The notes beneath the pieces are model-generated. The model was not told the origin of the DNA. It made no database searches and was given only the letters and a program-made list of their open reading frames with translations. This document shows, one piece after another, positions 1 to 64,000 of a DNA stretch of 64,000 nt (positions are counted from its first letter, which is position 1; every line of letters begins with the position of its first letter). This DNA comes from Escherichia phage vB_EcoM_G37-3. A program made the position numbers and the translations under genes. The stretch lies in sequence record MK327941.1. One strand, written 5' to 3'.

Positions 1-657
1 CTTCGCCAAATTTAACCATTGTCAGGCCGTAACGACTACTAAACAGACGTTTCAACTGTCCAACGATTTTAGAATCAGTGGTTATAATTTCCAATTCTTC
101 TACTTCACGAAAGAATTTTCTATCAGAATCAATAAACCAGCTAGTTCCTTTATGGTCTCTATCTTCGGTTGCGCTCATTAGAGTATGGTCTTTACCATCA
201 ATTTCAATTACATCAATTTGCCCACATGGACTAACATTTTTAACAGTAAAAGGTCTATAATTTATTGCTCGTGCAATAACATAATTAAGGTTAGATACGT
301 TTTCAGCATAATGGCAGAAGTCGGTCATAGCATTCGCATCTTTCCAAGTATAAGTTTTACCAACTTCCCATTTCTGGGGAACTTCTTCAACTTCACGAAA
401 GAATTTTCTATCGAATGGACTAAAGAAATATGTTGCAGTCCAAATGTCTTTTCCTGTAGCAGTTTTCGCCGTATGATAAACACCGTCTAGCTCTATTGCA
501 TTAATCCAACCGTTACCCTCGATCTCGATGATGGTAAATGGCTTGTCACCAATAGCTGCACTAATATCGCTGTTAAGTGGAGAAAGAACACCTTCTCCGT
601 TAGTAATAAACTCAGTTTTAGCGTTTTCATCTTTCCAGGTGTAAGTTTTACCAATTT
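1..657 (-). CDS. Partial ORF (C-terminus beyond window edge), KTYK/FFREV paralog family with two internal repeat units
   Basis: ATG at 655-657 on minus strand (MKWEIGKTYTWKD...), open to window edge; motifs KWE-GKTYTWKD and DRKFFREVEE each occur twice in the translation. Confidence 0.5.
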
Positions 658-679
658 CCCATTTCATAATATATTCCCC

Positions 680-1180
680 TTAACCGATTTTATCAAGTTC
701 GTTTAATGCTTTCTCTGCTTCCTGTATAGCTTGCACTCTTTCCGGCATTTTGTCAAGAAAATCTTTCAACTCTTCAAAACTGGAGATATGACGCAAGGCA
801 TTAGCACCGATAGCCGCATGTGATTTGCATTCAAAGCGGATTTTATAATTATCCATAGCCAATTTGAGAAGGTCTATTAGATCATATTCATGACCAGGCA
901 ATAAAACTTCTTTGAAGCACGCTCGGTCGCCATCGGAAAACCATATATTATCACCAACATCGATAGAACTAATATAATCCCCTTCGTGATTATAGATTGA
1001 ACGTACATTACCCCAACGGTCTACCGTAGCGACAGTAAATGGTTTATCTAGATATGTAAACACACCATCAATATTAGGTTTTTGTTCGTAACGCCAACAA
1101 TCACGCAAAATGCGCTTTTCGTCCTCACCAACCAACTTATATGTCTTCCCTTCTTCCCATTTCATAATATCATCTCTCAT
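680..1180 (-). CDS. Hypothetical protein, KTYK/FFREV paralog family
   Basis: 166-aa ORF starting MKWEEGKTYKL; shares N-terminal and DR-x-FKEV motifs with neighbouring ORFs. Confidence 0.55.
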   Translation of the reverse strand: MRDDIMKWEEGKTYKLVGEDEKRILRDCWRYEQKPNIDGVFTYLDKPFTVATVDRWGNVRSIYNHEGDYISSIDVGDNIWFSDGDRACFKEVLLPGHEYDLIDLLKLAMDNYKIRFECKSHAAIGANALRHISSFEELKDFLDKMPERVQAIQEAEKALNELDKIG

Positions 1181-1704
1181 TTTTGATACGTGATTCTAAT
1201 TGGATCATACGGTCGCGCGTTTGCTTGTATTCTCGAATAGCACCGATCCGGCTAGGCATACCATCAAGCACGCTCTTAATCCCTTCTATGGTAGTGATTT
1301 TAGCAATGCTATTATGTAACCCCATCTTATCGATCAACTGAATGTCGTAGGCTTCCATAAGCAGACCCAGACGTTCTAAAGTTAGGTCTTCTTTTTTCTT
1401 CCGATTCTGGAATCTTAGGTTCAATAGTAACTTCGGTAAAGAAACGGCGCTCACCTGACCAAAACCACACACCGGAACAACCAATAGGGGATTCTTTTAG
1501 CGTCATAGAGTCGTAACCACTGCCGATAATAGTAATTTCTCTAACATCACCATCATCGTCAATGTCTTCTACCATAAAAGGGCGACCAGCCAACAAGTCA
1601 ACAATACATCTGTTAATAGACGACGAAAATTTAGTCAGTTCGGCTTTCGACGCTTCGCATTCAATCTTGTAAGTTTTACCAACTTCCCATTCCATAATAA
1701 TCAC
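1170..1704 (-). pseudogene. Frameshifted member of KTYK/FFREV paralog family (two overlapping ORFs 1327-1704 and 1170-1484)
   Basis: N-terminal part MEWEVGKTYKI in one frame, paralog-like C-terminal part (DGMPSRIGAIREYK) in another; frames switch at homopolymer run 1392-1397. Confidence 0.45.
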
Positions 1705-1705
1705 C

Positions 1706-2209
1706 TCAAATAATTTTCACTGGAATACTATTAACAATCTTGTATTGTACTTGATTGTCAGACCCCCGCCACGGCTTCTTCGTTGGCATATCTTTAATAT
1801 AACGACCATCGATGAACATGTCAACTGATTCTACAATTTTTCTTTGCTCATCATTCAATTGGTCAAGGGTATAACCGGACCATAGCCAAATATCTTTATT
1901 TGGCATCCATGATTTTACTTCATCGATGATCCGCTGTACACCCTTTAAATTGCGTTTATACAGTGGATCGCCACCTAAGAATGTTAGCCCCTGAATAAAA
2001 TCAGGTCTAAGCAGATCCAGAATCAATCCCATTGTATCATCGGTGAATGGTTCCCCGTTCTTAGGATTGAGTATGCTAGCATTAAAGCAACCATCACATG
2101 CGTGTGAACATCCGGTAACGTAAAGGGAGACTCTCACTCCCTCACCGTTAACCATATCACAATCTTTAATATCGGCATAGCGTAGTTTGCCGTATGTATC
2201 AGAACTCAT
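1706..2209 (-). CDS. nrdG: Anaerobic ribonucleotide reductase activating protein NrdG (radical SAM)
   Basis: Translation aligns closely with E. coli/T4 NrdG (VNGEGVRVSLYVTGCSHACDGCFN, GGDPL, IWLWSGY, WRGSDNQ); ATG at 2207-2209, track start 2215 is TTG. Confidence 0.9.
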   Translation of the reverse strand: MSSDTYGKLRYADIKDCDMVNGEGVRVSLYVTGCSHACDGCFNASILNPKNGEPFTDDTMGLILDLLRPDFIQGLTFLGGDPLYKRNLKGVQRIIDEVKSWMPNKDIWLWSGYTLDQLNDEQRKIVESVDMFIDGRYIKDMPTKKPWRGSDNQVQYKIVNSIPVKII

Positions 2210-2215
2210 ATTCAA

Positions 2216-2353
2216 TTACCCCGAACTCGTTTACAATCTGCGCTTTATAGTAACCACCGCGAGATGCCAATAGATAAGCTGGGCTTAGGTATTCGTATTC
2301 ACGGATTTCTACTTGTGCGTTTTCAGTTTCCCAAATCAGTAAAGTCCACATAT
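2216..2353 (-). CDS. Small ORF (about 45 aa) missed by the 60-aa ORF track
   Basis: ATG about 2351-2353 preceded by strong RBS AGGAGA and a PeSL-type promoter; MWTLLIWETENAQVEIREYEY... Confidence 0.3.
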
Positions 2354-2393
2354 TTGATTCTCCTGTAAAGTTGTATCTCGTCTTGATGAATAT

Positions 2394-2422
2394 AGTATAG
2401 GGGATCTCGCGATCCCCGTCAA
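2394..2422 (-). promoter_or_regulatory. Early sigma70-type promoter with spacer palindrome (PeSL-like)
   Basis: Minus strand: TTGACG, palindrome GGGGATCGCGAGATCCCC in spacer, -10 TATACT, then leader and AGGAGA RBS. Confidence 0.55.
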
Positions 2423-2431
2423 GCGTTTATT

Positions 2432-2974
2432 TTAATTTTTTCGAATGTATTCAGACCATTCCTTCCCTGTCAGTTCGGTCCCATTCTGGAAACTGAAATA
2501 TTCATACGGCATCGAGTCAAGATAAAACAGGATCATACATCGCGCCATATAATACCAATCACGATTAAAGTAAACTACGTTATCACCATTACCATCAGCA
2601 CCTTTATCATAACCATCGCGGGTACGGGCAACCCATTGAATAGTATCATTTTTCTCACGGATAATAACAGGTTCCCAATATCCAGCACATCCAGCATGAC
2701 CACACGAACAAGTAAGGAAATATTGACCTTTTGCTTTGTTGTCATCCCATTCACGATGGATTGGTTCGATCTCGTGAAACAATGCCAAGCAATCATGATT
2801 ATGCAACACTGGCTTACCATCAATCAATGCATGGAATGTATACAAACGACCAGTAGACAGATAGCTATCCTCACGCTCAACCAGTTCAATAGCAATCTTT
2901 TTAGCTCGTTCTTTGTGTCGTTGTGCTTTACGCTTACGGTTTAATGATTTCATATTCACCCCACACATTATCAA
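2432..2974 (-). CDS. Hypothetical protein (180 aa)
   Basis: Minus-strand ORF in gene chain, start overlaps stop of upstream gene (ATGA). Confidence 0.5.
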   Translation of the reverse strand: MIMCGVNMKSLNRKRKAQRHKERAKKIAIELVEREDSYLSTGRLYTFHALIDGKPVLHNHDCLALFHEIEPIHREWDDNKAKGQYFLTCSCGHAGCAGYWEPVIIREKNDTIQWVARTRDGYDKGADGNGDNVVYFNRDWYYMARCMILFYLDSMPYEYFSFQNGTELTGKEWSEYIRKN

Positions 2975-3510
2975 AGGTCGCGATATAGTACATTATGAAA
3001 ATGAGAACTTGCATTACCAATATTGTAGATAATAAATTCTTCATCCGGCGCTTGCGCTACAAATTGAGTATGAGCAACCGCCACAACCTTAAAAATACGA
3101 TCCGTGATCTTGTGTTTAATTTCTGCCCCTACTTCCATAGGAACATATTCATTTGTTTCTGTTTCAGTCGCAAAACAGCCATCTTCTTCATAAGCACGAA
3201 TAAATCGGTCGCAATCAGTACGCTTAACAAATTCAAGAGTATATAATTCTCGTGAATTGTCGGTATAGACCAATACAGAATTATTATGATAGCGAATCAC
3301 ATACAGGTTATTATCATCGTCAATTACGCAAAAGCTACGGATTCCTTCGCCTTGACTCCAGCAGATATTAACCACCGTTCCTCTAATAAAAAAACTTTCC
3401 TTTAAATTAAAACTAGCCAATGTGCTAGCGTGCATTTTAACAACAACACCATCACCAATTTCCAGTTTACGAAGTTTAACTTCTTTGCTCAGTACACAAA
3501 ACATCATCAT
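2971..3510 (-). CDS. Hypothetical protein (179 aa)
   Basis: ORF starting MMMFCVLSKE with RBS GAGGA upstream and PeSL-type promoter. Confidence 0.5.
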   Translation of the reverse strand: MMMFCVLSKEVKLRKLEIGDGVVVKMHASTLASFNLKESFFIRGTVVNICWSQGEGIRSFCVIDDDNNLYVIRYHNNSVLVYTDNSRELYTLEFVKRTDCDRFIRAYEEDGCFATETETNEYVPMEVGAEIKHKITDRIFKVVAVAHTQFVAQAPDEEFIIYNIGNASSHFHNVLYRDL

Positions 3511-3539
3511 GTTGTCCTCTCGTTGTTTTCGATGTGAGC

Positions 3540-3567
3540 ATTATACATTAGCTAATCATGTTGTCAA
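3540..3567 (-). promoter_or_regulatory. Early sigma70-type promoter
   Basis: Minus strand TTGACA, 16-nt spacer, TATAAT, followed by conserved leader and RBS. Confidence 0.55.
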
Positions 3568-3576
3568 CACCCCAAA

Positions 3577-3606
3577 ACGAAAAAGCCGACCCTTTCGGAT
3601 CGGCTG
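3577..3606 (-). terminator. Rho-independent terminator downstream of nrdD
   Basis: Minus strand hairpin AGCCGATCC-GAAA-GGGTCGGCT followed by T-rich run. Confidence 0.6.
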
Positions 3607-3610
3607 AAAT

Positions 3611-5473
3611 TTACATGTGCTTAACGCGGTTTACCATCTCGGAGTGTTTCCCGTGGTTGAATGGACGCAGATCAACAGATCCAAGATATCCACTAACGCG
3701 ACGGATAACATTCATCTTTTCCAGATTGTCATTACCGCAATCAGGACAAACAAAACCAGACTCGGTCGCTCTCATTTCCTTAGTGGATCCGCATACATGA
3801 CATACATCAGAAGGAGTATTAACACCGAAGTAGTGCAATTTATCCATTGCATAGTCTACTACAGTTTCAAGACCTTTCAGGTTGTTTTTCATGTCTGGGA
3901 ACTCAACATAAGAGATCATGCCACCGGACGCCAGCCAGTGATAATCTTTCTCAAAGTCGATTTTCTCAAATGGAGTGACTTTCCGGTCTACGTCAAGATG
4001 GAATGAGTTGGTGTACCAGTCTTTATCGGTAGCACCCTTAACAATACCAAATTGCTCTCGGTCCAGTCGATTAAATCGATAGCAAAGGCTCTCGGCTGGC
4101 GTACCGTAAAGACTAAACCCAAGTCCGGTTTCATCCTTCCATTTTTCAGTATAATGACGCAAGATCTTAAGAATATGTTTACCGTATCGCTGCGCATCTT
4201 CCGAATCAAACGGATGAACATCAAACAGGACGCTCAATACCTCATGTAAACCAATATATCCAAGAGAGATACTAGCGCGACCATCTTTCAGAACTTCCAA
4301 AATTTCATCGTTTTGATGAATACGGAAAAATGCACCTTCTGTATACAGTACAGGAGCAACATTGGCTTTAGCCCCTTTTAAAGCGTCTACGCGACTCATG
4401 AGCGCATCAAAGCAAATAGGCATACGATTAGCTAGCTCTTGTTCGAATAGCTCAATTCTGCGCATTACAGACGCTTTACCAGCACGACGCGCGGCAATAA
4501 GGGCAATACGCGGAAGATTTAGAGTCACAACACCTAAGTTATTACGTCCGTCTAATACTTCTTCGCCTTTCTCATTATGCCACACACCCAGGAAGCTACG
4601 ACAACCCATCGGGCTAACCGGAACACTAGATCCGGTGATACTACGGTTATTCTTCGCAGAGATATAATCAGGGTAAAGACGCTTACTCGAACATTCCAAT
4701 GCAAGTTGCTTAATGTCGTAGTTCGGATCTTCCGGTTTAAGGTTTAATCCTTCTTCTAAGAACATCACCAGCTTAGGAAACACCGGAGTGATACCATCTT
4801 TACCTAAACCTTTAGTTCGAACGTTCAGGATCGCTTTCTGAATCAGTTTTTCTTCCCAGCTAGTACCCATACCAAAGGTTAAAGTCACAAAAGGCGTTTG
4901 ACCGTTGGTGGAGAACAAAGTGTTGATTTCATATTCCAACGCTTGATACCCGTCTAAAGTTTCTTTTTCTGTCTTCTCTTGTGCATAGAGAGTATCAGCT
5001 TTGATTCCGTAGGTTTCGGCATCAGCAAGGTGTTTATGATATGTTTTCTCAACATACGGTGCTAACACCTGATCGATGTTTGCGATTGTGGTCCCGCCAT
5101 ATTGATGACTTGCCACCTGTGCGATAATTTGAGCGGTTACAGCACAAGCAACGCCGATTGATTTCGGACTTTCGATTTGTGCGCTACCCAATTTAAAACC
5201 ATTCTCTAACATGTCTTTTAGATTAACAAGACAGCAGTTAGTAAACGGCATAGCGGGTGCATAATCCATATCATGATAATGAATATCACCGTCTACATGC
5301 GCTTTATAGATGTGCTCAGGTAACACGGTTTTAGCAATCTGTTTAGACACAGCACCAGCAATCAGATCTCGACGTGTCGGGAATGTTCGCGCGTCTTTGT
5401 TCGCGTTCTCTTTGCTTACTTCGTTTTCTTTACCCGTTGCGATCTCTGTAATGTCTTTGATTAGTTTTTCCAT
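3611..5473 (-). CDS. nrdD: Anaerobic ribonucleoside-triphosphate reductase NrdD (glycyl radical enzyme), uninterrupted
   Basis: 620-aa ORF collinear with T4 NrdD (FPTRRDLIAGAVSK, PFTNCCLVNLKDMLENGFKLG, C-terminal Cys cluster CHVCGS...CPDCG). Confidence 0.95.
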   Translation of the reverse strand: MEKLIKDITEIATGKENEVSKENANKDARTFPTRRDLIAGAVSKQIAKTVLPEHIYKAHVDGDIHYHDMDYAPAMPFTNCCLVNLKDMLENGFKLGSAQIESPKSIGVACAVTAQIIAQVASHQYGGTTIANIDQVLAPYVEKTYHKHLADAETYGIKADTLYAQEKTEKETLDGYQALEYEINTLFSTNGQTPFVTLTFGMGTSWEEKLIQKAILNVRTKGLGKDGITPVFPKLVMFLEEGLNLKPEDPNYDIKQLALECSSKRLYPDYISAKNNRSITGSSVPVSPMGCRSFLGVWHNEKGEEVLDGRNNLGVVTLNLPRIALIAARRAGKASVMRRIELFEQELANRMPICFDALMSRVDALKGAKANVAPVLYTEGAFFRIHQNDEILEVLKDGRASISLGYIGLHEVLSVLFDVHPFDSEDAQRYGKHILKILRHYTEKWKDETGLGFSLYGTPAESLCYRFNRLDREQFGIVKGATDKDWYTNSFHLDVDRKVTPFEKIDFEKDYHWLASGGMISYVEFPDMKNNLKGLETVVDYAMDKLHYFGVNTPSDVCHVCGSTKEMRATESGFVCPDCGNDNLEKMNVIRRVSGYLGSVDLRPFNHGKHSEMVNRVKHM

Positions 5474-5486
5474 TGTATCACCTATG

Positions 5487-5512
5487 AAAAAGCGGGATTT
5501 TCTCCCGCTCGT
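5487..5512 (-). terminator. Rho-independent terminator
   Basis: Minus strand hairpin GCGGGAGAAAATCCCGC followed by TTTTT. Confidence 0.5.
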
Positions 5513-5518
5513 TGATAG

Positions 5519-6013
5519 TTATTTTACCAGTTCTGCTAATTCTTTTTCCGCCGATTCCAGTTCAGCCTTAAGCTGTTTAATCTCTTGTCGCTTCTTATTA
5601 GCGGCTTCCTGCTTACTATTTCGGATAACCTGATCTAGATACAACTCCCAATCCTGAATATTTTTGATAATGTAACCGTCAACATTAATTGGTCGGAGAT
5701 TCAGTAAAGCTTCCAGTTTAGTCGCAAAAACTTTAATTGCTGGTGTGAAGTATTCATATTCGTTATCTTCAAACCAATAACCTAGACTTGCATTATCAAT
5801 ACGAAGACGAAGTTCAAGATCAAGGTCTTTATCTTCGGTGTAAAGATCTTTCACCTGACCCAGCGAACTAACAACAACTTTAAAACGAATTTTATCTACA
5901 CCACCAAACACATCAGTAAGTATACCAGCAATTGAGCTATTAGCGCAAGATTGGTCGCTGAATGCGTCAAGGTTTTCTTTAGTTACAGTATACCAAACAT
6001 CTTGTACCCACAT
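5519..6013 (-). CDS. Hypothetical protein with C-terminal coiled coil (164 aa)
   Basis: ORF with ATG at 6011-6013, RBS GAGGAT. Confidence 0.5.
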   Translation of the reverse strand: MWVQDVWYTVTKENLDAFSDQSCANSSIAGILTDVFGGVDKIRFKVVVSSLGQVKDLYTEDKDLDLELRLRIDNASLGYWFEDNEYEYFTPAIKVFATKLEALLNLRPINVDGYIIKNIQDWELYLDQVIRNSKQEAANKKRQEIKQLKAELESAEKELAELVK

Positions 6014-6043
6014 AATATAATCCTCTCGTTGTTAAGTGGGAGT

Positions 6044-6071
6044 ATTATAGCATACTCCCTTCGCATGTCAA
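6044..6071 (-). promoter_or_regulatory. Early promoter with palindrome around -10 (PeSL-like)
   Basis: Minus strand TTGACA, spacer, TATAAT embedded in inverted repeat GGGAGTA...TACTCCC. Confidence 0.55.
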
Positions 6072-7246
6072 GCACTAACTTTTTTCTTTACTGCTTTCAC
6101 CTTCTGGCGAATTGCTCGAATCTCTTCGATCTCTTTTTCAGTATCTTTAACAATTTCTTTGCGATTCTGAATATCTTTATCGAGATTATCATCAAGTTTA
6201 GGCAGCATGTCAATCAAGAACTTTTTAAAGTCTTTCAGGTTTCGGATAACAGCACCTTCACCCATTACCGCCACGCCTACACCATCCGGCAGGTCGCCAA
6301 ACAGTTTAACCAGTTCAGACAGATGATCATGATCTTCTAGTGCTTCTTCCGGTTCAGATGGCAGTTCCACAAAGTAATAACGTTCATCATTGCTGATCAG
6401 GTGATACCAGCAAAGCCCAAAAGATTTAGGAGTATATTCTACACCACCAACTTCAACTGCGTCAACACTTCCGAAAGAATCTACTTTAGTTACCTTAAAT
6501 CCATGTTCCAGCGTTTTAATAATTTCAATAACATGACTGGATACGGTTTCAGTATTAAACCAATGAGGCAAATTATGTGGATTTGGCTTGTATCGTTCGC
6601 CTACTTTAAATCTCTGACCACGCTCTTGCATACGGACATATTCAACTCGCGTGATTTCCGCGAAGTATTCAAATTCGCCACCGTCAAACACAGAAGCCCA
6701 TTGATCACAAAAACGATCTGCCTTAACAGTTTCACCTTTCGCGGTGATCATGGTAGCTGATCCGTGCAATTCTTCTTCAACTAAAAAGCCATATTCGACA
6801 AAATCAACAAGTTTCATAGCTTCTTTGTGATCTGGATCATGCTCTCCCCAGAATCGCTTAAATTCTTGCAAACCTTCTGGGGTAAACGAATAACATTTAC
6901 CTTTTTCAAAGTAAGTCGGCATTGCATCCTCTTTCTTGTTCATCGCTTCGTATGCCTCTTTTGAGATGCGTTTAAAGTATTTACGCTCATTGTGCATAAT
7001 CATAGTAGCCCAATAATCAACAATATCATTAGCGGAATAAACTACATCTCCAGCTTCAATAGTAATAACATGACCGTGGTCATCTTTTTCTAATACTTTA
7101 AAGCCCTTTTCTACGATTTCAGCAACACGAATATGACCACGGCGCGAAGCATCGGTCAGAATAATTGAATAGCGAGAAAAGTCTAGAAACTCATCTTTAC
7201 CGCCTTCACGGAATGCATAGTAATGACCTTCAAAGAATTTAGCCAT
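6068..7246 (-). CDS. Hypothetical protein, KTYK/GFKV/ERKYF paralog family, three internal repeat units (392 aa)
   Basis: Repeated GFKV-x-VD-x-G and ERKYFKR motifs shared with ORFs 7303-7887 and 7884-8156. Confidence 0.55.
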   Translation of the reverse strand: MAKFFEGHYYAFREGGKDEFLDFSRYSIILTDASRRGHIRVAEIVEKGFKVLEKDDHGHVITIEAGDVVYSANDIVDYWATMIMHNERKYFKRISKEAYEAMNKKEDAMPTYFEKGKCYSFTPEGLQEFKRFWGEHDPDHKEAMKLVDFVEYGFLVEEELHGSATMITAKGETVKADRFCDQWASVFDGGEFEYFAEITRVEYVRMQERGQRFKVGERYKPNPHNLPHWFNTETVSSHVIEIIKTLEHGFKVTKVDSFGSVDAVEVGGVEYTPKSFGLCWYHLISNDERYYFVELPSEPEEALEDHDHLSELVKLFGDLPDGVGVAVMGEGAVIRNLKDFKKFLIDMLPKLDDNLDKDIQNRKEIVKDTEKEIEEIRAIRQKVKAVKKKVSA

Positions 7247-7276
7247 AATATAATCCTCTCGTTGTTTAGATGGGAG

Positions 7277-7305
7277 TATCTTACTACTCCCGTTTCATCA
7301 TGTCA
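7277..7305 (-). promoter_or_regulatory. Early promoter with palindrome around -10 (PeSL-like)
   Basis: Minus strand TTGACA, 17-nt spacer, TAAGAT within GGGAGTAG...ACTCCC inverted repeat. Confidence 0.55.
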
Positions 7306-7887
7306 AGCGTTAAATGACTTTTGGATCTCTTTCAGTTCAGCTACTTTATCGGCGCTATATTTTGCTTGATGTTCCATGCGCTTAAGCTCACCTTTGATAT
7401 AGGTTTCTAGCTTAGGTTTATTCTCAATCAGAAAATCTTTCAAGTCATCGGCATTTTTAAAGTATAGCTGATTATCAAAGCTAAAATCTTCCAGCGTCAA
7501 TGATACCAAAGAAGACTTCGCAAACAAGTTAATCAGATCTTCCAGAGATTCTTCTTTCTTAATTGGTTTCATTTCTTCAAACTGCTTTTTAGTGATGCGT
7601 TTAAAGTATTTTCGCTCGTTTGCAGCAATCAGAACAGATGCACCTTCATACTCATGAGTTTCTACCAGATACACACGCCCCATCGCATCAACAGTGAGAA
7701 CTTTAAAGCCGTTACAAAGCACGTCATACAAGAACTTATTATGTTGCGGACATCGTTTGATAAATTCTGCGACTGTTTCTGCACTACGGAAAGTATAGTA
7801 ACGACCTCGTTCAAAAACAGCGTCATTGGGTGACTTAACCGAATATACTTTGTATGTTTTCTGTACCATAATATAATCCTCTATCAT
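7303..7887 (-). CDS. Hypothetical protein, same paralog family (194 aa)
   Basis: Contains NERKYFKRITKKQFEEM and GFKVLTVD motifs; C-terminal LKDFL-x-KPKL motif as in ORF 680-1180. Confidence 0.55.
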   Translation of the reverse strand: MIEDYIMVQKTYKVYSVKSPNDAVFERGRYYTFRSAETVAEFIKRCPQHNKFLYDVLCNGFKVLTVDAMGRVYLVETHEYEGASVLIAANERKYFKRITKKQFEEMKPIKKEESLEDLINLFAKSSLVSLTLEDFSFDNQLYFKNADDLKDFLIENKPKLETYIKGELKRMEHQAKYSADKVAELKEIQKSFNA

Positions 7888-8156
7888 TTCACTAATTGAA
7901 CAGCACGGAACAGAATGCGGTCACACGGAAGCAGCATAAATTCCCAACGCGGATCAAAGTCTTTAGCGGTATATGTTTTCCCATCAACCGAGATTTCACT
8001 TACATAACCAATAGGTGACACTTTAAGAACAGTAAATCCATTCTTGATGACTTCGTAGGTATCTTTCAATCCTTCGTAGTCATCCTCTAGGAAGTCTTTA
8101 CGTGCTTGCTCAGATTTAAAAACATAGGCCACACCGGATTTAAACATCTTACGCAT
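7884..8156 (-). CDS. Hypothetical protein, short member of same paralog family (90 aa)
   Basis: GVAYVFKSEQARKDF and NGFTVLKV motifs. Confidence 0.5.
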   Translation of the reverse strand: MRKMFKSGVAYVFKSEQARKDFLEDDYEGLKDTYEVIKNGFTVLKVSPIGYVSEISVDGKTYTAKDFDPRWEFMLLPCDRILFRAVQLVK

Positions 8157-8187
8157 TGTTGATTCTCCTTCTTGATTAGATGGGAGT

Positions 8188-8216
8188 ATTTTACTACTCC
8201 CATTTCATGTTGTCAA
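8188..8216 (-). promoter_or_regulatory. Early promoter with palindrome around -10 (PeSL-like)
   Basis: Minus strand TTGACA, 17-nt spacer, TAAAAT within GGGAGTAG...ACTCCC inverted repeat. Confidence 0.55.
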
Positions 8217-8219
8217 CCA

Positions 8220-8708
8220 CTATCTTAATCTTTGTATGAATTGTTTCTTATACTTCTTCGTGATCTCTTCTCTTGTATCCGCGTCACAGTAATCGAAACC
8301 TTCTGCGTCCATAATAGCAACCATCTCCGCTCGTGTCAAGCGTGAAAATCGTTTTACTTTATCAACAGCATATTGAGGATGTAAATGATTGTTGGTGTAG
8401 TCTCCTTTGATGTAATTAACATAGTTTGTAGCCCAAACAACGAAATCAGCACCTAAAGCACCAACACCAAACCGTTTAAAGTCTCCGGTCAACGATCCTT
8501 CTAGGCGGTTGCAACACGAATGAAGCAATCCCCTTACGCGGCCTTGCCCTTTCCCATCTAGATCGTGGTCGTGGTCAAGATGGTTTTTGCTCATATCCTC
8601 AAAAAGTGGCAATTGACAAAGGGGGCAAATGCCCCCCTGTTTTTCGAATAGTTCTTGTTTGTACTCTTTAGCACTCTTAGCAGTCAGTAACATAAATTCA
8701 CCCTCCAA
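8220..8708 (-). CDS. 49: Endonuclease VII (Holliday junction resolvase), T4 gene 49 homolog
   Basis: Matches T4 gp49 zinc-binding core (CPLCQ...HLDHDH...GKVRGLLHSCCN). Confidence 0.85.
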   Translation of the reverse strand: MEGEFMLLTAKSAKEYKQELFEKQGGICPLCQLPLFEDMSKNHLDHDHDLDGKGQGRVRGLLHSCCNRLEGSLTGDFKRFGVGALGADFVVWATNYVNYIKGDYTNNHLHPQYAVDKVKRFSRLTRAEMVAIMDAEGFDYCDADTREEITKKYKKQFIQRLR

Positions 8709-8717
8709 AGAAGGTAT

Positions 8718-9011
8718 TTAACCATTAATCTTGTTTTTGACTACAAAGGATCGGAACTCATCAAAACCACCGATATAATCACCATCATAGAAAATCTGCG
8801 GCATGGTGGCAATAACTTCTACCCCTGCGCGATCCTGAATATCGGCAATGATAGAATCAATCTTTACCGGACGACCGTTTTCGTCCACACCATCATTAAC
8901 CGGAATGTAGATGTAAGGGATCTTACGCGCTTCACAAAGGCGCTTTGCATTCTGGCAATACTTACAGTTGTAACCTTCAAAACCAAAAATTTCTACCATG
9001 TTATACCTCAA
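8718..9011 (-). CDS. nrdC: Glutaredoxin/thioredoxin-like NrdC
   Basis: CKYCQNAKRL redox motif and MPQIFYDGDYIGGFDE resemble T4 NrdC. Confidence 0.75.
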   Translation of the reverse strand: MRYNMVEIFGFEGYNCKYCQNAKRLCEARKIPYIYIPVNDGVDENGRPVKIDSIIADIQDRAGVEVIATMPQIFYDGDYIGGFDEFRSFVVKNKING

Positions 9012-9820
9012 TCTACGTTAGTTACATAAACTTCTTGCGTATCAGAAGACTTACCACCTGAACGATCTAGGCAATAGGTCTTATTCAACAGGACGCAGTT
9101 TAAATCATTCCGCTTGATAAAGTCAAGGAGATGATCATTTACCTTTCCCTTATGATGCGTGACATTACTGATACCAAACTGAAAACCACGCGCCATAATC
9201 GATTCTACCCACTGATAGAATTTAATCTCTTCCTCGTCACTCCAGAACTTATTATATTCCGCAGAAGTGATAAGGTACGGCGGGTCCAAATAAACGAAAT
9301 CACCTGGCAAGATCTCGATCTCGTCATAGCGACCAGACGTAAAACTGATTCGACCGTCTTTGTTTTCTTCCTTAAAATTCAGGACACGCTCTACCGCGTT
9401 TTCGTTAAAAGTCCGGCGACCAAAATTAGCATTAAATTCTCCCTTCCTGTTATGGCGGTTAATGTTGCTAAAACTGTGCTGAATCAGAACAAACAGAGAT
9501 AGCGGATCTGGATTCTCATTATACTTCTTGCGGAATGCCATATAAGAATCTTTATCATCACGAGACAAACCATTCTCGGCAATAATCAGCTTGATCGTAG
9601 AAACCGGATCAGGACACTCGTCAATCGCTTTGTACGCGTCAATTAAGCGGTGATCATAGTCATTAGCCAGAACACCCCCTTCGACGTACAGAGACACGCT
9701 CAAGCCACCACAAAAGGCATCAACAAAGCGGTTATAGTGCTTAGGGAAATACTTACTAACACTTGGCAATAACTTTTCCTTATTGCCAGTATAGGGAATT
9801 AAACCTAATGCTTTCTTCAT
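9008..9820 (-). CDS. dam: DNA adenine methyltransferase (Dam-like, alpha class)
   Basis: N-terminal FVDAFCGGLSVSL (motif I) and FVYLDPPYLITSAEYNKFW (motif IV DPPY), collinear with T4 Dam. Confidence 0.85.
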   Translation of the reverse strand: MKKALGLIPYTGNKEKLLPSVSKYFPKHYNRFVDAFCGGLSVSLYVEGGVLANDYDHRLIDAYKAIDECPDPVSTIKLIIAENGLSRDDKDSYMAFRKKYNENPDPLSLFVLIQHSFSNINRHNRKGEFNANFGRRTFNENAVERVLNFKEENKDGRISFTSGRYDEIEILPGDFVYLDPPYLITSAEYNKFWSDEEEIKFYQWVESIMARGFQFGISNVTHHKGKVNDHLLDFIKRNDLNCVLLNKTYCLDRSGGKSSDTQEVYVTNVD

Positions 9821-10251
9821 TATCCCTTCCTCAAATAAGTTCGCTCAATCTCTACCAGTTCGAAAAATTCATCCCAATCACACGGAAAATTGCAGTTTCC
9901 AAAATGGTCTTCATTGTAAAGCTCTTTACCGGATGGCAACTTAATATCTGTTACAGTATACCAACCGCAACAATCACAATCACCCTCAACAACAGAAACT
10001 TTCGTCGGAATTTGCATCATTGCCAGATAGGTCGGCACGTCAGACTGTTCAAAGATCATGTAACCTTCATTGTCAAACGAAACAAAATTATCATCGCCCA
10101 AAAAAGGGATATAGTGGTCATAATCGGTTACAGGTTGACCGTGCAATTCCCATTCTACAATTTTAACATTACCACTAAACTTGATACCCATCATATCAAC
10201 CATAAAATGAGTATCGTCAATGTAAATCTTACTAGGAGTTGGATAAACCAT
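9820..10251 (-). CDS. Hypothetical protein (143 aa, Cys-rich segment GDCDCCGW)
   Basis: Minus-strand ORF in tightly packed early gene chain. Confidence 0.5.
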   Translation of the reverse strand: MVYPTPSKIYIDDTHFMVDMMGIKFSGNVKIVEWELHGQPVTDYDHYIPFLGDDNFVSFDNEGYMIFEQSDVPTYLAMMQIPTKVSVVEGDCDCCGWYTVTDIKLPSGKELYNEDHFGNCNFPCDWDEFFELVEIERTYLRKG

Positions 10252-10261
10252 TATATAATCC

Positions 10262-10558
10262 TCATATCTCAGAGAATAGAATCTCTGTTAGCTTCACTGA
10301 CTGCTCTCTGAATGTTAGCGTATACTCGAAAGGAAAGTCAACACCTAATTTCAGAAGAGAATAGCCTACCGCCTCTTTATGCTTATCTGTTAGGGCAATC
10401 CTAACCAATTCCAGTTGAATCTCTTTAGGCGGTGAATGGATAGTAACACGGGTATCATGCAATGTCCAGTCACCATTACGAATCAAGATTAACGGTTTAT
10501 CGTCATTGAAGATCACCGACCCCTTTCCGGTCGGTGAGTGTTTTATACTAATCATCAA
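10262..10558 (-). CDS. Hypothetical protein (98 aa)
   Basis: ORF in minus-strand gene chain. Confidence 0.45.
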   Translation of the reverse strand: MMISIKHSPTGKGSVIFNDDKPLILIRNGDWTLHDTRVTIHSPPKEIQLELVRIALTDKHKEAVGYSLLKLGVDFPFEYTLTFREQSVKLTEILFSEI

Positions 10559-10769
10559 ATTCTAAGAAATATTCTGGAACGATATAACCGTTAAAGTCAT
10601 TGCACTTATAAAAATGTGGTGCATTTAATGCTGGATGAGCGTTTGTAAAGAGTTTACCCTCTAGAAACAGAATGTAATTAATAGGTCTAATACCTACAGA
10701 ATCAGGGTCTAAACCTTTTTCTTTCAGTTCAGCCAGCGTTAAAACTCGTCCAGATCGTAACTTAGCCAT
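10548..10769 (-). CDS. Hypothetical protein (73 aa)
   Basis: ORF in minus-strand gene chain. Confidence 0.4.
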   Translation of the reverse strand: MAKLRSGRVLTLAELKEKGLDPDSVGIRPINYILFLEGKLFTNAHPALNAPHFYKCNDFNGYIVPEYFLEFDD

Positions 10770-11055
10770 GATTTACCCCTAATTCATCAAGATTATGTCG
10801 CAGCATTTCAGAGTATTTTTCTACTTCCTTGATCTTAGTGTGGATCTCCACGATCTCATCTTCACTATCAGAAAGTTTAATAGCAATCGCGAGCGTGCTT
10901 TTACCAGCTTTCATAGTCTCTTTCCGTTCAACCAATAGATCCGCGTGTTTCAATAGCAATTCTTCACGTCGAACATAAGCGACGGTCAAAGCCTCATCAG
11001 CGATTTCTAAAGCATTTTCAGCGACACCAACAACCATTTTACGAGTAGACAGCAT
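10762..11055 (-). CDS. Hypothetical coiled-coil protein (97 aa)
   Basis: ORF in minus-strand gene chain. Confidence 0.45.
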   Translation of the reverse strand: MLSTRKMVVGVAENALEIADEALTVAYVRREELLLKHADLLVERKETMKAGKSTLAIAIKLSDSEDEIVEIHTKIKEVEKYSEMLRHNLDELGVNHG

Positions 11056-11069
11056 AAATTCACCTCACA

Positions 11070-11378
11070 TTATTTCACGTTAACGCCGTCATAAATCCAG
11101 CCGACGCTATTTGGTTTAACAGTTTTACCATAGGATGCATACTTAATCAAGCATGGGTTAACATCATTATCAAATCTTCCTAAACGTACTCCCAAATCAG
11201 GAATATCCATGTATGCGGCTTTATATCCCCATGTGCCATATTCAGAATCAATCTCAACCGGACGGCCTTTAAAAGCATACACTACACCGTGACGGTCAAC
11301 GATAACATAACAATAACCAGCCGGAAGATACACAGTTTCGCCGTAAACTTTAACTGGAGTAGCAGAAGAGATAAACAT
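11070..11378 (-). CDS. Hypothetical protein (about 103 aa)
   Basis: Likely ATG at MFISSATPVKV preceded by RBS GAGGAT and PeSL-type promoter; track start 11414. Confidence 0.5.
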   Translation of the reverse strand: MFISSATPVKVYGETVYLPAGYCYVIVDRHGVVYAFKGRPVEIDSEYGTWGYKAAYMDIPDLGVRLGRFDNDVNPCLIKYASYGKTVKPNSVGWIYDGVNVK

Positions 11379-11413
11379 AATATAATCCTCACATCGTTCA
11401 TTTGATGCGGTCA

Positions 11414-11441
11414 TTATATGATAACCGCATTTTCATGTCAA
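11414..11441 (-). promoter_or_regulatory. Early promoter with palindrome around -10 (PeSL-like)
   Basis: Minus strand TTGACA, spacer, TATAAT embedded in GCGGTTATCATATAATGACCGC inverted repeat. Confidence 0.55.
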
Positions 11442-11447
11442 CAGTTT

Positions 11448-11756
11448 TTAAAAATCTTCTTCCGGTTTATATCGACCGTCATCAACTGGTTTTGGGCTGA
11501 ATCCGGTATGTTTGCGCGGCTTCGCTTCCGGTTTCCCCGCAATCATCAAACCAAAACATTTCAGCCCCTTATAACACATAACAATATCAACCACGGTCCA
11601 CGTTATAGGCCATACGATTGCAGCAATACAAAATGCTCCTGTATCGACCTCTTTGGTGTCCTTGTCGAATCTGGCGTACAAGCAGAATACTAGATACGAG
11701 ATCATTGCACCCGTAGTCCAGATATAAAGCACACTGACAATATCTTGTGTTGTCAC
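11448..11756 (-). CDS. Hypothetical membrane protein (two predicted TM helices)
   Basis: GTG start with RBS GGAGGA at 11761-11766; hydrophobic segments MISYLVFCLYA and IAAIVWPITWTVVDIVM. Confidence 0.45.
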   Translation of the reverse strand: MTTQDIVSVLYIWTTGAMISYLVFCLYARFDKDTKEVDTGAFCIAAIVWPITWTVVDIVMCYKGLKCFGLMIAGKPEAKPRKHTGFSPKPVDDGRYKPEEDF

Positions 11757-11766
11757 GTTATCCTCC

Positions 11767-12045
11767 TTACATGTCTTGCAGTGCATAAAAGCATTTTTCT
11801 TCATAGTCATAGAAAATGTCAAAGTATGCTTTTTCTACATACTCACCATTGATCCAAGCGGCAGTAACAATCAGAGTGGTCCAGTTCGATCCGCTCTCAA
11901 CGGTAAAGGTTTTAATACCCAGCTTCGCTGCCAAGTCGAACGCAAACCGGACGCAACCACGGCAGGAAGTGATATTTGAAGTTTTGATTTTAAAGCCACC
12001 GCGAGTTTTGGTAATTTCTACTTTAGCGAAAGACAGGTTGCTCAT
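11767..12045 (-). CDS. Hypothetical protein (92 aa)
   Basis: ATG 12043-12045 preceded by RBS AAGGAGAATCAA and PeSL-type promoter. Confidence 0.5.
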   Translation of the reverse strand: MSNLSFAKVEITKTRGGFKIKTSNITSCRGCVRFAFDLAAKLGIKTFTVESGSNWTTLIVTAAWINGEYVEKAYFDIFYDYEEKCFYALQDM

Positions 12046-12087
12046 TTTGATTCTCCTTAAGAAAGTGTGTTTCGTTTTGATGTGTGT

Positions 12088-12116
12088 AGTATAGGGGATA
12101 TGTGATCCCCTGTCAA
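12088..12116 (-). promoter_or_regulatory. Early promoter with spacer palindrome (PeSL-like)
   Basis: Minus strand TTGACA, spacer GGGGATCACATATCCCC (inverted repeat), TATACT. Confidence 0.6.
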
Positions 12117-12123
12117 CAACTTT

Positions 12124-12333
12124 TTATGATTTTAGTGAATTAACCACTACATCAAAATGATGTACAGAGTACACCTTATTAAACACATATTCATCGTGTT
12201 TAGGAATAGCCCCTAATCGCTCTATTTCGCTCGCTGACACGATAAACCGTTTATCCGGTGCATTTACCTTATATGCTTCAACAACGCACGGAAAACGCGT
12301 TTTAGCGAGTTCGGGATAGTTTTCTGACTCCAT
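12124..12333 (-). CDS. Hypothetical protein (start uncertain; track ORF 12124-12453 overlaps next ORF)
   Basis: ORF 12124-12453 overlaps 12353-12694 by 100 nt in another frame; internal ATG at 12331-12333 avoids overlap. Confidence 0.3.
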   Translation of the reverse strand: MESENYPELAKTRFPCVVEAYKVNAPDKRFIVSASEIERLGAIPKHDEYVFNKVYSVHHFDVVVNSLKS

Positions 12334-12352
12334 CAGGACAATGAATACCCTG

Positions 12353-12694
12353 TTACATTGATTGTAGAATCCTGTTTTTGATTTCATCAAGTTTTCTTCT
12401 ATGTTCAAGTCGTGCAATCTTCTTTTCATGATTTCGTTGGTTCTTGTCTTCACAGTTTACCCACTCAACAAGATCTTTACCTAACTCGAAAGCCCATTCT
12501 CGGTCTTGCTTTACGTTTTGTAGGTATGGACTTTCTGACACTCTACGAAGTGATGTTGTCGTAACAAGAATGATCCCAGGAATGGTCGGATGTTCCTTTC
12601 CATATACAATCGGACGGGAATCACTTTCGACACCTTGTAAGAAGGTGTATCCTGAATCATTCAGCAACAAATACATTTTCGGTTCGTTCATCAC
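12353..12694 (-). CDS. Hypothetical protein, small-protein family (LLLNDSGYTFLQGV...LVTT)
   Basis: Shares motif pattern with ORFs 12691-12948 and 13979-14200. Confidence 0.45.
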   Translation of the reverse strand: MMNEPKMYLLLNDSGYTFLQGVESDSRPIVYGKEHPTIPGIILVTTTSLRRVSESPYLQNVKQDREWAFELGKDLVEWVNCEDKNQRNHEKKIARLEHRRKLDEIKNRILQSM

Positions 12695-12948
12695 AGATTC
12701 CTCAACCAGTTATTAAAGCGAGCAAAGCATGATTCTTTTCGTGCTTTTTCTGCTTTACGGGCAAATCTATCCAAGAAACACCATTCATAATCATCATTGT
12801 AAATTCCCTCAAAGGAAGCTCCAGCTTTGCGTAATTCTTTGGTTGTTACCAAGAAACTATCATAGAAGGGAGTTCCTCTAACAATGATCGGAAGTTTAAC
12901 ACCTTTCAAGAAAGAATAATCGGCATCATTAATAATTTCAATTTTCAT
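12691..12948 (-). CDS. Hypothetical protein, same small-protein family
   Basis: EIINDADYSFLKGVKLPIIVRG...FLVTTKELRKAG aligns with neighbour. Confidence 0.45.
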   Translation of the reverse strand: MKIEIINDADYSFLKGVKLPIIVRGTPFYDSFLVTTKELRKAGASFEGIYNDDYEWCFLDRFARKAEKARKESCFARFNNWLRNL

Positions 12949-13193
12949 TTTACATTATCTCCATAGATCTTTCCAGCAATATCAATTTCACCAGCACGAA
13001 CATCTAGGATAAGATGCGGTAGGTGTATGCAGTTTTCCCACCCTACGCGCTTCATTTCTTCTACGGTAACGTAAGCCCACCCGTTAGCTGTAATAACGTC
13101 TACTTCAACCTTGAGAGGAAAGCAAGACTTTTCTATGTCTTCGAATCCGACAATATGTTTTGTTGTTGAATATGGAATATATCCTGTGATCAT
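12945..13193 (-). CDS. Hypothetical protein (82 aa)
   Basis: ORF in overlapping (ATGA-type) gene chain. Confidence 0.4.
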   Translation of the reverse strand: MITGYIPYSTTKHIVGFEDIEKSCFPLKVEVDVITANGWAYVTVEEMKRVGWENCIHLPHLILDVRAGEIDIAGKIYGDNVK

Positions 13194-13435
13194 TTTGTGA
13201 TCTCCTTATACTCAACACACCATAAGCGGGTAGCCCATGATAAACGCTCATACCGCTGGCAGAAATCGGACCATAGATATTGTGTACCGTCTTGCATGGT
13301 TGAAATATGCGTTTTCTCACCTACTTTCACGAAAGAAGTATTCGATTTTGTGATCTCGACCGGAGTATATCCGAAAGCTGTCGGTATTACTGATTCGTTG
13401 GTCTTCATTCTATATTCCTCACTCTTCTGTTTCAT
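13190..13435 (-). CDS. Hypothetical protein (81 aa)
   Basis: ORF in gene chain. Confidence 0.4.
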   Translation of the reverse strand: MKQKSEEYRMKTNESVIPTAFGYTPVEITKSNTSFVKVGEKTHISTMQDGTQYLWSDFCQRYERLSWATRLWCVEYKEITK

Positions 13436-13655
13436 TTCTTTTATATGGTACTATAACAGGATTAATACAGCAAGCACCAATTACGTTATGAGCACCACAA
13501 TTTAAGCATTTATAATCATGGAACTTATTAAGGAATCGCCCGAACTCATAACCGACTAACGCCGCGTGTACTTGAGTCTCGATCTCATCCATATCAGCCA
13601 ATGTTTTAACCTTCATAATATAATCCTCAAATACTGGTTTTGCGAAGATGGTCAT
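13419..13655 (-). CDS. Hypothetical Cys-rich small protein (CLNCG...CC)
   Basis: ORF in gene chain; putative zinc-binding cysteines. Confidence 0.4.
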   Translation of the reverse strand: MTIFAKPVFEDYIMKVKTLADMDEIETQVHAALVGYEFGRFLNKFHDYKCLNCGAHNVIGACCINPVIVPYKRNETEE

Positions 13656-13917
13656 TACATGCTTTTAATGCATCAGTCGAGGTGTCATAGCGAGTATTAT
13701 CATAGCACCAGTAACCATCTGTCAACTGATAAATTAATCCATCCTTTTTAGCGTCGATGAAAGACAATTCTTTGAAAGTTTCTACTTTCTTTGCTGATAC
13801 TCCACGGTCACGGCGTTTATAGAGTTTAGCTAAAACGCGTTCAGCTTGTTCCTCTTTATCGCCAGACAGATCCCAGATGACGTTTCTGATATGCTTGATT
13901 AATTGTTCAGTGGTCAT
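13627..13917 (-). CDS. Hypothetical protein (96 aa)
   Basis: ORF with RBS and PeSL-type promoter upstream. Confidence 0.45.
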   Translation of the reverse strand: MTTEQLIKHIRNVIWDLSGDKEEQAERVLAKLYKRRDRGVSAKKVETFKELSFIDAKKDGLIYQLTDGYWCYDNTRYDTSTDALKACNDHLRKTSI

Positions 13918-13948
13918 ATTTGATTCTCCTTAGTTGGTATGGTTATCA

Positions 13949-13975
13949 TTATACGGGGATTTCTCCCCGTGTCAA
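13949..13975 (-). promoter_or_regulatory. Early promoter with spacer palindrome (PeSL-like)
   Basis: Minus strand TTGACA, spacer CGGGGAGAAATCCCCG, TATAAT. Confidence 0.6.
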
Positions 13976-13978
13976 CAA

Positions 13979-14200
13979 TTAAATGATCTCTGCTTCACCG
14001 TTAAGGAAGAAAGACCATGTTTTGTTAGGATAACGAAGCGCCCATGATTCAGCAGTTTTAACACCAGCTTCGAACAATTGACGGCTGGTTACTTTAGCCA
14101 TACCATCTTCGATGGCAACGTTTTCAATAATCATCGGGTACTTAGCACCACGCATGAAACCGAAGCCAGCGGAAGATTTGATAATTTTAACAGTTGCCAT
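13979..14200 (-). CDS. Hypothetical protein, small-protein family (73 aa)
   Basis: ATG at MATVKIIKSSAGFGFMRG with RBS AGGAGAATCAAAA; track start 14254 lies inside promoter. Confidence 0.5.
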   Translation of the reverse strand: MATVKIIKSSAGFGFMRGAKYPMIIENVAIEDGMAKVTSRQLFEAGVKTAESWALRYPNKTWSFFLNGEAEII

Positions 14201-14239
14201 TTTTGATTCTCCTAGAAAGTGTCGTGTTTCGATGGGTGT

Positions 14240-14268
14240 ATTATGCAATAACACCGGATCGCTGTCAA
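14240..14268 (-). promoter_or_regulatory. Early sigma70-type promoter (PeSL-like cassette)
   Basis: Minus strand TTGACA, 17-nt spacer, CATAAT, conserved leader ACCCATCGAAACACGACAC. Confidence 0.5.
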
Positions 14269-14286
14269 CACTTTCTAAGAAAAATT

Positions 14287-14571
14287 TTAAATTAATCGAA
14301 TATAACCAAGAATTTCAGCGCCTTTAGCCAGTCCTAAAACTTCCCATTCAAGGTCGCCGTAGTCATAATTTGCAACCATCAACTGACCATTTTTCATGCA
14401 GCAATCATGAGAGAAAATTTTCCCCGTATAAACTACGATAGTAATAAACTTTCCTGATTCTGGCGGTGTGGAAGACAAAGCGACCATATGACCATTCAGC
14501 TTAGTCACCAGTGATGGAACAATAAAATTCGGGCTTACCTGAATACCGTTAAATTCGTTTGTGTCTTTCAT
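14287..14571 (-). CDS. Hypothetical protein (94 aa)
   Basis: ORF in gene chain. Confidence 0.45.
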   Translation of the reverse strand: MKDTNEFNGIQVSPNFIVPSLVTKLNGHMVALSSTPPESGKFITIVVYTGKIFSHDCCMKNGQLMVANYDYGDLEWEVLGLAKGAEILGYIRLI

Positions 14572-14918
14572 GCCAGACCTCGCAAAACACTAATAGCATA
14601 ATCATGCTGGTTATTCATAATATCAATTGCATTGTGATAACGAGCTAAACCATCAAGGATAAATTCTTGTTTATCCTGTTTCAGTTTTGTATCACGCGCA
14701 GCCATAAGAGCATCAAGAACAGGTCCAAAGTGATTATCTAATTCATCTTCGGTTGCAATGTTTCCTATTGCCTCGTCGATCCGTGATTCTAATGCTTGCT
14801 TTTCGTTGATCACTTGCTGGGTATATTCCAACACATCAAGAATATCGCGGGTAACGTCGCCATGATAAGGTATTCCCGCATGAAAATGATCAATTAATCG
14901 CTGAATATCAATGTTCAT
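14568..14918 (-). CDS. Hypothetical protein (116 aa)
   Basis: ORF in gene chain (ATGA overlap). Confidence 0.45.
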   Translation of the reverse strand: MNIDIQRLIDHFHAGIPYHGDVTRDILDVLEYTQQVINEKQALESRIDEAIGNIATEDELDNHFGPVLDALMAARDTKLKQDKQEFILDGLARYHNAIDIMNNQHDYAISVLRGLA

Positions 14919-15253
14919 TTGTAACCCTCCTCTGAAAGCACATCCCAGATCGTTGCGTCAAGATGCATTAAATTCCACATAATAGAGTCATAACTACCGA
15001 AGCCAGAAGTAAAAATTACATCACACTGGCGATATGTCTTATGAAAATCGGTGGCTGTCTCTGCATCAATCGGCATATCGTCACCGGAAAGCACCAGACA
15101 TTTAAGAATCATAACTCTGTTAGCCGTTGGCGCTTGCTTAGTCTTTTCAGCATATTTTTCGATGATCCGTTTTGCCTTTTCTTCTTTGATACGTCCAGAC
15201 CAAATCCGGTTTCGGTATTGATTCATAATAATTTCAATCACATCATTTTGCAT
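14915..15253 (-). CDS. Hypothetical protein (112 aa)
   Basis: ORF in gene chain. Confidence 0.45.
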   Translation of the reverse strand: MQNDVIEIIMNQYRNRIWSGRIKEEKAKRIIEKYAEKTKQAPTANRVMILKCLVLSGDDMPIDAETATDFHKTYRQCDVIFTSGFGSYDSIMWNLMHLDATIWDVLSEEGYK

Positions 15254-15452
15254 TCTTCACGGTCTCCATAATTGTTTTGTAAGCCAGCTTAAGATGATCA
15301 CCGAAAAACTTTGCAGTGTTACCCTTCGGATCGCGGAGCATGGTTTCTACGATCTCATCGGCAGTAACAATTTCTCCTTTCTTTGCTGCATGTTCTACCA
15401 TATACTTCAAAGTTTCTTCGGAAGCAAGTGCTGCGGCTACTGGATTAATCAT
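15243..15452 (-). CDS. Hypothetical protein (69 aa)
   Basis: ATG 15450-15452 with RBS and PeSL-type promoter. Confidence 0.45.
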   Translation of the reverse strand: MINPVAAALASEETLKYMVEHAAKKGEIVTADEIVETMLRDPKGNTAKFFGDHLKLAYKTIMETVKNAK

Positions 15453-15481
15453 TTTGGTTCTCCTTTGTTGTCGATGTGTGC

Positions 15482-15510
15482 ATTATGCTATACCCTATTC
15501 CTGTTGTCAA
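15482..15510 (-). promoter_or_regulatory. Early sigma70-type promoter (PeSL-like cassette)
   Basis: Minus strand TTGACA, 17-nt spacer, CATAAT, conserved leader. Confidence 0.5.
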
Positions 15511-15520
15511 CACCTAAAAA

Positions 15521-15550
15521 CGAAAAAGCCACCCTTTCGGATGGCTTTTT
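15521..15550 (-). terminator. Rho-independent terminator
   Basis: Minus strand hairpin GCCATCCGAAAGGGTGGC followed by TTTTTCGTTTTT. Confidence 0.6.
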
Positions 15551-15780
15551 GATTATATTTTATTCACGTCCATTTGTATAGTAGTGTTTGAATCGACCTT
15601 TGCTAAACTAGTTAAACATAGTAACCAATTCACCATCCCTTTCCAATGATAACCCTTCCTCGTCTTAGACGGGTCTTCCGATTCGGCAGTAATTGAACAC
15701 GCGAAAGTATGAGGAAGCCAAATAGTTGTGTTAATGCTAGTATTCTTTTACTTCTGGTATGCATCCCACGGTGACTAACA

Positions 15781-16180
15781 TTAAGCCAGTTGAGTGAGTT
15801 TATAAATTGTTTTAAAGCATAGAGCTTTGATATCGTCTAAAACACTCTGTAACGAGCTATCAACATCATTATAAATCTCACTAGCCATTTGCGTTAACTC
15901 TTGCAAATAGGCAATTTCGCTAATCTCCTTGCGGACGACCAACTTTGGCTGATAACGACCAGTGATCCCAATATTGGTTTCAGTGAAATTATCAACCAAT
16001 TCTTGCATTTCAAGATAGAACTCTTCTAGAGCCTTATGTTTTGCATAAGATCCAGGACCAGTTACCCCAAAATGCGCAGAATGCATATAAGTAACACTCA
16101 TCAGACATTCACCGATAAAGCGGTCAACTTTATTAGCCTTTCCCTCTTCGGACGTCTTTAGAAAATCACTGAATTTCATG
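15781..16180 (-). CDS. Hypothetical protein (about 133 aa)
   Basis: Probable ATG at MKFSDFLKTSEEGK with RBS GGAGAA; track start 16278. Confidence 0.45.
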
Positions 16181-16468
16181 TTCTCGATTCTCCATATTAT
16201 GCAACAGAACAAATTGTTGTGCGGCATATCCCCCCATAATAAAACACTGCCTAGAATCCATACATTTACTACGAGCATACATCTTCATAATATGGGCATG
16301 AAATTTCTGGCTGGTTTCAATGGAAGGAGATATTTTGTTTACATATACTATCATTGCGCCGTCGAAATAATCAGTAAAGTCACCAGTTGGATCATATTGA
16401 TCAGCACTGACACTTCCGACCGCAGTCAAGCATATTGCCGCTGTTAGAGTTTTACGAATAAATGACAT
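16166..16468 (-). CDS. Hypothetical secreted protein with N-terminal signal peptide
   Basis: MSFIRKTLTAAICLTAVGSVSA signal-like N-terminus; RBS GGGGGA; TATAAATA late-promoter motif upstream. Confidence 0.45.
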   Translation of the reverse strand: MSFIRKTLTAAICLTAVGSVSADQYDPTGDFTDYFDGAMIVYVNKISPSIETSQKFHAHIMKMYARSKCMDSRQCFIMGGYAAQQFVLLHNMENREHEIQ

Positions 16469-16476
16469 AAGTCATT

Positions 16477-16518
16477 CCCCCAGATTGAAAATATTCAGTT
16501 ATATTTATAATCTGGGGC
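16477..16518 (-). promoter_or_regulatory. T4 late-promoter motif TATAAATA inside an inverted repeat
   Basis: Minus-strand TATAAATA (plus 16502-16509) flanked by CCCCAGATT / AATCTGGGG arms. Confidence 0.45.
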
Positions 16519-16536
16519 TTTATTTATGATTAACTC

Positions 16537-17133
16537 TTATTTGGTAGTACCGTCAATAAAATGTTTACGGCACACAGAAACATATTTATCCTCTGCGCCG
16601 ACTTCTATTTGAGCACCATCGCGAATAACATTACCCTCTTTATCTACACGAAGGACCATTGTTGCTTTCTTGCCACAATGACAAATACCTTTCATTTCGA
16701 CCAGTTTATCAGCAAGTGCCATCAATGCCGCAGATCCTTCAAATAGATTGCCCTGAAAGTCAGTGCGAAGGCCATAGCACAGTACAGGGATATTTGCATC
16801 ATCGACAAGCGCACACAAGCCTAAAACATGCTCTTTAGTCATAAATTGGGCTTCGTCTACAAAAACTGCATCTGGACGCCATCGATCCGGTCTACGTTTA
16901 CCTAACGATTCACGATAAACCAAATCGAAAAGATCATCCGATTTAGTGAAGGTGATCGCTGGAGCACTTAGACCAATTCGGGAAACAACTTCACTTTCTG
17001 AATATCGATTATCAATCGCTGGCTTAAGAATTAATACTCGCATATCACGTTCGGTATAGTTATAAGCACTTTGTAACAGAGAAGTTGATTTGCCAGCGTT
17101 CATAGATGCATAGTAGAAATATAATTGCGCCAT
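16537..17133 (-). CDS. tk: Thymidine kinase
   Basis: ASMNAGKST P-loop, VDEAQF, C-terminal CHCGKKA zinc motif; collinear with T4 Tk. Confidence 0.9.
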   Translation of the reverse strand: MAQLYFYYASMNAGKSTSLLQSAYNYTERDMRVLILKPAIDNRYSESEVVSRIGLSAPAITFTKSDDLFDLVYRESLGKRRPDRWRPDAVFVDEAQFMTKEHVLGLCALVDDANIPVLCYGLRTDFQGNLFEGSAALMALADKLVEMKGICHCGKKATMVLRVDKEGNVIRDGAQIEVGAEDKYVSVCRKHFIDGTTK

Positions 17134-17426
17134 TAATTAATCTCCAAAAATCCAGCAAGACCTAAACCGATATAAGTCCAGATACCAATAAAAAAGATGT
17201 TAATGCTCATGACAAGGATAAACCCTTTTAGCGTTTTAGGATATCCGACCCAATATTCCCGACCATCTTCTAACCGGATCAACTTATTTCCTTGCGAGTC
17301 CATATCAACCACAACATGTTTATTTCGAGATTGCAATAGATATTGTTTTACAATCTCCACACCCGCCATAATAACAATAACGAAAATAAAAGTCCACACA
17401 ACAAGATTAATGATAGTCTCAAGCAT
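17133..17426 (-). CDS. Hypothetical membrane protein (two TM helices)
   Basis: Hydrophobic N- and C-terminal segments. Confidence 0.45.
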   Translation of the reverse strand: MLETIINLVVWTFIFVIVIMAGVEIVKQYLLQSRNKHVVVDMDSQGNKLIRLEDGREYWVGYPKTLKGFILVMSINIFFIGIWTYIGLGLAGFLEIN

Positions 17427-17661
17427 TTTCTATCACCTCCACCCAATCAGGTGTTTCCTGAAAGACTCCTTCACCTTCATGATGGTCGCAACCTTTATTG
17501 CTGCAATACATCCACCAATCCCACATTCCCCACGGTAAACGCTGCATATCGTCGTTACAGCAAGTGAATATAATAGGCCAACCACATCTAACACATCGGC
17601 AGTTTTCCTTCATGTGTGCGGTATTAGGCTTCTTCATAGATGACTCCAATATAATCGACAT
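17419..17661 (-). CDS. Hypothetical Cys-rich protein
   Basis: CRCVRCGW...CCND...CDHH cysteine/histidine cluster. Confidence 0.4.
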   Translation of the reverse strand: MSIILESSMKKPNTAHMKENCRCVRCGWPIIFTCCNDDMQRLPWGMWDWWMYCSNKGCDHHEGEGVFQETPDWVEVIENA

Positions 17662-17864
17662 TTACATTTAGGGCAATGCGGTTCTTTAATATAATACCCG
17701 TCTGTCTTTGGAACACTAACAGGAGCGGTTTTTATATTGTATTCAGTGAAACAACGAAAACAAGTTACGTTTTCTACAGACTGACGTTTCACCCAATCAC
17801 CGGAATATAGATCATTTTTATTTGTCATATTCAACCACCACAATGTTAATGTCTGGAGTAGCAA
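17634..17864 (-). CDS. Hypothetical zinc-ribbon protein
   Basis: CFRC...CPKCKC motif; start probably at internal MTNKND. Confidence 0.4.
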   Translation of the reverse strand: MLLQTLTLWWLNMTNKNDLYSGDWVKRQSVENVTCFRCFTEYNIKTAPVSVPKTDGYYIKEPHCPKCKCRLYWSHL

Positions 17865-18273
17865 TATTAATGATCTCTTCTACACATTCCCACTCAAGGC
17901 CACCGATACCGCAACCGATTTTAGGAATATAGAAAGGCTGTATAGCACCTTCAAAAACATCATTGATAGTCTCAAATCCTTTCAGGATAGCACCATATTC
18001 AGCATTTGGACCCGGTCGGAATTGGGTATAGAGATTCACCCCGCACCAGTTATAACCATTAACTTGATGCGTCCAGACACTAAACCCACCCAGCTTTTCT
18101 ACCTTACCGCGAGAAGTTTGCTTGTCAATCTCTAACGCTTGCGGGAACTCTTTCGCGATCTTTGCAGCAATACCAGCGCCCATAGTATGAAAACAATTAC
18201 AACCATGAATTAAATGACCGTTTCCTTGTTTAAACAGGGCGATGAGATCGCCCTTTACAGTATCAATAATCAT
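17818..18273 (-). CDS. Macro-domain-like protein (putative ADP-ribose binding/hydrolase)
   Basis: GDLIALF...GHLIHGCNCFHTMGAGIAAKI resembles the macro-domain N-x-x-N / GGG-V-A-x-AI signature; assignment by eye only. Confidence 0.45.
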   Translation of the reverse strand: MIIDTVKGDLIALFKQGNGHLIHGCNCFHTMGAGIAAKIAKEFPQALEIDKQTSRGKVEKLGGFSVWTHQVNGYNWCGVNLYTQFRPGPNAEYGAILKGFETINDVFEGAIQPFYIPKIGCGIGGLEWECVEEIINIATPDINIVVVEYDK

Positions 18274-18288
18274 AATATAAACCTCTCA

Positions 18289-18648
18289 TTAGTCACGGGA
18301 AGACAACCCAGCCATAAAACGGCTTAACAGTGTGTCGCGATAAGCAAAGCATAATTGCTTATCAGGGGCAGTATCACAAAGGTTGCGTTTTGTTTTAGCA
18401 AAGCTGGCAATACTCAGATCCCACGCTCGATTTTTTCGTTTTTCGTCTCGACCTTGTTTGTATGCTTCATCAAGTTCGAGCGCGATAAAATCACTACACA
18501 TGTTATCATCATCACAGAAAGTTTTAATGATCTTTTTGTTGATCTCAAATCCTTTGTATTCGAACTTTGGATAAGGGCGCTCATTACTAGCAAGCGCACC
18601 AGCAGAGAACATCATAGCAATCATAGCAATTATTGTCAACTTTTTCAT
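18289..18648 (-). CDS. Hypothetical periplasmic/secreted protein
   Basis: N-terminal MKKLTIIAMIAMMFSAGALA signal peptide. Confidence 0.45.
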   Translation of the reverse strand: MKKLTIIAMIAMMFSAGALASNERPYPKFEYKGFEINKKIIKTFCDDDNMCSDFIALELDEAYKQGRDEKRKNRAWDLSIASFAKTKRNLCDTAPDKQLCFAYRDTLLSRFMAGLSSRD

Positions 18649-18655
18649 ATATTCC

Positions 18656-19246
18656 TCAATAGCGTTTAGTCTTAAGAATGCCTTTACTCTTTAGATGGTT
18701 AGCCTTTTTTAGTACGTCATCAGCATAACCTAATCCGGCTTTATAGTTCCATCCAGCATTGTAAGAAGCTAGCGCGAGTCGGATATTACCGTTTCGAACA
18801 TCCAGCCAGTATGCTAACTCATCCATCGCGTAGAATGCAGAAACCTCGCGATTCATGATAAAGTTGATAGTCTGGCGATCACTCATTTTAACACCGCGCT
18901 TTGCATTTTTCGCTTTCACCGTTTTAAGGTAATTTTGAAATAATCCATAAGCATGATGATTTTTCTTTGGTGCTAAGTTTGCACCCGCGCTTGATTCTTG
19001 CCATGCGATACCCGCCAGGATGTGACCTAAACCCTTTCCGTTATAGCGAATATTCGGATGGTACTTTTTCAACTTACCGCTTTTCTCAAATTGCTCGCCG
19101 TATTGATAGGCGAAATGTAAATTATCTAGTTGGTGTGGTGTAAAGTTGTCTATCGGCGCTTTTTTGATCGGTGCGCTAGTCGATGCGTGTGTAGCACCAA
19201 CGGCTAGTGACAGACTCAATACTATCGCTTTTAGAACTTTTAACAT
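18656..19246 (-). CDS. Putative lytic transglycosylase-like protein with signal peptide
   Basis: Signal peptide then AWQESSAG...YGLFQ...SYNAGW motifs resembling the SLT/lysozyme-like fold. Confidence 0.55.
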   Translation of the reverse strand: MLKVLKAIVLSLSLAVGATHASTSAPIKKAPIDNFTPHQLDNLHFAYQYGEQFEKSGKLKKYHPNIRYNGKGLGHILAGIAWQESSAGANLAPKKNHHAYGLFQNYLKTVKAKNAKRGVKMSDRQTINFIMNREVSAFYAMDELAYWLDVRNGNIRLALASYNAGWNYKAGLGYADDVLKKANHLKSKGILKTKRY

Positions 19247-19281
19247 TAATTTCTCCTGTTTGGCTTAACTTTCTGATTCCA

Positions 19282-19308
19282 TAATATAGCCCTATCACCA
19301 GAAAGTCA
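19282..19308 (-). promoter_or_regulatory. Putative early sigma70 promoter for regB
   Basis: Minus strand TTGACT, 15-nt spacer, TATATT, RBS AGGAGA before ATG. Confidence 0.4.
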
Positions 19309-19332
19309 AGCATTATTTTTAACCAATTTCCA

Positions 19333-19755
19333 TTATTGGTCTACCTTCAAAACAACCGCCGACATTTTACCCGCCAGTCGTTTTGGATTCTCTATAATCA
19401 TTCGGCAGCATAGACCGTGATATGGCTTACCCTCTTCGATTAGATCTACTGTCATCCCGATCCACATGTTACCGTCAGTAATTTCTAATCGATTCGGTCG
19501 GTCTTCCATTTTCAGGAAGTCGAAGATCTCCGGCAAACGAGTTTCTATCTTATTGAATAGTTCCATTGTCTTATGTTCATCGATATGACGATCGGTTAGA
19601 CGGTCGATCATATGCGGACTAAAGCGAATGAAAATATACTCACCATAACCATCATTCAAGCACTTTTCTTTGATCTTCGCATTGGTTTTGCGCATTTCGG
19701 TTTCGAAGAATCTACGCAGCTTACTACGGCGAACATGTACGTTAATTGTTTCCAT
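19333..19755 (-). CDS. regB: Endoribonuclease RegB
   Basis: METINVHVRRSKLRRFFETEMRK...RLEITDGNMW...LCCRMIIENPKRLAGK matches T4 RegB; track ORF extends upstream to 19827. Confidence 0.8.
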   Translation of the reverse strand: METINVHVRRSKLRRFFETEMRKTNAKIKEKCLNDGYGEYIFIRFSPHMIDRLTDRHIDEHKTMELFNKIETRLPEIFDFLKMEDRPNRLEITDGNMWIGMTVDLIEEGKPYHGLCCRMIIENPKRLAGKMSAVVLKVDQ

Positions 19756-19759
19756 TTTA

Positions 19760-20095
19760 TTATCCTTTCTTAAACAAATTGCGAATCCAGTATACAAACG
19801 GGATTTCTTTAAACTTGAACTTGTCAATAGTTAATTCTTTAGTAGCAAGATGAATACCATAAGCATCATGTGTCACGATATGCCATTTTCTATAGTCCAA
19901 ATGTGAACAACCGTCTGGATCTAGGTTAATAAGAGTTTCTCGCTCACTAGGATTATTTTTCCACAATTTTGTAATAGGATCGCACATAATTCGACCTAGC
20001 GTACCATGAATAATCTCACAACGGTAAAGTTTTCCAGCAGTGAGATAGGCGCACCCGTCATAGTCTGTATAAACAAACACTTCTTTAACACTCAT
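19760..20095 (-). CDS. Hypothetical protein, GC(S/A)HLD small-protein family
   Basis: Probable start MSVKEVFVYTDYDGCAYL with RBS and PeSL-type promoter; motif DPDGCSHLD. Confidence 0.45.
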   Translation of the reverse strand: MSVKEVFVYTDYDGCAYLTAGKLYRCEIIHGTLGRIMCDPITKLWKNNPSERETLINLDPDGCSHLDYRKWHIVTHDAYGIHLATKELTIDKFKFKEIPFVYWIRNLFKKG

Positions 20096-20123
20096 TTTAA
20101 TACTCCTTTGTTTCGATGGGGGT

Positions 20124-20152
20124 ATATTACTACCCCCGTTTTGTTGTGTCAA
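20124..20152 (-). promoter_or_regulatory. Early promoter with palindrome around -10 (PeSL-like)
   Basis: Minus strand TTGACA, 17-nt spacer, TAATAT within GGGGGTAG...ACCCCC inverted repeat. Confidence 0.55.
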
Positions 20153-20413
20153 CTACTTTTTCAAGATTTTTTTAATTGCGTTCCAAAGACCTTTATTCTC
20201 AGGTTGTTTTGGTTCTTCGATCAGTGTCCAGGTTCGACCGTCTAAGTGTGCACAATTTTTAAGACAAATAAAAATCTGGTGTCCTTTATCATCACGGATA
20301 TAACCACTATTCGCAAATCTTTCATGTGGTGTATATTCATACAGTGTATTTGGTGTAATATACTTGCGGTTACTATAAGGTGTCATCACATACATCATGG
20401 TACTAACTCCCAT
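20153..20413 (-). CDS. Hypothetical protein, GC(S/A)HLD family
   Basis: Motif NCAHLDGRTW shared with neighbours. Confidence 0.4.
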   Translation of the reverse strand: MGVSTMMYVMTPYSNRKYITPNTLYEYTPHERFANSGYIRDDKGHQIFICLKNCAHLDGRTWTLIEEPKQPENKGLWNAIKKILKK

Positions 20414-20589
20414 TTATCACCGCGAAGATGAGAACATCCACCATCAAGAAGGATCGTAATACGAAACCCCGCATCATCTTCAATATACCCGATAGTCGGT
20501 GGATTTTCGTCGTCTCGTGTCGGGGTAAAATCATACATCTTTCCGGGCGTAATATCTTGTCCTTTATTACTATTGGTATAAACTTGCAT
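20395..20589 (-). CDS. Hypothetical protein, GC(S/A)HLD family
   Basis: Motif DGGCSHLRGDKW shared with neighbours. Confidence 0.4.
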   Translation of the reverse strand: MQVYTNSNKGQDITPGKMYDFTPTRDDENPPTIGYIEDDAGFRITILLDGGCSHLRGDKWELVP

Positions 20590-20610
20590 TTTCTTAATCT
20601 CCTATATTAA

Positions 20611-21309
20611 CTAACCACGGGTATAGTGTTCCAGAACAACGGTCAGATGAATATATTCTAATAAATCCTTCCAAAAGTCAACATCTGGTTCTTCCGGCAT
20701 ACCGTTTTTCTTTGCCTCTTCACGCGCGAGTTTAACACGCTCGTAGAGATCTTTCAATTCTTCCCGCACATTATCAAAGGTTCTTTCTCCTAACTTACAC
20801 GCTAAAATAGAAGAACGTCGCGCGAGCGGGAATTGTAGATCACCAGTTTGATAGATTTCAAGTAGCTGATAACCAACACGCAGAGCATGAGAAAGATCTT
20901 TCCAGTTACTGAAATACTTTTCAGATTTTGCTACCTGCTTTTTGAGATAACCAGACAAACCCCACATCCCAACATGATAGAATTTATCGCGATGTGTTCT
21001 GATGTATTCCCATTCTCTGGAGGATTCAATCAACATGTTACTAGGCGCGTGCACCATGTCAATAGCGCCGATATCGCCTTTACATGCCAGATTGATAAAC
21101 CGTTTTAGACTGAACATATTAACGTCAATATCGTCTTTGGTGTTCTTGATACCTTGACCGCTAGTGCTTTGGTCATAGTGTTCTTTCATCGATCCTAAGA
21201 TAATTTCTTTCGCAGTCGGAACAAAGATACCACGATAATCTTTATCTGAATTTTCAGTATCAAGGCCGTATAAGTGAGATCCGAAGACCATTTTAACCAT
21301 AGTATGCAT
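20611..21309 (-). CDS. Putative nucleotidyltransferase-fold protein
   Basis: N-terminal FGSHLYGLDTENSDKDYRGIF fits the G-S-x9-D-x-D nucleotidyltransferase signature. Confidence 0.45.
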   Translation of the reverse strand: MHTMVKMVFGSHLYGLDTENSDKDYRGIFVPTAKEIILGSMKEHYDQSTSGQGIKNTKDDIDVNMFSLKRFINLACKGDIGAIDMVHAPSNMLIESSREWEYIRTHRDKFYHVGMWGLSGYLKKQVAKSEKYFSNWKDLSHALRVGYQLLEIYQTGDLQFPLARRSSILACKLGERTFDNVREELKDLYERVKLAREEAKKNGMPEEPDVDFWKDLLEYIHLTVVLEHYTRG

Positions 21310-21327
21310 AATTAAACCCTCAGTTGA

Positions 21328-21921
21328 TTAAACGTATTCAGCGACAACATTGTGTTTAAAATTACCACTTCTTTTTGGATTTGGATTTTTCAATCGACTA
21401 TGTATTAAATTTTTGTTATATCCGGTTGCTTTAGACGCTTCTCCAATACTTTGATAAACAACACCATCAACACGAATCGGACGAGACTTATTAAACAGTT
21501 TATTCAATCCGGTATCATATGCATGGTTTTGGTTTTCTTGTCTTGTTGCGATCTCAAGATTCCAAACACAATTACAAGATTTTACCCCACTTTTATGATT
21601 AATTTCAAGCCCTTCACAATCACCTATAAAGTGTTCAGCGACTAGTCTATGAATATAGCGATATTTCTTAGTTTCCCCGTCATGCAAGCATACATTATAA
21701 TAACCATCACCAGCGCGTTTAGGTCGGAGTAGTTTACCTTTAACACGTTTTATAGTAGGGAACTCACCAAATTGATTTCGCTGGATAAAAGGAATCTCTC
21801 GGTCAAGTGAACGGATTCGACCATAGTTAGATACTTGATAAAACCCCCCATAGCCCTTAATCTGCTTCCATATCTCGGGGATTTCAACACCATCAATAAC
21901 AACAAGTTTAAGTTCTTCCAT
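21328..21921 (-). CDS. HNH homing endonuclease (Mob-like)
   Basis: YQVSNYGRIRS (NUMOD4-like) and HRLVAEHFIGDCEGLEINHKSGVKSCNCVWNLE (HNH) motifs. Confidence 0.75.
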   Translation of the reverse strand: MEELKLVVIDGVEIPEIWKQIKGYGGFYQVSNYGRIRSLDREIPFIQRNQFGEFPTIKRVKGKLLRPKRAGDGYYNVCLHDGETKKYRYIHRLVAEHFIGDCEGLEINHKSGVKSCNCVWNLEIATRQENQNHAYDTGLNKLFNKSRPIRVDGVVYQSIGEASKATGYNKNLIHSRLKNPNPKRSGNFKHNVVAEYV

Positions 21922-21933
21922 ATATCACCTCAT

Positions 21934-21962
21934 AAAAATAAAGCCAACCCTTTCGGATTGGC
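21934..21962 (-). terminator. Rho-independent terminator downstream of GrcA-like gene
   Basis: Minus strand hairpin AGCCAATCC-GAAA-GGGTTGGCT followed by T-rich tract. Confidence 0.55.
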
Positions 21963-21969
21963 TTGTGTA

Positions 21970-22386
21970 TTACATAGATTCCGTAAAGGTACGGGTGATA
22001 ATATCAAGTTGCTGTTCGCGTGTCAAGGCATTGAAGCGGGTAGCATAACCACTGATTCGAATTGTAAGCTGCGGGTACTTTTCAGGATTTTCTAACGCAT
22101 CAAGAAGAGTCTCCCGACGCAGTACGTTCGCGTTTAGGTGCATTCCCCCTTCGATAATCGGTTTACCCGCATCGATTTCGCAAATTCGAAAATTGGTCTT
22201 ATGCAGCGCCAGCGAATCGACGTCTTCTGCGGTGATCACATGGTCTTCTGCGAAAGTTTTACTAACAATTACTTTAGCGCCGATCAGTGCTTTCGGTTCG
22301 GATACCAGAATCATAGGCGCGAAGTGTCCACCAATAATAGTACCTTTATGCTCACCTTTCATGATTTGAATTGCTTTAAATTCCAT
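21970..22386 (-). CDS. grcA: Autonomous glycyl radical cofactor GrcA/YfiD-like protein
   Basis: C-terminus [57 protein letters not shown] is near-identical in pattern to E. coli GrcA glycyl radical motif (RVSGY). Confidence 0.8.
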
Positions 22387-22521
22387 AATTCACCTCTTAT
22401 AGATCAGGACGTTCGTCATTAATTTTACCAACCAAAACACCATAGAGTTTATCAGGTTGGATTTTACGATTCTTTTTAATTGTAGCACGAAATCGACGAG
22501 CTACGCTATCTTTATTTTTCA

Positions 22522-23013
22522 TTAGTTGATACCTAAGCCAATGAAAATAGGTTGGTCTTCTACACTACCCCTTCCAACACTAAATCGATTCAATTCTAAA
22601 AACTGCAATACGCTGTCAGTAAATCCGCGCATGGTAGTATCTAGGATAAAAATTGTTTTGTCAAGACTACGACCTCGCCATGTGATCGGATTCAGGAAAG
22701 TTCGGATCGACGTACAATCTACATTTGAAATATTTACATTTTCACCGCGACCGCGATCTCGGATCGTTTTGGCATGTTCCCGCGTCGTTGAAACGATAAA
22801 GACACTATAGCCTTTTCTCGTATAATGGTCATATAACTTGATTGTAGCGTCTGTATGCCCTGTCTGACGTCCTAAATTGATTGAGACAATGGAATCTAGG
22901 TCATCAGCAAAATTGCGTCGCTTACGACGTTCTATGATGCCATTTACGGCAGATACACACGCAGCATAAATCAAATCTTTACTTTCTAATTCTAAATCAA
23001 TGTCAATATTCAT
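22522..23013 (-). CDS. Hypothetical protein (163 aa)
   Basis: ORF with ATG and RBS; no recognised domain. Confidence 0.45.
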   Translation of the reverse strand: MNIDIDLELESKDLIYAACVSAVNGIIERRKRRNFADDLDSIVSINLGRQTGHTDATIKLYDHYTRKGYSVFIVSTTREHAKTIRDRGRGENVNISNVDCTSIRTFLNPITWRGRSLDKTIFILDTTMRGFTDSVLQFLELNRFSVGRGSVEDQPIFIGLGIN

Positions 23014-23021
23014 GGTAAAGT

Positions 23022-23056
23022 CTCCAGTGAACGGGGAGAGATCCTTAGATTGTCTC
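23022..23056. other. Stable GC-rich stem-loop downstream of endolysin gene
   Basis: Inverted repeat AACGGGGAGA...TCTCCCCGTT. Confidence 0.4.
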
Positions 23057-23075
23057 CCCGTTGATGGTTAATATT

Positions 23076-23465
23076 TTATTTTGGATCTGGGTATTTGCTG
23101 TGTGGTAGCTGAAAATGAACACCGTCTTTAAACGATACCCAATCCCCACCCCATTCAACAGGAACACCCAATTCTCGACCAGCTTGTTTAAATGCATCCG
23201 CGATCATGCGGTAGTATTTCATGTTCCATGTATCCTTATCTTTCGGATACGCTACAACATCAACCGCGAAACCGTGAAGATGACGAGATTTCATAGTCTT
23301 AGATTTACCTTCCGCAACATATTTCTTTTGCGTTTCTAGACTACGCACACCTTCCGTAATACCAAAATCGACCAGAGTCAGTTCTAACGCACGATGAACG
23401 ACTTTTACCAGATCAGGATGTACACCAACAAGCCGATCTTTGCTTCTTTGAGATAATTTAAACAT
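23076..23465 (-). CDS. M15-family L-alanyl-D-glutamate peptidase (T5 Lys-type endolysin)
   Basis: Aligns with phage T5 endolysin: KVVHRALELT, SRHLHGFAVDV, DAFKQAGRELG, GGDW, DGVHFQL (zinc-binding H/D residues). Confidence 0.75.
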   Translation of the reverse strand: MFKLSQRSKDRLVGVHPDLVKVVHRALELTLVDFGITEGVRSLETQKKYVAEGKSKTMKSRHLHGFAVDVVAYPKDKDTWNMKYYRMIADAFKQAGRELGVPVEWGGDWVSFKDGVHFQLPHSKYPDPK

Positions 23466-23493
23466 TATTCACCCCCTTTGTGAGTGATAATAT

Positions 23494-23685
23494 TTAGATT
23501 CCGGCGATCCTGCATATAGTTCTTGTATTAGCACCAATCAGGATCGCATTAACGACAACCATTCCCCAATCAACCCACTGATTATTATAAATGCTAAACC
23601 CGTTTGCAAGACCAAATACAAGCATTCCGGTACACATACTCAGAGCAATAATCAACATCACGGTAAAACCAAATGCAAATCTCAT
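23494..23685 (-). CDS. Small membrane protein (2 TM)
   Basis: Hydrophobic 63-aa ORF immediately upstream of endolysin. Confidence 0.4.
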   Translation of the reverse strand: MRFAFGFTVMLIIALSMCTGMLVFGLANGFSIYNNQWVDWGMVVVNAILIGANTRTICRIAGI

Positions 23686-23686
23686 A

Positions 23687-23953
23687 TTATTTTCCTTTTC
23701 TCTGTTTACGTTTATAAAAGTAATACATTACCTCATCGCGTCCGGTGATCCAACATGCTAGGGCGGTAAACAGGTTTACAATTCCCAACACACCTACTGA
23801 CGCGGCGCTGTCAACAGACATAGGAACAGTAAAGGCCATAGCTAACATAGCAACGCCACAAATGACATTAAGCACCATTATAATAAGACCGAAGAAAACC
23901 ATTGTCAATCCTCCGACACAAGAAAACCAACAATCACGCCAGTGATAAGACAT
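23687..23953 (-). CDS. Small membrane protein with basic C-terminal tail (holin-like features)
   Basis: Multiple hydrophobic helices then YKRKQRKGK tail. Confidence 0.4.
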   Translation of the reverse strand: MSYHWRDCWFSCVGGLTMVFFGLIIMVLNVICGVAMLAMAFTVPMSVDSAASVGVLGIVNLFTALACWITGRDEVMYYFYKRKQRKGK

Positions 23954-24096
23954 GATGCACCGCTAATCAGACAACCCGCGCCCATAGTTTCCCACCAGAT
24001 CAGAGAAGCGACAATAACACAGAATCCCCATACTACCGCAATCACAACATAGGCAAGGGTCGCCCAAAACATATATTTGTTCATAATAAATCCCAT
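23905..24096 (-). CDS. Small membrane protein
   Basis: Hydrophobic 63-aa ORF; start may be internal. Confidence 0.35.
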   Translation of the reverse strand: MGFIMNKYMFWATLAYVVIAVVWGFCVIVASLIWWETMGAGCLISGASCLITGVIVGFLVSED

Positions 24097-24269
24097 TCAC
24101 CAAACAAATAAGAAAAAAGCCATATCAACAGAAACGAGGCAATTGATCCGGCAAGCAAAATGATATTAGAGAATCCGCCGTCTATCCAGGCGACAAAACA
24201 GAATACGCCAGTATAGAAGCATAAACCCATTACAAAGCATACTATAAGCAACCATAGACAAAACTCCAT
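24081..24269 (-). CDS. Small membrane protein
   Basis: Hydrophobic 62-aa ORF with RBS GGAGGG. Confidence 0.35.
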   Translation of the reverse strand: MEFCLWLLIVCFVMGLCFYTGVFCFVAWIDGGFSNIILLAGSIASFLLIWLFSYLFGEWDLL

Positions 24270-24330
24270 AGAAAGCCCTCCAGCGAGATAAATTAGTGCG
24301 GGTAGTGGAATGTACTACCCGCTTTGTTAA

Positions 24331-24489
24331 TCAACGCAGAGCTTCTTCTAGCGCGATCCCAAACCATCCACAAACAACGCCCATACAGACAGCTACAAGA
24401 AGATTCATTCTCTCTTTAGGGATCATTGCAATCATAACAACAACCATACAGAAAGCCATTACCATTGAAGTTAACATTTGTTCAACCAT
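24331..24489 (-). CDS. Small membrane protein (about 52 aa) missed by ORF track
   Basis: ATG 24487-24489 with RBS AAGGTG; MVEQMLTSMVMAFCMVVVMIAMIPKE... Confidence 0.3.
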   Translation of the reverse strand: MVEQMLTSMVMAFCMVVVMIAMIPKERMNLLVAVCMGVVCGWFGIALEEALR

Positions 24490-24491
24490 TA

Positions 24492-24830
24492 TCACACCTT
24501 TAAAGTCATAGACGCATAAACATTAATGCCAGGCCAGTTAGGATCGCAATTATACTCAACATCCCACAAATAAAGCGGTTTAGATGTATCAGCCAAGTTT
24601 TTAAAATCTTCTACCCACATTTCAAGGCTATATGATGGATAAACTAGGCTATCATATCCGCCGTAACGTTGGCCTACTGGTCGGTCAGTAAAAACTACCT
24701 CAAGATCCGGTAATTCTTTTTCAAGGATAACCGCCAGCGCATAAATCAGACGGTCTTCCTTGTTACGCTGCCGAAGGACCGTTGTCAATTGGTTTTTCTG
24801 GTTCACTAGCAAGCACCTACACATTTTCAC
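24492..24830 (-). CDS. Hypothetical protein (112 aa)
   Basis: ORF in gene chain. Confidence 0.45.
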   Translation of the reverse strand: MKMCRCLLVNQKNQLTTVLRQRNKEDRLIYALAVILEKELPDLEVVFTDRPVGQRYGGYDSLVYPSYSLEMWVEDFKNLADTSKPLYLWDVEYNCDPNWPGINVYASMTLKV

Positions 24831-25083
24831 AGAATGAAATTTTCACAGACACAATTTTACCATAAGTGAAGAATGAATATACATTATCGAGATATTCAAC
24901 GTCACCTACAATCACATCAAACTGCGGATCAGCCACTGCCGCAACATATTCTACCAGTTCATCAAGAGAATGCAACTTAATTTCATCAATTCGGCTGTAT
25001 TTGGTTGCATCTTTGATTTTAAAACCACGTTCTTTCAGCTTATCAATCAGAATTTCACGCGGAGTTTCAAACAGTTTGCTCAT
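24817..25083 (-). CDS. Hypothetical protein (88 aa)
   Basis: ATG with RBS GAGGAT. Confidence 0.45.
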   Translation of the reverse strand: MSKLFETPREILIDKLKERGFKIKDATKYSRIDEIKLHSLDELVEYVAAVADPQFDVIVGDVEYLDNVYSFFTYGKIVSVKISFCENV

Positions 25084-25104
25084 AATATAATCCTCACATT
25101 AAAT

Positions 25105-25302
25105 CTAAAATTTGTTAACGACGAATTGCATAATTAGACTAATCACAAACATTGCAAACCAAGTATAAATGCAACAGATAAAAGCTACATACAATTCAAT
25201 CTGGTCAGAGAATACACCGGGTAAAAGCATTAGCAAAATAACAACAGTAAAGACGCTAGCGATACCCGCAACAAAACCAATATCATTTTTACTAATCGTC
25301 AT
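25105..25302 (-). CDS. Small membrane protein
   Basis: Hydrophobic ORF; ATG just inside TTG track start. Confidence 0.4.
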   Translation of the reverse strand: MTISKNDIGFVAGIASVFTVVILLMLLPGVFSDQIELYVAFICCIYTWFAMFVISLIMQFVVNKF

Positions 25303-25303
25303 C

Positions 25304-25447
25304 AAGTCACCGTTTTGTAAAGAAACACAATAAAATCCAAGACAAGAAAGACAGTGTAAATGATCATCGTCAAGACAGTAAACACTGTCAAATTTTCATC
25401 GTTAGTTAATTCATAGTCGCCCATCCATACAATCACAAGATATAGCA
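25304..25447 (-). CDS. Small membrane protein (about 48 aa), coordinates approximate
   Basis: MLYLVIVWMGDYELTNDENLTVFTVLTMIIYTVFLVLDFIVFLYKTVT; stop overlaps next start (TGATG). Confidence 0.25.
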
Positions 25448-25502
25448 TTGAAAGAATGGAAGCACCTACGAAGTTAAAAAAAACATATTCTTGAGCGTCA
25501 TA

Positions 25503-25685
25503 TTAACAACCATCGCGGCTTAAGTCAACAGCAATTGCATACAGCATAATGAATATGCTAGCAGATCCGAGAATCAATGCACCATCACATTTTGAAACTC
25601 GCTCATCAAAATGTAACATTATCCATCCGAGGATGTTAAAGGCGCAGACCGCGCCTATGTTCGCTAACCAATTAATCTTTTTCAT
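25503..25685 (-). CDS. Small membrane protein
   Basis: Hydrophobic 60-aa ORF. Confidence 0.4.
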   Translation of the reverse strand: MKKINWLANIGAVCAFNILGWIMLHFDERVSKCDGALILGSASIFIMLYAIAVDLSRDGC

Positions 25686-25693
25686 AATATACC

Positions 25694-26020
25694 TTAGAAA
25701 GAAACAGTTTTCAAGAAATCCAGATTTTTAGTACCGAAAACAGAAAAGTAGTGTTTTCCTTTTTCGGTTTTAGAGAAAGCGATTGTCTTCTCTACATGGT
25801 GACGGAAGCCAGACAGACGATCACCCAGGTCAAGGCGGCAAGCGTAAGTAGTGCCGTTTTCGAAAGTAACCTCGATTTGAGTTTTGTCATATTCGCTTTC
25901 ATAGGCTTTTGCTGCCGCGTCCTGTGCTTTACGCTCGAAGTCTTCGAAGTGGAATACTTCGTTTGCGTTAGCGAATACAGAAGATTCAGAGAAGATAACT
26001 TTAACAGATACTGGTTTCAT
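25694..26020 (-). CDS. Hypothetical protein (108 aa)
   Basis: ATG with RBS AAGGAGTATCAA and PeSL-type promoter. Confidence 0.5.
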   Translation of the reverse strand: MKPVSVKVIFSESSVFANANEVFHFEDFERKAQDAAAKAYESEYDKTQIEVTFENGTTYACRLDLGDRLSGFRHHVEKTIAFSKTEKGKHYFSVFGTKNLDFLKTVSF

Positions 26021-26052
26021 TTTGATACTCCTTAGTAGTTCGTGTTTCGTTT

Positions 26053-26081
26053 CGATGGGTGTATTATGCTATACACCCTCT
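26053..26081 (-). promoter_or_regulatory. Early sigma70-type promoter (PeSL-like cassette)
   Basis: Minus strand TTGACA, 17-nt spacer, CATAAT, conserved leader ACCCATCGAAACGAAACACGAAC. Confidence 0.5.
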
Positions 26082-26099
26082 CGCGTGTCAACAACTTTT

Positions 26100-26288
26100 T
26101 TAGTCTTTTTTCATAATTTCTAGAGCAGTTTCTACAGCACCTTTCCAACCTTCCCACATAATGGACATAGTAAGGAAGTTAAAGCACCCGCAGGAATCAA
26201 CCTTTTTAGAGATAAACCATTCTACAAACGCTTCGCTCATACCATGCTCTTTAGCGGATTCGCGTAATTGTTCAATTTGGTCTTCCAT
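26100..26288 (-). CDS. Hypothetical protein (62 aa)
   Basis: ORF in gene chain. Confidence 0.45.
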   Translation of the reverse strand: MEDQIEQLRESAKEHGMSEAFVEWFISKKVDSCGCFNFLTMSIMWEGWKGAVETALEIMKKD

Positions 26289-26310
26289 AGTATCACCTCA
26301 ACACTTAACG

Positions 26311-26505
26311 TTATTCAAACTCAAACGGTCTATTCAACCTATTGTAAAAGTACATATAACAAGCAAAATTATGCTTTGGCTGTACCGTATCAGATAGACA
26401 CGCTTTTACAGCCTCGCGGTCCGATGGGTCTACACCCTCAGCTTTAAGTAATGCTAAAATCTGGTTATAGCGTACTCTTAGTTGTACTAATGGTTTATCC
26501 CCCAT
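26311..26505 (-). CDS. Hypothetical protein (64 aa)
   Basis: ORF in gene chain. Confidence 0.4.
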   Translation of the reverse strand: MGDKPLVQLRVRYNQILALLKAEGVDPSDREAVKACLSDTVQPKHNFACYMYFYNRLNRPFEFE

Positions 26506-26514
26506 ATTACCCCC

Positions 26515-26742
26515 TTATAGTTGATCAGCAATGTATGCGGTGCATTTGCGGAGTTTAGCCATAGCACCACCTTTCATGTCGCTTGCGCCTACAATGTTCA
26601 TGATCTCTAAGCGATCAGCCGGATTCAGTCTAGTAGCCAAGATCTGGTTAGCCAGTTCCATTTTACCCATCTGCGGTTCCATCTCAAACATTTCACGCTC
26701 AAAGTCGATAATTTCTTTTGCTGCGTCTTTAAAGTTAATCAT
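26515..26742 (-). CDS. Hypothetical protein (75 aa)
   Basis: ATG with RBS GGAGGACCAAA and PeSL-type promoter. Confidence 0.45.
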   Translation of the reverse strand: MINFKDAAKEIIDFEREMFEMEPQMGKMELANQILATRLNPADRLEIMNIVGASDMKGGAMAKLRKCTAYIADQL

Positions 26743-26771
26743 TTTGGTCCTCCCGTTTCGTTGATGGTTGT

Positions 26772-26800
26772 ATTGTAGGGGAGTTATCCTCCCCTGTCAA
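26772..26800 (-). promoter_or_regulatory. Early promoter with spacer palindrome (PeSL-like)
   Basis: Minus strand TTGACA, spacer GGGGAGGATAACTCCCC, TACAAT. Confidence 0.6.
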
Positions 26801-26808
26801 CACTTTTA

Positions 26809-26994
26809 TCAGAAATATGCAATATAGTTTGCCAGTCCTACAGAGTCATCATTCGGCATTGCTTTTACCGCCAGTTCAAACCCTGCTTCAACTTTCTGTT
26901 TAGCGGATTCTTCGTTATAACCCCAGATGACCAGAATAGCTACTACGTTTTCTTTGCTTACTGCTTTCAGTGCTTTAGTGATGCGACGTGCCAT
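26809..26994 (-). CDS. Hypothetical protein (61 aa)
   Basis: ATG with RBS GGAGAATCAAATT and PeSL-type promoter. Confidence 0.45.
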   Translation of the reverse strand: MARRITKALKAVSKENVVAILVIWGYNEESAKQKVEAGFELAVKAMPNDDSVGLANYIAYF

Positions 26995-27040
26995 AATTTG
27001 ATTCTCCGTTTAAGAAAGTGTGTTTCGTTTCGATGGGTGT

Positions 27041-27069
27041 ATTATGCTATAGGCGTGATCTGGTGTCAA
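27041..27069 (-). promoter_or_regulatory. Early sigma70-type promoter (PeSL-like cassette)
   Basis: Minus strand TTGACA, 17-nt spacer, CATAAT, conserved leader. Confidence 0.5.
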
Positions 27070-27094
27070 CAACTTTTTTAAAAAATTTTAGGCA

Positions 27095-27125
27095 ATAAAA
27101 AAGCCACTCCGAAGAGTGGCTTATA
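27095..27125 (-). terminator. Rho-independent terminator
   Basis: Minus strand hairpin GCCACTC-TTCG-GAGTGGC followed by TTTTTT. Confidence 0.6.
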
Positions 27126-27271
27126 GGGAAGGTAGCGAATCTTCCTTATCTCCAACCTGCTAGCGGCCTAGCAAGTGAATGCTTTAGCGTACCGGATCAC
27201 CCCCATACGCTGTAATAAATGCGGCTAGGTGACGTCCAAATCATTCTAACCGCGCTGTCTTTAGTTCACTA

Positions 27272-27490
27272 TTATTTATATCGCTTTCTCTCGCGACGTT
27301 TTTGATCTTCTTCCTTGATAGAGTTAAACGCATCAAAAAGACACATGACACTAATAATAAACATAACCGTATTTTCTACGATATCCCACGGCTTCGCATC
27401 GGTACAGATTCCCCAAACTGTAAGAAATGCAAATAGTGCAGAAGAGATCACAAGCATGATACTTGCTAAGATATAAAAAGTCATTTTCAT
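27272..27490 (-). CDS. Small membrane protein
   Basis: Hydrophobic ORF with basic C-terminus KEEDQKRRERKRYK. Confidence 0.4.
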   Translation of the reverse strand: MKMTFYILASIMLVISSALFAFLTVWGICTDAKPWDIVENTVMFIISVMCLFDAFNSIKEEDQKRRERKRYK

Positions 27491-27681
27491 GGTTTTACCT
27501 CAATTCTTCGATATTCATCACACATCCACGCAGTAAGCAAGAATCCCAACACATAAGCAACAAAATACGTTAATGCTTCTTCTGGTTTCGTGCTATGTAT
27601 CATCAGTAAACCAGCGAGAACGGTCTTAACAATTGCATTTAAAATAATTAACCACGCAAATAATTTCATCGTTTGCCCCAT
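27487..27681 (-). CDS. Small membrane protein
   Basis: Hydrophobic 64-aa ORF. Confidence 0.4.
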   Translation of the reverse strand: MGQTMKLFAWLIILNAIVKTVLAGLLMIHSTKPEEALTYFVAYVLGFLLTAWMCDEYRRIEVKP

Positions 27682-27905
27682 TTCGGTCGAGTCTTTTCAA
27701 ACTTATACATTCCGTAACAATCTCGAATCATCCACGTAACAAGAGCACCAGTCAACACAGACAATACACAGAAGAAGTAAAACGGTCCGGTTGCATTATC
27801 AACATGAGCAAGCCAGGTAAAGAAAACACATGCAAGGAATGTAAAGAACATCATAAAACACAAGAAAGCAAAATATTTTATGCTACTCATAGCGCCACCA
27901 TACAA
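27666..27905 (-). CDS. Small membrane protein
   Basis: Hydrophobic 79-aa ORF. Confidence 0.4.
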   Translation of the reverse strand: MYGGAMSSIKYFAFLCFMMFFTFLACVFFTWLAHVDNATGPFYFFCVLSVLTGALVTWMIRDCYGMYKFEKTRPKWGKR

Positions 27906-27993
27906 CAGATCATAAGAAAACCCAACGCAATAAGAATTGCATCAAATTTAGTGAACTCAGATCCACCTATCAACATCATTCGTTCCTGTTCAT

Positions 27994-28236
27994 TCATAGA
28001 TCACAGAGCCATCTTAAAGCACCACATAAAGCGATCAAAAGACTAGGTATAAACGAGACTAAAACAAGACTACAAAAATCATCTAAGGTAACGCCGGAAT
28101 AGCTACCTACTGTAACAACACCGATCATCAGACACAGAAAGAAAACAAATGCAATCAGAAACAAAGTATTGCTAAACAGTTTAGTGATCATTAGACACCC
28201 CACGACGATCAATTTCAAAAACTTTTTTACCATCAA
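27994..28236 (-). CDS. Small membrane protein
   Basis: Hydrophobic 80-aa ORF. Confidence 0.4.
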   Translation of the reverse strand: MMVKKFLKLIVVGCLMITKLFSNTLFLIAFVFFLCLMIGVVTVGSYSGVTLDDFCSLVLVSFIPSLLIALCGALRWLCDL

Positions 28237-28384
28237 CGAAGCATGTCACAACTGCCTCGTTGACTTCCGCAAATTGTTGTGTTACCCACTTAAGGTCAGA
28301 GCGAAACAATGTTCTATTAATAACAAATGTTTTACCTTTCTTATCCATACCCATAAATTTTGCTTTAACCATATCCAATTCCAT
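28181..28384 (-). CDS. Hypothetical protein (67 aa), overlaps downstream ORF in another frame
   Basis: ORF with ATG; 56-nt overlap with 27994-28236. Confidence 0.35.
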   Translation of the reverse strand: MELDMVKAKFMGMDKKGKTFVINRTLFRSDLKWVTQQFAEVNEAVVTCFVDGKKVFEIDRRGVSNDH

Positions 28385-28552
28385 ATTATCACCTTATTTG
28401 CTAATCGCTAAACCCAATCCGAAGAGAGCACCCGATGCTACAGTATACCCGAAAGTTTCAAAGGAAGTAAAGATATCTAAGCCGCCAGCTAACAGAGTTG
28501 CTGTAAACAGAGTACCAGCTACGAACATAAAAGTTTTACCGATAAATTTCAT
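28385..28552 (-). CDS. Small membrane protein (about 55 aa) missed by ORF track
   Basis: ATG 28550-28552 with RBS AAGGAGAATCAAA and PeSL-type promoter; MKFIGKTFMFVAGTLFTATLLAGG... Confidence 0.35.
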
Positions 28553-28583
28553 TTTGATTCTCCTTTCGTTTGTTTGTGGGGGT

Positions 28584-28612
28584 ATCTTACTACCCCCGTT
28601 TCATGTTGTCAA
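28584..28612 (-). promoter_or_regulatory. Early promoter with palindrome around -10 (PeSL-like)
   Basis: Minus strand TTGACA, 17-nt spacer, TAAGAT within GGGGGTAG...ACCCCC inverted repeat. Confidence 0.55.
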
Positions 28613-28618
28613 CTATTT

Positions 28619-28991
28619 TTAAGAATATTTTACTTCGTCTACAATATCTTTCATGACATTGATTTCCATTCCGGTCAGAACACGTTGGAACATGTGCTGC
28701 ACATACGCTTTCAGGTATTCATTTGATGGCTTGCTATCGAAAGTCTTTTTAGTGTAGTAGTCATCACCGAAAGCTACTGTAATTACATTTTCGTCGTCGT
28801 TCCAAGCGATATAAGCAAATTTGCCGTTATCCCAGAAGCGAGCACTAATTGCTACTTTTGTTGAATCGAATCCTACTTCGCTGTGAGATTCAAGAACTAC
28901 TTGCGTGCCAGTTTCTTTATGAATGTAGTAGCGGGATACTAAGTCAAAGTTACGGGTGTAGTGACATTCAAATTTATCTTTAAACATCATC
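28619..28991 (-). CDS. Hypothetical protein (about 124 aa)
   Basis: Probable ATG at MMMFKDKFECHY with RBS AGGAGAATCAAA; track start 29062 lies in promoter. Confidence 0.45.
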
Positions 28992-29030
28992 ATTTTGATT
29001 CTCCTAAGTGTGTTTCGTTTCGATATGTGC

Positions 29031-29059
29031 ATTATGCTATAGTCGTTTATGGTTGTCAA
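29031..29059 (-). promoter_or_regulatory. Early sigma70-type promoter (PeSL-like cassette)
   Basis: Minus strand TTGACA, 17-nt spacer, CATAAT, conserved leader. Confidence 0.5.
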
Positions 29060-29062
29060 CAC

Positions 29063-29100
29063 CTAAAAACAAAAAACCCCGAAAATTTTTCGGGGTATAA
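29063..29100 (-). terminator. Rho-independent terminator downstream of 57B
   Basis: Minus strand hairpin CCCCGAAAAATTTTCGGGG followed by TTTTTTG. Confidence 0.6.
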
Positions 29101-29102
29101 AA

Positions 29103-29573
29103 TTACAGTTTGGTCGTCCACTCCAGGTCTAGATCTTCGACATACTCATGAGATCGGACAATCTCTAAATCGAACTCTAGGTCAGTGCCAAATTTACGCG
29201 CACCAACATCATAAGAAAGCGTGATATGCGGTACATATTCAGGATAATCCCACGTCGCACCTAAAGCAGTGCCGATATCGTGTCTGAATTGCATGTAGTC
29301 GCTTTCAAATGCCAACACAAGTGCATTAGTACCGGATTGAGTTTCAAACACTTTCAGATGACACAGAGAGCCTAAGAACTTCTCCCCTTCTTCTGGGATA
29401 AACGGAACATAGACACGAGAATATAAGATAGTGCTATGCAGTTTATCACGAGGAACGGCATTAGGCAGATCGTAGAACTCCTGCAATTTTTCAATGCGGT
29501 CTAGTGTATCCTCAGTGAATTTAACCGCCGCATATGTACCTTTAACGGATTCTCTAAACGGGGTCATAATCAA
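29103..29573 (-). CDS. 57B: 2H-phosphoesterase-fold protein, T4 57B/Acb1-like (anti-CBASS cyclic-nucleotide phosphodiesterase)
   Basis: Two H-x-T motifs (LHSTILYS, PHITLSY) typical of 2H phosphoesterases; position next to 57A and gene 1 as in T4. Confidence 0.65.
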   Translation of the reverse strand: MIMTPFRESVKGTYAAVKFTEDTLDRIEKLQEFYDLPNAVPRDKLHSTILYSRVYVPFIPEEGEKFLGSLCHLKVFETQSGTNALVLAFESDYMQFRHDIGTALGATWDYPEYVPHITLSYDVGARKFGTDLEFDLEIVRSHEYVEDLDLEWTTKL

Positions 29574-29836
29574 GCCTCCGTGATCAGTTCTACTTCCTCT
29601 TCTGCGTCTTCCGCTGCTTCGTCTTTAGGGAGAAGTGCTTTCACTTCTTCGACAATAGCATCAAGGGAAACAGTCCCGTTTTCGTCTGGCTGAATACCCA
29701 GAATGCGTACCAGTTCCATCAATACACGCTCACGATCTTTCAGTTGGCCTTCTAAGAATGCGGCCTTTTCTTGAGTGTCAAACAGACGTACTTTCAGGAC
29801 ATTAATCATTTGTTCATGCTGATTGGACATATTCAC
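29570..29836 (-). CDS. 57A: Tail fibre assembly chaperone gp57A-like
   Basis: Small acidic coiled-coil protein, syntenic with T4 57A. Confidence 0.6.
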   Translation of the reverse strand: MNMSNQHEQMINVLKVRLFDTQEKAAFLEGQLKDRERVLMELVRILGIQPDENGTVSLDAIVEEVKALLPKDEAAEDAEEEVELITEA

Positions 29837-29862
29837 ATCTCCTACTTGTTGATAACTTTTTA

Positions 29863-30519
29863 TTAAATGTTCGCGAGAATCGCGCTTTCAAATTCTTCTA
29901 ATGTACCATTATTTATGATAATGGTTTCACCGTCAATAGGCAAAATTCCTTTTTCGGTGGAGTGAGTCGATACAATACCAGTATCACGATGAATATGCAA
30001 CACCTTAGCACCCATAGCACGCATGAGAGCAATTTCAATAGGCTGACGCACATCAACCACTACAAAATACCCTTCTTCATTTTTGCGCTTCATAAACTCA
30101 TTCACGAAGAGATTACACCAATAAAGCGGATTGATCAAGTTAACCATTATATCAGTACCGAGAGTGGTTAACATGAGACGAATAGACCAGACGTTATTAT
30201 GTTTTTCGCCGATCTCATTAACGACCTTGTAAATCTCAGCCAGACGATCACAAGTAAAGGAACTACCGCCATACTTCGAATCTAGCATAAGCAGACACTG
30301 AATAAACCACTTATGCGCGGTATAGGTATCAATACCTAGATCGGCTTCTCTGTCACGCCCCAACCCGTCAAAGTCAAGATAAGTCAGACCTAAGTCTGGT
30401 TGACATTCGCACAATATTTCTTTGATCGGTGCTGCCAGTTGATAACTATGTCCATCAATGATTAACGCGGCAGTGTCTTTTCCTACTCGCTTTTTACCAC
30501 AAAGTGCAATCAATTTCAT
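29863..30519 (-). CDS. 1: Deoxynucleoside monophosphate kinase (gene 1)
   Basis: MKLIALCGKKRVGKDT P-loop and overall collinearity with T4 gp1. Confidence 0.85.
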   Translation of the reverse strand: MKLIALCGKKRVGKDTAALIIDGHSYQLAAPIKEILCECQPDLGLTYLDFDGLGRDREADLGIDTYTAHKWFIQCLLMLDSKYGGSSFTCDRLAEIYKVVNEIGEKHNNVWSIRLMLTTLGTDIMVNLINPLYWCNLFVNEFMKRKNEEGYFVVVDVRQPIEIALMRAMGAKVLHIHRDTGIVSTHSTEKGILPIDGETIIINNGTLEEFESAILANI

Positions 30520-30534
30520 TATATAAGCCTCTTA

Positions 30535-31125
30535 TTACTTTCTAAAAGCAGGGTGCATAGCTTTAATACCTTCCACCCTCTGACGATCCGCCGCCTGAAT
30601 TGCTGGGCGAGGAACGATCAGTTGACCATCACGTTCAATGCTCATTGTTTTAAAGGGAAGAATTGCAGTACACACCAGAGATTCATGCATATCATCGGTG
30701 TATGTTAACTCAAGTTCCCCCAATTGTGAACACCAACAACCATAAAAGTTAAAAGTGCACACAATGTTACGTCGTTCGTTGTCCATCATGTGAACTTGAA
30801 CGGCTTCCGGCATTGAATCCTTCCACGCAGTGGAGTTACCGTTATTGTAGTCTACTATAGAAAGCATCCATGTGTAAAGGTTTAGATAGCTTTCCAAATG
30901 CTCATCGACAATAAACCGGACTACCAACGGGTCAAACTCCACATGACTAGACGGATAATCAGCGACCGCCAAACCATATTGTCCAGCAACTTGCTTAGTC
31001 GGTGGAATGGTTATAGCCGGAAGTGTAACACCTTGAGCATTTAAAGTAAAGCCTTTTGTTAGTTGTCCATCTGGAATATTGATCTGCCAGTTGCTGGGGT
31101 TAGCATAGTTAAAGAGATTAGACAT
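30535..31125 (-). CDS. 3: Tail completion / sheath stabiliser protein gp3 (by synteny)
   Basis: ORF between gene 1 and gene 2 homologs; assignment mainly positional. Confidence 0.55.
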   Translation of the reverse strand: MSNLFNYANPSNWQINIPDGQLTKGFTLNAQGVTLPAITIPPTKQVAGQYGLAVADYPSSHVEFDPLVVRFIVDEHLESYLNLYTWMLSIVDYNNGNSTAWKDSMPEAVQVHMMDNERRNIVCTFNFYGCWCSQLGELELTYTDDMHESLVCTAILPFKTMSIERDGQLIVPRPAIQAADRQRVEGIKAMHPAFRK

Positions 31126-31315
31126 TACTGATTCCTCAAATGAAAATATTTATTAACAATTGTCGCTTTGCGACGTGCCGGAGGCATTGACTACTTTTTA
31201 ACCGAAACAAATTTTCTATTATTCTAAAGATCTTTCTTCGTTTTGGTTATGTTTTAACCAATAACTATATTTTTATACAGTAATAAATAAAACGGGTACT
31301 ATACGAGGACTTCTT

Positions 31316-31570
31316 ATGACAGAAGACATTTTGTTAAAACTCTATGATCGTCTGGATAACGAATTAGCAACATTGCGGGGTGAAGTTCTCTATTTGTCTA
31401 AATGCAATACAGATCTGCTTAAGCAGATTGCAGAAAGGGATGATCAAATAAAATCCCTTTCAGGTGCATTACGTGATCGCGACAAGGCATTAGAGATTTT
31501 ACAGCGTGTTACCAATAAGGAAGAATTAAAAGACTTCTTACATGGTTATGCTCATGCTATCGATCTATAA
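31316..31570 (+). CDS. Hypothetical coiled-coil protein (84 aa), plus-strand gene inside minus-strand block
   Basis: ATG with RBS GAGGA; ends at bidirectional hairpin. Confidence 0.4.
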   Translation: MTEDILLKLYDRLDNELATLRGEVLYLSKCNTDLLKQIAERDDQIKSLSGALRDRDKALEILQRVTNKEELKDFLHGYAHAIDL

Positions 31571-31574
31571 TAAA

Positions 31575-31600
31575 AAAGCCCGTCATTGACGGGCTTAATC
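31575..31600. terminator. Bidirectional hairpin terminator
   Basis: AGCCCGTCA-TTGACGGGCT hairpin; T-run on minus strand side. Confidence 0.5.
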
Positions 31601-32743
31601 TTAACTATTGATCATATCAATGACGTTTTGTAGCTCTGATATGGATAGCGTTTCTGTATATCCATCGGGCATATCTTCTTTACTAACATAGAAACCTTTA
31701 TACTTTTTCTTTATTGCACATTCCATAGAAAGAGCATCATCACCGTTATCGTATTTTTTATAAAATGTCAACTCATGACGAAATATAGATTTTGAAGATT
31801 GGTTTTGTATTCTTTTTATTAATCTGTTGTTGGTTATACCAAATTTTATAGCAACCGCAACATCTTCTTTGTATAAAGTTTGTACATAAATGTATGCAGG
31901 TTTATTCCTCTTAAATCCATGATTGCTACACATAGGGCAACCGCTATTTTTTGATACGTAGTCTCCTAAGTTTGGCGTAAATTCATGTCCGCTACTACAA
32001 CGCATTACCAATTTTGTTTTTAGCATTCCTCTATACTCACCGCCAACAAAATCAACAAATGTATCACCTTTATCAATCGCCTTATCTGTTATTTCCTTTA
32101 CTACTTGCTCAGTTGACTTCTTGTTTTTACCTGAACATAGTTTACATCTAGATCCATTAACTAAAAACGAGTGACCGGATGCAGTATATTCATGTCCATT
32201 AGGGCATTTAACTAAGATATTTCTTTCATAAAAATCTTTATAATCAGACACATAGTCAATGACTTCGTGGTCTTTTTGGTTATTCCTCATCTCTGTTAGC
32301 AACTCTTCGCTATTCCAGCGTTTACCCTTAACGCAGAGACAACCATGACCTTGATAAAGATATATAAATTTCTTAGTAAAGTTTTTGTTGCAATCAGGAC
32401 AATGCATTAGTAATTCTGTCATTTGACCTGTATATCCTTTAGGAATATCGATCAATGTGTATTTTCCGCATATTGTCTTTAATGCATCATCTATTCTTTC
32501 TTTGGTCCAGCGTAAGCGACCAGTGCATTCATGACATTTTACACCCAGTCTAAGAGTATCTAAACTAAATATAGTTGACGTATGTCCTTTATCACATTTT
32601 AACTTAAATCTAGTATCCTTTGCGTTGGTGTATTCTCCGACTAGACCATACCATTCATAACCACATGGGATATGTTCTTTTACCTTCTCTAGATATACAC
32701 CGAACGGTCTAGGAACTGAATTAGGTTTTCTTTCTTTAGTCAT
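31601..32743 (-). CDS. Multi zinc-ribbon protein with C-terminal GIY-YIG-like (T5orf172-type) domain; putative homing-endonuclease-like selfish gene
   Basis: At least six C-x2-C ... GH pairs; C-terminal AYIYVQ...IKFGITNN...GYTETLSIS resembles the T5orf172 motif pattern; inserted between gene 3 and gene 2. Confidence 0.55.
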   Translation of the reverse strand: MTKERKPNSVPRPFGVYLEKVKEHIPCGYEWYGLVGEYTNAKDTRFKLKCDKGHTSTIFSLDTLRLGVKCHECTGRLRWTKERIDDALKTICGKYTLIDIPKGYTGQMTELLMHCPDCNKNFTKKFIYLYQGHGCLCVKGKRWNSEELLTEMRNNQKDHEVIDYVSDYKDFYERNILVKCPNGHEYTASGHSFLVNGSRCKLCSGKNKKSTEQVVKEITDKAIDKGDTFVDFVGGEYRGMLKTKLVMRCSSGHEFTPNLGDYVSKNSGCPMCSNHGFKRNKPAYIYVQTLYKEDVAVAIKFGITNNRLIKRIQNQSSKSIFRHELTFYKKYDNGDDALSMECAIKKKYKGFYVSKEDMPDGYTETLSISELQNVIDMINS

Positions 32744-32761
32744 ATTTTTATATCCTGTAAA

Positions 32762-32785
32762 TTAAAGCGCCGTCACCAGCGGCGC
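32762..32785. other. Hairpin between gene 2 and inserted gene
   Basis: Inverted repeat AGCGCCG-TCACCAG-CGGCGCT. Confidence 0.4.
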
Positions 32786-32799
32786 TATTTTTATAATCA

Positions 32800-33621
32800 T
32801 TAAAACAATTTCCACACCTTACGAGCATCATATTTCTTGTCTTTGCTCATAAACTGGTAGGTCGGAAGATACACAACCGTGCTCCAATCTTTTGGTGCGA
32901 TCTCAATCAGTTTTGTTTGGATGTGTCCAGGCAAATATGCTTTGATCATGTGGTCTGCGCCTCTCATACCTTTAACATCACTCCATTTAATTTTTAAACG
33001 AGTTTTATTACTAAGAGTAGGTGTACTCGCGTATTGTCGCAACAACGCTTCTAAGAACTGCTGGCGAGCTTTAGGTGGCGCATAGTGCAAGTTCAAACCT
33101 AGCATAATCTCGTTTCCCGCTTTAGATGTACCAAATCCTAGACAGATAATCAAGGGGTATCGGTCAAAGAATGGCAAAGAATCCCGATATTTTGGGTTAT
33201 ACGCATAAGTATAGATCCGTCCCACTTGTGGTTTTACTACCTGATGACCTTTTACACCATCCTTGATGGTCTTCATAAACCACTCCTGTGATTTTTCTTT
33301 AGGACGACTCTTTGATACAGCACGCATAGACGCACGAAAATCATTAATCATCATCATTGCGCGTTGCTGCTTATTGAGACCCTTTGCGCCTTTCCCTTTT
33401 AGTTTTTCAACTTCTATTGCTGTTTTAATTTCGCTGGCATAACGAGACATACTTTTAGTGAAAGTCGCATAGGCTATTCCCTTAGAATCTGCAAATGCTT
33501 TAGCTGTCATTCCTTTGGCTTTTGCTTTCGCAAATTCTACACCCAATTCGACCCACTGTTTAGACTTTCGTTTTTTGGGAGACGGCTTTTCGTCTTCTGT
33601 GATTATTTCAAATACGCTCAT
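32800..33621 (-). CDS. 2: DNA end protector protein gp2
   Basis: 273-aa basic protein, syntenic with T4 gp2 (between genes 3 and 4). Confidence 0.7.
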   Translation of the reverse strand: MSVFEIITEDEKPSPKKRKSKQWVELGVEFAKAKAKGMTAKAFADSKGIAYATFTKSMSRYASEIKTAIEVEKLKGKGAKGLNKQQRAMMMINDFRASMRAVSKSRPKEKSQEWFMKTIKDGVKGHQVVKPQVGRIYTYAYNPKYRDSLPFFDRYPLIICLGFGTSKAGNEIMLGLNLHYAPPKARQQFLEALLRQYASTPTLSNKTRLKIKWSDVKGMRGADHMIKAYLPGHIQTKLIEIAPKDWSTVVYLPTYQFMSKDKKYDARKVWKLF

Positions 33622-33632
33622 AATATTATCCT

Positions 33633-34106
33633 CTATTTGTTAAGCCCTTTAAAGCCAAACACTTTCTTTAATGCATGTTCGGTGATGATCTTAAACTCCA
33701 TGTTATGCTTTTGGCATAATTTCACGGCAGCTAACCATTTTTCAGTATTTTTTGTGTATGTCCATACTTCATGCATATATCGTTGCTTTGTCTTCGCGGT
33801 CATTCTTTTTGGCTTTTCCGGTGGCCTTGTCTCTTTAGCTGGTTTAACTTCCCATAAATGCTCCTTGCCATCATCAAACTTAACGTAAAAATCCATAAAG
33901 TATCTGTGTCTTTTCCCGTCTGTTGATGACTCATAAGGAATTACTACGGTCTCAGATCCCCATTTTGAAACTCTAGGATTGCGGTCTAGCCACTGCATGA
34001 TCCATCTTTCCCAGCTTGAACGGTATGTGATCTTACGTATATCCCCTTTATACTTTTCCTTATTCTCAGGAACATACTTGCCCTTATAAGTGTTAGATCC
34101 TCCCAT
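33633..34106 (-). CDS. 4: Head completion protein gp4
   Basis: Aligns with T4 gp4 (GKYVP, YRSSWERW, VVIPY, DGKRHRYFMDFY, FKIITEH). Confidence 0.8.
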   Translation of the reverse strand: MGGSNTYKGKYVPENKEKYKGDIRKITYRSSWERWIMQWLDRNPRVSKWGSETVVIPYESSTDGKRHRYFMDFYVKFDDGKEHLWEVKPAKETRPPEKPKRMTAKTKQRYMHEVWTYTKNTEKWLAAVKLCQKHNMEFKIITEHALKKVFGFKGLNK

Positions 34107-34110
34107 TTTA

Positions 34111-34157
34111 GCACCCTTTATTATAAATACATAATACTATTTATCAATTGAGGGTGC
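34111..34157 (+). promoter_or_regulatory. T4-type late promoter TATAAATA (34122-34129) flanked by inverted repeat, upstream of gene 53
   Basis: Exact TATAAATA; arms TAGCACCCT / AGGGTGCTA. Confidence 0.6.
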
Positions 34158-34161
34158 TAAA

Positions 34162-34716
34162 ATGCTCTTTTCTTTCTTCCCTGCCATTGAATACAACGGC
34201 AAGATGATTACTGACATTGTGCGCAATTACCGCGCCTATTTCAACGCAATAATTTCTGATTATAACATACAAACATATTACATTCAAGGTAGTCCACGAC
34301 CGGAACAAGTTGCATATGAAGTATACGGAAACCAACAACTTTATTGGATCTTGCTGATGCTTAATGACGTATACGATCCGTTCCATGACTGGATCACCGA
34401 TCAAGAGACAGCATATGAATCAGCCGAACAGCGATATGCAAATGTAGGAGGAAATCAAGTATTATACCACGTTGATATTGACGGAAACAAGTATTGGAAT
34501 CTTACCGAATATCCGAAAGGATCAAGCAATTGGTATGATAAAGGGGATATTCATCATCGTCATTTGCAGTTTCAAGGTGCACTATCGGCAGTAGACACAC
34601 TGGAAGATGCGATCCTCCGTAATGAGGAACGACGCAAGATCAAGATCATAGATCCTACACAAATTAAACAATTTATTAACGCATTCATTCGAGAAATGGA
34701 AAAGGCTGATGTGTAA
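34162..34716 (+). CDS. 53: Baseplate wedge protein gp53
   Basis: Aligns with T4 gp53 (YYIQGSPRPE, QLYWILLMLND, WYDKGD, GALSAVDT). Confidence 0.8.
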   Translation: MLFSFFPAIEYNGKMITDIVRNYRAYFNAIISDYNIQTYYIQGSPRPEQVAYEVYGNQQLYWILLMLNDVYDPFHDWITDQETAYESAEQRYANVGGNQVLYHVDIDGNKYWNLTEYPKGSSNWYDKGDIHHRHLQFQGALSAVDTLEDAILRNEERRKIKIIDPTQIKQFINAFIREMEKADV

Positions 34717-34727
34717 GGTGATTAATT

Positions 34728-36527
34728 ATGCTAATGTTTAATAACTCCGTTAAATGGTTTACCGGAATTGTAGAAAACAGGGAAGACCCATTAATGCTGG
34801 GTCGTGTTCAGGTTAGGATTCATGGTATACATCCCTCGCTATCCGCACACGGTGACATTCAAGGTCTTCCAACCGAAGATCTATTATGGATTACGCCAGT
34901 ACAAGATATTACAAGCGCGGCGATCTCCGGTATAGGTCAAAGCCCTACTGGTATTGTTGAAGGTTCAATGGTATTTGGTTTGGCTTTAGATGAACGTTAT
35001 TTAAACTGCGTTATTCTTGGTACTATTGCCGGACAATATACAGAGAAACCACTCACTACAGAGGGTTTTTGTGACCCTTCTGGTGCATATCCTCGTTATA
35101 TTGGTAATGATGTTAATATTCTTGCTCGTGGCGGTATTAACCCAGAAACCGGACAAACAACAAAACCTGATAGTGTCTATATTCGAGATGAAAACACTGG
35201 AGTTGCAGTAAATCCAGACGACGAGCCATTAGACCAAATTCCGGTTGATGATAATCCTGATTTTACAATAGAAAAAATGCTGCGGGGCGATGAGGGATAT
35301 CGCGAGAAATGGTATCTTGATTCAGAAGGATATCCGACAATAGGCATCGGGCATTTGATCATTTATAAGAAAACCAGTGATCTTGGTATTATCAATAATG
35401 AACTTTCTAAGCTGGTAGGGCGTGAAGTTACAAACGGAAGACTTACCGCCGAAGAAGTTAGTAAAGTATTTGCCGACGATATAGAAAAGACTCGTCGTGA
35501 TATGCGCAAACATCCACGAATTGCACCTGTCTATAATAAATGTAATGCCTCTCGTCGCATGGCATTAGAAAATATGGCGTTTCAAATGGGTGTTGGTGGA
35601 TTGGGTAAATTTAAGAATAGTCTTGCTGCGATGTTAGCGGAAGAATGGAAACAAGCCTATGATGGATTACGTCAATCGGTATGGGCTAACCAAACTCCAG
35701 GACGCTCCAGCCGTGTTTCTAAAATTATTTTAACTGGTAACTTAGAATCATATGGCGTAATTGCTCCAAAGAAAGAGGAATCAATTTCTGATGATCCGCG
35801 AGAACGTTTGAGAAATGCCCGTATTGCTGCCTATAAGACGCAGAGAGCAGAAGAAGACCCAGAAGCACCGTTTACCCCACAAGACACACGAATCATGTTT
35901 AAAGAGCCTAAGAGTTCGTATTCTGCAAGGTATCCATATAACCATGTGTACGAGTCAGAGAGCGGTCATATTATCGAGATTGATGATACTCCTTCTCATG
36001 AGCGATATCATCGTAAACATCCTTCTGGTACATTTGAAGAAACCAGACCGGACGGAACGAGGGTAGAAAAGATTGAAGGCGATGATTATCTGATCGTTAA
36101 ACAAGGCCGGAAAGTAAACGTCAAGGGTAATTTGCAAGTTGTTGTTGAAGGTGACGCGCAAGTTTATTATATGGGTAATGTGATGCAAACCGTTGATGGT
36201 AACGTCACTGAATTTATTCGTGGCAATGTTAATCAGACCGTTGAAGGTACTGCTAACATGCATGTTGTTGGTGATGTTATCGCACAGCTTGACGCTAATT
36301 TGACGGCTAACGTCAAGGGTAATGCTGAATTAATGATCGAGGGTAACACTACCGAAACAATTAAAGGTAACTATGATTTAACCGTTGAGGGTAATTTTAA
36401 TATGACAGTCAATGGCACTAAATCAGATCAGGTTAATGGTGACTGGTCCCGTAATTGTGGTGCAAGCGTTAAAGATATTGCATCTGGTACAGTTAAAATT
36501 GATGGTAGCCGTATTGATCTTGGGTGA
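34728..36527 (+). CDS. 5: Baseplate hub + tail lysozyme gp5 (cell-puncturing device)
   Basis: OB-fold N-terminus, lysozyme domain GYPTIGIGHLI..., C-terminal beta-helix VxGxxxxx repeats. Confidence 0.95.
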   Translation: MLMFNNSVKWFTGIVENREDPLMLGRVQVRIHGIHPSLSAHGDIQGLPTEDLLWITPVQDITSAAISGIGQSPTGIVEGSMVFGLALDERYLNCVILGTIAGQYTEKPLTTEGFCDPSGAYPRYIGNDVNILARGGINPETGQTTKPDSVYIRDENTGVAVNPDDEPLDQIPVDDNPDFTIEKMLRGDEGYREKWYLDSEGYPTIGIGHLIIYKKTSDLGIINNELSKLVGREVTNGRLTAEEVSKVFADDIEKTRRDMRKHPRIAPVYNKCNASRRMALENMAFQMGVGGLGKFKNSLAAMLAEEWKQAYDGLRQSVWANQTPGRSSRVSKIILTGNLESYGVIAPKKEESISDDPRERLRNARIAAYKTQRAEEDPEAPFTPQDTRIMFKEPKSSYSARYPYNHVYESESGHIIEIDDTPSHERYHRKHPSGTFEETRPDGTRVEKIEGDDYLIVKQGRKVNVKGNLQVVVEGDAQVYYMGNVMQTVDGNVTEFIRGNVNQTVEGTANMHVVGDVIAQLDANLTANVKGNAELMIEGNTTETIKGNYDLTVEGNFNMTVNGTKSDQVNGDWSRNCGASVKDIASGTVKIDGSRIDLG

Positions 36528-36535
36528 GGTAACTA

Positions 36536-37105
36536 ATGGTTGAAATTCTTCCGATGAGTTCAAAATTGGAGGATATCAGCGAGCGAGAAATCTTTGAGGT
36601 GGTGTTCTCTTATAAAGCAACGCCACCGGATGCAAATACCACATACACGATTAAAGAGTTTAAGATCAGCGAGTATCGCCCTAATAAGGGCGTTACCGTT
36701 GAAGAAACTAAAATATCTGGTGAGTATCGGGATAGTTTTTCGCTTGGCGCGGATTCTCTTAAATATATAACGAAAGATAGAATTAAAAAATCTGCCGGAA
36801 GTTTTGATGATTTACCAGATCCAACTACCGCAGATCTATATTATTTTAACGCTCCTACACGTCTACAGGAGGTTTATACTTATAAAGTAACCCTAACCTA
36901 TATCCAATCTGTTTCAGAGTCTTCTGGTGGTTCTGGTGAAGGAAATAGTGGTGGTTCCAGTAGCCGAGAGGGTGCTGGTGAAACTAATCCGCCTCCGGTA
37001 GTAACCGAGCACACAATAGAGAAAGTTTATACTCAAACCGTTTTTGGAAATTGGGATGTGTGGAGTAAACAGTTAAGAGATTATGTTAGAAGAAGTGAGG
37101 GATAA
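36536..37105 (+). CDS. Hypothetical protein (gene 5.1 position)
   Basis: 189-aa ORF with Gly/Ser-rich linker; positional analog of T4 5.1. Confidence 0.45.
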   Translation: MVEILPMSSKLEDISEREIFEVVFSYKATPPDANTTYTIKEFKISEYRPNKGVTVEETKISGEYRDSFSLGADSLKYITKDRIKKSAGSFDDLPDPTTADLYYFNAPTRLQEVYTYKVTLTYIQSVSESSGGSGEGNSGGSSSREGAGETNPPPVVTEHTIEKVYTQTVFGNWDVWSKQLRDYVRRSEG

Positions 37106-37106
37106 T

Positions 37107-37646
37107 ATGATTGAAGTAATTCATTACACCAAAGAAGATGAAATTTTATATAATAGACTACATGAACTATTTTATGAAGTTGACGGAAAGGTTTATAGAA
37201 GGTTCTCTCGTGGACGTTCTAAAGCCGGAAGTCTAGTTGGTGGATTGAAGATAAATCCATGTGGATATAGATATTGGAGACTTGCTGTTGATGGTAAAGA
37301 GTTTCAGAGGTCTCATGTTGTTTATCATATGCATCACGGACACACTCCAAAAAAACCACTACAAATAGATCATATTAACACAAACTCCCTTGACGACCGA
37401 GTTAGCAATTTAAGACCAGTAACAGTTACTCAACAAATGTACAACCAAAATAAACAATCCGATTGCACATCTTCATATATTGGTGTTAATTGGAATAAAA
37501 ATTCCAAAAAATGGGAAGCTAGAATTAGAGCTAATGGAAAACGAATCCGTTTAGGTCTATTTGATAATGAAATTGACGCTGCGATTGCCTATAACACCGC
37601 TGCATTATCTAGAGATTCAAAAGTTAACAAATTAAACGATGTATGA
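37107..37646 (+). CDS. HNH homing endonuclease with AP2-like DNA-binding domain
   Basis: HVVYHMHHGHTPKKPLQIDHINTNSLDDRVSNLR (HNH) and YIGVNWNKNSKKWEARIRANGKRIRLGLF (AP2-like); ATG at 37107 with RBS GAGGGA. Confidence 0.75.
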   Translation: MIEVIHYTKEDEILYNRLHELFYEVDGKVYRRFSRGRSKAGSLVGGLKINPCGYRYWRLAVDGKEFQRSHVVYHMHHGHTPKKPLQIDHINTNSLDDRVSNLRPVTVTQQMYNQNKQSDCTSSYIGVNWNKNSKKWEARIRANGKRIRLGLFDNEIDAAIAYNTAALSRDSKVNKLNDV

Positions 37647-37661
37647 GGATGGGGGTGTTTA

Positions 37662-37955
37662 ATGGCTGGATTATCCTACGATAAAGCTAAAACTACAGGG
37701 CACGGAAACTACCCACCTACTGTAATTAATGCAACTCAATCGAAGGTATTTGTTGAGGGTATCCCTGTATTAGTAGAAGGAGACCCAATTACACCACACA
37801 CAAAAACAACAAAGCCTTATGATACACACGGGGGAACTACGGTCGCCAGTACCCCGAAAGTCTTTGTTACCGGAAAGAAAGCAATTCAAATGGCAGATCG
37901 TATTAGCTGTGGCGATACCGTCGCTATGGCATCACCGAAGGTTTATATCAAATGA
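37662..37955 (+). CDS. 5.4: PAAR-repeat spike tip protein gp5.4
   Basis: 97-aa protein directly upstream of gene 6, as T4 gp5.4. Confidence 0.75.
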
Positions 37956-39601
37956 CAAAGCAAAAGATTACACAAATTCCTGATATTTTTAATGCTGCTA
38001 CATTCGATGAAATTAAAAGCGCATTAACAGACTGGATGAGAAACCAGGAAGAATTTAAAGATTTTGATTTTAATGGTGCTGGTATTAACGTATTGATGGA
38101 CTTGCTCGCATATAATACCCTTTATATTCAGCAATTCGCCAACGCCGCGCTATATGAATCTTTTATCAGAACGGCAATTAAGCGTAGTTCAGTTGTTCAA
38201 GCCGCGCAAGATTTAGGATATTTGCCAGCAAGTAAAACTAGTGCATCAACTACAATTATGTTGCATGTATCACATCCACGAAATCCGGCAAGTATTCGAA
38301 TCCCACGAGGAACTAAATTTATTGCAAGTGTGGACCGCCAGACGTCTTATCCGTTTGTTACTACAGAAGACGTTGTGAGCGTTTTAGGTTCAAATGGTTT
38401 ATATACTCCTATGCTTAAAGTCGCACAAGGTCGTATTGTTCGTACAGAAATGTTATTTGATCCGAAGAAACAAATTCTGATCCGCGATCCTGATATTGAC
38501 CGCGCTCAGGTTAAATTGTGGGTGGATGGGGCTGAATGGAAAGACTGGACGCGAGAAAGTATTGTTAATGCAACTGGCGCCAGTAATATTTTCTATATGC
38601 GTGAAACCGTAGACGGTCATACAGAAATCTTCTTTGGTGAAGGTGAATCAACTTTATCTGCTGCTGGCGGTGCACTGGAAGCAAATTATATTGGTGGACT
38701 TAAGCCGTCAACTGGTGCTAATATTGTTATTGAATATATTAGCACTAAAGGCGCGGAAGCAAACGGATCTGTCAATTTCACATACGCGGATACCCTTGCA
38801 TCTATCTCTATTGTTAAAATTATTGAGAATCCGACAAATGATCGTGATTATGTCGGTGCAGATGGTGGTGGTGATCCTGAATCAATCGAACGTATTCGTG
38901 AACTTGCTCCGGTAATGCGTGAATCTCAGCGTCGTTGTGTTACTGCTTCCGACTATGAGGCTTTTGTATCTAGCCGTTTTGGTAGTATTGTTCAGGCGGT
39001 ACAATGTTTCACCGATCGAGAAAAACCAGGTTATGCTTTTGTTGCTGTTAAGCCTAAATCTGGTTTGCGATTGACAACTATTCAAAAAGAAGATATGCGG
39101 GATTATCTGGCAAAATATAACCTTGCCCCTATCACACCGAGCATCATTGACCCTAACTATCTGTATATTAAACAGAATATTAAAGTTTCCTATTCAATCA
39201 ATGACTTATCAGAATCAGAGCAGTGGTTGCGCGGTGCGGTTATTGATCAGATTGATGCATATTATACCGACGAAGTGGAAATTTTTAACCAGACCTTTAG
39301 TAAGTCTAAAATGCTTGCGCGTATTGACAAAGCTGATGTATCTGTGATAGGTTCTAGTGCAGAAATAGAGATGGTTCGAGAGATCGACAACTTCTATAAA
39401 GCACCTATGGCGGGAATCAAGTTTTTAAACCAGTATAAGAGCGGAATCAAGTCTAGTTCGTTCAACTTCGAAAAGGACGGTAAACAATACCCGATCCATT
39501 ATGTAAGTACAGAAATGAACAAAGAATCCGGTTTAGCTAAATTGCTGGTTGGACCTTTCCCTGTTGATTCTACAATCGCTTTACCGCACTTCCGGCACTG
39601 A
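37952..39601 (+). CDS. 6: Baseplate wedge protein gp6, N-terminal frame (interrupted by frameshift)
   Basis: 549-aa ORF at gene 6 position; terminates prematurely at 39599-39601. Confidence 0.75.
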
Positions 39602-39854
39602 TTTTGATAAAGAGGTTATTGACGGTGCGGACCTATACTTTGAGGTTGGAGAGGTTCAGCATTATGACGACCTTATTTCATGGGATCTGGGTAAACTGAA
39701 TATCAATAGCGATCGCTTTACTGGTTCATATATTGAGTTGACAGCTAAACCGATTGCTGATAACATCTTTACTAAAGACGGTTCTTTGATCGTGTTTGAA
39801 AACGATCTCCGTCCTCAGTACACAACTATTAGTCTGGAGGCAATTGCTCAATGA
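39537..39854 (+). CDS. 6: gp6 C-terminal segment in +1 frame (ends with ATGA overlap onto gene 7)
   Basis: Open frame from 39537; stop TGA overlaps gene 7 ATG at 39851. Confidence 0.55.
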   Translation, partial: LNCWLDLSLLILQSLYRTSGTDFDKEVIDGADLYFEVGEVQHYDDLISWDLGKLNINSDRFTGSYIELTAKPIADNIFTKDGSLIVFENDLRPQYTTISLEAIAQ

Positions 39855-42800
39855 TTAAAGCGCCTAGTGTAACTAGCTTGACAATAGAAAAATTGTCTGC
39901 TAATCAGGCGTATATCACATGGGATGACGTAGGCGAAAACTTCTTTTATTTTGTGGAGTTAGCCGAAACCAGAACACGAGACGGGGAGATCATCCCCGTC
40001 GATGAGTTAAGCTGGGTAAACCTGGGATATACTGCCGAACAAAACTGGTTTGAGGATAAAAACCTTTTTCCAGAATATTATTACAAGTTTCGTGTAGCAG
40101 TAGCCGCAGAAGGATTTGAACAAAGTAAATGGGTTGAGACAGAAGAGTTTCAGACATTTAAAACAAACGCATATAATTTTTCTATGATGCGAGAGTTCAA
40201 CCTTGCAAACGAGTTTATAAAGGAAAAATTTACATACGATAATCGAGAGTATGTCAAGTTTAATACCGACCTTATTCAAGCATCATTGATGAAGGAAGAT
40301 TTTGTCTTTAGTCCTGAATATGCAAACATGACAAATATCTCAAACTACATTGTAGTTGATGAGAACTTTCATGAAATACAGGACCACATAGAAAAAGTTT
40401 GTACTGATATAAACCACACTATGTTAGCGGAAATGAACGGTGTTTTGTACCTTTTCGAACGGTTCCAGCCGATCGTGAAAGTGTCAAATGATAAAGGCCA
40501 ATCATGGAAGGCATACAAGGCTTTTAATGACCGTGTAGGCAATCCGGTTTCCCGTACATGCGTTTATCAGTCTAAAACCACTACTTACGTTTTAGGATAT
40601 GACCGAATCTTTTACGGACGACAAGCGAGCGATACTCGATGGAGCGCGGACGATGTTCGATTTAGTGATGATACGATCACTTTTGCAAAGGTCGGTGACG
40701 AAAACGATTTAGGCTTTGACGTTGAGGTCTTTGGTGTATTTTCCAGATTAACAGGTGATACCACAAAATACGCCGAAGCTATGGCGTGTAGTGATGACTA
40801 TTTGTGGGTTGGTGCTAAAGATGTTATTCGCCGGATTCGTCTTAAGAATACTCCTGTTGATACCGTACAGGGTTCGCCTACGTTTGGAGAAAAAATATTC
40901 GATCCTGATGTTATCCGAGTAACAGGAAATGATAAAGCTGTCATTCAGAAAATGGATGTGGTCGACGGTAAATTGCTTGTATTTGTTACGGGTGAAGTTA
41001 AACAGCGTTATCAAGATCCAACTAAACCAGAAAACGTTGTTCCGTCAGATGATGCGGGTGTATACTTAATAGGGAGTGATGGTCTGTCTTTTCAGAGAGT
41101 ATTTGGCAACACTCCGCAGGAAAGGGAATATATTCAGCATGGGTTCAGTAATATGTCAACCAATGGTGATGAGGTGTTCATAAGCCATTATAATCATCAC
41201 TTCGAAAGCATTTTACCTGATCCAGAAACTGCCGAGAAATATGAATTGGGAGAAGCTGTAAAATATTCTCATGAGCCAACTTATCTAACTGATAAGAAAA
41301 TACATCAAACTACTTTCAGAGCAAGTTATGATGATTTGCGTATTTGGGAGTTAGGACCGCAAGCGTATTATAATGAGGCCGATTATACATGGATGCGTCG
41401 AAACGGTGTCCGTGTGTGGATCACAAATGATAATCGCCCGTTGGTTGTTTATCCAGAGGTTATCTATACTCAAGAAGTTGATACATCTGGCATTCTTGAC
41501 CAAAATAGGATCAACCGAGAAGTTTATGATAAAGGGACCGTGACCTGTTATCTTAACAATGTTAAATTTGAAGGATTCAAACAATATGCATCCGGTGTAA
41601 TGTTCCATAAAAACACAGGAGAGATCATAGGATTCTATCAATTTAATTATCGTGTTCGTGATCAGGTTGGTGTATATTGGAAACCTACAAATGTAGCATT
41701 TGTTGCTGAATTGCAAAATCAGGTTCGAGAGGTTCCCTGGGTTCCGGTTCACTACGATCGAGAGCAAGATCCAGATTTGCGGCCTTTACTGAATAAGATG
41801 ACCCCTGATAGCTTTTTACTTGAGAACGAAAATTTCAGAAAATTCTCTGAATATTATCTGCAATTCTTAAGCGATGGTTCAGGAACATATTATAATAAAC
41901 TAAAAAATCTGATTAAAAACAAATATCCACGCGAGAAAGATGCATATGAGTATCTTTGGTCAGAGATGAACAAACGAAACATCTATGCAGATAAAAACAA
42001 GCGAGATGCGGTAGTAAGATTCTTTGAATCCCGCAAATCAGATTTTTATTCCACTAAGGGCGTGGAGGCTTCTTATAAGTTCTTGTTTAAGTTACTTTAT
42101 AATGAAGATGTGGAAATTGAGGTTGAATCACAAGCCGGACTAGAGTATGATATTGTTGTTAGTTCAACGAACATTGACGAGGATATCGTAGGTCGCACGA
42201 TTTATACTCCAACCGGACGGGCTAACGTGACGTATCTTGAAAGGGAATATGAAGGTGGTCGCCTACGCTGGCGAGTAACCATTCATAACCTGATCGGGCG
42301 GTTCGAAGAAGGTCAAGTGATCAAATCAGAGAAAACAGCGTTTGAAGGGATGATCCTTGTTGGTGTACGTGGTAAAGAGTTGTTGAGTAGTTCAATCGAC
42401 TATATCAACCGCTCACGAAGCCAATACACCATGAAGATTAAAAGTGCATTGCCAGTTTCGCGCTATGCAAATGATGTAATGCGATTCGTTCATCCTGTCG
42501 GCTTTGGGTTTATCGGTGTTACCCTGCTTACGATGTTCATTAACAGCGGGTTGAGCATGAAGCACACCGAGACGATAATTCAATCTCTGAAAAATTATAA
42601 GTTTGACAGCGGATTGCCTAGCGTGTATCCTGATCGGGTGGCAGACCTTGACGTTGACGGAAACATTAAGAAAGACCCGCTTACCGGAAAAGCATTATAT
42701 TTGACTTCACCTTTAATCGGTGATGAATTTCCGGTTCCTCCTGAATATGATCAGGAGAACAGCGAATTGTTCCACGGACTTAAAGCAAGCGAACGAAGAT

Positions 42801-42937
42801 TTGCAATGAGTCCACTGTTTGACCAGTCGGCGGTAACATTCTCTATGTTCCGTGAGCTTGTGGATAAACGGTTGAAGGATAATATAGGGAATCCACGCGA
42901 TCCGAAGAATCCGACACAGAGGAAAATTAATGGCTAA
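39851..42937 (+). CDS. 7: Baseplate wedge protein gp7
   Basis: 1028 aa, collinear with T4 gp7 (IKAPSVTSL, YLFERFQPIVKVSNDKGQSWKA, NPRDPKNPTQ). Confidence 0.92.
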   Translation: MIKAPSVTSLTIEKLSANQAYITWDDVGENFFYFVELAETRTRDGEIIPVDELSWVNLGYTAEQNWFEDKNLFPEYYYKFRVAVAAEGFEQSKWVETEEFQTFKTNAYNFSMMREFNLANEFIKEKFTYDNREYVKFNTDLIQASLMKEDFVFSPEYANMTNISNYIVVDENFHEIQDHIEKVCTDINHTMLAEMNGVLYLFERFQPIVKVSNDKGQSWKAYKAFNDRVGNPVSRTCVYQSKTTTYVLGYDRIFYGRQASDTRWSADDVRFSDDTITFAKVGDENDLGFDVEVFGVFSRLTGDTTKYAEAMACSDDYLWVGAKDVIRRIRLKNTPVDTVQGSPTFGEKIFDPDVIRVTGNDKAVIQKMDVVDGKLLVFVTGEVKQRYQDPTKPENVVPSDDAGVYLIGSDGLSFQRVFGNTPQEREYIQHGFSNMSTNGDEVFISHYNHHFESILPDPETAEKYELGEAVKYSHEPTYLTDKKIHQTTFRASYDDLRIWELGPQAYYNEADYTWMRRNGVRVWITNDNRPLVVYPEVIYTQEVDTSGILDQNRINREVYDKGTVTCYLNNVKFEGFKQYASGVMFHKNTGEIIGFYQFNYRVRDQVGVYWKPTNVAFVAELQNQVREVPWVPVHYDREQDPDLRPLLNKMTPDSFLLENENFRKFSEYYLQFLSDGSGTYYNKLKNLIKNKYPREKDAYEYLWSEMNKRNIYADKNKRDAVVRFFESRKSDFYSTKGVEASYKFLFKLLYNEDVEIEVESQAGLEYDIVVSSTNIDEDIVGRTIYTPTGRANVTYLEREYEGGRLRWRVTIHNLIGRFEEGQVIKSEKTAFEGMILVGVRGKELLSSSIDYINRSRSQYTMKIKSALPVSRYANDVMRFVHPVGFGFIGVTLLTMFINSGLSMKHTETIIQSLKNYKFDSGLPSVYPDRVADLDVDGNIKKDPLTGKALYLTSPLIGDEFPVPPEYDQENSELFHGLKASERRFAMSPLFDQSAVTFSMFRELVDKRLKDNIGNPRDPKNPTQRKING

Positions 42938-43925
42938 TGAAAATAGTGTGATCTATCGCTCAATCATTACTAGTAAATTCAGAACGGAAAAACTTCTGAA
43001 TTTCTATAATTCTGTAGGCGATGGGGCAAATCAAATTACAATTTATGGAACGTTTGGACGTTCGGAGCCGTGGTCAGAAAACGAAAAAGAGGTGGGCTTT
43101 GCCCCACCTTATCCGACCGATTCAACGGCTGGTGTTGTTGACATGTGGACCCATATGATGGGGGCGGTTAAGATTAACAAATCACTTCTTGATGCGGTTA
43201 TCCCTCGTAAAGATTGGGGTGATACCGGACAGGATAACCCGCGCACATTCTTTATCAATGACATTGTTGTTGTCAACTCAGCACCATATAACCGAACTGA
43301 TGTTGGTAGCGGCTGGATGGTGTATCGCGTAACCGATGTTCCTGATCGCGGTTACTGCTCGATTTCAAGCATTGACGCTAAAGTAGAGTGTTTGAAGTTG
43401 GGCGGAAAGTGGACACCCACTCATGAATCAATTGCGCCACCTGTAGGAAAGGGCGATTCTATTGATATGGGTGATGGGTATCGTTGGGAATATCTGTACA
43501 CAATTCCACCTGATGCGGCGATCAACCGTTGCACCAATGAACATATTGTTGTACCGTTCCCCGATGAACTGCGACAAGATCCGGCGCGTTGGGGTTATGA
43601 CAATGTGATCACCTGGTATAATGACTATAATCTGCTTTATCGGCTGAAAGTAGTAACTTTGCGTTTTCAGGCTTATATGGACTCTGCGCAATTCCCAACT
43701 ACCGCGTTAGTGGGTAATACTGGTTTCCGTCAGTTAAGCATTATCCTTAACCCATTGGAAAAGAAAGCACGCCCTAGCGATCCAGACGTTAAAGCGGTTG
43801 AAGATAAGTACCGACCGCAAGACTTAGAGCCACACTCAGGCGAAATGATCTACATGGAAAACCGACAACCTATCGTTCGGTCATTAGATCAAACAGAACT
43901 TGTTTCTGTATTGTTTGAGTTCTAA
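42930..43925 (+). CDS. 8: Baseplate wedge protein gp8
   Basis: VIYRSIITSKFRTEKLLNFYNS, FGRSEPW matches T4 gp8. Confidence 0.9.
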   Translation: MANENSVIYRSIITSKFRTEKLLNFYNSVGDGANQITIYGTFGRSEPWSENEKEVGFAPPYPTDSTAGVVDMWTHMMGAVKINKSLLDAVIPRKDWGDTGQDNPRTFFINDIVVVNSAPYNRTDVGSGWMVYRVTDVPDRGYCSISSIDAKVECLKLGGKWTPTHESIAPPVGKGDSIDMGDGYRWEYLYTIPPDAAINRCTNEHIVVPFPDELRQDPARWGYDNVITWYNDYNLLYRLKVVTLRFQAYMDSAQFPTTALVGNTGFRQLSIILNPLEKKARPSDPDVKAVEDKYRPQDLEPHSGEMIYMENRQPIVRSLDQTELVSVLFEF

Positions 43926-43941
43926 GTGTATGATTTAAAAA

Positions 43942-43966
43942 GCCAATTCTAGAGAGTTGGCTTTTT
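43942..43966 (+). terminator. Rho-independent terminator after gene 8
   Basis: Hairpin AGCCAA-TTCTAGAGAG-TTGGCT followed by TTTTT. Confidence 0.6.
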
Positions 43967-43969
43967 CTA

Positions 43970-43997
43970 TTTTGGGTGTTGACAATCTTGTCTGATA
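43970..43997 (+). promoter_or_regulatory. Sigma70-type promoter driving inserted cassette
   Basis: TTGACA (43970-43975), 16-nt spacer, TATAAT (43992-43997); RBS GGAGGA before ATG 44036. Confidence 0.65.
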
Positions 43998-44035
43998 AGG
44001 TATAATGCTCACATCTAAACAACGGAGGATAAATT

Positions 44036-44293
44036 ATGGCACGTCGTAAATTTACAGATAATTGTGAAGCAATTCAGGTATCCCCTTGCGGTTGGGATGT
44101 GATCGCGAACGGTGAAAAGATCGGAGAGATCATCGATCATACTCATTCATCACTAGCCGATTACACCGATGAACTATGGGAGGGTATCAACTTCATGAAT
44201 GACACTAAACGATTCAAGACTATCGACGAAGCTATCTATTTTGTGTATAATCCAACTTTCGGTATGTGGGGAACTAGAAAATGGCACGCGTAA
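44036..44293 (+). CDS. Hypothetical protein (85 aa), cassette gene 1
   Basis: ATG with RBS GGAGGA; no recognised domain. Confidence 0.5.
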   Translation: MARRKFTDNCEAIQVSPCGWDVIANGEKIGEIIDHTHSSLADYTDELWEGINFMNDTKRFKTIDEAIYFVYNPTFGMWGTRKWHA

Positions 44294-44613
44294 ACATTAA
44301 ACTACACTACACAATGGGTAAAGCTAAGTTCCCAATGCAAAAGCATTACTATGGTCTACGTGCACAAGATCCAAAACTCTATGGTACTCATTGGTTTTGT
44401 AAACATGATAACCAATGGCACACATACGAAGAAATGCACGAGATGATGAAACAGGGTATTGAATTGAGTTATTCTAATTATGACCATCGTATAACTTGCA
44501 TTCGAAAATTGAAACGATGGATTCGTAAGAATCCGCAATTTAAAAACTTTGTGTTCTTTATGTCTCATGTTTATTTGGGACATAGCGTTACCGTCACAGC
44601 AAAGGTTAAATAA
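44281..44613 (+). CDS. Hypothetical protein (110 aa, His/Trp-rich), cassette gene 2
   Basis: ORF overlapping upstream stop; no recognised domain. Confidence 0.5.
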   Translation: MARVNIKLHYTMGKAKFPMQKHYYGLRAQDPKLYGTHWFCKHDNQWHTYEEMHEMMKQGIELSYSNYDHRITCIRKLKRWIRKNPQFKNFVFFMSHVYLGHSVTVTAKVK

Positions 44614-45452
44614 TGGCACGACTTTCTAAACAAGAACAAAAATTACACGATCGGGTGATGGAGTTGATTAATTCAGATCGCCCATTGACATATGAAGAAA
44701 AAGAATTTTGCTATAATAACTATCATGGCGATGGTCTAGGCGGTTCAGGTGCATTCTTTACCCCAGAAGGGCTTGCATGGGATTTTACCATCGATGCACA
44801 TTGCACAGGAAAAGTATTAGATCTTTGTGCTGGGATCGGTCGCTTATCTTTTTGTATGTTACATCGTTGTAAGCCAGAAAAGATCGTATGCGTCGAACTC
44901 AATCCAGAATTTGCGCGGATTGGCAAGCGACTATTACCGGAGGCAGAATGGATCACCAGCGATGTATTCGAATTTGAGTCAAACGAAAAATTCGATGTGG
45001 TGATCAGCAATCCACCCTTCGGGAAAATCAATACAACCGACACAAAGGATGTATTTGAGTACACTGGTGGCGAATTTGAATTTAAGGTTATGACATTAGG
45101 CCAGAAGTTTGCCGATGTAGGTTATTTTATTGTTCCTTCTGGTTCCGCTGGTTTTGCCTATTCCGGCAGACCTTATTATGACGGGACCATGAAGTCTAAT
45201 AAATATCTAAAATGGAGCAAACAAACTGGTTTGGTGACTTATGCCGGATGTGGGATCGATACATCAATCTATCGTGATGAATGGCATAGTACCAACGTTT
45301 TAACAGAAGTGGTTGAGGTTCGGTATTACGAGAAAGAAGCCGTAGAAGCGCCTAAATCACGTCCTAACGAACAAATAGAAGAAAGTAAGGAGATTACCTT
45401 ACCGAAACAGGAAAGCGAGTCTGGGACGCTCTCAGATTTGTTTGACATTTAA
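44613..45452 (+). CDS. Putative gamma-class amino-methyltransferase (N6-adenine-type, NPPF motif), cassette gene 3
   Basis: FFTPEGLAWDF (motif X), VLDLCAGIGRLS (motif I), DVVISNPPFGK (motif IV) in order X-I-IV. Confidence 0.65.
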   Translation: MARLSKQEQKLHDRVMELINSDRPLTYEEKEFCYNNYHGDGLGGSGAFFTPEGLAWDFTIDAHCTGKVLDLCAGIGRLSFCMLHRCKPEKIVCVELNPEFARIGKRLLPEAEWITSDVFEFESNEKFDVVISNPPFGKINTTDTKDVFEYTGGEFEFKVMTLGQKFADVGYFIVPSGSAGFAYSGRPYYDGTMKSNKYLKWSKQTGLVTYAGCGIDTSIYRDEWHSTNVLTEVVEVRYYEKEAVEAPKSRPNEQIEESKEITLPKQESESGTLSDLFDI

Positions 45453-45454
45453 TT

Positions 45455-45482
45455 ATAAGCCGTCCTTGTGGACGGCTTTTTT
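45455..45482 (+). terminator. Rho-independent terminator after cassette
   Basis: Hairpin AGCCGTCC-TTGT-GGACGGCT followed by TTTTTT. Confidence 0.65.
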
Positions 45483-45492
45483 GTATGTGTTT

Positions 45493-45500
45493 TATAAATA
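45493..45500 (+). promoter_or_regulatory. T4-type late promoter TATAAATA upstream of gene 9
   Basis: Exact TATAAATA about 27 nt before gene 9 ATG. Confidence 0.6.
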
Positions 45501-45527
45501 ATACATCATAACATGAGGAATTAAACA

Positions 45528-46382
45528 ATGGCACAAGTTCCAAAGAAAAGAATAGACACAGGTACTGTCGGCAATCCATCGACTGGCGATATCTTATATG
45601 ATGGCGGTAATAAAATTAACGATAACTTTGATTCAATATATGACGCATTTGCTGATCAACGTCTAAAAGAGATTGATCATGGTGCTGGTCGAATGGTTAT
45701 TCATGCCACGGGATACTATCAGAAACACCCACGACAAAGCTATGCAGGGTCGGCGGTAGAGATTGGTAGCTTACATGATATTGACACAACTCAAGGCGCA
45801 TTAATAGCAATTCTTCCTAAAGCTAAAGTCGGTGAGGGTGTTGTGTTCATAAATAGTAACGGTAGCTTTTCGGCAACAACACCACTAAACATTAGAACTC
45901 AAGCAGGAGATTCTATTAGCGGGTATTCCGGTGACGCGGTAATAACTCAACCTTTCTCAAAAGTCACCGTCTGGTGTACTGCCGTCGAAGGTAGTAGAGT
46001 TACCTGGCGGCTAGGCATCGAAAGTATGTTTACCGACACAACCACACCACTAGATAGGACAGTTAATGTAACTGGAGTTGCAACCAACGTTGCTATTGCA
46101 GCAAAAACAGAATATGTATCAATTAAACTATTAACAACCGCTAGCAATACGACGGGTTCAAAAATGCGCTCAAGCGAAACTCTATTGATGATTGATGCCA
46201 GAGCCGGAAAAGTTTACGCGACAGAATATGCGGTTTTACAGAAAACAGAAGACGAATTATACACGGTTCGTTATTTCATTGGTTCCGGCGATAAAGTATA
46301 TGCAGAGTATAAGGCTACTGGCGAAAATATTCGTTTAGCAGTTAAAGCCACAGACACTATTAAAATCGGGGTTGCTACATGA
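45528..46382 (+). CDS. 9: Baseplate wedge / long tail fibre socket protein gp9
   Basis: KKRIDTGTVGNPSTGDILYDGGNKINDNFDSIYDAF matches T4 gp9. Confidence 0.9.
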   Translation: MAQVPKKRIDTGTVGNPSTGDILYDGGNKINDNFDSIYDAFADQRLKEIDHGAGRMVIHATGYYQKHPRQSYAGSAVEIGSLHDIDTTQGALIAILPKAKVGEGVVFINSNGSFSATTPLNIRTQAGDSISGYSGDAVITQPFSKVTVWCTAVEGSRVTWRLGIESMFTDTTTPLDRTVNVTGVATNVAIAAKTEYVSIKLLTTASNTTGSKMRSSETLLMIDARAGKVYATEYAVLQKTEDELYTVRYFIGSGDKVYAEYKATGENIRLAVKATDTIKIGVAT

Positions 46383-48181
46383 AACAATTAATTAATATCG
46401 GTAACGTTGTAGATGACGGTACTGGTGATTATCTAAGAAAAGGCGGTCAAAAGATCAACGACAACTTTTCTGAACTTTATACTAAGCTGGGGGATGGAGA
46501 TACCCCCCACGCATCCGGTGCATGGAAAACGCATACAGATCCATTATTAAAGCCTAATTTTGGTGATGCGTGGGCTATCAATACAACAAACAACGCGGTG
46601 TCGGTAGAGCTTCCTAAAGGTGGCGTTGGTGATTATAACAAGACAATTAAACTTCGTGATGTTTGGCGCTCGTGGGCGTCTCATAACGTAACACTTAAGC
46701 CAGCACAAGGTGATACCATTAAGGGATCTCCAATCGACCGTGAGTTGTATAAAGATTTTATGGATGTTGAATTGGTTTATTGTGCGCCTGGACGCTGGGA
46801 ATATATCGAAAATAAGCGAGTTGACACGATCACCACGTCTGACCTAAGCACAGTAGCTAAGGAAGTTTATATTGCCACAGAAGGGCAAACAGATTTCCCT
46901 AATGTATTTGGTTCTAACACATATAACACTCGAAATGTTGAAGTATATTATCGAGGAAACCTTTTATATTATGGCAAGTCTTTTAGTAATGACTCTAACT
47001 ACGGTTCAATCGGTGAGGATGGATCACTTGTTGAACTTGATGGCAAAAGCATAAAACTTCGTTTTCCTTGTTCGGCTGGGGACACCGTTCAAATTATTAC
47101 ATATATGGACGGAATTGCATCATTCCGGTCTAGTTATATCACACACACAATTAGAGTGTATGATACCGGAATGACAGCACTAGAAACTATTCCGGGTGAA
47201 GTGTGGGTAGGTGATTTATCGACGAAAAAAGAATTTACCAATGCTGATTTGGGAGTTAGTAAACGTGATATAATTAACCCAAATTCATTTGAGTTATTAA
47301 TAAATGGTACTCAAATGATTAAAGCTGGTGATGCTGATCTTCCTTCGTTTGTTTGTGAAGGTGCTGACGGAGAAACCGAAGAGAGTTGCGCACTTGCTGG
47401 CGGTCAGTGGGTACAGTCTGGAGAAGATTATTCACTGGTATTTGATGAGAATAGCATTGTAACAGGGATTAAATTAGCTAAAGCGTTGGACAATAGAGAT
47501 ACTATCACAATTCGTTGGTTTAATAACGATATCGGAACTCTATTAGAATGGGATGGTGTCGGCGGAATTAAAGAAAAAGCAGACAAGATTTATCTCAATA
47601 ACGAAGACGAAGTTAATTTAACAAAACAAATTGAATATACCGACTTCCAGAATCCCAGCCAGAAAAACACTCGTCCGGCAGAAGAGTATTCAGGTCGAAT
47701 TATGGATATATATGCACTGTTTGATATTTTCCATCCGATCGGCACGATATACGAAAACGCACATAACCCAGCTAACCCAGCGACCTATATGGGTATTGGT
47801 ATCTGGGTTCGGTATGCGGAAGGAGAATTTCTTGCTGGTTGGTCTTCCGATGCCAGCGACCAGAATTTTGCATTAAACAATAACGATCTTGATATTCATG
47901 GACAACCTACACACACCGCTGGTGGTACTGGTGGTGAAGTTGCCTATCAAATCAAGAAAGATATGATTCCTGAATTACAATCCAGCGATCGTGTTTTGGT
48001 GAAAGACGATACAGGGTCAATTATCATTGGTGGTTGTCAAGTTGATCCCGATGCGGCAGGTCCAGCGTTTACGAAATATAGAGAGGATATCGTAAAAGTT
48101 AATTCTGGAAATGCTGATCCATCAATGATGGGCATTCTTCCTCCATATCGCACCGTTCATCGCTGGTTAAGGGTAGGTTAA
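46379..48181 (+). CDS. 10: Baseplate wedge protein gp10
   Basis: MKQLINIGNVVDDGTGDYLRKGGQKINDNF matches T4 gp10. Confidence 0.9.
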   Translation: MKQLINIGNVVDDGTGDYLRKGGQKINDNFSELYTKLGDGDTPHASGAWKTHTDPLLKPNFGDAWAINTTNNAVSVELPKGGVGDYNKTIKLRDVWRSWASHNVTLKPAQGDTIKGSPIDRELYKDFMDVELVYCAPGRWEYIENKRVDTITTSDLSTVAKEVYIATEGQTDFPNVFGSNTYNTRNVEVYYRGNLLYYGKSFSNDSNYGSIGEDGSLVELDGKSIKLRFPCSAGDTVQIITYMDGIASFRSSYITHTIRVYDTGMTALETIPGEVWVGDLSTKKEFTNADLGVSKRDIINPNSFELLINGTQMIKAGDADLPSFVCEGADGETEESCALAGGQWVQSGEDYSLVFDENSIVTGIKLAKALDNRDTITIRWFNNDIGTLLEWDGVGGIKEKADKIYLNNEDEVNLTKQIEYTDFQNPSQKNTRPAEEYSGRIMDIYALFDIFHPIGTIYENAHNPANPATYMGIGIWVRYAEGEFLAGWSSDASDQNFALNNNDLDIHGQPTHTAGGTGGEVAYQIKKDMIPELQSSDRVLVKDDTGSIIIGGCQVDPDAAGPAFTKYREDIVKVNSGNADPSMMGILPPYRTVHRWLRVG

Positions 48182-48182
48182 T

Positions 48183-48827
48183 ATGATTTCTAAAACACGT
48201 TCTAAAGCAAGCGTATTTTCTAGCGACGCAGCATTCATTTCATACGATCCGGGGTCGAAAGACCCCATTATTGGTGACATTCGCCCAATTGGTGGATTAA
48301 ACGTAGACCAATCTCGCAAAGGTTCTTTTATTAACAACGTACAATCAGCCATTGATGATTTGTATAGCATTTCTATGCTTAATGTCGGTGATGTATTGGT
48401 AACTACAAATTCAACTCCACCGGAAGCGGCTGGACAAATAGAAACTCTTTCTTTCACTGGAACGGTAACAAATAAACACGATCCAGCCGCGACAAAAGTT
48501 GTAATTGAAGTTTTGGGTTATCCATTTGTTGTTAATGTTGGAACATCGAATGTTGCATTATGCGAAATGGTCACAACAAAATTTACTGAATTGAAAGACA
48601 AAAGTATCTTATTCTCTAAAGTTGAGAGGAAAGGTACTGGCAACGATAAAATAGAGATTCAGTATATTGATTCAAACGCACACGAAGCAACGGTCGTAGA
48701 AAAATATGGTATTAGCGTTCGTGGGGAAATAAATTCCCCTGCTCGTTATGGTTATGGTGCATGGTCCAGATTGGGAACGGAAGAAAAATTTGATTCAACA
48801 CTATTTTATTTTAAGCGTATTGCGTAA
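48183..48827 (+). CDS. 11: Baseplate wedge protein gp11
   Basis: C-terminus GYGAWSRLGTEEKFDSTLFYFKRIA matches T4 gp11. Confidence 0.88.
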   Translation: MISKTRSKASVFSSDAAFISYDPGSKDPIIGDIRPIGGLNVDQSRKGSFINNVQSAIDDLYSISMLNVGDVLVTTNSTPPEAAGQIETLSFTGTVTNKHDPAATKVVIEVLGYPFVVNVGTSNVALCEMVTTKFTELKDKSILFSKVERKGTGNDKIEIQYIDSNAHEATVVEKYGISVRGEINSPARYGYGAWSRLGTEEKFDSTLFYFKRIA

Positions 48828-48838
48828 GGTGTAAAATT

Positions 48839-50242
48839 ATGAATAACACTATTAATCACGTAAAAGACGATGCACAGTATGTTAAGTTTGACCCTACCGG
48901 AAATTGGCCTAGCAATATAAAAAACGTACAAGCGGCATTAGCCGCTATTCAGGGATTTGCGATTGCAGGTCTTCCAACGGCAACCGAAGAAACAGCGGGT
49001 ATTGCTGAAATTGCTACTCAACAAGAAGTAGATGATGGGTTGGATGGAACGAAAATTGTTACCCCAAAAACATTGGCTGTTAAGCTGTCAAGACCGGACG
49101 CAACAAAACTTGTCAAAGGGATCACTCGCTATGCTAATAACGATGAAGCTATGGGCGATACTCCAAATATTGCAATTGGTCCTGATACATTAACCCATGT
49201 ATTCGAGAACAAGAAAGCAACGGAAACCGTACAGGGTACAATTAAAATCTGTTCTATGGATGCGGCAAAAATAGGTAGCGATGACACTATGGCAGTAACG
49301 CCTAAAAAGATGCACGCTGCTATTGCTCAGATTGTTCCAGGGTTGATTCCAGAACAAAACACGGCGACCGAGTCCCGTGAGGGTTTAGTTAGACTGGCGA
49401 CAAGCCAACAAACGCTTGCTGGTACTATCAGAGAAGGATTTGCCGTTAGTCCATATGCATTTTCCAACGCAAGAGCCAATGAAAATCAGGCGGGTACTGT
49501 TAAAATTGCCTCATCCCAACAAATGATTGACGGCAATGACAACACAGTAGTAGTATCAGCACAAAAATTTGCGAACACTAAAGCAACCACTGGACAATTC
49601 GGTGTTGTTAAGCTAACAGATAACCCAGGATCAGGCGAGGCAAACACAGCACTGTCGGCAAACGCTCGTGTATTGCCTCTAAGTGGTGGTGTCGTTACTG
49701 GTGATGTGTATCGTCATAGCGGAGGCGACGGAAACCAGTTTATCATTAAAAATGAACTGGATGGTCTTTGTATGCCTATTGGTGGCATCATTCTTACAGC
49801 ATTTAACAGTTTCGACCACGCACAATTCAAAATCTGTAACGGTCAATGGTTAAATAAACACCAATATCCAGTATTATTTTCACGAATCGGTTTCACTTAT
49901 GGCGGAGATGGTGGAGACAACTTTGCTCTACCCGATATGCGAGGGCTTGTTGCTAGAGGATGCGACCACGGTCGAGGACTAGACCCAGGTCGTGGATTTG
50001 GTACTTATCAAGACGACACCATGCAACATATGACAGGTAACTTCCCTGTAGCTAACCGTTGGCGCGGTTGGACTGGTGGTGCATTTGCCATCACAGGCGG
50101 TCAATGGAGCACGAACTATAAAAACGGTGGTGGCGATGATTGGGGTAGTATTGTTAACTTTGACAGCGCAAGACAGGTTAGAACGTCTGGCGAAACTCGC
50201 GTTAAAAGCCTTGCATTAAACTACATGATAAGGGTACAATAA
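48839..50242 (+). CDS. 12: Short tail fibre protein gp12
   Basis: YVKFDPTGNWPSNIKNVQAALAAI and repeated GT-x-KIA / GVVKLT motifs as in T4 gp12. Confidence 0.88.
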   Translation: MNNTINHVKDDAQYVKFDPTGNWPSNIKNVQAALAAIQGFAIAGLPTATEETAGIAEIATQQEVDDGLDGTKIVTPKTLAVKLSRPDATKLVKGITRYANNDEAMGDTPNIAIGPDTLTHVFENKKATETVQGTIKICSMDAAKIGSDDTMAVTPKKMHAAIAQIVPGLIPEQNTATESREGLVRLATSQQTLAGTIREGFAVSPYAFSNARANENQAGTVKIASSQQMIDGNDNTVVVSAQKFANTKATTGQFGVVKLTDNPGSGEANTALSANARVLPLSGGVVTGDVYRHSGGDGNQFIIKNELDGLCMPIGGIILTAFNSFDHAQFKICNGQWLNKHQYPVLFSRIGFTYGGDGGDNFALPDMRGLVARGCDHGRGLDPGRGFGTYQDDTMQHMTGNFPVANRWRGWTGGAFAITGGQWSTNYKNGGGDDWGSIVNFDSARQVRTSGETRVKSLALNYMIRVQ

Positions 50243-52011
50243 TGATCGAACAGTTAAACATTCGAAAGATCCCTAACGTCGATGGTGTCCCTGGAGAGGG
50301 ACAGCATTCTATTAGCTGGATTAAAAATGGTGAATGTCTAAGCGCAGCAACCACAGAAACAGGACACGAGGGGACGCTTAACCGCGCCCCTTATGCGATT
50401 CAAGAAAATATTGTTCGTCTGGATGAAAATTCTAAGACAACGGTAACAAAAGTTAACGAAGTTGTTACAGCAGTTAATGATATTAAAACTACTTTAGGCG
50501 CGGTTGCTGATGGTAGTATTATTGATATTGTCAATCAAACTATTGCAAAGGTTGAGTCTGTAGAAGAAAATTTAGGAGAAACTTCAAGGACATTACAAAC
50601 CACAGTAGATGAACTGGCGGAGACAGGAAAGAAAATTGGTGTTCGTCCGGCAGCAGATCCGAGTACACGAACAATATATGATGATATTTCTTTCATCAAA
50701 CAAGAATTGGGCGCTTTCCCTAACTTCAATATCAACGGTTCTCCAGATCCGGGTAGTTCCGGTTCCGGTATCAAATATCGAGTTATCCAGAATACGGAAG
50801 CATTAAACAACCACGGTCAGCGAATCCGCCAACTAGAAAACGACTGGCAAGATTCTGACGTTGGAGAGCTAACAAAACAAGTTAACAAAATGCGAAGCGA
50901 GCTAGGCGATACATCACTAGCAACACAGGACAATGTTTATCTTCGTCTTCGCACAAATACTCGCAATATCGCTAGTATATCAAACGAAGTTCAGGAAGTA
51001 AAGAAAGCGATTCTATTTGAATCAATTCCTGATATCGGGACTAAAGTAACTAAGCTACAATCTGATTATACACAGCTTAATGATGAAGTCAACGGCGTTG
51101 ACGCTGGTATCCGTCCTCGTTTAACTCTTCTGGAAAATAATATTGGCAATCCTCAAGCCGCTGGAAGTATTGATTATCGATTGACTAATCAAGAACGGGA
51201 ATGTGTAGATCTTAAATCTGTTGTCGGTGTTAGTGGTGCTGATGGCCTACGTGGTGAGGTTGCACGAATATCTAACACAGTTGGTACTGATAGTGAGCGT
51301 CATACTATCGCAGGTCGTCTAAAAATTGTAGAAAACACACAGGGACGACTAGAAGCTAGCGTACAGGATATCGAGCAAATGATCGGCGATCGAGATTCCG
51401 GTCTAACCGCCGGGGTTATTAAGCTGTCAAGCGACATGTACGGTAATCCAGAAGGAAGCACGCAGCTTGAACAAGATGGGATCGTGAAAACTGTTAAGGA
51501 ATTGAGCACATCCAATGCAAGTAAGGTAACAGACGTTCCTGATGATGGTTTCCATTATCTACGTAAGCACGGGGAATGGGTTCAGGTCGCATGGGCGGCT
51601 GGTGCATTTAAAAACACCGCTCAGATTGATATTACTCTCGACGGACAAGATCAATACAAAGGAATCCCGCTAAACGATATGACCGAAGAAGTTCCTGCGC
51701 GTGGAATGGTTAAGAGCGAATCTATTGTTACGGTTAACGACAAAGGCTTATTCCGTTGTGTTTTCCGTTGTTCTGTACATGCTGCACATAACGCTACTTT
51801 CGTAGTCGGTATTGCTAAAAATGGTCAGATTGTACATGAGGTACGAAATGGTCAGTATGGAACTGATGATTTAATTAGCTATTCTACCAGTGCTTTCCTA
51901 AATATTGAAAAGGGCGACCGGATCGATATTCGCATTAAGGGCGTATCCGAAGAAACATTAGCGCAACAGCTACAAATTAAAGAGTTCCTCTTTGGAATTT
52001 CTCCGGTATAA
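50242..52011 (+). CDS. wac: Fibritin (whisker antigen control) Wac
   Basis: N-terminus VDGVPGEGQHSISWIKNGE matches T4 fibritin; coiled-coil body. Confidence 0.85.
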   Translation: MIEQLNIRKIPNVDGVPGEGQHSISWIKNGECLSAATTETGHEGTLNRAPYAIQENIVRLDENSKTTVTKVNEVVTAVNDIKTTLGAVADGSIIDIVNQTIAKVESVEENLGETSRTLQTTVDELAETGKKIGVRPAADPSTRTIYDDISFIKQELGAFPNFNINGSPDPGSSGSGIKYRVIQNTEALNNHGQRIRQLENDWQDSDVGELTKQVNKMRSELGDTSLATQDNVYLRLRTNTRNIASISNEVQEVKKAILFESIPDIGTKVTKLQSDYTQLNDEVNGVDAGIRPRLTLLENNIGNPQAAGSIDYRLTNQERECVDLKSVVGVSGADGLRGEVARISNTVGTDSERHTIAGRLKIVENTQGRLEASVQDIEQMIGDRDSGLTAGVIKLSSDMYGNPEGSTQLEQDGIVKTVKELSTSNASKVTDVPDDGFHYLRKHGEWVQVAWAAGAFKNTAQIDITLDGQDQYKGIPLNDMTEEVPARGMVKSESIVTVNDKGLFRCVFRCSVHAAHNATFVVGIAKNGQIVHEVRNGQYGTDDLISYSTSAFLNIEKGDRIDIRIKGVSEETLAQQLQIKEFLFGISPV

Positions 52012-52018
52012 GAAATTA

Positions 52019-52041
52019 AAGGGGCGTTAAGCCCCTTTTCC
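52019..52041 (+). terminator. Rho-independent terminator after wac
   Basis: Hairpin AGGGGC-GTTA-AGCCCCT followed by TTTT. Confidence 0.6.
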
Positions 52042-52057
52042 GTTTATAGGTGATATT

Positions 52058-52990
52058 ATGTCAGGATATGTAACCAATAACCCAAGAGAATTAAAAGACG
52101 CTATTCTGCGTCGTTTAGGCGCACCAGTAATTAACGTAGAAGTCACAGAAGACCAGATTTACGATTGTATTCAGAGAGCACTAGAACTCTATGGGGAATA
52201 TCATTTCGATGGTGTGAATAAAGGATATAAAGTATTTCGTGTTAGTGCAGAGCAAGCGCAACACGGGGTATTTGATTTAAGCGATTCTGGAGTATTCGCA
52301 GTAACTAAAATAATTCGAACAAACGTAGGTAGCGCGGCTACGATGGATGGTACTGCCGTTTATCCGTGGTTTACTGACTTTCTGTTGGGTTTAGCGGGTG
52401 TAAATGGCGGTTTAGGATCTGGCTGTAGTAAATTTTATGGTCCAAATGCAATGGGCGGTGATCTGGGATATTTCGAACAGCTTATGAGCTATCGCGCAAC
52501 TATGCAAAATATGCTCAATCCGCTTCCAGATTATTGGTATAATAGCGCAAACGGACAACTTAAGATTACAGGAAACTTCCGAGAAGGTGATCTCATTGTT
52601 GTTGAATTATATGTTAAAAGCTATATAGACGTTCCTGATATGATCGGTGCGGTTGCTGGTTATGCTCATGCGGGAGGATGTTCTACCGCTGGCGGGATTA
52701 GCGCCGTTTATGATAACCCAACTGCTGGTTTAAGCGGGATTGTTGCTGGCATGGGACCGATCCGTGATAACAAGCAGGGCGCATATAATAACCGTTGGGT
52801 TAAAGACATGGCAACCGCTTTCACTAAGGAGGTGTGGGGGTCCATCATGGCTAAACATCAAGGTCTGCAATTACCCGGAGGTGTCACTGTTGATGGTATC
52901 CGAATCATTGAAGAAGCACGCGCCGACATTGAGAAATTGCGACAAGAACTACTTGACTTAGATCCACCATTTGGTATACTAATGATTTGA
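52058..52990 (+). CDS. 13: Neck protein gp13
   Basis: 310-aa ORF at gene 13 position after wac. Confidence 0.8.
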
Positions 52991-53007
52991 TTTATTGGGG
53001 GAGTATT

Positions 53008-53652
53008 ATGAAAAGACGAAACACATTTTTACGATTGTATGTTACCGAATTTTTATCATCCTCCGGCAAAAAGATATATGGAGGGAAACGACACTCTCCA
53101 TATAAAAATTTCGAATCAGACCCGTATGTCGGGTCTGGAGTGATTATAAAACGAGCAATAGAAAAATATGGAAAGGATTGTGTAATTTCCATATCTTGGT
53201 CAAAACCATTTGAAACACCAGAATTATTGAAAGAGGCCGAAGAATTATTAATAGACGAACTCAAAGACAAATATTCCTATTTTTGCGCTAATTTGGTTAA
53301 AGGTGGACAAGGTGGTTCATATTATGACAAAGACAAAAATCCACGCGTAGGAAAAAAGAGAACTAAAGAAAGTCGAAATAAAATGTCAGAGGCAGCAAAA
53401 AATAGAAAATGGACAGAAGAAGGGTTGAAACGTAGAATCGAAGCAACAATTAAAATGAAAAAAACAGCAAAAGTCCCAGATTTTTCTGGCGACAAAAATC
53501 CAGCCGCAAAGAAAATACAGGTAGGAGATCTTATTTTTAATACTGGAAAAGAATGCGCGAAATATTTTAATATATGTCAAGCAACGGTCATAGATAGGTG
53601 CAAAAATCAACGTCCTAAATGGAAAGAATGGAGATATTATGATTCAATATAA
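53008..53652 (+). CDS. GIY-YIG homing endonuclease (Seg-like)
   Basis: [24 protein letters not shown] (GIY-x10-YIG) and C-terminal basic DNA-binding region; ATG at 53008 with RBS GGGGGA. Confidence 0.7.
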
Positions 53653-54385
53653 TTCTAACTTATTCGCAAGACTAGAAAATGGTAGCGGATATGATAAAAC
53701 ATACGCGACGGAGATTTTAAATCCGTGGGTGAATTTTAATTCACATACAAACACCCAGACGTTAGCCGACGTTATGGTCGCCGAAGCTATTCAGATGCGA
53801 GGTGTAGAATTATATTACATCCCTCGTGAATTTGTCAAACCAGATATGATATTTGGTGAGGATGTTCAAAGCAAATTTACTAAAGCATGGAAATTTGCGG
53901 CTTATATTAACTCATTTGATGGGTATGAAGGAGCGGGTAACTTCTTCTCTAGTTTCGGTTATCAAGCCAATGATGAACTAACTTTTACGGTTAACCCCAA
54001 CCTATTCAAGCATCAAGTAGATGATCAAGAGCCAAAATCAGGTGACTTGATTTATATTCCAATGAGTAATGATTTATTTGAAATCTCATATGTAGAGCCA
54101 TATCAGCCGTTTTTTCAGGCTGGCAAAAATGCCATGCGTAAAATTATTGCAGAGAAATTCGTGTATAGCGGCGAGGAATTGCGACCAGAATTACAACGCA
54201 ATGAGGGAATTAATGTTGATGAGTTTGCGGATCTGGACCTTGCACCGATCACTAATCTGGACGGATTAACAGATATCAACTTAGAACAGTACAAAGAAGA
54301 TAAGCAATTCAGAAGCGAAGGACAAGATTTTATTGACCCGTTTGATCCTATTAATGGCAAGGGTTCACCTTTTGCTAATTTTTGA
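53639..54385 (+). CDS. 14: Neck protein gp14
   Basis: 248-aa ORF at gene 14 position. Confidence 0.8.
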
Positions 54386-54411
54386 TAAATACTCATAAAC
54401 AAGGGGGTCAA

Positions 54412-55245
54412 ATGTTCGGTTGGCACTATAATTCGTCAATTAGACGGTATATTGTATTGCTGGGTAATTTATTCTCCGGCGTACAAATTAAAAGGGTGCG
54501 TAGTGACGGTGAGCGTTTTATTAAAGTTCCTATCACCTACGCAAAGAAAGAAAAATTCATGATGAGTCTGGACAAATATAACAATATCTCAAGCGAGGAA
54601 GACGTAGCAAAGGTAGAAACTATTTTACCGCGTATGTGTCTTTCTTTGATTGATATGACATACGCCCAGAACTTTAAAACAAATATTGCAAATAAGACAG
54701 TACCAAAATATACGGCTGATGGAATCAGGAGTGTGACACAATATAATCCTGTACCATATAAGTTTACTTTCGAGTTGGGGATTTATACACGTAACGAAGA
54801 TGATATGTTTCAGATAATTGAACAGATTCTCCCTTACTTCCAGCCTCATTTTAACTGTAAGATTAAAGAACTACACGGCAATGATGTATGGATTGATCGA
54901 GATATTCAGGTCACAATTAGTTCTATTACTCCAGATGAACAGGTAGGCGAAGATAAGTTTTCTCGTCGTCGTCTTGAGTGGACCATCATGTTTGAGTTCA
55001 TCGGGTTTATCTATCCTCCAGCTACCGACGTTAAGGGGGAAATCAGAACGATTTATCTCGATTTTCATGCTAATTCTCGTGAATTAAATCCTAGCGGTAA
55101 TTTTGAATCTGTGGATCATGAGGTCGTTAAACGTGATGTTGAGCAAGAAGAATGGGATGGAACAATCAAAGAATCATATTCTAGTGATATTCCAATACCA
55201 GTTGCACCAACTCCACCGGGTCCACGTATTGTAAGAGAATTTTAA
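54412..55245 (+). CDS. 15: Tail sheath stabiliser / tail terminator gp15
   Basis: MFGWHYNSSIRRYIVLLGNLFSGVQIKR matches T4 gp15 N-terminus; ATG at 54412 with RBS AAGGGGG. Confidence 0.85.
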   Translation: MFGWHYNSSIRRYIVLLGNLFSGVQIKRVRSDGERFIKVPITYAKKEKFMMSLDKYNNISSEEDVAKVETILPRMCLSLIDMTYAQNFKTNIANKTVPKYTADGIRSVTQYNPVPYKFTFELGIYTRNEDDMFQIIEQILPYFQPHFNCKIKELHGNDVWIDRDIQVTISSITPDEQVGEDKFSRRRLEWTIMFEFIGFIYPPATDVKGEIRTIYLDFHANSRELNPSGNFESVDHEVVKRDVEQEEWDGTIKESYSSDIPIPVAPTPPGPRIVREF

Positions 55246-55258
55246 GAGGTAATTTATT

Positions 55259-57576
<2,318 letters not shown>

Positions 57577-57610
57577 ATACGATAATGCATAAAAAGATGA
57601 GGAAATTCTA

Positions 57611-59608
57611 ATGACTCTATTATCACCGGGTTTCGAAACGAAAGAAACTACTCTCTCCACTACCATTGTGCAATCTGCGACTGGTCGCGCGGCACTGGTG
57701 GGTAAATTCCAATGGGGTCCAGCTTTCCAGATTGTTCAAGTAACTAATGAAGTTGAATTAGTTAATAAATTTGGTCAGCCGGATAATAACACCGCAGACT
57801 ATTTCATGAGCGGGGCTAACTTCCTCCAGTATGGCAATGACCTGCGTGTTGTTCGTGTACTCAATAAAGAAAAAGCAAAAAACGCAACTGTCCTAGCTGG
57901 TAACGTAGAGTTTGAAATCACAAACGAAGGTTCTAACTACAAAGTAGGCGATTCAATTAAAGTAAAATACAATCGTCAGGATGTTGAAACCGCTGGCAAA
58001 GTAACCAAAGTAGATACCGAAGGTAAAATTAAAGGTATTTTCATCCCAACCGGGAAAATCATTTCTCTGGCTAAATCCATTGGTGTTTACCCTAATCTGG
58101 ATGGGTTTACCGTAGAAATCACTTCCGGCACTGGTAACTCAACTGCGGCAATTACCATTTCCAAAATTGTAACCGATTCCGGTCTTCTCTTAACGGATCT
58201 GGAAACTTCCCGTGCCAATATCACAAATCAAACTTTCTTGACTAAACTCAAGAAATATGATATGCCAGCGGTAAGTGCAATCTATGCGGGTGAGATCGGG
58301 GACTCTCTGGAAGTCGAGATCCTAGCACGTAGTGCGTTTAAGAACACCGCACCGGATCTGACAATGTATCCTTACGGCGGTACTCGCACCGCAGCACGCA
58401 ACCTGATTCCATATGCACCGCAGAATGATAATCAATATGCGTTTATTGTTCGTCGTGATGGTGTTGTGGTAGAATCCTATGTACTGTCTACTCTGAAAGG
58501 GGATAAAGACGTATACGGCAATTCTATCTATATGGACGACTTCTTTGCTCGTGGTTCTAGCCAGTACATCTATGCAACCGCTCAGGGCTGGGTAGATGGT
58601 TTCAGTGGTATTATCTCTCTTGCTGGTGGTGTGTCTGCTAACGAAGCAACGATCGGTGGAGTTGGTGCTGATCCGTTCATCGGTGCGATGATGCAAGGTT
58701 GGGATCTGTTTGCTGAACGAGAATCTATTCACGTAAACCTGTTGATTGCTGGTGCATGTGCTGGCGAAGGCGATGCGTTCTCTACCGTACAGAAACATGC
58801 TGTTTCCATCGGTGATGAGCGTCAGGATTGCTTAGTAATGGTTTCTCCGCCGCGTAGCACTGTTGTTAATATTCCGGTGACTACTGCAATTGATAACCTG
58901 ATTGCATGGCGCGAAGGTTCAGGAAACTATAATGAAAACAACATGAACATTAATACCACTTACGCGGTTATTGATGGTAACTACAAATATCAGTATGACA
59001 AATACAACGACGTAAACCGTTGGGTTCCGTTGGCTGCTGATATTGCTGGTTTGTGCGCTCGTACTGATGCTGTATCCCAGCCGTGGATGAGTCCGGCAGG
59101 TTATAACCGTGGTCAGATCATGAACGTGGTTAAACTGGCAATTGAGCCTCGTAAGGCGCACCGCGATCGTCTGTATCAGGCCGCAATTAACCCGGTAATC
59201 GGTGCTGGCGGTGAAGGGTTTATCCTAATGGGTGATAAAACCGCTACGACTGTTCCTAGCCCGTTTGACCGCATTAACGTTCGTCGTCTGTTTAACATGC
59301 TGAAAAAGAATATCGGCGATTCAAGCAAATACAAACTGTTTGAAAACAACGATAACTTTACTCGCGCTTCCTTCCGTATGGAGGTTTCGCAATATCTCAG
59401 CACGATTCGCTCTCTGGGTGGCATTTATGACTTCCGAGTACAATGCGACACCACGAATAACACGCCGGATGTAATTGATCGTAACGAATTTGTTGCTAGT
59501 ATGTTCATCAAACCAGCAAAATCGATCAACTATATCATGCTCAATTTCACTGCTGTTGCAACTGGTTCTGATTTTGACGAAATTATCGGTCCAGCTAACC
59601 AGGCATAA
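57611..59608 (+). CDS. 18: Tail sheath protein gp18
   Basis: MTLLSPGFETKETT... and extensive identity blocks with T4 gp18. Confidence 0.95.
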   Translation: MTLLSPGFETKETTLSTTIVQSATGRAALVGKFQWGPAFQIVQVTNEVELVNKFGQPDNNTADYFMSGANFLQYGNDLRVVRVLNKEKAKNATVLAGNVEFEITNEGSNYKVGDSIKVKYNRQDVETAGKVTKVDTEGKIKGIFIPTGKIISLAKSIGVYPNLDGFTVEITSGTGNSTAAITISKIVTDSGLLLTDLETSRANITNQTFLTKLKKYDMPAVSAIYAGEIGDSLEVEILARSAFKNTAPDLTMYPYGGTRTAARNLIPYAPQNDNQYAFIVRRDGVVVESYVLSTLKGDKDVYGNSIYMDDFFARGSSQYIYATAQGWVDGFSGIISLAGGVSANEATIGGVGADPFIGAMMQGWDLFAERESIHVNLLIAGACAGEGDAFSTVQKHAVSIGDERQDCLVMVSPPRSTVVNIPVTTAIDNLIAWREGSGNYNENNMNINTTYAVIDGNYKYQYDKYNDVNRWVPLAADIAGLCARTDAVSQPWMSPAGYNRGQIMNVVKLAIEPRKAHRDRLYQAAINPVIGAGGEGFILMGDKTATTVPSPFDRINVRRLFNMLKKNIGDSSKYKLFENNDNFTRASFRMEVSQYLSTIRSLGGIYDFRVQCDTTNNTPDVIDRNEFVASMFIKPAKSINYIMLNFTAVATGSDFDEIIGPANQA

Positions 59609-59641
59609 TCAGTAAATTAGCATAGATTAAAAGTTAAATCA

Positions 59642-59661
59642 AGCGGGGAGAAAATCCCCGC
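59642..59661 (+). other. Conserved stem-loop between genes 18 and 19
   Basis: AGCGGGGAG-AAAA-TCCCCGCT hairpin. Confidence 0.5.
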
Positions 59662-59681
59662 TCTATTAAGGAATATCAATT

Positions 59682-60176
59682 ATGGCACTCGATTTGAATG
59701 ATATTACACGCGGTTTCGAGTCTGGCGATTTTGCTCGTCCTAACCTGTTTGAAGTTGAGATACCGTATCTGGGGCAAAACTTTAAGCTGATGTGTAAGGC
59801 TGCGACTGTCCCGGCTGCTACCGTAGAAAAAATTGCTGTAGGCTATCAAAACCGTAAAATTAACATCGCTGGCGACCGTGTATACGACGACTGGACCATC
59901 ACTGTATTCAACGATGACGCACACAAGATCCGTGATGCTATCGTTGCATGGAGCGATCAGACACACGGCACTGGTTCGGCGATCACTGGTGCAACTCCTG
60001 CACAATATAAGAAACAAGCTATTGTTCGTCAACTTAACCGTAACACCGAATCAACTAGCGAAAAAACATTGTACGGTATTTTCCCAACCAACGTTGGTGA
60101 AGTAACCCTCGATTGGGAACAAAACAACGAAGTTGAAACGTTTGAAGTTACTTTTGCTATCGATTGGGTAGAATAA
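59682..60176 (+). CDS. 19: Tail tube protein gp19
   Basis: 164-aa ORF between sheath and portal genes, size and position as T4 gp19. Confidence 0.88.
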   Translation: MALDLNDITRGFESGDFARPNLFEVEIPYLGQNFKLMCKAATVPAATVEKIAVGYQNRKINIAGDRVYDDWTITVFNDDAHKIRDAIVAWSDQTHGTGSAITGATPAQYKKQAIVRQLNRNTESTSEKTLYGIFPTNVGEVTLDWEQNNEVETFEVTFAIDWVE

Positions 60177-60188
60177 ATATATTATCAT

Positions 60189-60207
60189 GCGGGGAGAAGT
60201 TCCCCGC
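60189..60207 (+). other. Conserved stem-loop between genes 19 and 20
   Basis: GCGGGGAGAAGTTCCCCGC hairpin, near-identical to hairpin at 59642-59661. Confidence 0.5.
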
Positions 60208-60234
60208 CTAATTTCTCCCAATTCGAGGTGAATA

Positions 60235-61800
60235 ATGTTTAGTAGATTAAAAATGCTTGCGCGTTGGGCTGATTTTGACAACGACAAATACGAAGAACAA
60301 ATTAAAGATAAAGCAGAGTCTATCGCCGCACCTAAAAACAATGATGGTGCTACGGAAGTAGAAATTAATGATAATTCACCTGCTAGCTCGTGGAACTCTC
60401 TTACCCAGCAATTTTACAGCACCGACCAGAAAATCAGCACAACTAAGCAATTAGTTAACACATATCGCGGTTTGATGAATAACCATGAAGTCGAAAACGC
60501 TGTACAAAATATCGTTAACGATGCGATTGTATTTGAAGAAGGTCATGAAGTTGTTTCATTAAATCTTGAGGCGACTGGCTTTAGTGAATCTGTAAAAGAG
60601 CGCATTCATGAAGAATTTAAAGATCTTTTAAACACTATCCAGTTTGATAGACGCGGTCAGGATATGTTCCGTCGCTGGTATGTCGATTCTCGTATTTTCT
60701 TCCATAAAATCATCGGCAAAAATCCAAAAGATGGTATCATAGAATTACGCCAGCTTGACCCACGTAATCTTGAATACGTTCGAGAGATCATTACAGAAGA
60801 CACACCGGAAGGTAAAATTTATAAAGCAACGAAAGAATATTTCATTTACACTGTAGGCAATAGCTCTTATTGCGCAGGTGGTCAAGTATTCTCTCCTAAT
60901 AGTCGCGTTAAAATCCCGCGTAGTGCTATTACATACGCTCACAGCGGCTTGATGGATTGCGATGATAAATATATCATTGGTTATTTGCATCGGGCTGTTA
61001 AGCCAGCAAACCAGCTTAAATTGTTGGAAGACGCAATGGTCGTTTATCGTATCACGCGTGCACCGGAACGCCGAGTGTTCTTTATTGATACCGGAAACAT
61101 GAACAACCGCAAGGCTGCACAGCACATGAACTCAGTGGCACAGTCTTTTAAAAACCGCGTTGTTTATGATGCATCGACTGGTAAACTTAAAAACCAGCAA
61201 GCAAATCTATCAATGACAGAGGACTACTGGTTACAGCGTCGAGATGGTAAAGCAATCACCGACGTTACTACTTTACCAGGTGCATCCGGTATGAGTGATA
61301 TCGATGATATTCGCTACTTTAACCGTAAATTGTATGAAGCGTTGCGTGTGCCATTGTCACGTAGCAATCTCTCCGATGCAAATATGGTGATCGGTGGTGA
61401 CGGTTCAGAAATTACTCGCGATGAGTTGGAATTTTCGAAATTCATTAGAACTCTGCAATCACAGTTTTCGGAAGTATTGCGCGATCCGCTTAAATATAAT
61501 CTGATTCTCAAAAATGTAATTACGGAAGACGATTGGGATCGTGAAATAAATAATATCAAGGTGGTTTTCCATCGGGACTCTTACTATACAGAAGTTAAAG
61601 ACGCGGAAATTTTAGAGCGTCGAATCGGTCTAATCGAACGTATTACACCTTACATTGGTAAATATTTCTCTAACCAGACAGTGATGCGTGACATTCTGAA
61701 ATATACCGATGACCAGATGGACACCGAGAAGAAACAGATCGAAGAAGAAGCGAACGATCCGCGCTTTAAACAAACTCCCGATGAAATAGAGGATTTTTAA
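60235..61800 (+). CDS. 20: Portal vertex protein gp20
   Basis: Identity blocks with T4 gp20 (RRWYVDSRIFFHKII, GYLHRAVKPANQLKLLEDA, MTEDYWLQRRDGKA). Confidence 0.92.
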   Translation: MFSRLKMLARWADFDNDKYEEQIKDKAESIAAPKNNDGATEVEINDNSPASSWNSLTQQFYSTDQKISTTKQLVNTYRGLMNNHEVENAVQNIVNDAIVFEEGHEVVSLNLEATGFSESVKERIHEEFKDLLNTIQFDRRGQDMFRRWYVDSRIFFHKIIGKNPKDGIIELRQLDPRNLEYVREIITEDTPEGKIYKATKEYFIYTVGNSSYCAGGQVFSPNSRVKIPRSAITYAHSGLMDCDDKYIIGYLHRAVKPANQLKLLEDAMVVYRITRAPERRVFFIDTGNMNNRKAAQHMNSVAQSFKNRVVYDASTGKLKNQQANLSMTEDYWLQRRDGKAITDVTTLPGASGMSDIDDIRYFNRKLYEALRVPLSRSNLSDANMVIGGDGSEITRDELEFSKFIRTLQSQFSEVLRDPLKYNLILKNVITEDDWDREINNIKVVFHRDSYYTEVKDAEILERRIGLIERITPYIGKYFSNQTVMRDILKYTDDQMDTEKKQIEEEANDPRFKQTPDEIEDF

Positions 61801-62043
61801 ATGAAACAATTTATCGAAGCAATTGAAACTCGCGATCTAACGCTGATCGAAAAAGAATTTGATAAGATCATGGAGGCTAAAAAAGCCCAGATCATCGAAT
61901 CCCAGCGTGTCGAAATCGCATCCAGTATCATGATCGAAGGTGAAGAAGAAAAAGACCGCGATGATGAAAAAGATATGGATGATGAGGACGACGAAGACGA
62001 AGATCGCAAAGACGATAAAAAAGACAAAGAAGACGACGAATAA
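61801..62043 (+). CDS. 67: Prohead core protein gp67
   Basis: 80-aa protein with highly acidic C-terminus, position as T4 gp67. Confidence 0.7.
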   Translation: MKQFIEAIETRDLTLIEKEFDKIMEAKKAQIIESQRVEIASSIMIEGEEEKDRDDEKDMDDEDDEDEDRKDDKKDKEDDE

Positions 62044-62055
62044 TAGGAAGCCAAC

Positions 62056-62463
62056 ATGATTAAAGATTTTACTCCTAAAGCTGACTTAGAAACTTTTCTG
62101 CCGGAAGCACAGGAAAAATTGGACATGTTGGCTATGTTTGAGTCAGAAGAACTATTGAAAATCGTTGAAGGTATCTCCGAGGATGAGCCGGAACTGGCGG
62201 TAGCAATGCTGTCTATCATCGACGGAATTACTGTAAATGAAGCAATGGTTAAACATGTAAACGCACGCGGGGAAGTTGCACGTAAGAAAGATCGCAAAAC
62301 CCGTGAGCGTAATGCTTACATGACTACTGGCCTAAGCAAAGCTAAACGCCGTCAAATTGCCCGTCGTGCTGCAAAAACCAAACGCGCAAATCCATCTATC
62401 GAACGTCATGCGGAACGTAAGCGCAAAAAAGCAATGCGTAAACGTAAGGCGTTAGGATTATAA
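62056..62463 (+). CDS. 68: Prohead core protein gp68
   Basis: 135-aa protein with basic C-terminus between gp67 and gp21. Confidence 0.65.
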   Translation: MIKDFTPKADLETFLPEAQEKLDMLAMFESEELLKIVEGISEDEPELAVAMLSIIDGITVNEAMVKHVNARGEVARKKDRKTRERNAYMTTGLSKAKRRQIARRAAKTKRANPSIERHAERKRKKAMRKRKALGL

Positions 62464-62474
62464 CAGGAAACAAC

Positions 62475-63170
62475 ATGGAAAAGAACGAATTACTGATCGA
62501 ACAATGGGGCGTTCCTGGTGCTCGCGGTAGTTCGTCATTGCTTGAATCATTTGATGATAAGGCTACAGGAAATCTCTATATTCAAGGGATTTTCCTGCAA
62601 GCCGAAACGGTAAACCGCAATAAACGCTGGTATCCTCGCAGTGTTCTAGAAAATGCGGTTACTAAATACATACATGAACAAGTTGAGACACATCAAGCTC
62701 TAGGCGAACTTAATCACCCAGCAAGAGCAATGCCAGATCCATCTAATGCTTGCATCATAATTGAAAAATTATGGTGGGAAGGTAATAACGTGATGGGTAA
62801 AGCCCGTGTTATTGAAGGGGATAAAGGCGCAGGTGATAAACTTGCGGCACTGATTCGCGCTGGCTGGATTCCTGGCGTTTCCTCCCGTGGGTTGGGTCGG
62901 TTGAAAGACTCTGGTCGCGGATACAATATTGTACAGGAAGGTTTTGTGTTGACGGTTGGTGTTGATGTTGTATGGGGTCCGAGCGCACCAGATGCGTGGG
63001 TAACTCCGGTGGTTGAGTCAACGGATAGCGATTCTAGCGCGTCAGACGCACCAGAAATCGATAAAACCGAAAAAGTGACTAACCCTACAGCCTCACAACA
63101 AAACATCGTAGAATTGAATAATAGCGCGTTTATGGCGCTCGCAGAAGCGTTATCTAAACGCTATAAATAA
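62475..63170 (+). CDS. 21: Prohead core scaffold protease gp21
   Basis: 231-aa ORF at gene 21 position; assignment by position and memory of T4 gp21 pattern. Confidence 0.85.
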   Translation: MEKNELLIEQWGVPGARGSSSLLESFDDKATGNLYIQGIFLQAETVNRNKRWYPRSVLENAVTKYIHEQVETHQALGELNHPARAMPDPSNACIIIEKLWWEGNNVMGKARVIEGDKGAGDKLAALIRAGWIPGVSSRGLGRLKDSGRGYNIVQEGFVLTVGVDVVWGPSAPDAWVTPVVESTDSDSSASDAPEIDKTEKVTNPTASQQNIVELNNSAFMALAEALSKRYK

Positions 63171-63201
63171 TAACGTCGTTATCAACAAGAAGGTTATAAC
63201 C

Positions 63202-63996
63202 ATGCTTAAAGAAATGCTGCTCGAAGAAGCAAAACAGATCACCGTAGACGTTGCTCTCGATGACCTGTTTGAATCCGTCGAACTGTCGCCGGAAGTAAAA
63301 GAAAATTTTGGTACTATCTACGCTCAGGCGGTAAAAGCTAATGCTGTTGCTCTGGCAGAAAGCCACATTGAAAAAATCGCCGCTAAAGCCGATGAACTGG
63401 TAGAATCAAAGGTCGAAGAAGCACGCACCGAGATTGAAACCAAACTGTACGAAGATGCAGATAAATTCCTGAATCACTTAGGCGCTAAATGGCTGGCAGA
63501 AAATAAAGAAGCCGTTACCCGTAATATTAAAGCGGATCTGTGCGAATCCCTGATTGGTTCTCTGAAAGATGTTTTCGTTACTCACAATGTTGTAGTACCG
63601 GAAGAATCTGTAGACGTTGTTGCTGAACTTGACGAAGCACTCAAAGAAGAAAAAGAAAAAACCTCTGAACTCTTTGATGCCAAACTGCAACTTGAAAGCG
63701 AAATTCGTGGCATGAAGCGCGAACAAGCGATCAATGAAAGCACTCGTGATCTTTCCGATACTCAGAAAGAAAAAGTAACCGCGCTGATTGAAGGTCTGGA
63801 ATATAGCGAAACTTTCGATAAGAAATTAACTGCAATTGTCGAAATGGTTGCTAAGAAAGAAGACAAACCAGCGAAGATTGAAGAATCACTAAATACTGAT
63901 GCCGACAAGCTGAATGTTATTGCAGAAGCTGTCGAAGAATCAGAGAAAAAGGCAACTGTAGATTCCGGCGTATCCCGCTACCTGAATTTCATCTAA
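63202..63996 (+). CDS. 22: Prohead core scaffold protein gp22
   Basis: 264-aa acidic coiled-coil protein following gp21. Confidence 0.8.
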   Translation: MLKEMLLEEAKQITVDVALDDLFESVELSPEVKENFGTIYAQAVKANAVALAESHIEKIAAKADELVESKVEEARTEIETKLYEDADKFLNHLGAKWLAENKEAVTRNIKADLCESLIGSLKDVFVTHNVVVPEESVDVVAELDEALKEEKEKTSELFDAKLQLESEIRGMKREQAINESTRDLSDTQKEKVTALIEGLEYSETFDKKLTAIVEMVAKKEDKPAKIEESLNTDADKLNVIAEAVEESEKKATVDSGVSRYLNFI

Positions 63997-64000
63997 TGTA

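What the first reader, a model, noticed from the sequence alone, without database searches (positions are those of the whole stretch)
37107..37646. HNH-AP2 homing endonuclease inserted between gene 5.1 and gene 5.4
The ORF carries an HNH motif (HHGHTPKKPLQIDHINTNSLDDRVSNLR) followed by an AP2-like DNA-binding domain (YIGVNWNKNSKKWEARIRANGKRIRLGLF). It is embedded in the cell-puncturing device operon. With the HNH at 21328, the GIY-YIG gene at 53008 and the T5orf172-like gene at 31601, the window holds at least four endonuclease-type selfish genes.
Basis: partly seen in the sequence, partly recalled or inferred. Interest (0 to 1): 0.45.

Follow-up and report, generated by a model that had tools for sequence, protein, structure and literature searches.

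The report
Free-standing HNH-AP2 homing endonuclease gene
This is an ordinary selfish "homing endonuclease" gene, of a type long known in RB49-like coliphages, sitting as an optional 560-base insert between two tail-spike genes; the same gene is already annotated in several public phage genomes.

Summary
ORF 37107..37646 (+, 179 aa) has an I-HmuI-type HNH nuclease domain (Pfam HNH_3, E 6e-10) followed by an AP2 DNA-binding domain (E 9e-8, 0.6 bit below Pfam's cut-off). A confident AlphaFold model (pLDDT 92) confirms both folds; its best PDB matches are I-HmuI and plant AP2 domains.

The window is a Krischvirus (RB49-like T4-type coliphage). The gene is an exact 560-bp insertion (37087..37646) at the gene 5.1 / gene 5.4 junction. 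It is present in 5 of about 50 sequenced relatives and cleanly absent from the rest. It has no promoter of its own and rides the late baseplate transcript.

The same junction holds a different HNH-AP2 gene in six other Krischviruses, and in T4 it holds the GIY-YIG gene segC, so it is a recurrent landing site.

One oddity: the Asn that binds the catalytic metal in I-HmuI (N96) is Gln here, against Asn in 144 of 147 family cores. The copies nevertheless look selectively constrained (pN/pS 0.15).

Cleavage and homing remain inferred. HNH-AP2 homing genes in RB49 and JSE were described in 2004-2010, and this gene is annotated in GenBank. It is already known and of low interest.

The parts
37107..37646 (+). 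HNH-AP2 endonuclease ORF (179 aa, stop included). The N-terminal helix and beta region (residues 1-67) is shared with Krischvirus paralogues. The HNH beta-beta-alpha-metal core spans about residues 70-113 (D88, H89, N101, Q110, N113). The AP2 domain spans about residues 123-168.
37087..37646 (+). The whole 560-bp insertion relative to the empty site of RB49-type phages. It consists of a 20-nt leader plus the ORF. G+C is 0.34-0.37 against about 0.40-0.43 in the flanks.
   Evidence: Alignment with 8 empty-site phages; the locus length difference is 3801 - 3241 = 560; composition
37087..37106 (+). 20-nt leader brought by the cassette (TAGAAGAAGTGAGGGATAAT). It supplies a new 3' end and stop codon for gene 5.1, changing ...RDYVHRGV* to ...RDYVRRSEG*. 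It also supplies the GAGG ribosome-binding site of the endonuclease gene.
37647..37661 (+). The displaced original 3' end of gene 5.1 (GGATGGGGGTGTTTA; RB49 has ACATAGGGGTGTTTA). It is now an untranslated spacer that still provides the ribosome-binding site of gene 5.4.
37064..37073 (+). Two-allele patch in gene 5.1, 14-23 nt left of the insertion point. It reads AGTAAACAGT here and GCGCAGCAAC in RB49 (7 of 10 bases differ; SKQ against AQQ in the protein). All five carriers of this gene have the first allele, but so do 8 empty-site phages. It may be part of the target or immunity site, or simply a linked polymorphism.
36536..37105 (+). Gene 5.1, the upstream flanking gene. It is intact apart from its last few codons.
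37662..37955 (+). Gene 5.4, the PAAR spike-tip protein and downstream flanking gene. It is intact.
34122..34129 (+). TATAAATA, the T4-type late-promoter consensus, upstream of gene 53. It is the likely start of the transcript that carries 53-5-5.1-HNH-5.4-6. This is a consensus match only.

Best explanation
The ORF is a free-standing (not intron- or intein-borne) homing endonuclease gene of the HNH-AP2 class, in a Krischvirus (RB49-like) genome.

Shown:
- It is a minimal, promoter-less 560-bp cassette.
- It sits exactly at the gene 5.1 / gene 5.4 junction of the late baseplate operon.
- It carries its own ribosome-binding site and a substitute 3' end for gene 5.1.
- It leaves the old gene 5.1 end in place as the ribosome-binding site for gene 5.4, so neither neighbour is damaged.

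Inferred, by analogy with I-HmuI, T4 MobA/MobE and the Seg enzymes:
- Late in a mixed infection the protein binds a long asymmetric site near the 5.1/5.4 junction of a co-infecting phage that lacks the gene. The AP2 domain and the N-terminal beta region would do the binding.
- The HNH beta-beta-alpha-metal centre, with D88/H89 as metal ligand and general base, nicks or cuts that DNA.
- Recombination-dependent repair from the carrier genome then copies the cassette, and a short stretch of flank, into the empty site.
- The carrier is protected because the insertion splits the site, and/or because of the AGTAAACAGT allele 14-23 nt to the left.
For: Fold and family:
- HNH_3 above Pfam's cut-off, and AP2 at E 9e-8.
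- PHROG 99 at E 2e-46.
- The family profile hits I-HmuI 1u3e at E 7.6e-9 and WRI1 AP2 at E 1e-17.
- The AF2 model has pLDDT 92.2 with a beta-beta-alpha element (E86-89, E102-105, H107-112) and a three-strand-plus-helix AP2 unit.
- The Foldseek top hits are 1u3e and AP2 domains.
- D88, H89, N101 and N113 are invariant or near-invariant in the family.

Optional and mobile:
- The gene is present at 98.3% nucleotide identity or more in only G5211, MIZ4, MIZ5, KFS-EC and Makalu_003.
- The empty site is clean in RB49, Phi1, JSE and about 40 others.
- A single ICTV species (Krischvirus gec3s) includes an empty site (E26), this gene (Makalu_003) and the alternative gene (JEP8, GEC-3S).
- SNPs more than 50 bp from the insert do not track presence of the gene.
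- G+C dips across the insert.

Function retained:
- The ORF is intact in all five copies.
- There are 9 synonymous and 5 non-synonymous variable sites, giving pN/pS 0.15 and binomial p = 6e-4.

Context:
- Paralogues at 40-44% identity occupy other intergenic sites in Krischviruses: nrdA|nrdB, 59|32, dam|nrdC and 5.4|6.
- There is no group I intron or other Rfam family in the region.
- HNH-AP2 is a recognised class of homing endonuclease genes in RB49 and JSE (PMC1524935; PMC2993671 Table 5).
- Promoter-less free-standing cassettes, and nicking by MobA and MobE, are described for T4 (PMC2988022).
Against: - No cleavage, target site or biased inheritance has been demonstrated for this protein or any close relative. 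The nearest neighbour outside its own lineage is only 42-44% identical.
- The residue equivalent to the I-HmuI metal ligand N96 is Gln (Q110). The family has Asn in 144 of 147 cores.
- The near-invariant His-Arg pair upstream of the core, and N97, are also altered.
- The AGTAAACAGT allele is not exclusive to carriers, because 8 empty-site phages also have it. It therefore cannot be read as a co-conversion tract.
- Flanks are about 97-98% identical in all Krischviruses. Ordinary homologous recombination could spread the cassette without any endonuclease action.
Confidence: 0.8

Rival explanations
1. It is a catalytically dead or decaying endonuclease gene. On this reading it is a relic that no longer homes, persists only through linkage, and spreads only through ordinary recombination among co-infecting Krischviruses.
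For: - The metal-ligand Asn is replaced by Gln (Q110), and there are departures at three other near-invariant positions.
- The gene is rare, in 5 of about 50 distinct phages.
- Flanks are nearly identical between phages, so passive recombination is easy.
Against: - The ORF is full length in all five copies, and substitutions are mostly synonymous (pN/pS 0.15, p = 6e-4).
- Gln keeps an amide oxygen that could still bind the metal.
- The same Q occurs independently in another family member, P0058.
- D88, H89 and N101 are intact.
Confidence: 0.12
2. It is a domesticated DNA-binding protein. The AP2 domain and N-terminal region would be kept for sequence-specific binding, for example to regulate late genes or to exclude competitors without cutting, and nuclease chemistry would be dispensable.
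For: - The sequence is under purifying selection despite an altered metal site.
- It is co-transcribed with late structural genes.
- AP2 and CapR-type domains of homing endonucleases are known to be co-opted as regulators (PMC10448857 discussion).
Against: - The gene is absent from about 90% of close relatives that have identical baseplate operons, so it serves no operon function.
- The general base and the first metal ligand (D88-H89) are strictly kept.
- The architecture is identical to paralogues with a canonical active site at other sites.
Confidence: 0.05
3. It is an HNH accessory factor for DNA packaging or another phage-essential nuclease step, not a selfish element.
For: Some phage HNH proteins work with terminase (PMC5304195 abstract; GVE2-like group in PMC12724721).
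Against: - Those proteins belong to a different HNH group, sit next to the terminase or portal genes, and are present in every member of the phage group (PMC12724721).
- This gene belongs to the I-HmuI/HNH_3 group, lies between baseplate genes, and is dispensable in most relatives.
Confidence: 0.01

Closest known systems
HNH-AP2 homing endonuclease genes of T4-related phages (RB49 ORF040c, two in JSE, RB43, RB16; class defined by Magnani, Sjolander & Hake 2004, cited in PMC1524935 and PMC2993671 Table 5)
   Same: The architecture is the same (N-terminal HNH_3 nuclease, C-terminal AP2). The phage genus is the same. The lifestyle is the same: free-standing, intergenic and optional. Krischvirus paralogues are 40-44% identical and share the N-terminal EVIHYTEED... 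region.
   Different: This is a distinct lineage, at most 44% identical to any other, with its own insertion site (5.1|5.4). It has Gln instead of the metal-ligand Asn. RB49, Phi1 and JSE themselves have an empty site here.
I-HmuI (SPO1 intron-encoded HNH nicking endonuclease, PDB 1u3e)
   Same: It has the same nuclease family and fold. The profile E-value is 7.6e-9 and it is the top Foldseek hit. DH...NLR...N..N aligns residue for residue. It is the best mechanistic template: a monomer, one metal, and a nick in one strand near the insertion site (PMC3017599).
   Different: I-HmuI is encoded inside a group I intron, and its C-terminal DNA-binding part is a helix-turn-helix module rather than AP2. 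I-HmuI N96 corresponds to Q110 here.
T4 MobE / MobA (free-standing HNH homing endonucleases)
   Same: They are free-standing HNH genes in intergenic regions of a T4-type genome. They are promoter-less cassettes that ride an existing polycistronic message, and they act as nickases (PMC2988022).
   Different: Their C-terminal domains differ (not AP2) and so do their sites (nrd region, 60.1/39). No sequence comparison with MobE or MobA was run here.
T4 segC (GIY-YIG free-standing endonuclease between genes 5.1 and 5.3)
   Same: It occupies the same genomic neighbourhood, directly downstream of gene 5.1 in the baseplate hub cluster. It is also promoter-less (PMC2988022 Table 1 and text).
   Different: It belongs to an unrelated nuclease family (GIY-YIG, a double-strand cutter) and to a different phage genus.
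The 'type B' 246-aa HNH endonuclease of GEC-3S, JEP8, Whisky, G2494, Skers and W115
   Same: It uses the same 5.1/5.4 junction and the same family: HNH_3 at E 1e-7 and a weak AP2 match.
   Different: It is only 31% identical. It is inserted about 25 nt further right, after the first 8 nt of gene 5.4, which are duplicated. It brings a GC hairpin and a late-promoter-like CATAAATA. It is accompanied by a recoded first 62 nt of gene 5.4.

Membership tests
HNH_3 / I-HmuI-like His-Me finger nucleases | Sequence match to the family model above the curated threshold | tested here: met
   Pfam PF13392 scores 39 bits against a cut-off of 24.8, E 6.4e-10. The family profile hits 1u3e at E 7.6e-9.
HNH_3 / I-HmuI-like His-Me finger nucleases | Beta-beta-alpha-metal fold | tested here: met
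   The AF2 model (pLDDT 92.2) has strands 86-89 and 102-105 followed by helix 107-112. The top Foldseek PDB hit is I-HmuI, probability 1.00.
HNH_3 / I-HmuI-like His-Me finger nucleases | Asp-His pair (I-HmuI D74/H75: metal ligand and general base) and the structural Asn of NLR | tested here: met
   D88, H89 and N101-L102-R103 are invariant in 52 of 52 aligned members and align to I-HmuI D74, H75 and N87.
HNH_3 / I-HmuI-like His-Me finger nucleases | Second metal ligand Asn in the helix (I-HmuI N96; named catalytic in PMC12724721) | tested here: not met
   Position 110 is Gln in all five copies of this gene. It is Asn in 50 of 52 aligned members, in 144 of 147 family cores, and in all six comparison sequences (five Krischvirus paralogues and I-HmuI). 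A Gln also occurs in the unrelated member P0058.
HNH_3 / I-HmuI-like His-Me finger nucleases | Metal-dependent nicking or cleavage of DNA | not testable with these tools
   This needs purified protein and substrate.
AP2 DNA-binding domain | Sequence match to Pfam AP2 | tested here: inconclusive
   PF00847 scores 32.7 bits against a cut-off of 33.3, E 9.1e-8. phmmer against PDB hits WRI1 AP2 at E 3.9e-6, and the family profile hits it at E 1e-17. Precomputed Pfam lists PF00847 for the 98%-identical P0001.
AP2 DNA-binding domain | Three-stranded antiparallel sheet packed on one helix | tested here: met
   The model has strands 127-130, 135-142 and 145-152 and helix 155-167. Foldseek matches 1gcc (rmsd 2.0 A over 61 columns, target-normalised TM-score 0.77), 7et4, 7wq5 and 5wx9.
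AP2 DNA-binding domain | Sequence-specific DNA binding | not testable with these tools
Free-standing homing endonuclease gene (intronless homing) | Lies between conserved genes, not inside an intron or intein, and leaves the neighbours functional | tested here: met
   It lies between genes 5.1 and 5.4. Only the last 4 residues of gp5.1 are replaced, and gene 5.4 with its ribosome-binding site is intact. There is no Rfam intron or other RNA family in 34000-40000.
Free-standing homing endonuclease gene (intronless homing) | Presence/absence polymorphism among close relatives, with a precise empty site | tested here: met
   Five carrier phages against about 40 with the empty TAATG junction. All three states occur within one species.
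Free-standing homing endonuclease gene (intronless homing) | Flanking co-conversion tract, or target-site variant that protects the carrier | tested here: inconclusive
   The 10-bp allele AGTAAACAGT (37064-37073) is found in 5 of 5 carriers. It is also found in 8 empty-site phages and in 4 of 6 type B carriers. No other flanking SNP tracks the gene.
Free-standing homing endonuclease gene (intronless homing) | Cleaves the gene-less allele and is over-inherited in mixed infection | not testable with these tools
   This needs phage crosses and cleavage mapping.

The most novel reading that the evidence does not exclude
The 5.1/5.4 junction of Krischviruses may be a contested landing site. Two unrelated-lineage HNH-AP2 genes (type A, this one; type B, in GEC-3S and JEP8) would displace each other there. 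Each would be associated with its own recoded patch of the flanking gene acting as target immunity: the 10-bp patch in gene 5.1 for A, and the recoded first 62 nt of gene 5.4 for B. KFS-EC, which has the type A gene with the type B flank, would be a product of such a replacement. In addition, type A would work with a non-canonical Asp/Gln metal site, possibly changing its metal preference or making it an obligate nickase.
Probability: 0.2. Interest if true: 0.35.

Novelty: already known. Interest (0 to 1): 0.15.

Why it matters
It matters little beyond correct annotation. The gene is an optional selfish element and not part of the cell-puncturing machinery. It should not be counted as a baseplate component, and it marks a likely recombination hot spot when Krischvirus genomes are compared or engineered.

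For specialists in homing endonucleases there are three minor points:
- The 5.1/5.4 junction is used repeatedly: by two HNH-AP2 lineages here and by the GIY-YIG gene segC in T4.
- KFS-EC looks like a chimera of the two lineages' flanks.
- The lineage carries Gln at the metal-ligand position. This could be tested as a natural active-site variant of the I-HmuI family.

Tried and rejected
- Own promoter, terminator or regulatory hairpin. The sigma-70 and terminator scan gave no more hits than shuffled sequence, and nothing sensible around the gene. There is no TATAAATA nearer than 34122. RNA folds around the two junctions are no more stable than shuffles, with z-scores of -0.07 and -0.5. The idea of translational control by a hairpin, as for I-TevI, was therefore dropped.
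- Intron or intein context. There are no Rfam hits in 34000-40000 at E <= 1.
- Other copies in the window. tblastn of the protein against the window finds only itself.
- Closer relatives elsewhere. IMG/VR viral contigs gave nothing above 48% identity over part of the protein. The 5.8-billion protein set gave one 98% cluster, on short Logan contigs, and otherwise nothing above 55%. No donor lineage was identified.
- Reading the 10-bp patch as a co-conversion tract. This was rejected as a firm claim because 8 empty-site phages carry the same allele.
- phiS as an 'empty site with the type B patch'. It turned out to be a generally more diverged allele of its own.
- A single-sequence search against PDB did not reach I-HmuI. 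A family profile was needed.
- The packaging-HNH idea was rejected on family and position.
- The large HMMER representative search and a second structure job were not used, because the answer was already clear.

Full report
**What is there.** On the + strand an ORF runs from ATG 37107 to the TGA at 37644-37646 (179 aa). A GAGG lies 6 nt upstream, and the ORF starts one base after the stop of the preceding gene. An in-frame ATG at 37083 would add 8 residues. However, the Krischvirus paralogues begin at the position equivalent to 37107, and GenBank annotators chose that start. Nothing of note lies on the opposite strand.

**Where the window comes from.** The region 36000-38800 is 99.7% identical to Escherichia phage vB_EcoM_G5211. 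It is 97-98% identical to some 60 other records of the genus Krischvirus, the RB49-like T4-type coliphages of the Straboviridae. The neighbours are:
- gene 53 (34162-34716);
- gp5 hub/lysozyme (34728-36527);
- gp5.1 (36536-37105);
- the PAAR spike-tip protein gp5.4 (37662-37955);
- gp6 (37952-39601).

The window is not G5211 itself. Positions 30500-34200 are 99.6% identical to JSE but only 93% to G5211, so it is a mosaic genome.

**Domains and fold.**
- Pfam gives HNH_3 at E 6.4e-10 (39 bits, cut-off 24.8; residues 70-111).
- Pfam gives AP2 at E 9.1e-8 (32.7 bits, just under the 33.3 cut-off; residues 123-168).
- PHROG 99 'HNH endonuclease' matches at E 2.4e-46 over residues 9-167.
- The single sequence finds the AP2 domain of Arabidopsis WRI1 in the PDB (E 3.9e-6).
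- An AlphaFold2 model built on 52 relatives has mean pLDDT 92.2 and pTM 0.81. It shows a beta-beta-alpha unit (strands 86-89 and 102-105, helix 107-112) and a three-strand-plus-helix unit (127-130, 135-142, 145-152; helix 155-167).
- Foldseek against the PDB ranks I-HmuI first, followed by AP2 domains. 1gcc aligns with rmsd 2.0 A over 61 columns and target-normalised TM-score 0.77.

**Active site.** The profile alignment and a direct alignment put D88-H89 on I-HmuI D74-H75. N101-L102-R103 falls on N87-L88-R89, and N113 on N99. D74, H75 and N96 are the residues named as catalytic for I-HmuI (PMC12724721). The N96 position is Gln (Q110) in this protein and in all four other copies. It is Asn in 50 of 52 aligned relatives, the two exceptions being this protein and its 98% twin. 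It is also Asn in all six comparison sequences (five Krischvirus paralogues and I-HmuI), and in 144 of 147 HNH cores among 122 family proteins. The other non-Asn cores are one independent Gln (P0058...IQQMSN) and one Ser. Two other near-invariant features are also altered: the His-Arg pair before the core, and N97, which is Asp here. I record this as a real departure whose consequence is unknown. Gln retains a carbonyl oxygen that could bind the metal.

**The insertion.** Alignment with eight empty-site phages (RB49, Phi1, JSE, G2248, E26, JK32, 011D4, PTE-Eco09) shows an exact 560-bp insertion, window 37087-37646.
- In empty sites, gene 5.1 ends ...GATTATGT-ACATAGGGGTGTT**TAATG**GCTGG, with its stop overlapping the gene 5.4 start.
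- In the window, GATTATGT is followed by a 20-nt leader (TAGAAGAAGTGAGGGATAAT). The leader closes gene 5.1 with a new tail (RDYVRRSEG* instead of RDYVHRGV*) and carries the ribosome-binding site of the endonuclease gene.
- After the endonuclease stop, the old gene 5.1 end (GGATGGGGGTGTTTA) survives as a spacer, with three substitutions. It still provides the ribosome-binding site of gene 5.4.
- G+C is 0.34-0.37 across the insert against about 0.40-0.43 on either side.

No promoter-like or terminator-like site, and no unusually stable RNA fold, is associated with the cassette. The nearest T4-type late-promoter consensus (TATAAATA) is at 34122, upstream of gene 53. The gene is therefore most likely expressed from the late baseplate transcript. 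Seven promoter-less free-standing endonuclease genes of T4 behave this way (PMC2988022).

**Distribution.** The gene itself, at 98.3% nucleotide identity or more, occurs in only six records representing five phages: G5211, MIZ4, MIZ5, KFS-EC and Makalu_003. It is always at this junction. A junction probe classifies 58 Krischvirus records:
- about 33 records have an empty site with the GCGCAGCAAC allele at 37064-37073;
- 8 phages have an empty site with AGTAAACAGT (ECD7, Makalu_002, kvi, pEJ01, FL20, FL37, FL38, PTE-Eco09);
- 5 phages have this gene, all with AGTAAACAGT;
- 6 phages have a different 246-aa HNH_3 gene, which I call 'type B' (JEP8, GEC-3S, Skers, Whisky, G2494, W115).

Type B is inserted about 25 nt further right, after the first 8 nt of gene 5.4. 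It brings a GC-rich hairpin and CATAAATA. It is accompanied by a recoded first 62 nt of gene 5.4, with 12 synonymous and 2 non-synonymous changes. Whisky has in addition a third HNH-AP2 gene between genes 5.4 and 6, 41% identical to ours. KFS-EC combines our gene with the type B recoded gene 5.4.

Within the single ICTV species Krischvirus gec3s there are empty (E26), type A (Makalu_003) and type B (JEP8, GEC-3S) states. Beyond about 50 bp from the insert, flanking SNPs do not track presence of the gene. The gene has therefore been gained, lost or exchanged recently and repeatedly relative to its background.

**Selection.** The five copies differ at 14 nucleotide sites, 9 synonymous and 5 non-synonymous. 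This gives pN/pS 0.15 and a binomial p of 6e-4 against the 79% of sites that are non-synonymous. The sample is small and not phylogenetically corrected, but it argues against a decaying pseudogene.

**Relatives.** The protein belongs to a very large family: 2382 phage records by tblastn, and 3337 proteins at E <= 1e-8 with the profile, most carrying both PF13392 and PF00847. It is nevertheless an isolated lineage. The next best matches are 40-44% identical Krischvirus paralogues at other intergenic sites: nrdA|nrdB in G2494, 59|32 in E26 and others, and dam|nrdC in GEC-3S and others. Nothing closer was found in IMG/VR.

**Mechanism.** Shown: the domain architecture, the fold, the precise optional insertion, operon embedding without damage to the neighbours, and sequence constraint. 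Inferred from I-HmuI (a monomeric nickase that cuts near its insertion site; PMC3017599) and from T4 free-standing endonucleases (intronless homing, marker exclusion, nicking by MobA and MobE; PMC2988022):
- Late in a mixed infection the protein recognises a long asymmetric site around the empty 5.1/5.4 junction.
- It nicks or cuts that site.
- Recombinational repair then copies the cassette across.

Whether the AGTAAACAGT allele is part of the target, an immunity variant or merely linked cannot be decided from sequence. It is found in 5 of 5 carriers but also in 8 empty sites.

**Comparison with what is known.** HNH-AP2 homing endonuclease genes were defined in 2004 (Magnani et al., cited in PMC1524935, PMC2993671 and PMC10448857). 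They were tabulated for RB49 (one) and JSE (two) in 2006-2010 (PMC1524935; PMC2993671 Table 5). This exact gene is annotated 'putative HNH endonuclease' in G5211, MIZ4 and Makalu_003. In T4 the same neighbourhood (5.1/5.3) holds the GIY-YIG gene segC (PMC2988022 Table 1). The site is thus a recurrent landing pad for unrelated endonuclease families.

**Verdict.** The kind of element, and this gene itself, are already known, so interest is low (0.15). The only non-routine points are the Gln at the metal-ligand position and the apparent competition of two HNH-AP2 lineages for one junction.

Noticed in passing
window 31601..32743 (-), with flanks 30500-34200: A 379-aa endonuclease gene (PHROG 681, E 2e-81; Pfam CapR plus treble-clef finger, with only a weak T5orf172 match at E 0.008). 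It is present in only 4 of 63 Krischvirus records (JSE twice, AV108, PTE-Eco09). This stretch is 99.6% identical to JSE but about 93% to G5211, whereas 36000-38800 is 99.7% G5211. The window is therefore a mosaic, with a nuclease gene at an exchange boundary.
   Followed up: partly
window 21328..21921 (-): A second HNH gene with a different architecture: NUMOD4 (E 4e-17) plus HNH_3 (E 2.5e-10) plus a weak I-TevI-type DNA-binding match. It is not related to the 37107 gene at the sequence level (no tblastn hit).
   Followed up: partly
Pfam gives only a weak I-TevI DNA-binding-domain hit (E 3e-4), and no GIY-YIG domain at E <= 0.01.
   Followed up: partly
window 37064..37073: A sharply bounded two-allele patch in gene 5.1: AGTAAACAGT against GCGCAGCAAC, with 7 of 10 bases differing in otherwise 97-98% identical DNA. 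It lies 14-23 nt from the insertion point. All five carriers of the gene have the first allele, as do 8 empty-site phages and 4 of 6 type B carriers.
   Followed up: yes
L003 (JEP8) 1604-2410; L002 (Whisky) 1604-2410: A different 246-aa HNH_3 gene ('type B', 31% identical) occupies almost the same junction in six Krischviruses. It is inserted after a duplicated ATGGCTGG of gene 5.4. It carries a GC hairpin (GGCGGG...CCCGCC) and CATAAATA, and it is linked to a recoded first 62 nt of gene 5.4 (12 synonymous and 2 non-synonymous changes).
   Followed up: partly
L006 (KFS-EC) about 2140-2230: KFS-EC carries the window-type endonuclease gene, followed directly by the type B style recoded start of gene 5.4. 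This looks like a chimera of the two cassettes' flanks.
   Followed up: partly
L002 (Whisky) 2708-3262: Whisky has a third HNH-AP2 gene (184 aa, 41% identical to the window's) between genes 5.4 and 6. It is unique to that record in the phage collection. Whisky therefore has two endonuclease genes flanking the 97-aa PAAR gene.
   Followed up: partly
window 33633..34106 (-): The gp4 head-completion protein (PHROG 218, E 7e-61) also matches Pfam 'TnsA-like endonuclease N-terminal' at E 5.6e-21. It is a conserved structural gene and not a mobile element.
   Followed up: no
P0058 (family member from a 38-kb contig): An unrelated member of the HNH-AP2 family also has Gln at the I-HmuI N96 position (DHINGIKDDNRIVNLREANRIQQMSN). 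The substitution has therefore arisen at least twice.
   Followed up: no

Follow-up and report, generated by a model that had tools for sequence, protein, structure and literature searches.

The baseplate wedge protein gp6 of phage T4 is the closest described counterpart of the protein encoded at the locus studied here. In T4, the baseplate is held together by a ring whose inter-wedge dimers are formed by the C-terminal half of gp6; the wedge is assembled in a strict order, and gp6 is insoluble without gp8 (PMC3004832). In phage XM1, domain III of gp16 was described as the minimal inter-wedge dimerisation domain, and its counterpart in T4 gp6 comprises residues 340-489 (PMC10457771). A gene 6 with an interrupted reading frame can be compared with two further systems. 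One is the +1 frameshift of E. coli prfB, which takes place at CUU UGA C and is accompanied by an upstream Shine-Dalgarno-like element. The other is the frameshift-split coding sequence (CDS) of deposited phage genomes, where one small indel, usually a 1-nt homopolymer error, divides a gene that is intact in close relatives.

We analyzed a stretch of 64,000 nucleotides (hereafter, the window, in whose numbering all positions are given) of Escherichia phage vB_EcoM_G37-3, a Krischvirus (RB49-like) with a genome of 167,832 bp sequenced at 456x coverage and deposited as MK327941 (Korf et al. 2019, Viruses 11:454, PMC6563267). G37-3 originated from pig manure and was deposited as DSM 103248; it was propagated and showed normal myovirus morphology with a 110-nm tail (PMC6563267). 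The sequencing platforms in that study were PacBio RSII with HGAP3 or Illumina MiSeq with SPAdes, the choice for G37-3 not being stated (PMC6563267). The closest annotated phage records to the window were those of G5211, which comes from the same study as G37-3, and JSE. As in T4, the genes follow the order 5 - 5.1 - (HNH) - 5.4/PAAR - 6 - 7 - 8, with an ATGA overlap between genes 6 and 7, and the position of gene 6 between gene 5.4 (PAAR) and gene 7 was the same in G5211, RB49, JSE and G2248.

The initial annotation of the window had read gene 6 as one gene interrupted by a frameshift, with an upstream frame of 549 codons that stops at 39599-39601 and the true C-terminus in the other frame. 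Our comparison with related phages supported this core reading and placed the break more exactly. The features of the region are as follows:

37662-37955, PAAR ORF (gene 5.4), adjoining gene 6 upstream
37952..39601, + strand, gene 6, baseplate wedge protein gp6, upstream frame: 546 authentic residues, then F-R-H and TGA (QBO64735.1)
39564..39854, + strand, second GenBank CDS, 96 aa, TTG start, "putative baseplate wedge subunit" (presumably QBO64736.1)
39589..39591, + strand, site of the 2-nt deletion (TA or AT from CAC-TAT-TCC), from the alignment with G5211 and RB49
39591..39854, + strand, authentic gene 6 3ʹ end, residues 548-634 and stop, in the +1 frame (gp6_C-domII match, G5211 identity)
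39836..39840, + strand, gene 7 Shine-Dalgarno sequence GGAGG, 10 nt upstream of the ATG, read from the sequence
39851..42937, + strand, gene 7, baseplate wedge initiator, 1028 aa, intact (QBO64737.1; the same protein as G5211 gp7, QBO66381.1)

The second frame is directly preceded by a TAG codon (39534-39536), is open from 39537 and runs to the TGA at 39852-39854, which overlaps the gene 7 ATG (39851-39853) in the ATGA arrangement. The shift had been expected between 39537 and 39598, and alignment with gene 6 of G5211 and RB49 reduced this interval of 62 nt to the loss of 2 nt at 39589-39591. The relatives read CCG CAC TAT TCC GGC ACT GAT (P H Y S G T D), and G37-3 reads CCG CAC TTC CGG CAC TGA, that is, it is without the two nucleotides TA (or AT) of CCGCAC[TA]TTCCGG. 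The deletion sits in codon 547 (Tyr) of a 634-codon gene, with the result that the final 87 codons lie in the +1 frame. From 39591 on, this frame does not differ by a single nucleotide from the 3ʹ end of G5211 gene 6, and it gives a match to the Pfam family gp6_C-domII; thus it is no chance ORF. The longest homopolymer run in 39537-39598 is 3 nt, in agreement with the initial annotation, which had reported no long run there.

The division of the gene is also visible in the databases. The 549-aa product is an exact match to QBO64735.1, the "putative baseplate wedge subunit" of vB_EcoM_G37-3, and this protein was found in that single NCBI record alone. The depositors of MK327941 had already annotated gene 6 as two CDS of 549 and 96 aa; the first nine codons of the shorter one are out-of-frame filler. 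Gene 7 carries its own GGAGG, so its expression need not depend on translation of, or coupling to, gene 6.

To place the break in the protein, we compared T4 gp6 (PDB 5HX2/5IV5, 3H2T) with the intact sister allele, which corresponds to the window sequence with the 2 nt restored. Residues 7-634 of this allele aligned with residues 15-660 of T4 gp6 (E = 1.1e-237, phmmer against PDB chains). T4 gp6 and the 634-aa product of RB49 gene 6 share the same five Pfam domains, which the two pieces of G37-3 cover together. Unlike in T4 gp6, however, the G37-3 frame is broken at the equivalent of T4 Tyr572, which leaves 546 authentic residues in the upstream product and the remaining 87 in the +1 frame, and the five domains do not occur in one polypeptide of about 627-660 aa in the record as written. 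Gp6-like_1st, Gp6_2nd, Gp6_C-I and Gp6_C-III gave full Pfam matches in the 549-aa product. The fifth domain, gp6_C-domII (residues 485-590), is divided, with profile positions 2-61 of 119 in the upstream frame and 75-118 in the +1 frame. The counterpart of XM1 gp16 domain III, at residues ~330-479 of G37-3 gp6, lies upstream of the break and is kept in the truncated product.

In an AlphaFold model of intact Krischvirus gp6 (overall pLDDT 69, residues 480-600 at 74-92), residue 547 was located in a confidently modelled, ordered loop between strands 528-536 and 562-570. According to this model, the truncation would remove strands 562-570, 575-579 and 595-599, helix 580-583 and the terminal strand 625-632. 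The displaced part is well conserved: the last 44 residues were conserved like the best parts of gp6 (mean column identity 0.79 vs 0.72), a near-invariant block DGSLIVFENDLRP.YT.I lies within the C-terminal part now in the +1 frame, and authentic residues 548-634 include the peptide DGSLIVFENDLRPQYTTISLEAIAQ.

We then asked whether the deletion is found in any relative. All 58 related phage records were 2 nt longer than G37-3 across the site, and in every relative the intact gene 6 is a single gene of 1905 nt. The junction sequence had no exact match in the viral, metagenome and genome contig collections searched, and two IMG/VR contigs that matched the flanks of the junction in a gapped pattern search both keep the extra 2 nt. 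Among the best 120 gp6 homologues (59-99% identity) the proteins were 627-653 aa long and carried all five Pfam domains, the sole exception being a fragment at a contig end; no naturally short or split gp6 was present in this set. The reading of the initial annotation would have been refuted if gp6 of related phages naturally ended at the stop of the upstream frame, and these counts show that it does not. As judged from these sequence comparisons, the deletion is unique to the deposited G37-3 sequence, and it appears to be neither a programmed nor an evolved feature.

The 87-aa C-terminal part, used as a protein query, retrieved four proteins in all (P0031-P0034), and none of them was accepted as an independent C-terminal gene or a natural split of gp6. 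P0031 is the 96-aa CDS of the G37-3 record itself, and P0034 lies on a contig of 745 nt. The other two, whose contigs were long enough for inspection, are assembly artefacts: P0032 is truncated at the edge of its contig, and P0033 comes directly after N positions in a scaffold. The metagenome scaffold ZHAN20-1...scaffold_3195 of ENA (L008 1108-1117) presents a T4-like gene 6 as ORFs of 408 and 81 aa solely as a result of a 10-N scaffold gap, which shows a route by which split gp6 entries reach the protein databases.

The comparison with the sister phage G5211 bears on the age of the event. Apart from the gene 6 deletion, window positions 36780-63350 (26.5 kb of late genes) are 100% identical to G5211, with zero substitutions, and over the longer interval 32810-64000 the deletion is the only indel. 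Since there is no other difference from G5211 in the 26.5 kb, the deletion is either younger than any substitution there or not biological. We also observed that the gene 2 region (32000-34000) carries 148 substitutions relative to G5211, against the full identity of 36780-63350. Such a sharp mosaic boundary suggests a recent recombination between sibling phages of the same study.

Translation of the C-terminal piece, either by recoding or from a start of its own, was considered next. There is no ATG or GTG in the +1 frame before 39792; the candidate starts are TTG codons at 39549 and 39564 and non-canonical CTG and ATT codons, and no Shine-Dalgarno sequence was found upstream of the +1-frame start codons, including the two TTG. 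As read from the sequence, the C-terminal piece thus has no credible independent start and is unlikely to be made separately. The zero-frame codons of 39551-39601 are GGA CCU UUC CCU GUU GAU UCU ACA AUC GCU UUA CCG CAC UUC CGG CAC UGA, and in the overlap there is none whose tRNA re-pairs at +1 (no UUU, CCC, AAA or GGG, and no CUU-U). Neither a Shine-Dalgarno-like (GGAGG-like) stimulator before the in-frame UGA nor an unusual RNA structure was detected: the fold of 39575-39700 had z = -1.09, with 31 of 200 shuffles folding at least as well, and the RNA sequence downstream of the break is also present in the intact relatives. Promoter and terminator patterns were not notable. Usage of CGG in the late genes is low (5.2 per 1000). 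Since the deletion is found in no relative, no dedicated recoding signal could have evolved, and transcriptional slippage is ruled out because the longest homopolymer is 3 nt.

The locus resembles prfB in that a +1 shift would be needed near an in-frame UGA. Unlike prfB-type frameshifting, it has no shifty codon, no stimulator and no conservation, and the site itself derives from a deletion unshared by relatives. The locus also resembles the frameshift-split CDS of deposited phage genomes, in that the gene is intact in close relatives, the difference is one small indel in one record, and the pieces are annotated as adjacent CDS with the same product name. The G37-3 indel differs from the usual 1-nt homopolymer error in being 2 nt long and outside a homopolymer, which is less typical.

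The quality of the record was examined by a search for frame-split conserved genes in five Krischvirus genomes, with 37-66 kb compared in each. Conserved genes split by frame were found only in G37-3, in two cases. Both breaks are 2-nt deletions in which T-N-T became T (T[AT]T and T[CT]T), and neither is present in G5211, JSE, G2248 or RB49. A general artefact of the sequencing pipeline was rejected as an explanation, as conserved genes split by frame were absent from the 50-66 kb compared in G5211 and G2248, two further genomes of the same study. In a PacBio or Illumina consensus at 456x coverage, the loss of 2 nt where the sequence is non-repetitive would be an atypical residual error.

The second break lies in window 1173-1704 (- strand), with the deletion at ~1394 in the context GTCTTCTT[CT]TTTTC. 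A conserved hypothetical gene of 175-178 aa beside nrdG, with the homologues RB49p051, G5211_00053 and EpJSE_00052, is thereby divided into one ORF of 125 aa and another of 104 aa. As the surrounding stretch is locally diverged, the second deletion could be a genuine pseudogene. A further length difference was noted at window ~25482 in a minus-strand gene, where G37-3 has an A8 run and G5211 and RB49 have A6. This run falls ~29 nt into a 69-aa ORF homologous to G5211_00112, the annotated N-terminus of which is shifted or lost in the window.

Taken together, we infer that the break is probably a consensus, assembly or editing error, or the mark of a defective sub-population, and that the real virion carries a normal gp6 of 634 aa. 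Gene 6 would then be the canonical single 634-codon gene minus two bases (TA or AT, 39589-39591); the deletion would be absent from the genomes that form infectious particles, and ordinary full-length gp6 would be present in the virion. Such a non-biological or non-fixed origin is favored because G37-3 is a propagated phage with normal tails, because the break halves a folded domain, because the lost tail is under strong constraint, and because the deletion is the sole difference from G5211 over 26.5 kb. Three observations speak against this reading, namely the error type, which is not a typical one for a consensus at this coverage, the lack of such breaks in G5211 and G2248, and the retained counterpart of the minimal dimerisation domain. 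The first and the last also count in favor of the main competing explanation, which we regard as possible but clearly the less probable: a real and very recent mutation, fixed in the G37-3 stock and tolerated. The baseplate would then be built with a gp6 that ends after residue 546 and F-R-H, either alone or with a separate C-terminal piece of 96-101 aa that completes domain II in trans. A partly functional real truncation is conceivable because the truncated gp6 retains the counterpart of the minimal dimerisation domain; the 549-aa product keeps the helical core, the wing domain, Gp6_C-I and Gp6_C-III, the last two corresponding to the inter-wedge dimerising region in the XM1 minimal baseplate (PMC10457771). 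Polarity on gene 7 would be limited by its own GGAGG, and the second unique 2-nt deletion could reflect a real mutational history of G37-3. However, a real mutation would cut a folded beta-domain in half and discard a C-terminal tail that hardly varies among homologues with ~60% identity; the C-terminal part is lacking in 0 of ~120 homologues and 0/58 relatives. Since T4 gp6 already depends on gp8 for solubility (PMC3004832), a half-domain would probably be harmful. For the C-terminal piece, the only starts are TTG codons that lack a Shine-Dalgarno sequence and lie within an ORF that is itself translated, and the absence of substitutions in the 26.5 kb around the site also weighs against a real mutation. 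The narrower proposition that G37-3 is viable with gene 6 broken in C-terminal domain II, the distal ~87 residues being dispensable or working as a separate polypeptide, we consider unlikely.

The other two readings, programmed frameshifting and a natural split, are effectively excluded. The initial annotation had listed a programmed frameshift among the possible causes, besides a sequencing indel and a real truncation or split, and full-length gp6 could in principle be restored by a +1 (or -2) ribosomal frameshift or by transcriptional slippage within 39537-39598, e.g., at UUC-CGG or CAC-UGA. With a shift anywhere in the 62-nt overlap of the frames, the protein would be close to native (after UUC, for example, the product would read ..LPHF-GTDFDK.. 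in place of the native LPHYSGTDFDK), and the late genes use the Arg codon CGG fairly rarely. Nevertheless, we find recoding very improbable: the arrangement occurs in 0/58 relatives and is accompanied by no split or short homologue, no zero-frame codon of the overlap re-pairs at +1, the stop is not preceded by a Shine-Dalgarno-like element, the fold is unremarkable, and homopolymers of at most 3 nt speak against slippage. As we estimate, background frameshifting of ≤1% could supply the 12 copies of gp6 that each virion needs only at a severe cost in fitness. A natural two-gene layout, in which the G37-3 lineage would encode the N-terminal wedge protein and a small C-terminal protein independently of each other, agrees with the two CDS annotated in GenBank; it is the least probable of all, as every relative has a single 1905-nt gene, the sister G5211 is identical save the 2 nt, the split falls inside a domain, and the second piece has no proper start site.

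The split of gene 6 is an ordinary finding, and its main value is in curation. The 549-aa and 96-aa entries of MK327941 are best merged into a single gene that probably carries a 2-nt error or represents a defective allele, which keeps them from propagating as family members. If the deletion were real and fixed, it would be a natural experiment on how much of the gp6 C-terminus a T4-like baseplate can lose or obtain in trans, and structural biologists working on baseplates would find it moderately interesting. Should G37-3 be viable as written, its baseplate would assemble and be triggered either without the distal part of gp6 that is specific to the T4 type, or with this part supplied as a separate, weakly translated polypeptide.

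Finally, three further ORFs were noticed elsewhere in the window. Between gene 5.1 and gene 5.4 (PAAR), at 37083-37646 (+ strand), there is a homing-endonuclease-like ORF of 187 aa with HNH_3 and AP2 domains, which is present in G5211 and missing at the same position in RB49, JSE and G2248. A 197-aa endonuclease ORF with NUMOD4 and HNH_3 domains and a weak match to the I-TevI DNA-binding domain lies between nrdC.11 and vs.6 (21328-21921, - strand); the stretch 21331-21930 has no counterpart in G5211, and in JSE this place is occupied by a homing endonuclease. Inserted beside gene 2, at 31601-32743 (- strand), an ORF of 380 aa shows CapR homology, a treble-clef zinc finger (DUF4379) and weak T5orf172 matches. 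It does not occur in G5211, where window 31603-32810 is unaligned, and it is present in JSE as EpJSE_00134.

What the first reader, a model, noticed from the sequence alone, without database searches (positions are those of the whole stretch)
43926..45482. Autonomous three-gene cassette with its own sigma70 promoter and terminator between baseplate genes 8 and 9, including a second amino-methyltransferase
Genes 8 and 9 are separated by about 1.6 kb holding three ORFs (85 aa, 110 aa, 279 aa). The unit has a terminator after gene 8 (43942-43966), a near-consensus TTGACA-16-TATAAT promoter (43970-43997), a terminator after the third ORF (45455-45482), and then the late promoter TATAAATA for gene 9. 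The third ORF carries methyltransferase motifs X-I-IV (FFTP, LDLCAGIG, NPPF), in addition to the alpha-class Dam at 9008-9820. The two small ORFs have no recognisable domains. The arrangement suggests an early-expressed accessory module, plausibly anti-restriction or anti-defence, placed inside the late structural operon. From memory, T4 has gene 9 directly after gene 8.
Basis: partly seen in the sequence, partly recalled or inferred. Interest (0 to 1): 0.75.

Follow-up and report, generated by a model that had tools for sequence, protein, structure and literature searches.

The report
Early methyltransferase cassette with polymerase-like clamp tail
The 1.6 kb between baseplate genes 8 and 9 is a known kind of self-contained early-gene insert of RB49-like phages, but its methyltransferase ends in the same short peptide the phage's DNA polymerase uses to hold the sliding clamp, which suggests it methylates DNA at the replication fork.

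Summary

The window is a Krischvirus (RB49-like) phage. The same unit is present in at least 57 records and absent from the 8/9 junction of three other T4-like genera. Its architecture matches the published PeSL promoter/stem-loop cassettes, and the methyltransferase was listed in 2006 as RB49ORF143w.

It is not an obligate three-gene unit. Divergent relatives carry the methyltransferase alone or with an unrelated ORF. ORF1 and ORF2 are lineage-restricted ORFans.

The methyltransferase is a gamma-type N6-adenine enzyme, not PrmC. Fold alone does not separate DNA from rRNA substrates.

New here: its last residues (TLSDLFDI) match the phage DNA polymerase C-terminus (SLTDLFDI), which is the counterpart of T4's gp45 clamp-binding peptide. 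The peptide follows a disordered, fast-evolving linker, is invariant among close relatives, and is missing from bacterial homologues.

Best reading: an early-expressed DNA adenine methyltransferase tethered to the sliding clamp. This is inferred and untested. An anti-restriction role is plausible but unproven.

The parts
42930..43925 (+). gene 8 (baseplate wedge subunit), upstream late gene; context
   Evidence: ORF list; annotated gp8 in MK327947.1
43937..43966 (+). Stem-loop/intrinsic terminator ending gene 6-7-8 late transcription. It is the stem-loop half of the PeSL-type element and is followed by CTATTTTGGG.
   Evidence: 13-bp stem; -16 kcal/mol, z -4.0, 0/200 shuffles; annotated as terminator in TB34; stem kept and only the loop changed in L010
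43979..44006 (+). Early sigma70 promoter TTGACA-16-TATAAT (12/12)
   Evidence: 6 perfect sites in the window against 0.15 expected, the only one on the + strand; hexamers conserved in L010 and L011; shares 16-28 nt stretches with other early promoter regions at 3531-3587 and 15504-15531
44024..44029 (+). Shine-Dalgarno GGAGGA for ORF1
   Evidence: sequence
44036..44293 (+). ORF1, 85 aa, acidic (pI 5.2), ORFan (phrog_16603)
   Evidence: A full HMMER search of 1.84 billion representatives found only its own cluster, a 39-aa fragment and two 60-aa relatives at about 50% identity. 13 synonymous against 8 aa-changing codon differences to L010.
44281..44613 (+). ORF2, 110 aa, basic (pI 9.9), fast-evolving ORFan (phrog_12630). 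C40, H42, H47, H69 and C73 are invariant.
   Evidence: 72.7% aa identity to L010, where neighbouring genes are 94-97%; AF2 pLDDT 61, no fold match
44613..45332 (+). Methyltransferase catalytic core (aa 1-240). Motif X FFTP is at 44754-44765, motif I LDLCAGIG at 44817-44840 and motif IV NPPF at 45009-45020.
45333..45425 (+). Disordered acidic linker (aa 241-271)
   Evidence: pLDDT below 50 for 245-268; 48% variable columns among 17 sequences of at least 93% identity, against 12% in the core; length and sequence unrelated in P0002, P0003 and P0004
45426..45449 (+). C-terminal peptide TLSDLFDI, the proposed gp45 sliding-clamp-binding motif
   Evidence: 6 of the last 7 residues are identical to the phage DNA polymerase C-terminus LTDLFDI. 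Next best among 1044 six-frame ORFs is 3/7. 0/8 variable columns. The codons differ from the polymerase codons. The polymerase tail aligns with T4-type ASLDFLFG.
45457..45478 (+). Intrinsic terminator of the early unit (followed by TTTTTTG)
   Evidence: -16.5 kcal/mol, z -4.95; annotated in TB34; structure kept in L010 and L011
45493..45500 (+). T4-type late promoter TATAAATA that restarts late transcription for gene 9
   Evidence: position; the count is not above chance; conserved in L010 and L011
45528..46382 (+). gene 9 (baseplate wedge tail fibre connector); context

Best explanation
The segment is a PeSL-type early transcription unit that an ancestor of the RB49-like phages (Krischvirus) acquired between late genes 8 and 9.

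Host sigma70 RNA polymerase starts at 43979-44006 soon after infection, transcribes ORF1, ORF2 and the methyltransferase as one translationally coupled mRNA, and stops at 45457-45478. The upstream stem-loop stops late transcription coming from genes 6-8, and TATAAATA restarts it for gene 9, so the insert does not disturb baseplate expression. These steps are read from sequence and supported by published tests on other PeSLs.

The conserved resident gene is a gamma-type (X-I-IV, NPPF) N6-adenine methyltransferase. The promoter-proximal slot is variable and holds 0, 1 or 2 ORFans. ORF1 and ORF2 are therefore separate early accessory proteins, not subunits of the enzyme.

The enzyme carries a flexible acidic linker that ends in TLSDLFDI, a near copy of the polymerase C-terminus that in T4 and RB69 docks onto the gp45 sliding clamp. 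I infer that the methyltransferase rides on gp45 behind the replication fork. There it would methylate adenines in newly made phage DNA at specific, fairly sparse sites. This would add a second protective or marking methylation to Dam in a phage group whose cytosines are unmodified.

Sub-confidences:
- early autonomous unit of PeSL type: 0.9
- N6-adenine-type amino-methyltransferase: 0.85
- tail binds gp45: about 0.6
- substrate is DNA: about 0.6
For: Architecture:
- Perfect promoter, two strong terminators and coupled ORFs.
- The unit is conserved in 57 Krischvirus records and in more distant metagenomic relatives.
- PeSLs are described with tested promoter and terminator activity, including a few in the virion module next to genes of unknown function (PMC2839356).
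- Novel ORFs of RB49 are reported to sit behind early promoters (PMC1524935).

Enzyme:
- The motifs are largely invariant.
- Pfam Eco57I scores above its gathering cut-off.
- The best defence-library match is the MADS DNA methyltransferase mad2, E 4e-17, followed by type II DNA MTase models.

Tail:
- The polymerase ends ASLTDLFDI and the methyltransferase ends GTLSDLFDI. This is unique among 1044 ORFs.
- The L015 orthologue ends TLTDLFDI (7/7 to the polymerase), L014 ends SLSMFDI and L011 ends TLDFVDFSEI, close to the T4 type SLDFLFG.
- The linker is disordered and fast-evolving while the tail is invariant.
- Different codons encode the same residues, so the match is kept at peptide level.
- Bacterial homologues of about 238 aa lack both linker and tail.
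- Published work shows that the hydrophobic-acidic C-termini of gp43, gp33 and gp55 are interchangeable gp45-binding motifs on unstructured linkers (PMC2988020).

Context:
- In RB16, KP15, Phynn and L022 the gene lies between helicase gene 41 and primase gene 61.
- The family is found in 289 phage records, and none listed is a Tequatrovirus or Mosigvirus, although 1473 records have gp9.
- RB49 has unmodified cytosines (PMC4041780).
Against: - No experiment shows DNA methylation, a recognition site or gp45 binding.
- Fold searches rank the rRNA m6A enzymes METTL5 and PH1948 as high as the DNA enzymes.
- There is no separate target-recognition domain, and the core is acidic (pI 5.2).
- The region after motif IV is strongly conserved from Sinorhizobium to Vibrio phages. 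This fits one universal target, such as an RNA, better than the diverse sites expected for anti-restriction.
- HPLC/MS found no detectable modified base in TB34 DNA, and RB49 DNA is cut by DraI, HpaII and NheI. Dense methylation is therefore excluded.
- TB34 is still restricted by BREX.
- In RB16-, KP15- and Phynn-type phages the tail is (L/N)FTFxIE. It shares only the xLF core with their polymerase tails.
- Homologues in Aeromonas P19, phiM12 and GAP32 have no tail, so clamp tethering is not needed for the family's basic activity.
Confidence: 0.5

Rival explanations
1. The enzyme is an RNA methyltransferase (m6A or m2G on host rRNA or tRNA, METTL5/RsmC/TrmN6-like). It is made early to retune translation, and the C-terminal peptide serves another purpose.
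For: - The best PDB sequence hits are PH1948, RsmC and a TrmN6-like protein.
- The NPPFG motif is as in METTL5 and PH1948 (PH1948; METTL5: from knowledge).
- One source names a homologue 'Predicted RNA methylase'.
- The substrate-side region is highly conserved across very different hosts.
- No bulk DNA modification was found in TB34.
Against: - A polymerase-identical clamp peptide has no obvious use for an RNA enzyme.
- All RNA-family models score far below their cut-offs: RsmC 29 against 295, TrmN 16 against 350.
- Pfam Eco57I passes its cut-off, and PADLOC DNA MTase models score higher.
- GAFFTP resembles the HsdM/TaqI type of motif X (from knowledge).
- In other genera the gene lies in the DNA replication gene cluster.
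Confidence: 0.2
2. The three genes form one functional anti-restriction/anti-defence system, with ORF1 and/or ORF2 acting with the methyltransferase, for example as specificity or inhibitor subunits.
For: - One promoter, one terminator and translational coupling.
- The trio is conserved in 57 records.
- ORF2 is basic, has invariant Cys/His residues and evolves fast, as arms-race proteins do.
Against: - L011 and L015 carry the methyltransferase alone at the same junction, and L014 carries an unrelated 154-aa ORF.
- No ORF1 or ORF2 homologue lies next to the enzyme in any other phage or bacterium.
- There are no PADLOC or Pfam hits.
- TB34 remains sensitive to BREX.
Confidence: 0.12
3. The tail is real but works differently. 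It either binds the host beta clamp (the motif resembles QL[SD]LF), or it competes with gp43, gp33 and gp55 for gp45 and so modulates replication or the switch to late transcription. Methylation would then be secondary.
For: - TLSDLF is close to the bacterial beta-binding consensus (from knowledge).
- The gp45-binding tails are interchangeable and compete for the same sites (PMC2988020).
- The enzyme is made early, before late transcription.
Against: - The exact match is to the phage's own polymerase, whose partner is gp45.
- The catalytic motifs are invariant and under purifying selection, with 55 synonymous against 16 aa-changing codons. Catalysis therefore matters.
- Bacterial homologues, which would meet the beta clamp, lack the tail.
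Confidence: 0.1
4. The enzyme is a protein glutamine methyltransferase (PrmC/HemK), as annotated in several GenBank records.
For: - The best NCBIfam hit is TIGR03534 RF_mod_PrmC, E 1.7e-9.
- The records for phages kvi, kaaroe, ECD7 and 011D4 use this name.
Against: - The score is 37.5 against a cut-off of 199.1, and the match covers only the generic SAM-binding stretch 64-137.
- The motif is NPPF, not NPPY.
- There is no PrmC N-terminal domain.
Confidence: 0.03

Closest known systems
PeSL (promoter-early stem-loop) cassettes of RB49/phi1-type phages (Arbiol et al. 2010, PMC2839356; Comeau et al. 2014, PMC4122927)
   Same: It is a consensus sigma70 promoter joined to a stable stem-loop terminator. 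It sits directly after the stop codon of the upstream gene and directly before an ORFan with its own SD. It is a lineage-variable insert, and the paper notes a few such elements inside the virion module next to genes of unknown function.
   Different: I could not check whether this element is one of the 51-52 listed PeSLs, because the supplement is not held. It is fixed in all Krischvirus records rather than variable between RB49 and phi1. The downstream end is a plain terminator plus a late promoter, not a second PeSL, so mini-circle formation between flanking PeSLs is not evident.
gp45 sliding-clamp-binding C-terminal motifs of T4-family gp43, gp33 and gp55 (PMC2988020; RB69 clamp-peptide structure cited there)
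   Same: It is a short hydrophobic-acidic peptide at the extreme C-terminus, on a variable unstructured linker. It is near-identical to the phage's own gp43 tail and follows the [ST]-L-x-x-L/F-F pattern.
   Different: The carrier is a methyltransferase, which I did not find among the described gp45 clients. Binding is not shown.
Gamma-class N6-adenine DNA methyltransferases (M.TaqI, Eco57I family, type I HsdM)
   Different: It has only about 240 structured residues and no separate target-recognition domain or HsdS partner. Its recognition sequence is unknown.
METTL5 / PH1948 rRNA m6A methyltransferases
   Different: Sequence similarity is limited to residues 64-138 (E 4e-4). There is about 100 aa of extra conserved C-terminal structure, an N-terminal helical region and the clamp-type tail.
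Eukaryotic DNMT1-PCNA coupling (PIP box); from general knowledge
   Same: The concept is the same: a maintenance methyltransferase is recruited to the sliding clamp so that methylation follows the fork.
   Different: The enzyme class (C5-cytosine), the motif and the clamp are unrelated. This is an analogy only.

Membership tests
PeSL regulatory cassette (RB49/phi1 type) | Sequence identical or near-identical to the E. coli sigma70 consensus promoter | tested here: met
   TTGACA-16-TATAAT, 12/12; 6 in the window against 0.15 expected
PeSL regulatory cassette (RB49/phi1 type) | Adjacent stable stem-loop able to act as a terminator or attenuator | tested here: met
   43937-43966, 13 bp, -16 kcal/mol, z -4.0, upstream of -35 (one of the five described placements)
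PeSL regulatory cassette (RB49/phi1 type) | Intergenic, between the upstream stop codon and the SD/start of an ORFan | tested here: met
   gp8 stop at 43925; SD at 44024-44029; ORF1 ATG at 44036; ORF1 is an ORFan
PeSL regulatory cassette (RB49/phi1 type) | Repeated-motif similarity to other PeSLs, giving substrates for homologous exchange | tested here: inconclusive
   Only 16-28 nt matches to promoter regions at 3531-3587 and 15504-15531
PeSL regulatory cassette (RB49/phi1 type) | Measured promoter and terminator activity, or inclusion in the published list | not testable with these tools
   The supplement is not held; no expression data
Gamma-class N6-adenine (amino) methyltransferase | Motif order X (FxTP), then I (SAM-binding glycine loop), then IV ((D/N/S)PP(Y/F)) | tested here: met
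   FFTP 48-51, LDLCAGIG 69-76, NPPF 133-136, with most residues invariant
Gamma-class N6-adenine (amino) methyltransferase | Class I Rossmann fold closest to N6-adenine enzymes | tested here: met
Gamma-class N6-adenine (amino) methyltransferase | Curated DNA-MTase family model above its cut-off | tested here: met
   PF07669 Eco57I 29.0 against 25.3; PF02384 N6_Mtase is below its cut-off, 16.7 against 20.4
Gamma-class N6-adenine (amino) methyltransferase | Target-recognition domain or partner, and a defined DNA recognition sequence | tested here: inconclusive
   No separate TRD. The conserved region 140-240 could serve. No adjacent specificity gene is conserved.
Gamma-class N6-adenine (amino) methyltransferase | DNA methylation activity | not testable with these tools
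   Published data exclude only dense modification
T4-family gp45 clamp-binding C-terminal motif | Short hydrophobic and acidic segment at the extreme C-terminus, similar to the gp43, gp33 and gp55 tails | tested here: met
   TLSDLFDI against the gp43 tail SLTDLFDI of the same phage group, unique among 1044 ORFs. gp33 ends TNTLDI and gp55 ends SLDQFYEIEN.
T4-family gp45 clamp-binding C-terminal motif | Joined to the body by a divergent, length-variable, unstructured linker | tested here: met
   pLDDT below 50; 48% variable columns against 0% in the tail; linker length differs in P0002, P0003 and P0004
T4-family gp45 clamp-binding C-terminal motif | Motif retained in orthologues of related phages | tested here: met
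   TLTDLFDI, SLSMFDI and TLDFVDFSEI at the same junction in L015, L014 and L011. In RB16, KP15 and Phynn only an xLF-containing tail of another form is present.
T4-family gp45 clamp-binding C-terminal motif | Physical binding to gp45 | not testable with these tools
PrmC/HemK release-factor glutamine methyltransferase (name used in some records) | Score at or above the equivalog cut-off of TIGR03534; NPPY; N-terminal substrate domain | tested here: not met
   37.5 against 199.1 bits, match limited to 64-137, motif is NPPF
Known anti-defence or defence components (PADLOC) | Match of ORF1 or ORF2 to any model | tested here: not met
   0 families for ORF1, ORF2 and the L014 154-aa ORF

The most novel reading that the evidence does not exclude
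A phage DNA adenine methyltransferase is physically coupled to the replisome by a polymerase-mimicking sliding-clamp peptide. Nascent phage DNA would then be methylated as it is made and never exposed unmethylated to host nucleases. This would be a viral, independently evolved counterpart of DNMT1-PCNA coupling and a new class of gp45 client. The two distinct tail types on orthologues (xLSDLFDI and xLFTFxIE) would show repeated evolution of such tethers.
Probability: 0.35. Interest if true: 0.7.

Novelty: new variant of a known kind. Interest (0 to 1): 0.5.

Why it matters
The cassette itself is ordinary for RB49-like phages. What is new is a specific, cheap-to-test hypothesis.

The list of proteins that use the T4-family sliding clamp as a tool-belt (polymerase, gp33, gp55, RNase H, ligase) may include an accessory methyltransferase. 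That would explain how a small, acidic enzyme without a recognisable DNA-binding domain could act efficiently on replicating DNA. It would also show how phages with unmodified cytosines add epigenetic protection.

The result also corrects database names. 'Release factor glutamine methyltransferase' is wrong.

Finally, the promoter-proximal slot of the unit is a hot spot where ORFans are swapped, which helps in choosing candidates for host-interaction screens.

Tried and rejected
- A conserved small partner upstream of the methyltransferase across phages. ORF2, the L014 154-aa ORF, DUF8046 proteins, GAP32_139, P19_0316 and others are mutually unrelated, apart from the DUF8046 group.
- A recent DNA copy of the gene 43 3' end as the source of the tail. 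Only the last 14 nt match, the upstream codons differ and the flanks are unrelated.
- A foreign-composition island. GC is 0.36-0.42 against 0.40 for the window.
- An ncRNA in the region. There is only a sub-threshold Rfam hit on the terminator.
- PrmC identity, rejected on the family cut-off.
- The Citrobacter chromosomal context of the homologue. It is an island with an HNH gene, IS elements and unknown small ORFs next to bssR, and it says nothing about function.
- The afdb50 fold library was unavailable.
- Literature searches for a clamp-binding motif on a phage DNA methyltransferase found nothing.
Full report
**Identity of the window.** The region 43400-46000 is 100% identical to Escherichia phage vB_EcoM_G5211 (Krischvirus, the RB49 group). 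It is 94-98% identical to the other matching Krischvirus records; 57 of 58 cover it nearly end to end, all with gp8, two hypothetical proteins, a 'putative/DNA methyltransferase' and gp9. The window is not colinear with G5211 over its whole length, so it comes from a close relative.

**Observation.**
- gp8 ends at 43925.
- A 13-bp stem-loop lies at 43937-43966 (-16 kcal/mol, z -4.0).
- A 12/12 TTGACA-16-TATAAT promoter follows at 43979-44006, which is 9 bp right of the stated coordinates.
- GGAGGA precedes ORF1 (85 aa, 44036-44293).
- ORF2 (110 aa, 44281-44613) overlaps ORF1 by 13 nt.
- The 279-aa ORF (44613-45452) starts on the ORF2 stop codon.
- A second terminator (45457-45478, -16.5 kcal/mol, z -4.95) and TATAAATA (45493-45500) precede gene 9 at 45528.

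Perfect sigma70 consensus promoters are strongly over-represented, with 6 against 0.15 expected, and this is the only one on the + strand. TATAAATA is not enriched by count. Its support is its position and its conservation in distant relatives. In a Tequatrovirus, a Tulanevirus and a Slopekvirus, gene 9 follows gene 8 after 63, 9 and 9 bp. The insert is therefore specific to this lineage.

**What kind of element it is.** Arbiol et al. (PMC2839356) described about 50 'PeSL' elements per genome in RB49 and phi1. Each is a consensus sigma70 early promoter fused to a stem-loop terminator, placed before an ORFan. Promoter and terminator activity were shown for tested examples, and a few elements lie inside the virion module next to genes of unknown function. 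The authors state that the stem-loop prevents spill-over between early ORFan and late virion transcription. The element at 43937-44006 has those features, and it shares 16-28 nt stretches with other early promoter regions of the window. Nolan et al. 2006 (PMC1524935) already list the third ORF as RB49ORF143w, 'methyltransferase small domain', and note that novel ORFs sit behind early promoters. The cassette as such is therefore a known kind of feature.

**Is it a three-gene unit?** No. The evidence is as follows.
- Metagenomic relatives with 62-70% identical methyltransferases keep the gene at the 8/9 junction with the same promoter, terminator and late-promoter frame.
- L011 and L015 have no small ORFs, and L014 has one unrelated 154-aa ORF.
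- L010, a closer relative, has all three.
- ORF1 and ORF2 have no relatives outside this phage group in a 5.8-billion-protein search.
- A full HMMER scan for ORF1 added only two 60-aa proteins.
- No domain or defence-library hit exists.
- The ORF2 model is unreliable.

Both are real genes, judged by conservation. ORF2 evolves unusually fast, with 72.7% aa identity to L010 where its neighbours show 94-97%. The methyltransferase is the stable resident, and the promoter-proximal slot is a swap site for ORFans.

**The methyltransferase.**
- Most residues of the motifs FFTP, LDLCAGIG and NPPF are invariant in 26-37 homologues.
- Pfam gives MTS at 38.5 bits and Eco57I at 29.0 bits (cut-off 25.3).
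- It belongs to phrog_3820 (E 1e-117).
- PADLOC's best match is the MADS DNA methyltransferase mad2 (E 4e-17), followed by type II DNA methyltransferase models.
- PrmC, the name used in several records, is rejected: 37.5 bits against a 199.1 cut-off.
- The AF2 model is good (pLDDT 84.7).
- Foldseek agrees, with the best TM-score and rmsd to M.TaqI.

The protein is thus an N6-adenine-type amino-methyltransferase of gamma architecture. The fold does not decide between DNA and rRNA.

**Distribution.** Homologues occur in 289 phage records. These include RB16 and KP15-like phages, Cronobacter, Citrobacter and Enterobacter T4-likes, Aeromonas, Sinorhizobium, Dickeya and Vibrio phages, and the jumbo phage GAP32. 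None of the listed records is a Tequatrovirus or Mosigvirus, although 1473 records carry gp9. In RB16, KP15, Phynn and L022 the gene lies between helicase gene 41 and primase gene 61. About 238-aa homologues sit in variable islands of Citrobacter, Klebsiella, Enterobacter and Salmonella chromosomes.

**The new point: the C-terminus.** The phage enzymes of the T4-like enterobacterial groups carry an extension that the bacterial homologues lack. In the window protein, residues 241-271 are acidic and predicted disordered (pLDDT below 50), and the protein ends ...SGTLSDLFDI.

The DNA polymerase (gp43) of G5211 ends ...VASLTDLFDI. Its last 60 residues are at least 99% identical in 56 Krischvirus records. 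Among 1044 six-frame ORFs of at least 40 aa covering the whole phage genome, identity to the last seven polymerase residues is 0-3 for every ORF except the polymerase itself (7) and this methyltransferase (6).

The polymerase tail aligns with the T4-type C-terminus ...EEKASLDFLFG. The review PMC2988020 identifies this C-terminus, together with the C-termini of gp33 and gp55, as the interchangeable hydrophobic-acidic gp45 sliding-clamp-binding motif, carried on an unstructured and divergent linker.

The methyltransferase tail behaves like such a short linear motif.
- Among 17 sequences of at least 93% identity, 12% of core columns vary, 48% of linker columns vary and 0 of 8 tail columns vary.
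- The 70%-identical orthologue has an unrelated, longer linker yet ends TLTDLFDI, which is 7/7 to the polymerase.
- Others end SLSMFDI or TLDFVDFSEI, the latter being T4-like.
- At DNA level the shared residues use different codons (CTT/CTC, GAC/GAT, CTG/TTG) and the flanks are unrelated, so this is not a recent copy.

**Limits of the tail argument.** In RB16-, KP15- and Phynn-type phages the tail is (L/N)FTF(R/T/V)IE. It shares only an xLF core with their polymerase tails SLNTLFGDDW, SLNDLFGDW and SLSDLFDF. Homologues in Aeromonas P19, phiM12 and GAP32 have no tail. Binding to gp45 could not be modelled or measured here.

**Mechanism proposed.** The shown steps are the sequence architecture of an insulated early unit, a conserved catalytic amino-methyltransferase, and a conserved polymerase-like C-terminal peptide on a flexible linker. 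The inferred steps are these. The enzyme is made early, is recruited by gp45 clamps loaded on replicating phage DNA, and methylates adenine N6 at specific, fairly sparse sites. It thereby supplements Dam in a phage group with unmodified cytosines (PMC4041780).

Dense or non-specific methylation is unlikely. TB34, with a 98% identical enzyme, showed no detectable modified nucleoside by HPLC/MS. That paper reports only cytosine derivatives even for T4, so its sensitivity to sparse m6A is doubtful. RB49 DNA is cut by DraI, HpaII and NheI. A general anti-defence effect is not seen against BREX, which restricts TB34 100-fold.

**Rivals.** The main rival is an RNA methyltransferase. It is favoured by the METTL5/PH1948 fold rank and by the very conserved substrate-side region. 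It is disfavoured by the clamp peptide, the DNA-family model scores and the position in replication gene clusters. Other rivals are a true three-component system, a beta-clamp binder or clamp competitor, and PrmC (rejected).

**Verdict.** The cassette is a known kind (a PeSL-type ORFan module with an annotated gene). The polymerase-like clamp tail on the methyltransferase is, as far as the searched literature shows, unreported. It makes this a new variant worth a simple binding and methylome test.

Noticed in passing
window 1-43400 compared with MK327947.1: The window is not colinear with G5211. Window 1 maps to record 32777 and window 17001 to record 49763, but window 43400 maps to record 74994. 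The window therefore holds about 1.17 kb more sequence somewhere between 17001 and 43400.
   Followed up: no
window 53809-53838 (- strand): A perfect TTGACA-18-TATAAT lies antisense inside a + strand late ORF (53639-54385). It could be a chance match or an antisense promoter.
   Followed up: partly
window 44036, 44281, 44613, 45528: ORF1, ORF2, the methyltransferase and gene 9 all begin ATGGCAC(G/A), giving Met-Ala-Arg or Met-Ala-Gln.
   Followed up: no
window 44281-44613 (ORF2): ORF2 evolves much faster than its neighbours, with 16 synonymous against 30 aa-changing codon differences to L010. It is basic (pI 9.9) and has invariant C40, H42, H47, H69 and C73, a possible metal site.
   Followed up: partly
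L017 29265-30761 (DNA ligase) and 48402-49349 (RNase H) of G5211: The ligase ends ...KEVFDV and RNase H begins MTYNPFTKTTATLNDFFDD. Both resemble the clamp-binding type of motif.
   Followed up: no
L016 17090-20882 (G5211 gene 43): The DNA polymerase gene is annotated in two pieces separated by an ORF with weak similarity to an intron endonuclease.
   Followed up: no
L007 2667-3065, L008 2676-3065, L021 9670-10038, L022 6986-7330: In RB16-, KP15- and Phynn-type phages the methyltransferase is always preceded by an overlapping DUF8046 (PF26219, phrog_4953) protein. It is unrelated to ORF2.
   Followed up: partly
L003-L006 (Citrobacter freundii chromosome, upstream of bssR/yliH): The bacterial homologue sits at the edge of a variable island with an HNH endonuclease, IS elements and many unknown small ORFs.
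   Followed up: partly
literature, PMC13390438: Krischvirus phages SAP and TB34 are 99.96% identical, yet SAP DNA is reported with glucosyl-hmC and TB34 DNA as unmodified. The authors could not explain this.
   Followed up: no
window 43865-43967: There is a sub-threshold Rfam match to Bacteroides sRNA BTnc231 (26 bits against an 80-bit gathering score) over the end of gene 8 and the terminator. It is most likely chance.
   Followed up: no

Follow-up and report, generated by a model that had tools for sequence, protein, structure and literature searches.

The described systems closest to the gene reported here are the Seg enzymes of phage T4 (SegA-G), free-standing GIY-YIG endonucleases that mediate intronless homing and marker exclusion, with SegC in the list of active ones (PMC2988022). 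The T4 seg genes are intergenic, promoter-poor, embedded in a host operon, and sporadic in close relatives, their flanking sequence is co-converted or recoded, and their products share the motif set Y..Y-x(10-13)-IYxG-x-[H/R], D-x-Y-x-G-S-G, A-I-x-K-Y-G, E, and N-L..G-G. In all of these respects they resemble the homing endonuclease gene (HEG) described here, which sits between neck genes 13 and 14 of an RB49-like phage. Its protein is 32% identical to T4 SegC over 89% of the length (tblastn E 8e-6), and the name SegC is found in the GenBank records of several relatives; nevertheless, we rejected orthology with T4 SegC, given this identity of only 32% and the different locus, with SegC lying between genes 5.1 and 5.3 and the HEG at the 13/14 junction, where T4 is empty. 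The HEG lineage also differs from the T4 Seg enzymes in a 2-residue insertion in the β1-β2 hairpin, in YGG instead of YIG, and in a “WSK” strand, and its recoded tract abuts the insertion (0–120 nt), whereas T4 SegF and SegG make their cuts at a distance of hundreds of bp.

A second point of reference is I-TevI, encoded in the td intron of T4, which is built like the HEG product, with a GIY-YIG domain at the N-terminus and, tethered to it, a helix-turn-helix at the C-terminus, and whose structures (PDB 1ln0/1mk0 for the catalytic domain and 1i3j for the DNA-binding domain) are the best structural match for both domains of the HEG protein. However, the two proteins are only 17–22% identical, the HEG linker has no zinc finger, the HEG is not intron-encoded, and a Seg-class loop takes the place of the α-helix that carries Arg27 in I-TevI.

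Competition between the intron endonucleases of SPO1 and SP82 was reportedly described by Goodrich-Blair and Shub in 1996. In this case, as in that of SegH/Hef, different HEGs are found at one locus in close phages, as at the 13/14 site, and flanking markers travel with the winning element; the 13/14 site differs from both in having at least four GIY-YIG lineages in one late-operon spacer. SegH/Hef, as cited in PMC2988022, replaces mobC/mobE near the nrd genes in T4-related phages. In parallel, cassettes made of a sigma-70 promoter and a stem-loop (PeSL) have been described for RB49 and phi1, and the same paper noted the SegC of Phi1 as a Phi1-specific gene compared with RB49 (PMC2839356). Our literature search found no paper on the HEG of G5211 and no cleavage assays or crosses for its lineage; it is an uncharacterised member of a well-known kind, previously annotated in GenBank.

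The locus in phage G5211

The window, as we call the whole 64-kb stretch of DNA that was analysed, is 100% identical to Escherichia phage vB_EcoM_G5211 (MK327947.1), a T4-type, RB49-like phage of the genus Krischvirus. The gene and its two neighbours are placed as follows:

52058-52990, + strand: gene 13 (neck protein/head-tail adaptor), upstream neighbour; PHROG 211, E 4e-40, annotated as neck protein
53008-53652, + strand: type A HEG, free-standing Seg-class GIY-YIG homing endonuclease gene, 214 aa; ATG-initiated intact ORF
53639-54385, + strand: gene 14 (neck protein/head closure), downstream neighbour with a chimeric 5' end; Pfam PF11649 (T4_neck-protein), E 4e-101

Genes 13 and 14 are both complete and separately initiated, with gp13 of the window being 98.4% identical in amino acids to RB49 gp13, and the ORF between them is GenBank CDS QBO66392.1, with the product name “putative group I intron endonuclease”. 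These coordinates bear out the original prediction of an insert between neck genes 13 and 14, and also its statement that T4 has none at this site, where genes 13 and 14 of T4 are separated by a 1-nt spacer free of any endonuclease gene. The prediction had the ORF overlapping both the stop of gene 13 and the start of gene 14, and of this only the second half stands: the last 14 nt of the HEG overlap the start of gene 14, whereas a 17-nt spacer separates the gene 13 stop (TGA 52988-52990) from the HEG ATG at 53008. The only start that would overlap the gene 13 stop is an in-frame upstream TTG at 52987, and it was rejected, both because the homologues begin 3–6 residues before the RLY strand and because it is at odds with GenBank, which takes the ATG at 53008.

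Within the 64-kb window the HEG ORF is the sole match to Seg-like genes, with no further one found. T4-type late promoters of the form TATAAATA are absent near the locus, the nearest + strand sites being at 45493 and 57572, and their total in the window is no more than expected by chance; late transcription of the HEG is therefore presumed solely from its operon context. Around the starts of the HEG and gene 14, we found no hairpin that would sequester the ribosome-binding site, of the kind that controls some T4 endonucleases.

Fold, motifs, and domains of the endonuclease

The protein is divided into an N-terminal catalytic domain, a linker, and a C-terminal DNA-binding domain:

53008-53322, + strand: GIY-YIG catalytic domain, aa 1-105
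53038-53040, + strand: codon of Y11
53077-53085, + strand: codons of Y24/G26
53239-53241, + strand: codon of E78
53290-53292, + strand: codon of N95
53335-53388, + strand: single NUMOD3-like motif in the linker, aa 110-127 (Pfam PF07460, E 0.011, below the gathering score)
53488-53637, + strand: I-TevI-type helix-turn-helix DNA-binding domain, aa 161-210 (Pfam PF20987, E 3e-4, sub-threshold)

Fold and profile evidence support the membership of the N-terminal domain in the GIY-YIG superfamily. The AlphaFold2 model, made with 120 homologues as input, has a mean pLDDT of 91.3 and a predicted β-β-α-β-α N-terminal domain containing the core of the superfamily, a three-stranded β-sheet flanked by helices. 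A Foldseek search of the PDB with this model found no GIY-YIG structure, and hhalign profile alignment to residues 1–98 of I-TevI, with the reference sequence verified against PDB 1mk0/1ln0, gave a probability of 87.5% and E 3.6e-6. PHROG 314, “homing endonuclease”, matches the protein with E 9e-36. NCBIfam TIGR01453 (group I intron endonuclease) gives a partial match (E 3e-10, 40.4 bits vs. a cut-off of 56.05) that leaves the first 36 profile positions unaligned, and Pfam PF01541 (GIY-YIG) and PF19835 give no match on the HEG protein even at E≤1. When a family profile was built from 13 homologues, it retrieved more than 3,000 proteins, many of them carrying Pfam GIY-YIG, SegE_GIY-YIG, or NUMOD3 (PF01541, PF19835, and PF07460 among the remote homologues).

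The hhalign alignment equates Y11, Y24, G26, E78, and N95 of the HEG protein with Y6, Y17, G19, E75, and N90 of I-TevI, respectively. The first three of these are present in 118–119 of the 120 homologues, while E78 and N95 are invariant in all 120 sequences. In the profile alignment and in the predicted strands, GIY corresponds to L10-Y11-V12 and YIG to I23-Y24-G25-G26, so that the stretch KIYGG...PYVGSG, originally read as the whole GIY-YIG motif, was in the wrong register; PYVGSG is the Seg-class D-x-Y-x-G-S-G motif, downstream of both GIY and YIG, and belongs to the consensus YIGxH...DxYxGSG..IKxAIxKYG...E...YNLxxGGxGG of Seg proteins, which the HEG protein carries. As for the catalytic Glu and Arg, the former is the invariant E78, and the helix bearing Arg27 in I-TevI has no counterpart in the alignment. 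There are two candidates for the Arg, namely R28, at the [H/R] position of the class (84 H and 30 R among 120), and R49, which aligns to R47 of I-TevI and is R or K in 64 of the 120, with Asn in the homologue of MX01.

The basic C-terminal DNA-binding tail of the original prediction also holds, since the C-terminal half is basic and matches the NUMOD3 and I-TevI helix-turn-helix modules, the latter domain agreeing with 1i3j at E 1.3e-5 by profile and at a probability of 1.00 by Foldseek. With this I-TevI-like C-terminus, the fold and profile evidence, and no intron around it, the reading of the gene as a free-standing, Seg-like GIY-YIG homing endonuclease gene is supported. We consider it quite likely that this is a Seg-class lineage specific for the 13/14 junction, which would spread by homing in the way proposed below.

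Occupancy of the junction, insertion joints, and recoded flanks

Far from being carried by all relatives, the type A HEG is confined, among about 51 distinct Krischvirus genomes, to two, G5211 and Brandy, with flanks that are 94–98% identical among genomes, and its occurrence is sporadic in Dhakavirus too. About 38 of these roughly 51 genomes have an empty 36-nt 13/14 spacer with a G5/C5 hairpin. At the same site, a type B HEG (271 aa) is found in six phages (KFS-EC, Makalu_001, Makalu_002, MIZ4, MIZ5, and PHB13), a type C HEG (194 aa, annotated SegC) in four (Phi1, ECD7, kvi, and phiS), and a fourth type (311 aa) in E26, the four types being mutually 28–49% identical. The HEGs of the Phi1, KFS-EC, and E26 types have the same site, orientation, and enzyme class as type A, and the stops of those of Phi1 and E26 likewise overlap the gene 14 ATG; however, these HEGs, of 194, 271, and 311 aa, represent distinct lineages that share only 28–34% identity with the window protein and have more NUMOD3 repeats. 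The Brandy copy of type A is 98% identical to that of G5211 and is frameshifted by a 1-nt deletion in an A-run, with truncation after codon 21.

Outside Krischvirus, the same 13/14 junction holds type A homologues of 52–65% identity, whose stop again overlaps the ATG of gene 14; they were found in two metagenomic T4-like contigs, in Klebsiella T4-like phages, and in Dhakavirus (MX01), Gaprivervirus (SP18), and Slopekvirus (phT4A). Among several dozen Dhakavirus phages, only MX01 and vB_EcoM_005 have the homologue, and JS98, JS10, WG01, QL01, Bp7, IME08, and many others have no HEG at the site. Between genera, the HEG proteins are 56–65% identical, about the same as gp13/gp14 (56–66%), and this parallel divergence is as easily reconciled with long residence and loss as with frequent transfer. 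The proteins nearest to type A, at the same junction of other T4-like phages, are only 61–65% identical, and the gene 14 starts of these nearest carriers are no closer to that of G5211 than the RB49 start is. To judge from such comparisons, the donor of the cassette is an unsampled lineage, given that the gene 14 N-terminal segment is about equally distant (46–54%) from every sampled genus.

Alignment to RB49 and to the other carriers delimits the following features around the insertion:

52952-52981, + strand: L2 allele, recoded end (~30 nt) of gene 13, with 12 substitutions vs. RB49
52953-52980, + strand: predicted sigma-70-like promoter made by L2, TTGACT-16-nt spacer-TGgTATACT (extended -10), from sequence scoring
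52991-53007, + strand: residual 13/14 spacer, in which the RB49 hairpin persists as its left arm and loop (alignment to RB49)
53630-53652, + strand: HEG/gene 14 entanglement, with the gene 14 Shine-Dalgarno GGAG at 53630-53633, the ATG at 53639, and the HEG stop TAA at 53650-53652
53639-53710, + strand: gene 14 nt 1-72 (24 aa), foreign or recoded, a candidate immunity/target region
53717-53755, + strand: R2 allele, gene 14 nt 79-117, with 13 substitutions vs. RB49

The left joint, at 53007/53008, is TTGGGGGAGTATT/CCCCCA in RB49 and TTGGGGGAGTATT/ATGAAA in the window, and thus falls exactly within the loop of a hairpin of RB49, GGGGGAGTATT/CCCCC; this hairpin has a folding energy of -12.9 kcal/mol and no longer exists in the window, where its surviving arm, GGGGGAG at 52997-53003, is now the Shine-Dalgarno of the HEG. 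At the right joint, the HEG codons W-R-Y-Y-D-S-I contain both the Shine-Dalgarno and the ATG of gene 14; KW(K/E)xW codons give the same GGAG before the gene 14 ATG in MX01, SP18, the Klebsiella phages, phT4A, and two metagenomic relatives, and the same overlap layout of GGAG and ATG recurs in the unrelated HEGs of Phi1 and E26. Because gene 14 draws its ribosome-binding site and its start codon from the last codons of the HEG, a clean loss of the HEG is difficult. The insertion in MX01 is a precise one, at TAATT/ATG.

Upstream of the HEG, the L2 allele changes the protein from ELELL to ELLDL only. In a database-wide search, it was carried only by G5211 and all six type B phages, by none of those with an empty site, and Brandy, although of type A, has the RB49 allele at the end of gene 13. 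The RB49 allele has no counterpart of the promoter-like site that L2 makes inside the gene 13 coding sequence, 28 nt ahead of the HEG ATG; this site scores 10/12 plus TG, is one of nine sites with at least 10/12 on the + strand of the 64-kb window, and compares with a chance expectation of ~0.03 such sites per 60-nt interval, or 0.003 with TG. Early transcription of the HEG from it in G5211 is plausible. The HEGs of types B and C have promoter and stem-loop elements of their own ahead of them, which resemble PeSL cassettes; compared with these, the type A site is in coding sequence, only half of the hairpin is left, and the local fold is not stable.

Downstream, gene 14 of G5211 has 39 differences from KFS-EC or RB49 in nt 4-72, followed by identity, and its recoded segment is 2 codons longer than that of RB49. 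Accordingly, the first 24 aa of gp14 are 50% identical to RB49, while the remainder is 97–99.6% identical. A search of the whole phage collection for R2 at 100% identity returned only G5211, Brandy, and KFS-EC. An equivalent pattern was found in a second genus when the HEG-carrying MX01 was compared with WG01, which has no HEG: gene 14 nt 1-90 have 21 differences, almost all synonymous, out of 33 in the gene, against zero in nt 91-470 (Fisher p 3e-13), and the last 322 nt of gene 13 are identical. A sharply bounded recoding beside a HEG is as expected of either co-conversion from a diverged donor or selection of a cleavage-resistant allele, by a mechanism reviewed in PMC2988022. With HEG-carrying alleles having a recoded gene 14 5' end in both genera examined, the target is probably there, and such bounded recoding would place it most likely in the first ~70–120 nt of the HEG-less gene 14 and/or in the spacer hairpin.

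Proposed homing, its rivals, and possible displacement at one spacer

The reading best supported, by analogy with the T4 Seg enzymes, is that the HEG is active, or was so very recently, and spreads by intronless homing. In a mixed infection, the NUMOD3 and helix-turn-helix modules would bind the DNA of a HEG-less relative at or near the 13/14 junction, most likely at the target just described, and the tethered GIY-YIG domain would make a double-strand break there, whose recombinational repair from the HEG-carrying genome would copy the HEG together with the recoded gene 14 5' end into the recipient. The carrier itself would be immune because of this recoded stretch and the disrupted hairpin. 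The HEG would be transcribed in the late wac-13-14 operon and, in G5211, possibly early as well, from the sigma-70-like site. Cleavage, the position of its target, and the use of the promoter we infer, the successive steps being modelled on the T4 Seg enzymes.

The product name in GenBank would instead make this an intron-encoded endonuclease, which the sub-threshold TIGR01453 match and the I-TevI-like domain organisation could favour. We have ruled this out, leaving it practically no chance at all, given that Rfam finds no group I intron even at permissive thresholds, that the genes on either side of the ORF are complete and each have a start of their own, and that relatives with the empty site have a plain 36-nt spacer; with no intron by Rfam, the “group I intron” of the product name is a family label. 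A relic, that is, an enzyme that once homed and no longer cuts, being kept because its 3' end serves the translation start of the essential gene 14, has more to be said for it: the Brandy copy is truncated after 21 codons by its 1-nt deletion, the gene is rare (2 of ~51 genomes), the equivalent of I-TevI Arg27 cannot be assigned, and the 14-nt overlap with its embedded GGAG is conserved in the family. Against this, the ORF of G5211 is full-length and keeps all the invariant or near-invariant residues of the 120 homologues (Y11, Y24, G26, D38, Y40, G42-S-G44, K53-Y54-G55, E78, N95, and G99-G100), its fold is predicted with confidence, the 98% identity of the G5211 and Brandy copies speaks for a recent spread, and the Brandy indel, being in an A-run, could be a sequencing error, so that we regard a mere relic as rather improbable.

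It is likewise unlikely that recombination without any endonuclease, at the G-run/C-run stem-loop and short homologies, brought the gene in and moves it between Krischviruses by PeSL-type shuffling, with the nuclease as a passenger. The left joint is exactly at the loop of the hairpin seen in RB49, and, according to PMC2839356, crossovers do occur in loops of this kind; in addition, promoter and stem-loop elements precede the type B and type C HEGs, and the L2 promoter-like element is upstream of type A. Nevertheless, shuffling leaves unexplained why this HEG lineage recurs at the 13/14 junction of four or more other genera without such a hairpin, with a precise insertion in MX01, and why the gene 14 tract is recoded with sharp bounds in two genera, and the 13/14 spacer belongs to a conserved late structural module, not to a hyperplastic region. 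Homing and shuffling at the hairpin are not exclusive of each other, and the first entry into Krischvirus from another lineage may well have been made via the hairpin.

Returning to homing as the preferred reading, the combinations of flanks suggest an additional layer. G5211 is L2-type A-R2 and KFS-EC is L2-type B-R2, in nearly identical backbones, and the borders of the cassette swap are exactly where homology ends, at 52981/52987 and at gene 14 nt 72/79. This suggests the displacement of one cassette by another, in either direction: L2 is otherwise found only with type B, while R2, present in KFS-EC, is otherwise found only with type A, and borders at the edges between homology and heterology are expected if each enzyme cuts the genome of its rival and the repair copies the rival cassette. 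We therefore put forward, tentatively and at somewhat less than even confidence, that the Krischvirus 13/14 spacer may be contested as a landing site by four or more competing GIY-YIG lineages, of which types A and B may have displaced each other. If so, G5211 would be a doubly immune hybrid, protected by L2 against type B and by its recoded gene 14 start against type A, and would have captured the early promoter of its rival.

Only this contested-site pattern and the hybrid flanks raise the locus above a routine selfish element. They make it a clean natural system, a short spacer of an essential late operon that is mostly empty and otherwise holds four endonuclease lineages, with sharply bounded recoded flanks that point to where the enzymes would cut. 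Should crosses bear this out, competition between homing endonucleases could be studied here in a tractable model, which could also show HEGs reshaping essential structural genes, here by replacing the first 24 codons of gp14 along with its translation start; such HEGs could also bias marker inheritance in therapeutic cocktails of RB49-like phages. As a separate observation, a fifth HEG was found in three further phages, between genes 14 and 15.

Homing endonuclease variants at genes 13 to 15

L002 (phage Brandy), about 2570, locus coordinates: altered copy of the Seg-like GIY-YIG homing endonuclease gene (HEG)
L016 (phage E26), 714-1649: 311-aa HEG at the 13/14 site, annotated "hypothetical protein"
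L005 (phage G2494), 3309-4064: HEG of 251 aa at the 14/15 junction, a fifth one of the Seg-like kind

In Brandy, the HEG carries GGTAAAAG in place of GGCAAAAAG, a 1-nt deletion plus a substitution that brings in a stop after 44 codons, and the other 193 codons are intact in a different frame, with only 3 amino-acid changes. Either the gene became a pseudogene only very recently, or the change is a sequencing error in a homopolymer. The 311-aa HEG of E26 matches in its C-terminus (…STSEKWKEFYYV) that of the 194-aa SegC of Phi1, with the remainder being nearer to type B, the rival 271-aa HEG of KFS-EC, Makalu_001 and others, and such a mosaic suggests domain shuffling between HEG lineages. The 251-aa HEG at the 14/15 junction was found in three Krischviruses, G2494, FL20 and AV108; beside it in G2494, the annotation splits gp15 (L005 4065-4953) into two CDS, 4065-4454 and 4513-4953, which could be a frameshift or an error.

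Gene 14: allele hot spot and possible antisense promoter

Window 53717-53755, and homologous positions in the relatives' loci L004, L009 and L015: gene 14 nt 79-117
Window 53809-53838, minus strand: perfect sigma-70 consensus, TTGACA-18 nt-TATAAT, inside gene 14

Nucleotides 79-117 of gene 14 are a local polymorphism hot spot, having at least four alleles in Krischviruses (RB49; G5211, the phage matched by the window, with KFS-EC; Sf20/JSE/GoldenSnicker; and Phi1) within surroundings that are almost unvarying among these phages, and it is possibly the product of repeated HEG-associated conversion. The putative promoter, one of only six 12/12 sigma-70 sites in the 64-kb window, is antisense to the late operon and oriented back toward the HEG; RB49, KFS-EC and G2494 match the window at 100% identity over this stretch. 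The site could drive an early antisense ("anti-late") transcript.

Fibritin gene and stem-loop upstream of gene 13

Window 50242-52011: wac (fibritin, the whisker gene), divergent in its 3' two-thirds, about 51000-52000
Window 52018-52038: stem-loop formed by a G/C-rich palindrome (AAAGGGGC…GCCCCTTT) in the spacer from wac to gene 13

The divergent part of wac shares just 42-86% identity with RB49 and Brandy, but 96-100% with G2494 and largely also with KFS-EC, and therefore the fibritin gene is mosaic across otherwise near-identical Krischviruses. The stem-loop that follows carries a terminator annotation in G2494 and Makalu_001, and it is similar to the stem-loop portion of PeSL elements, the sigma-70 promoter plus stem-loop cassettes known from RB49 and phi1.
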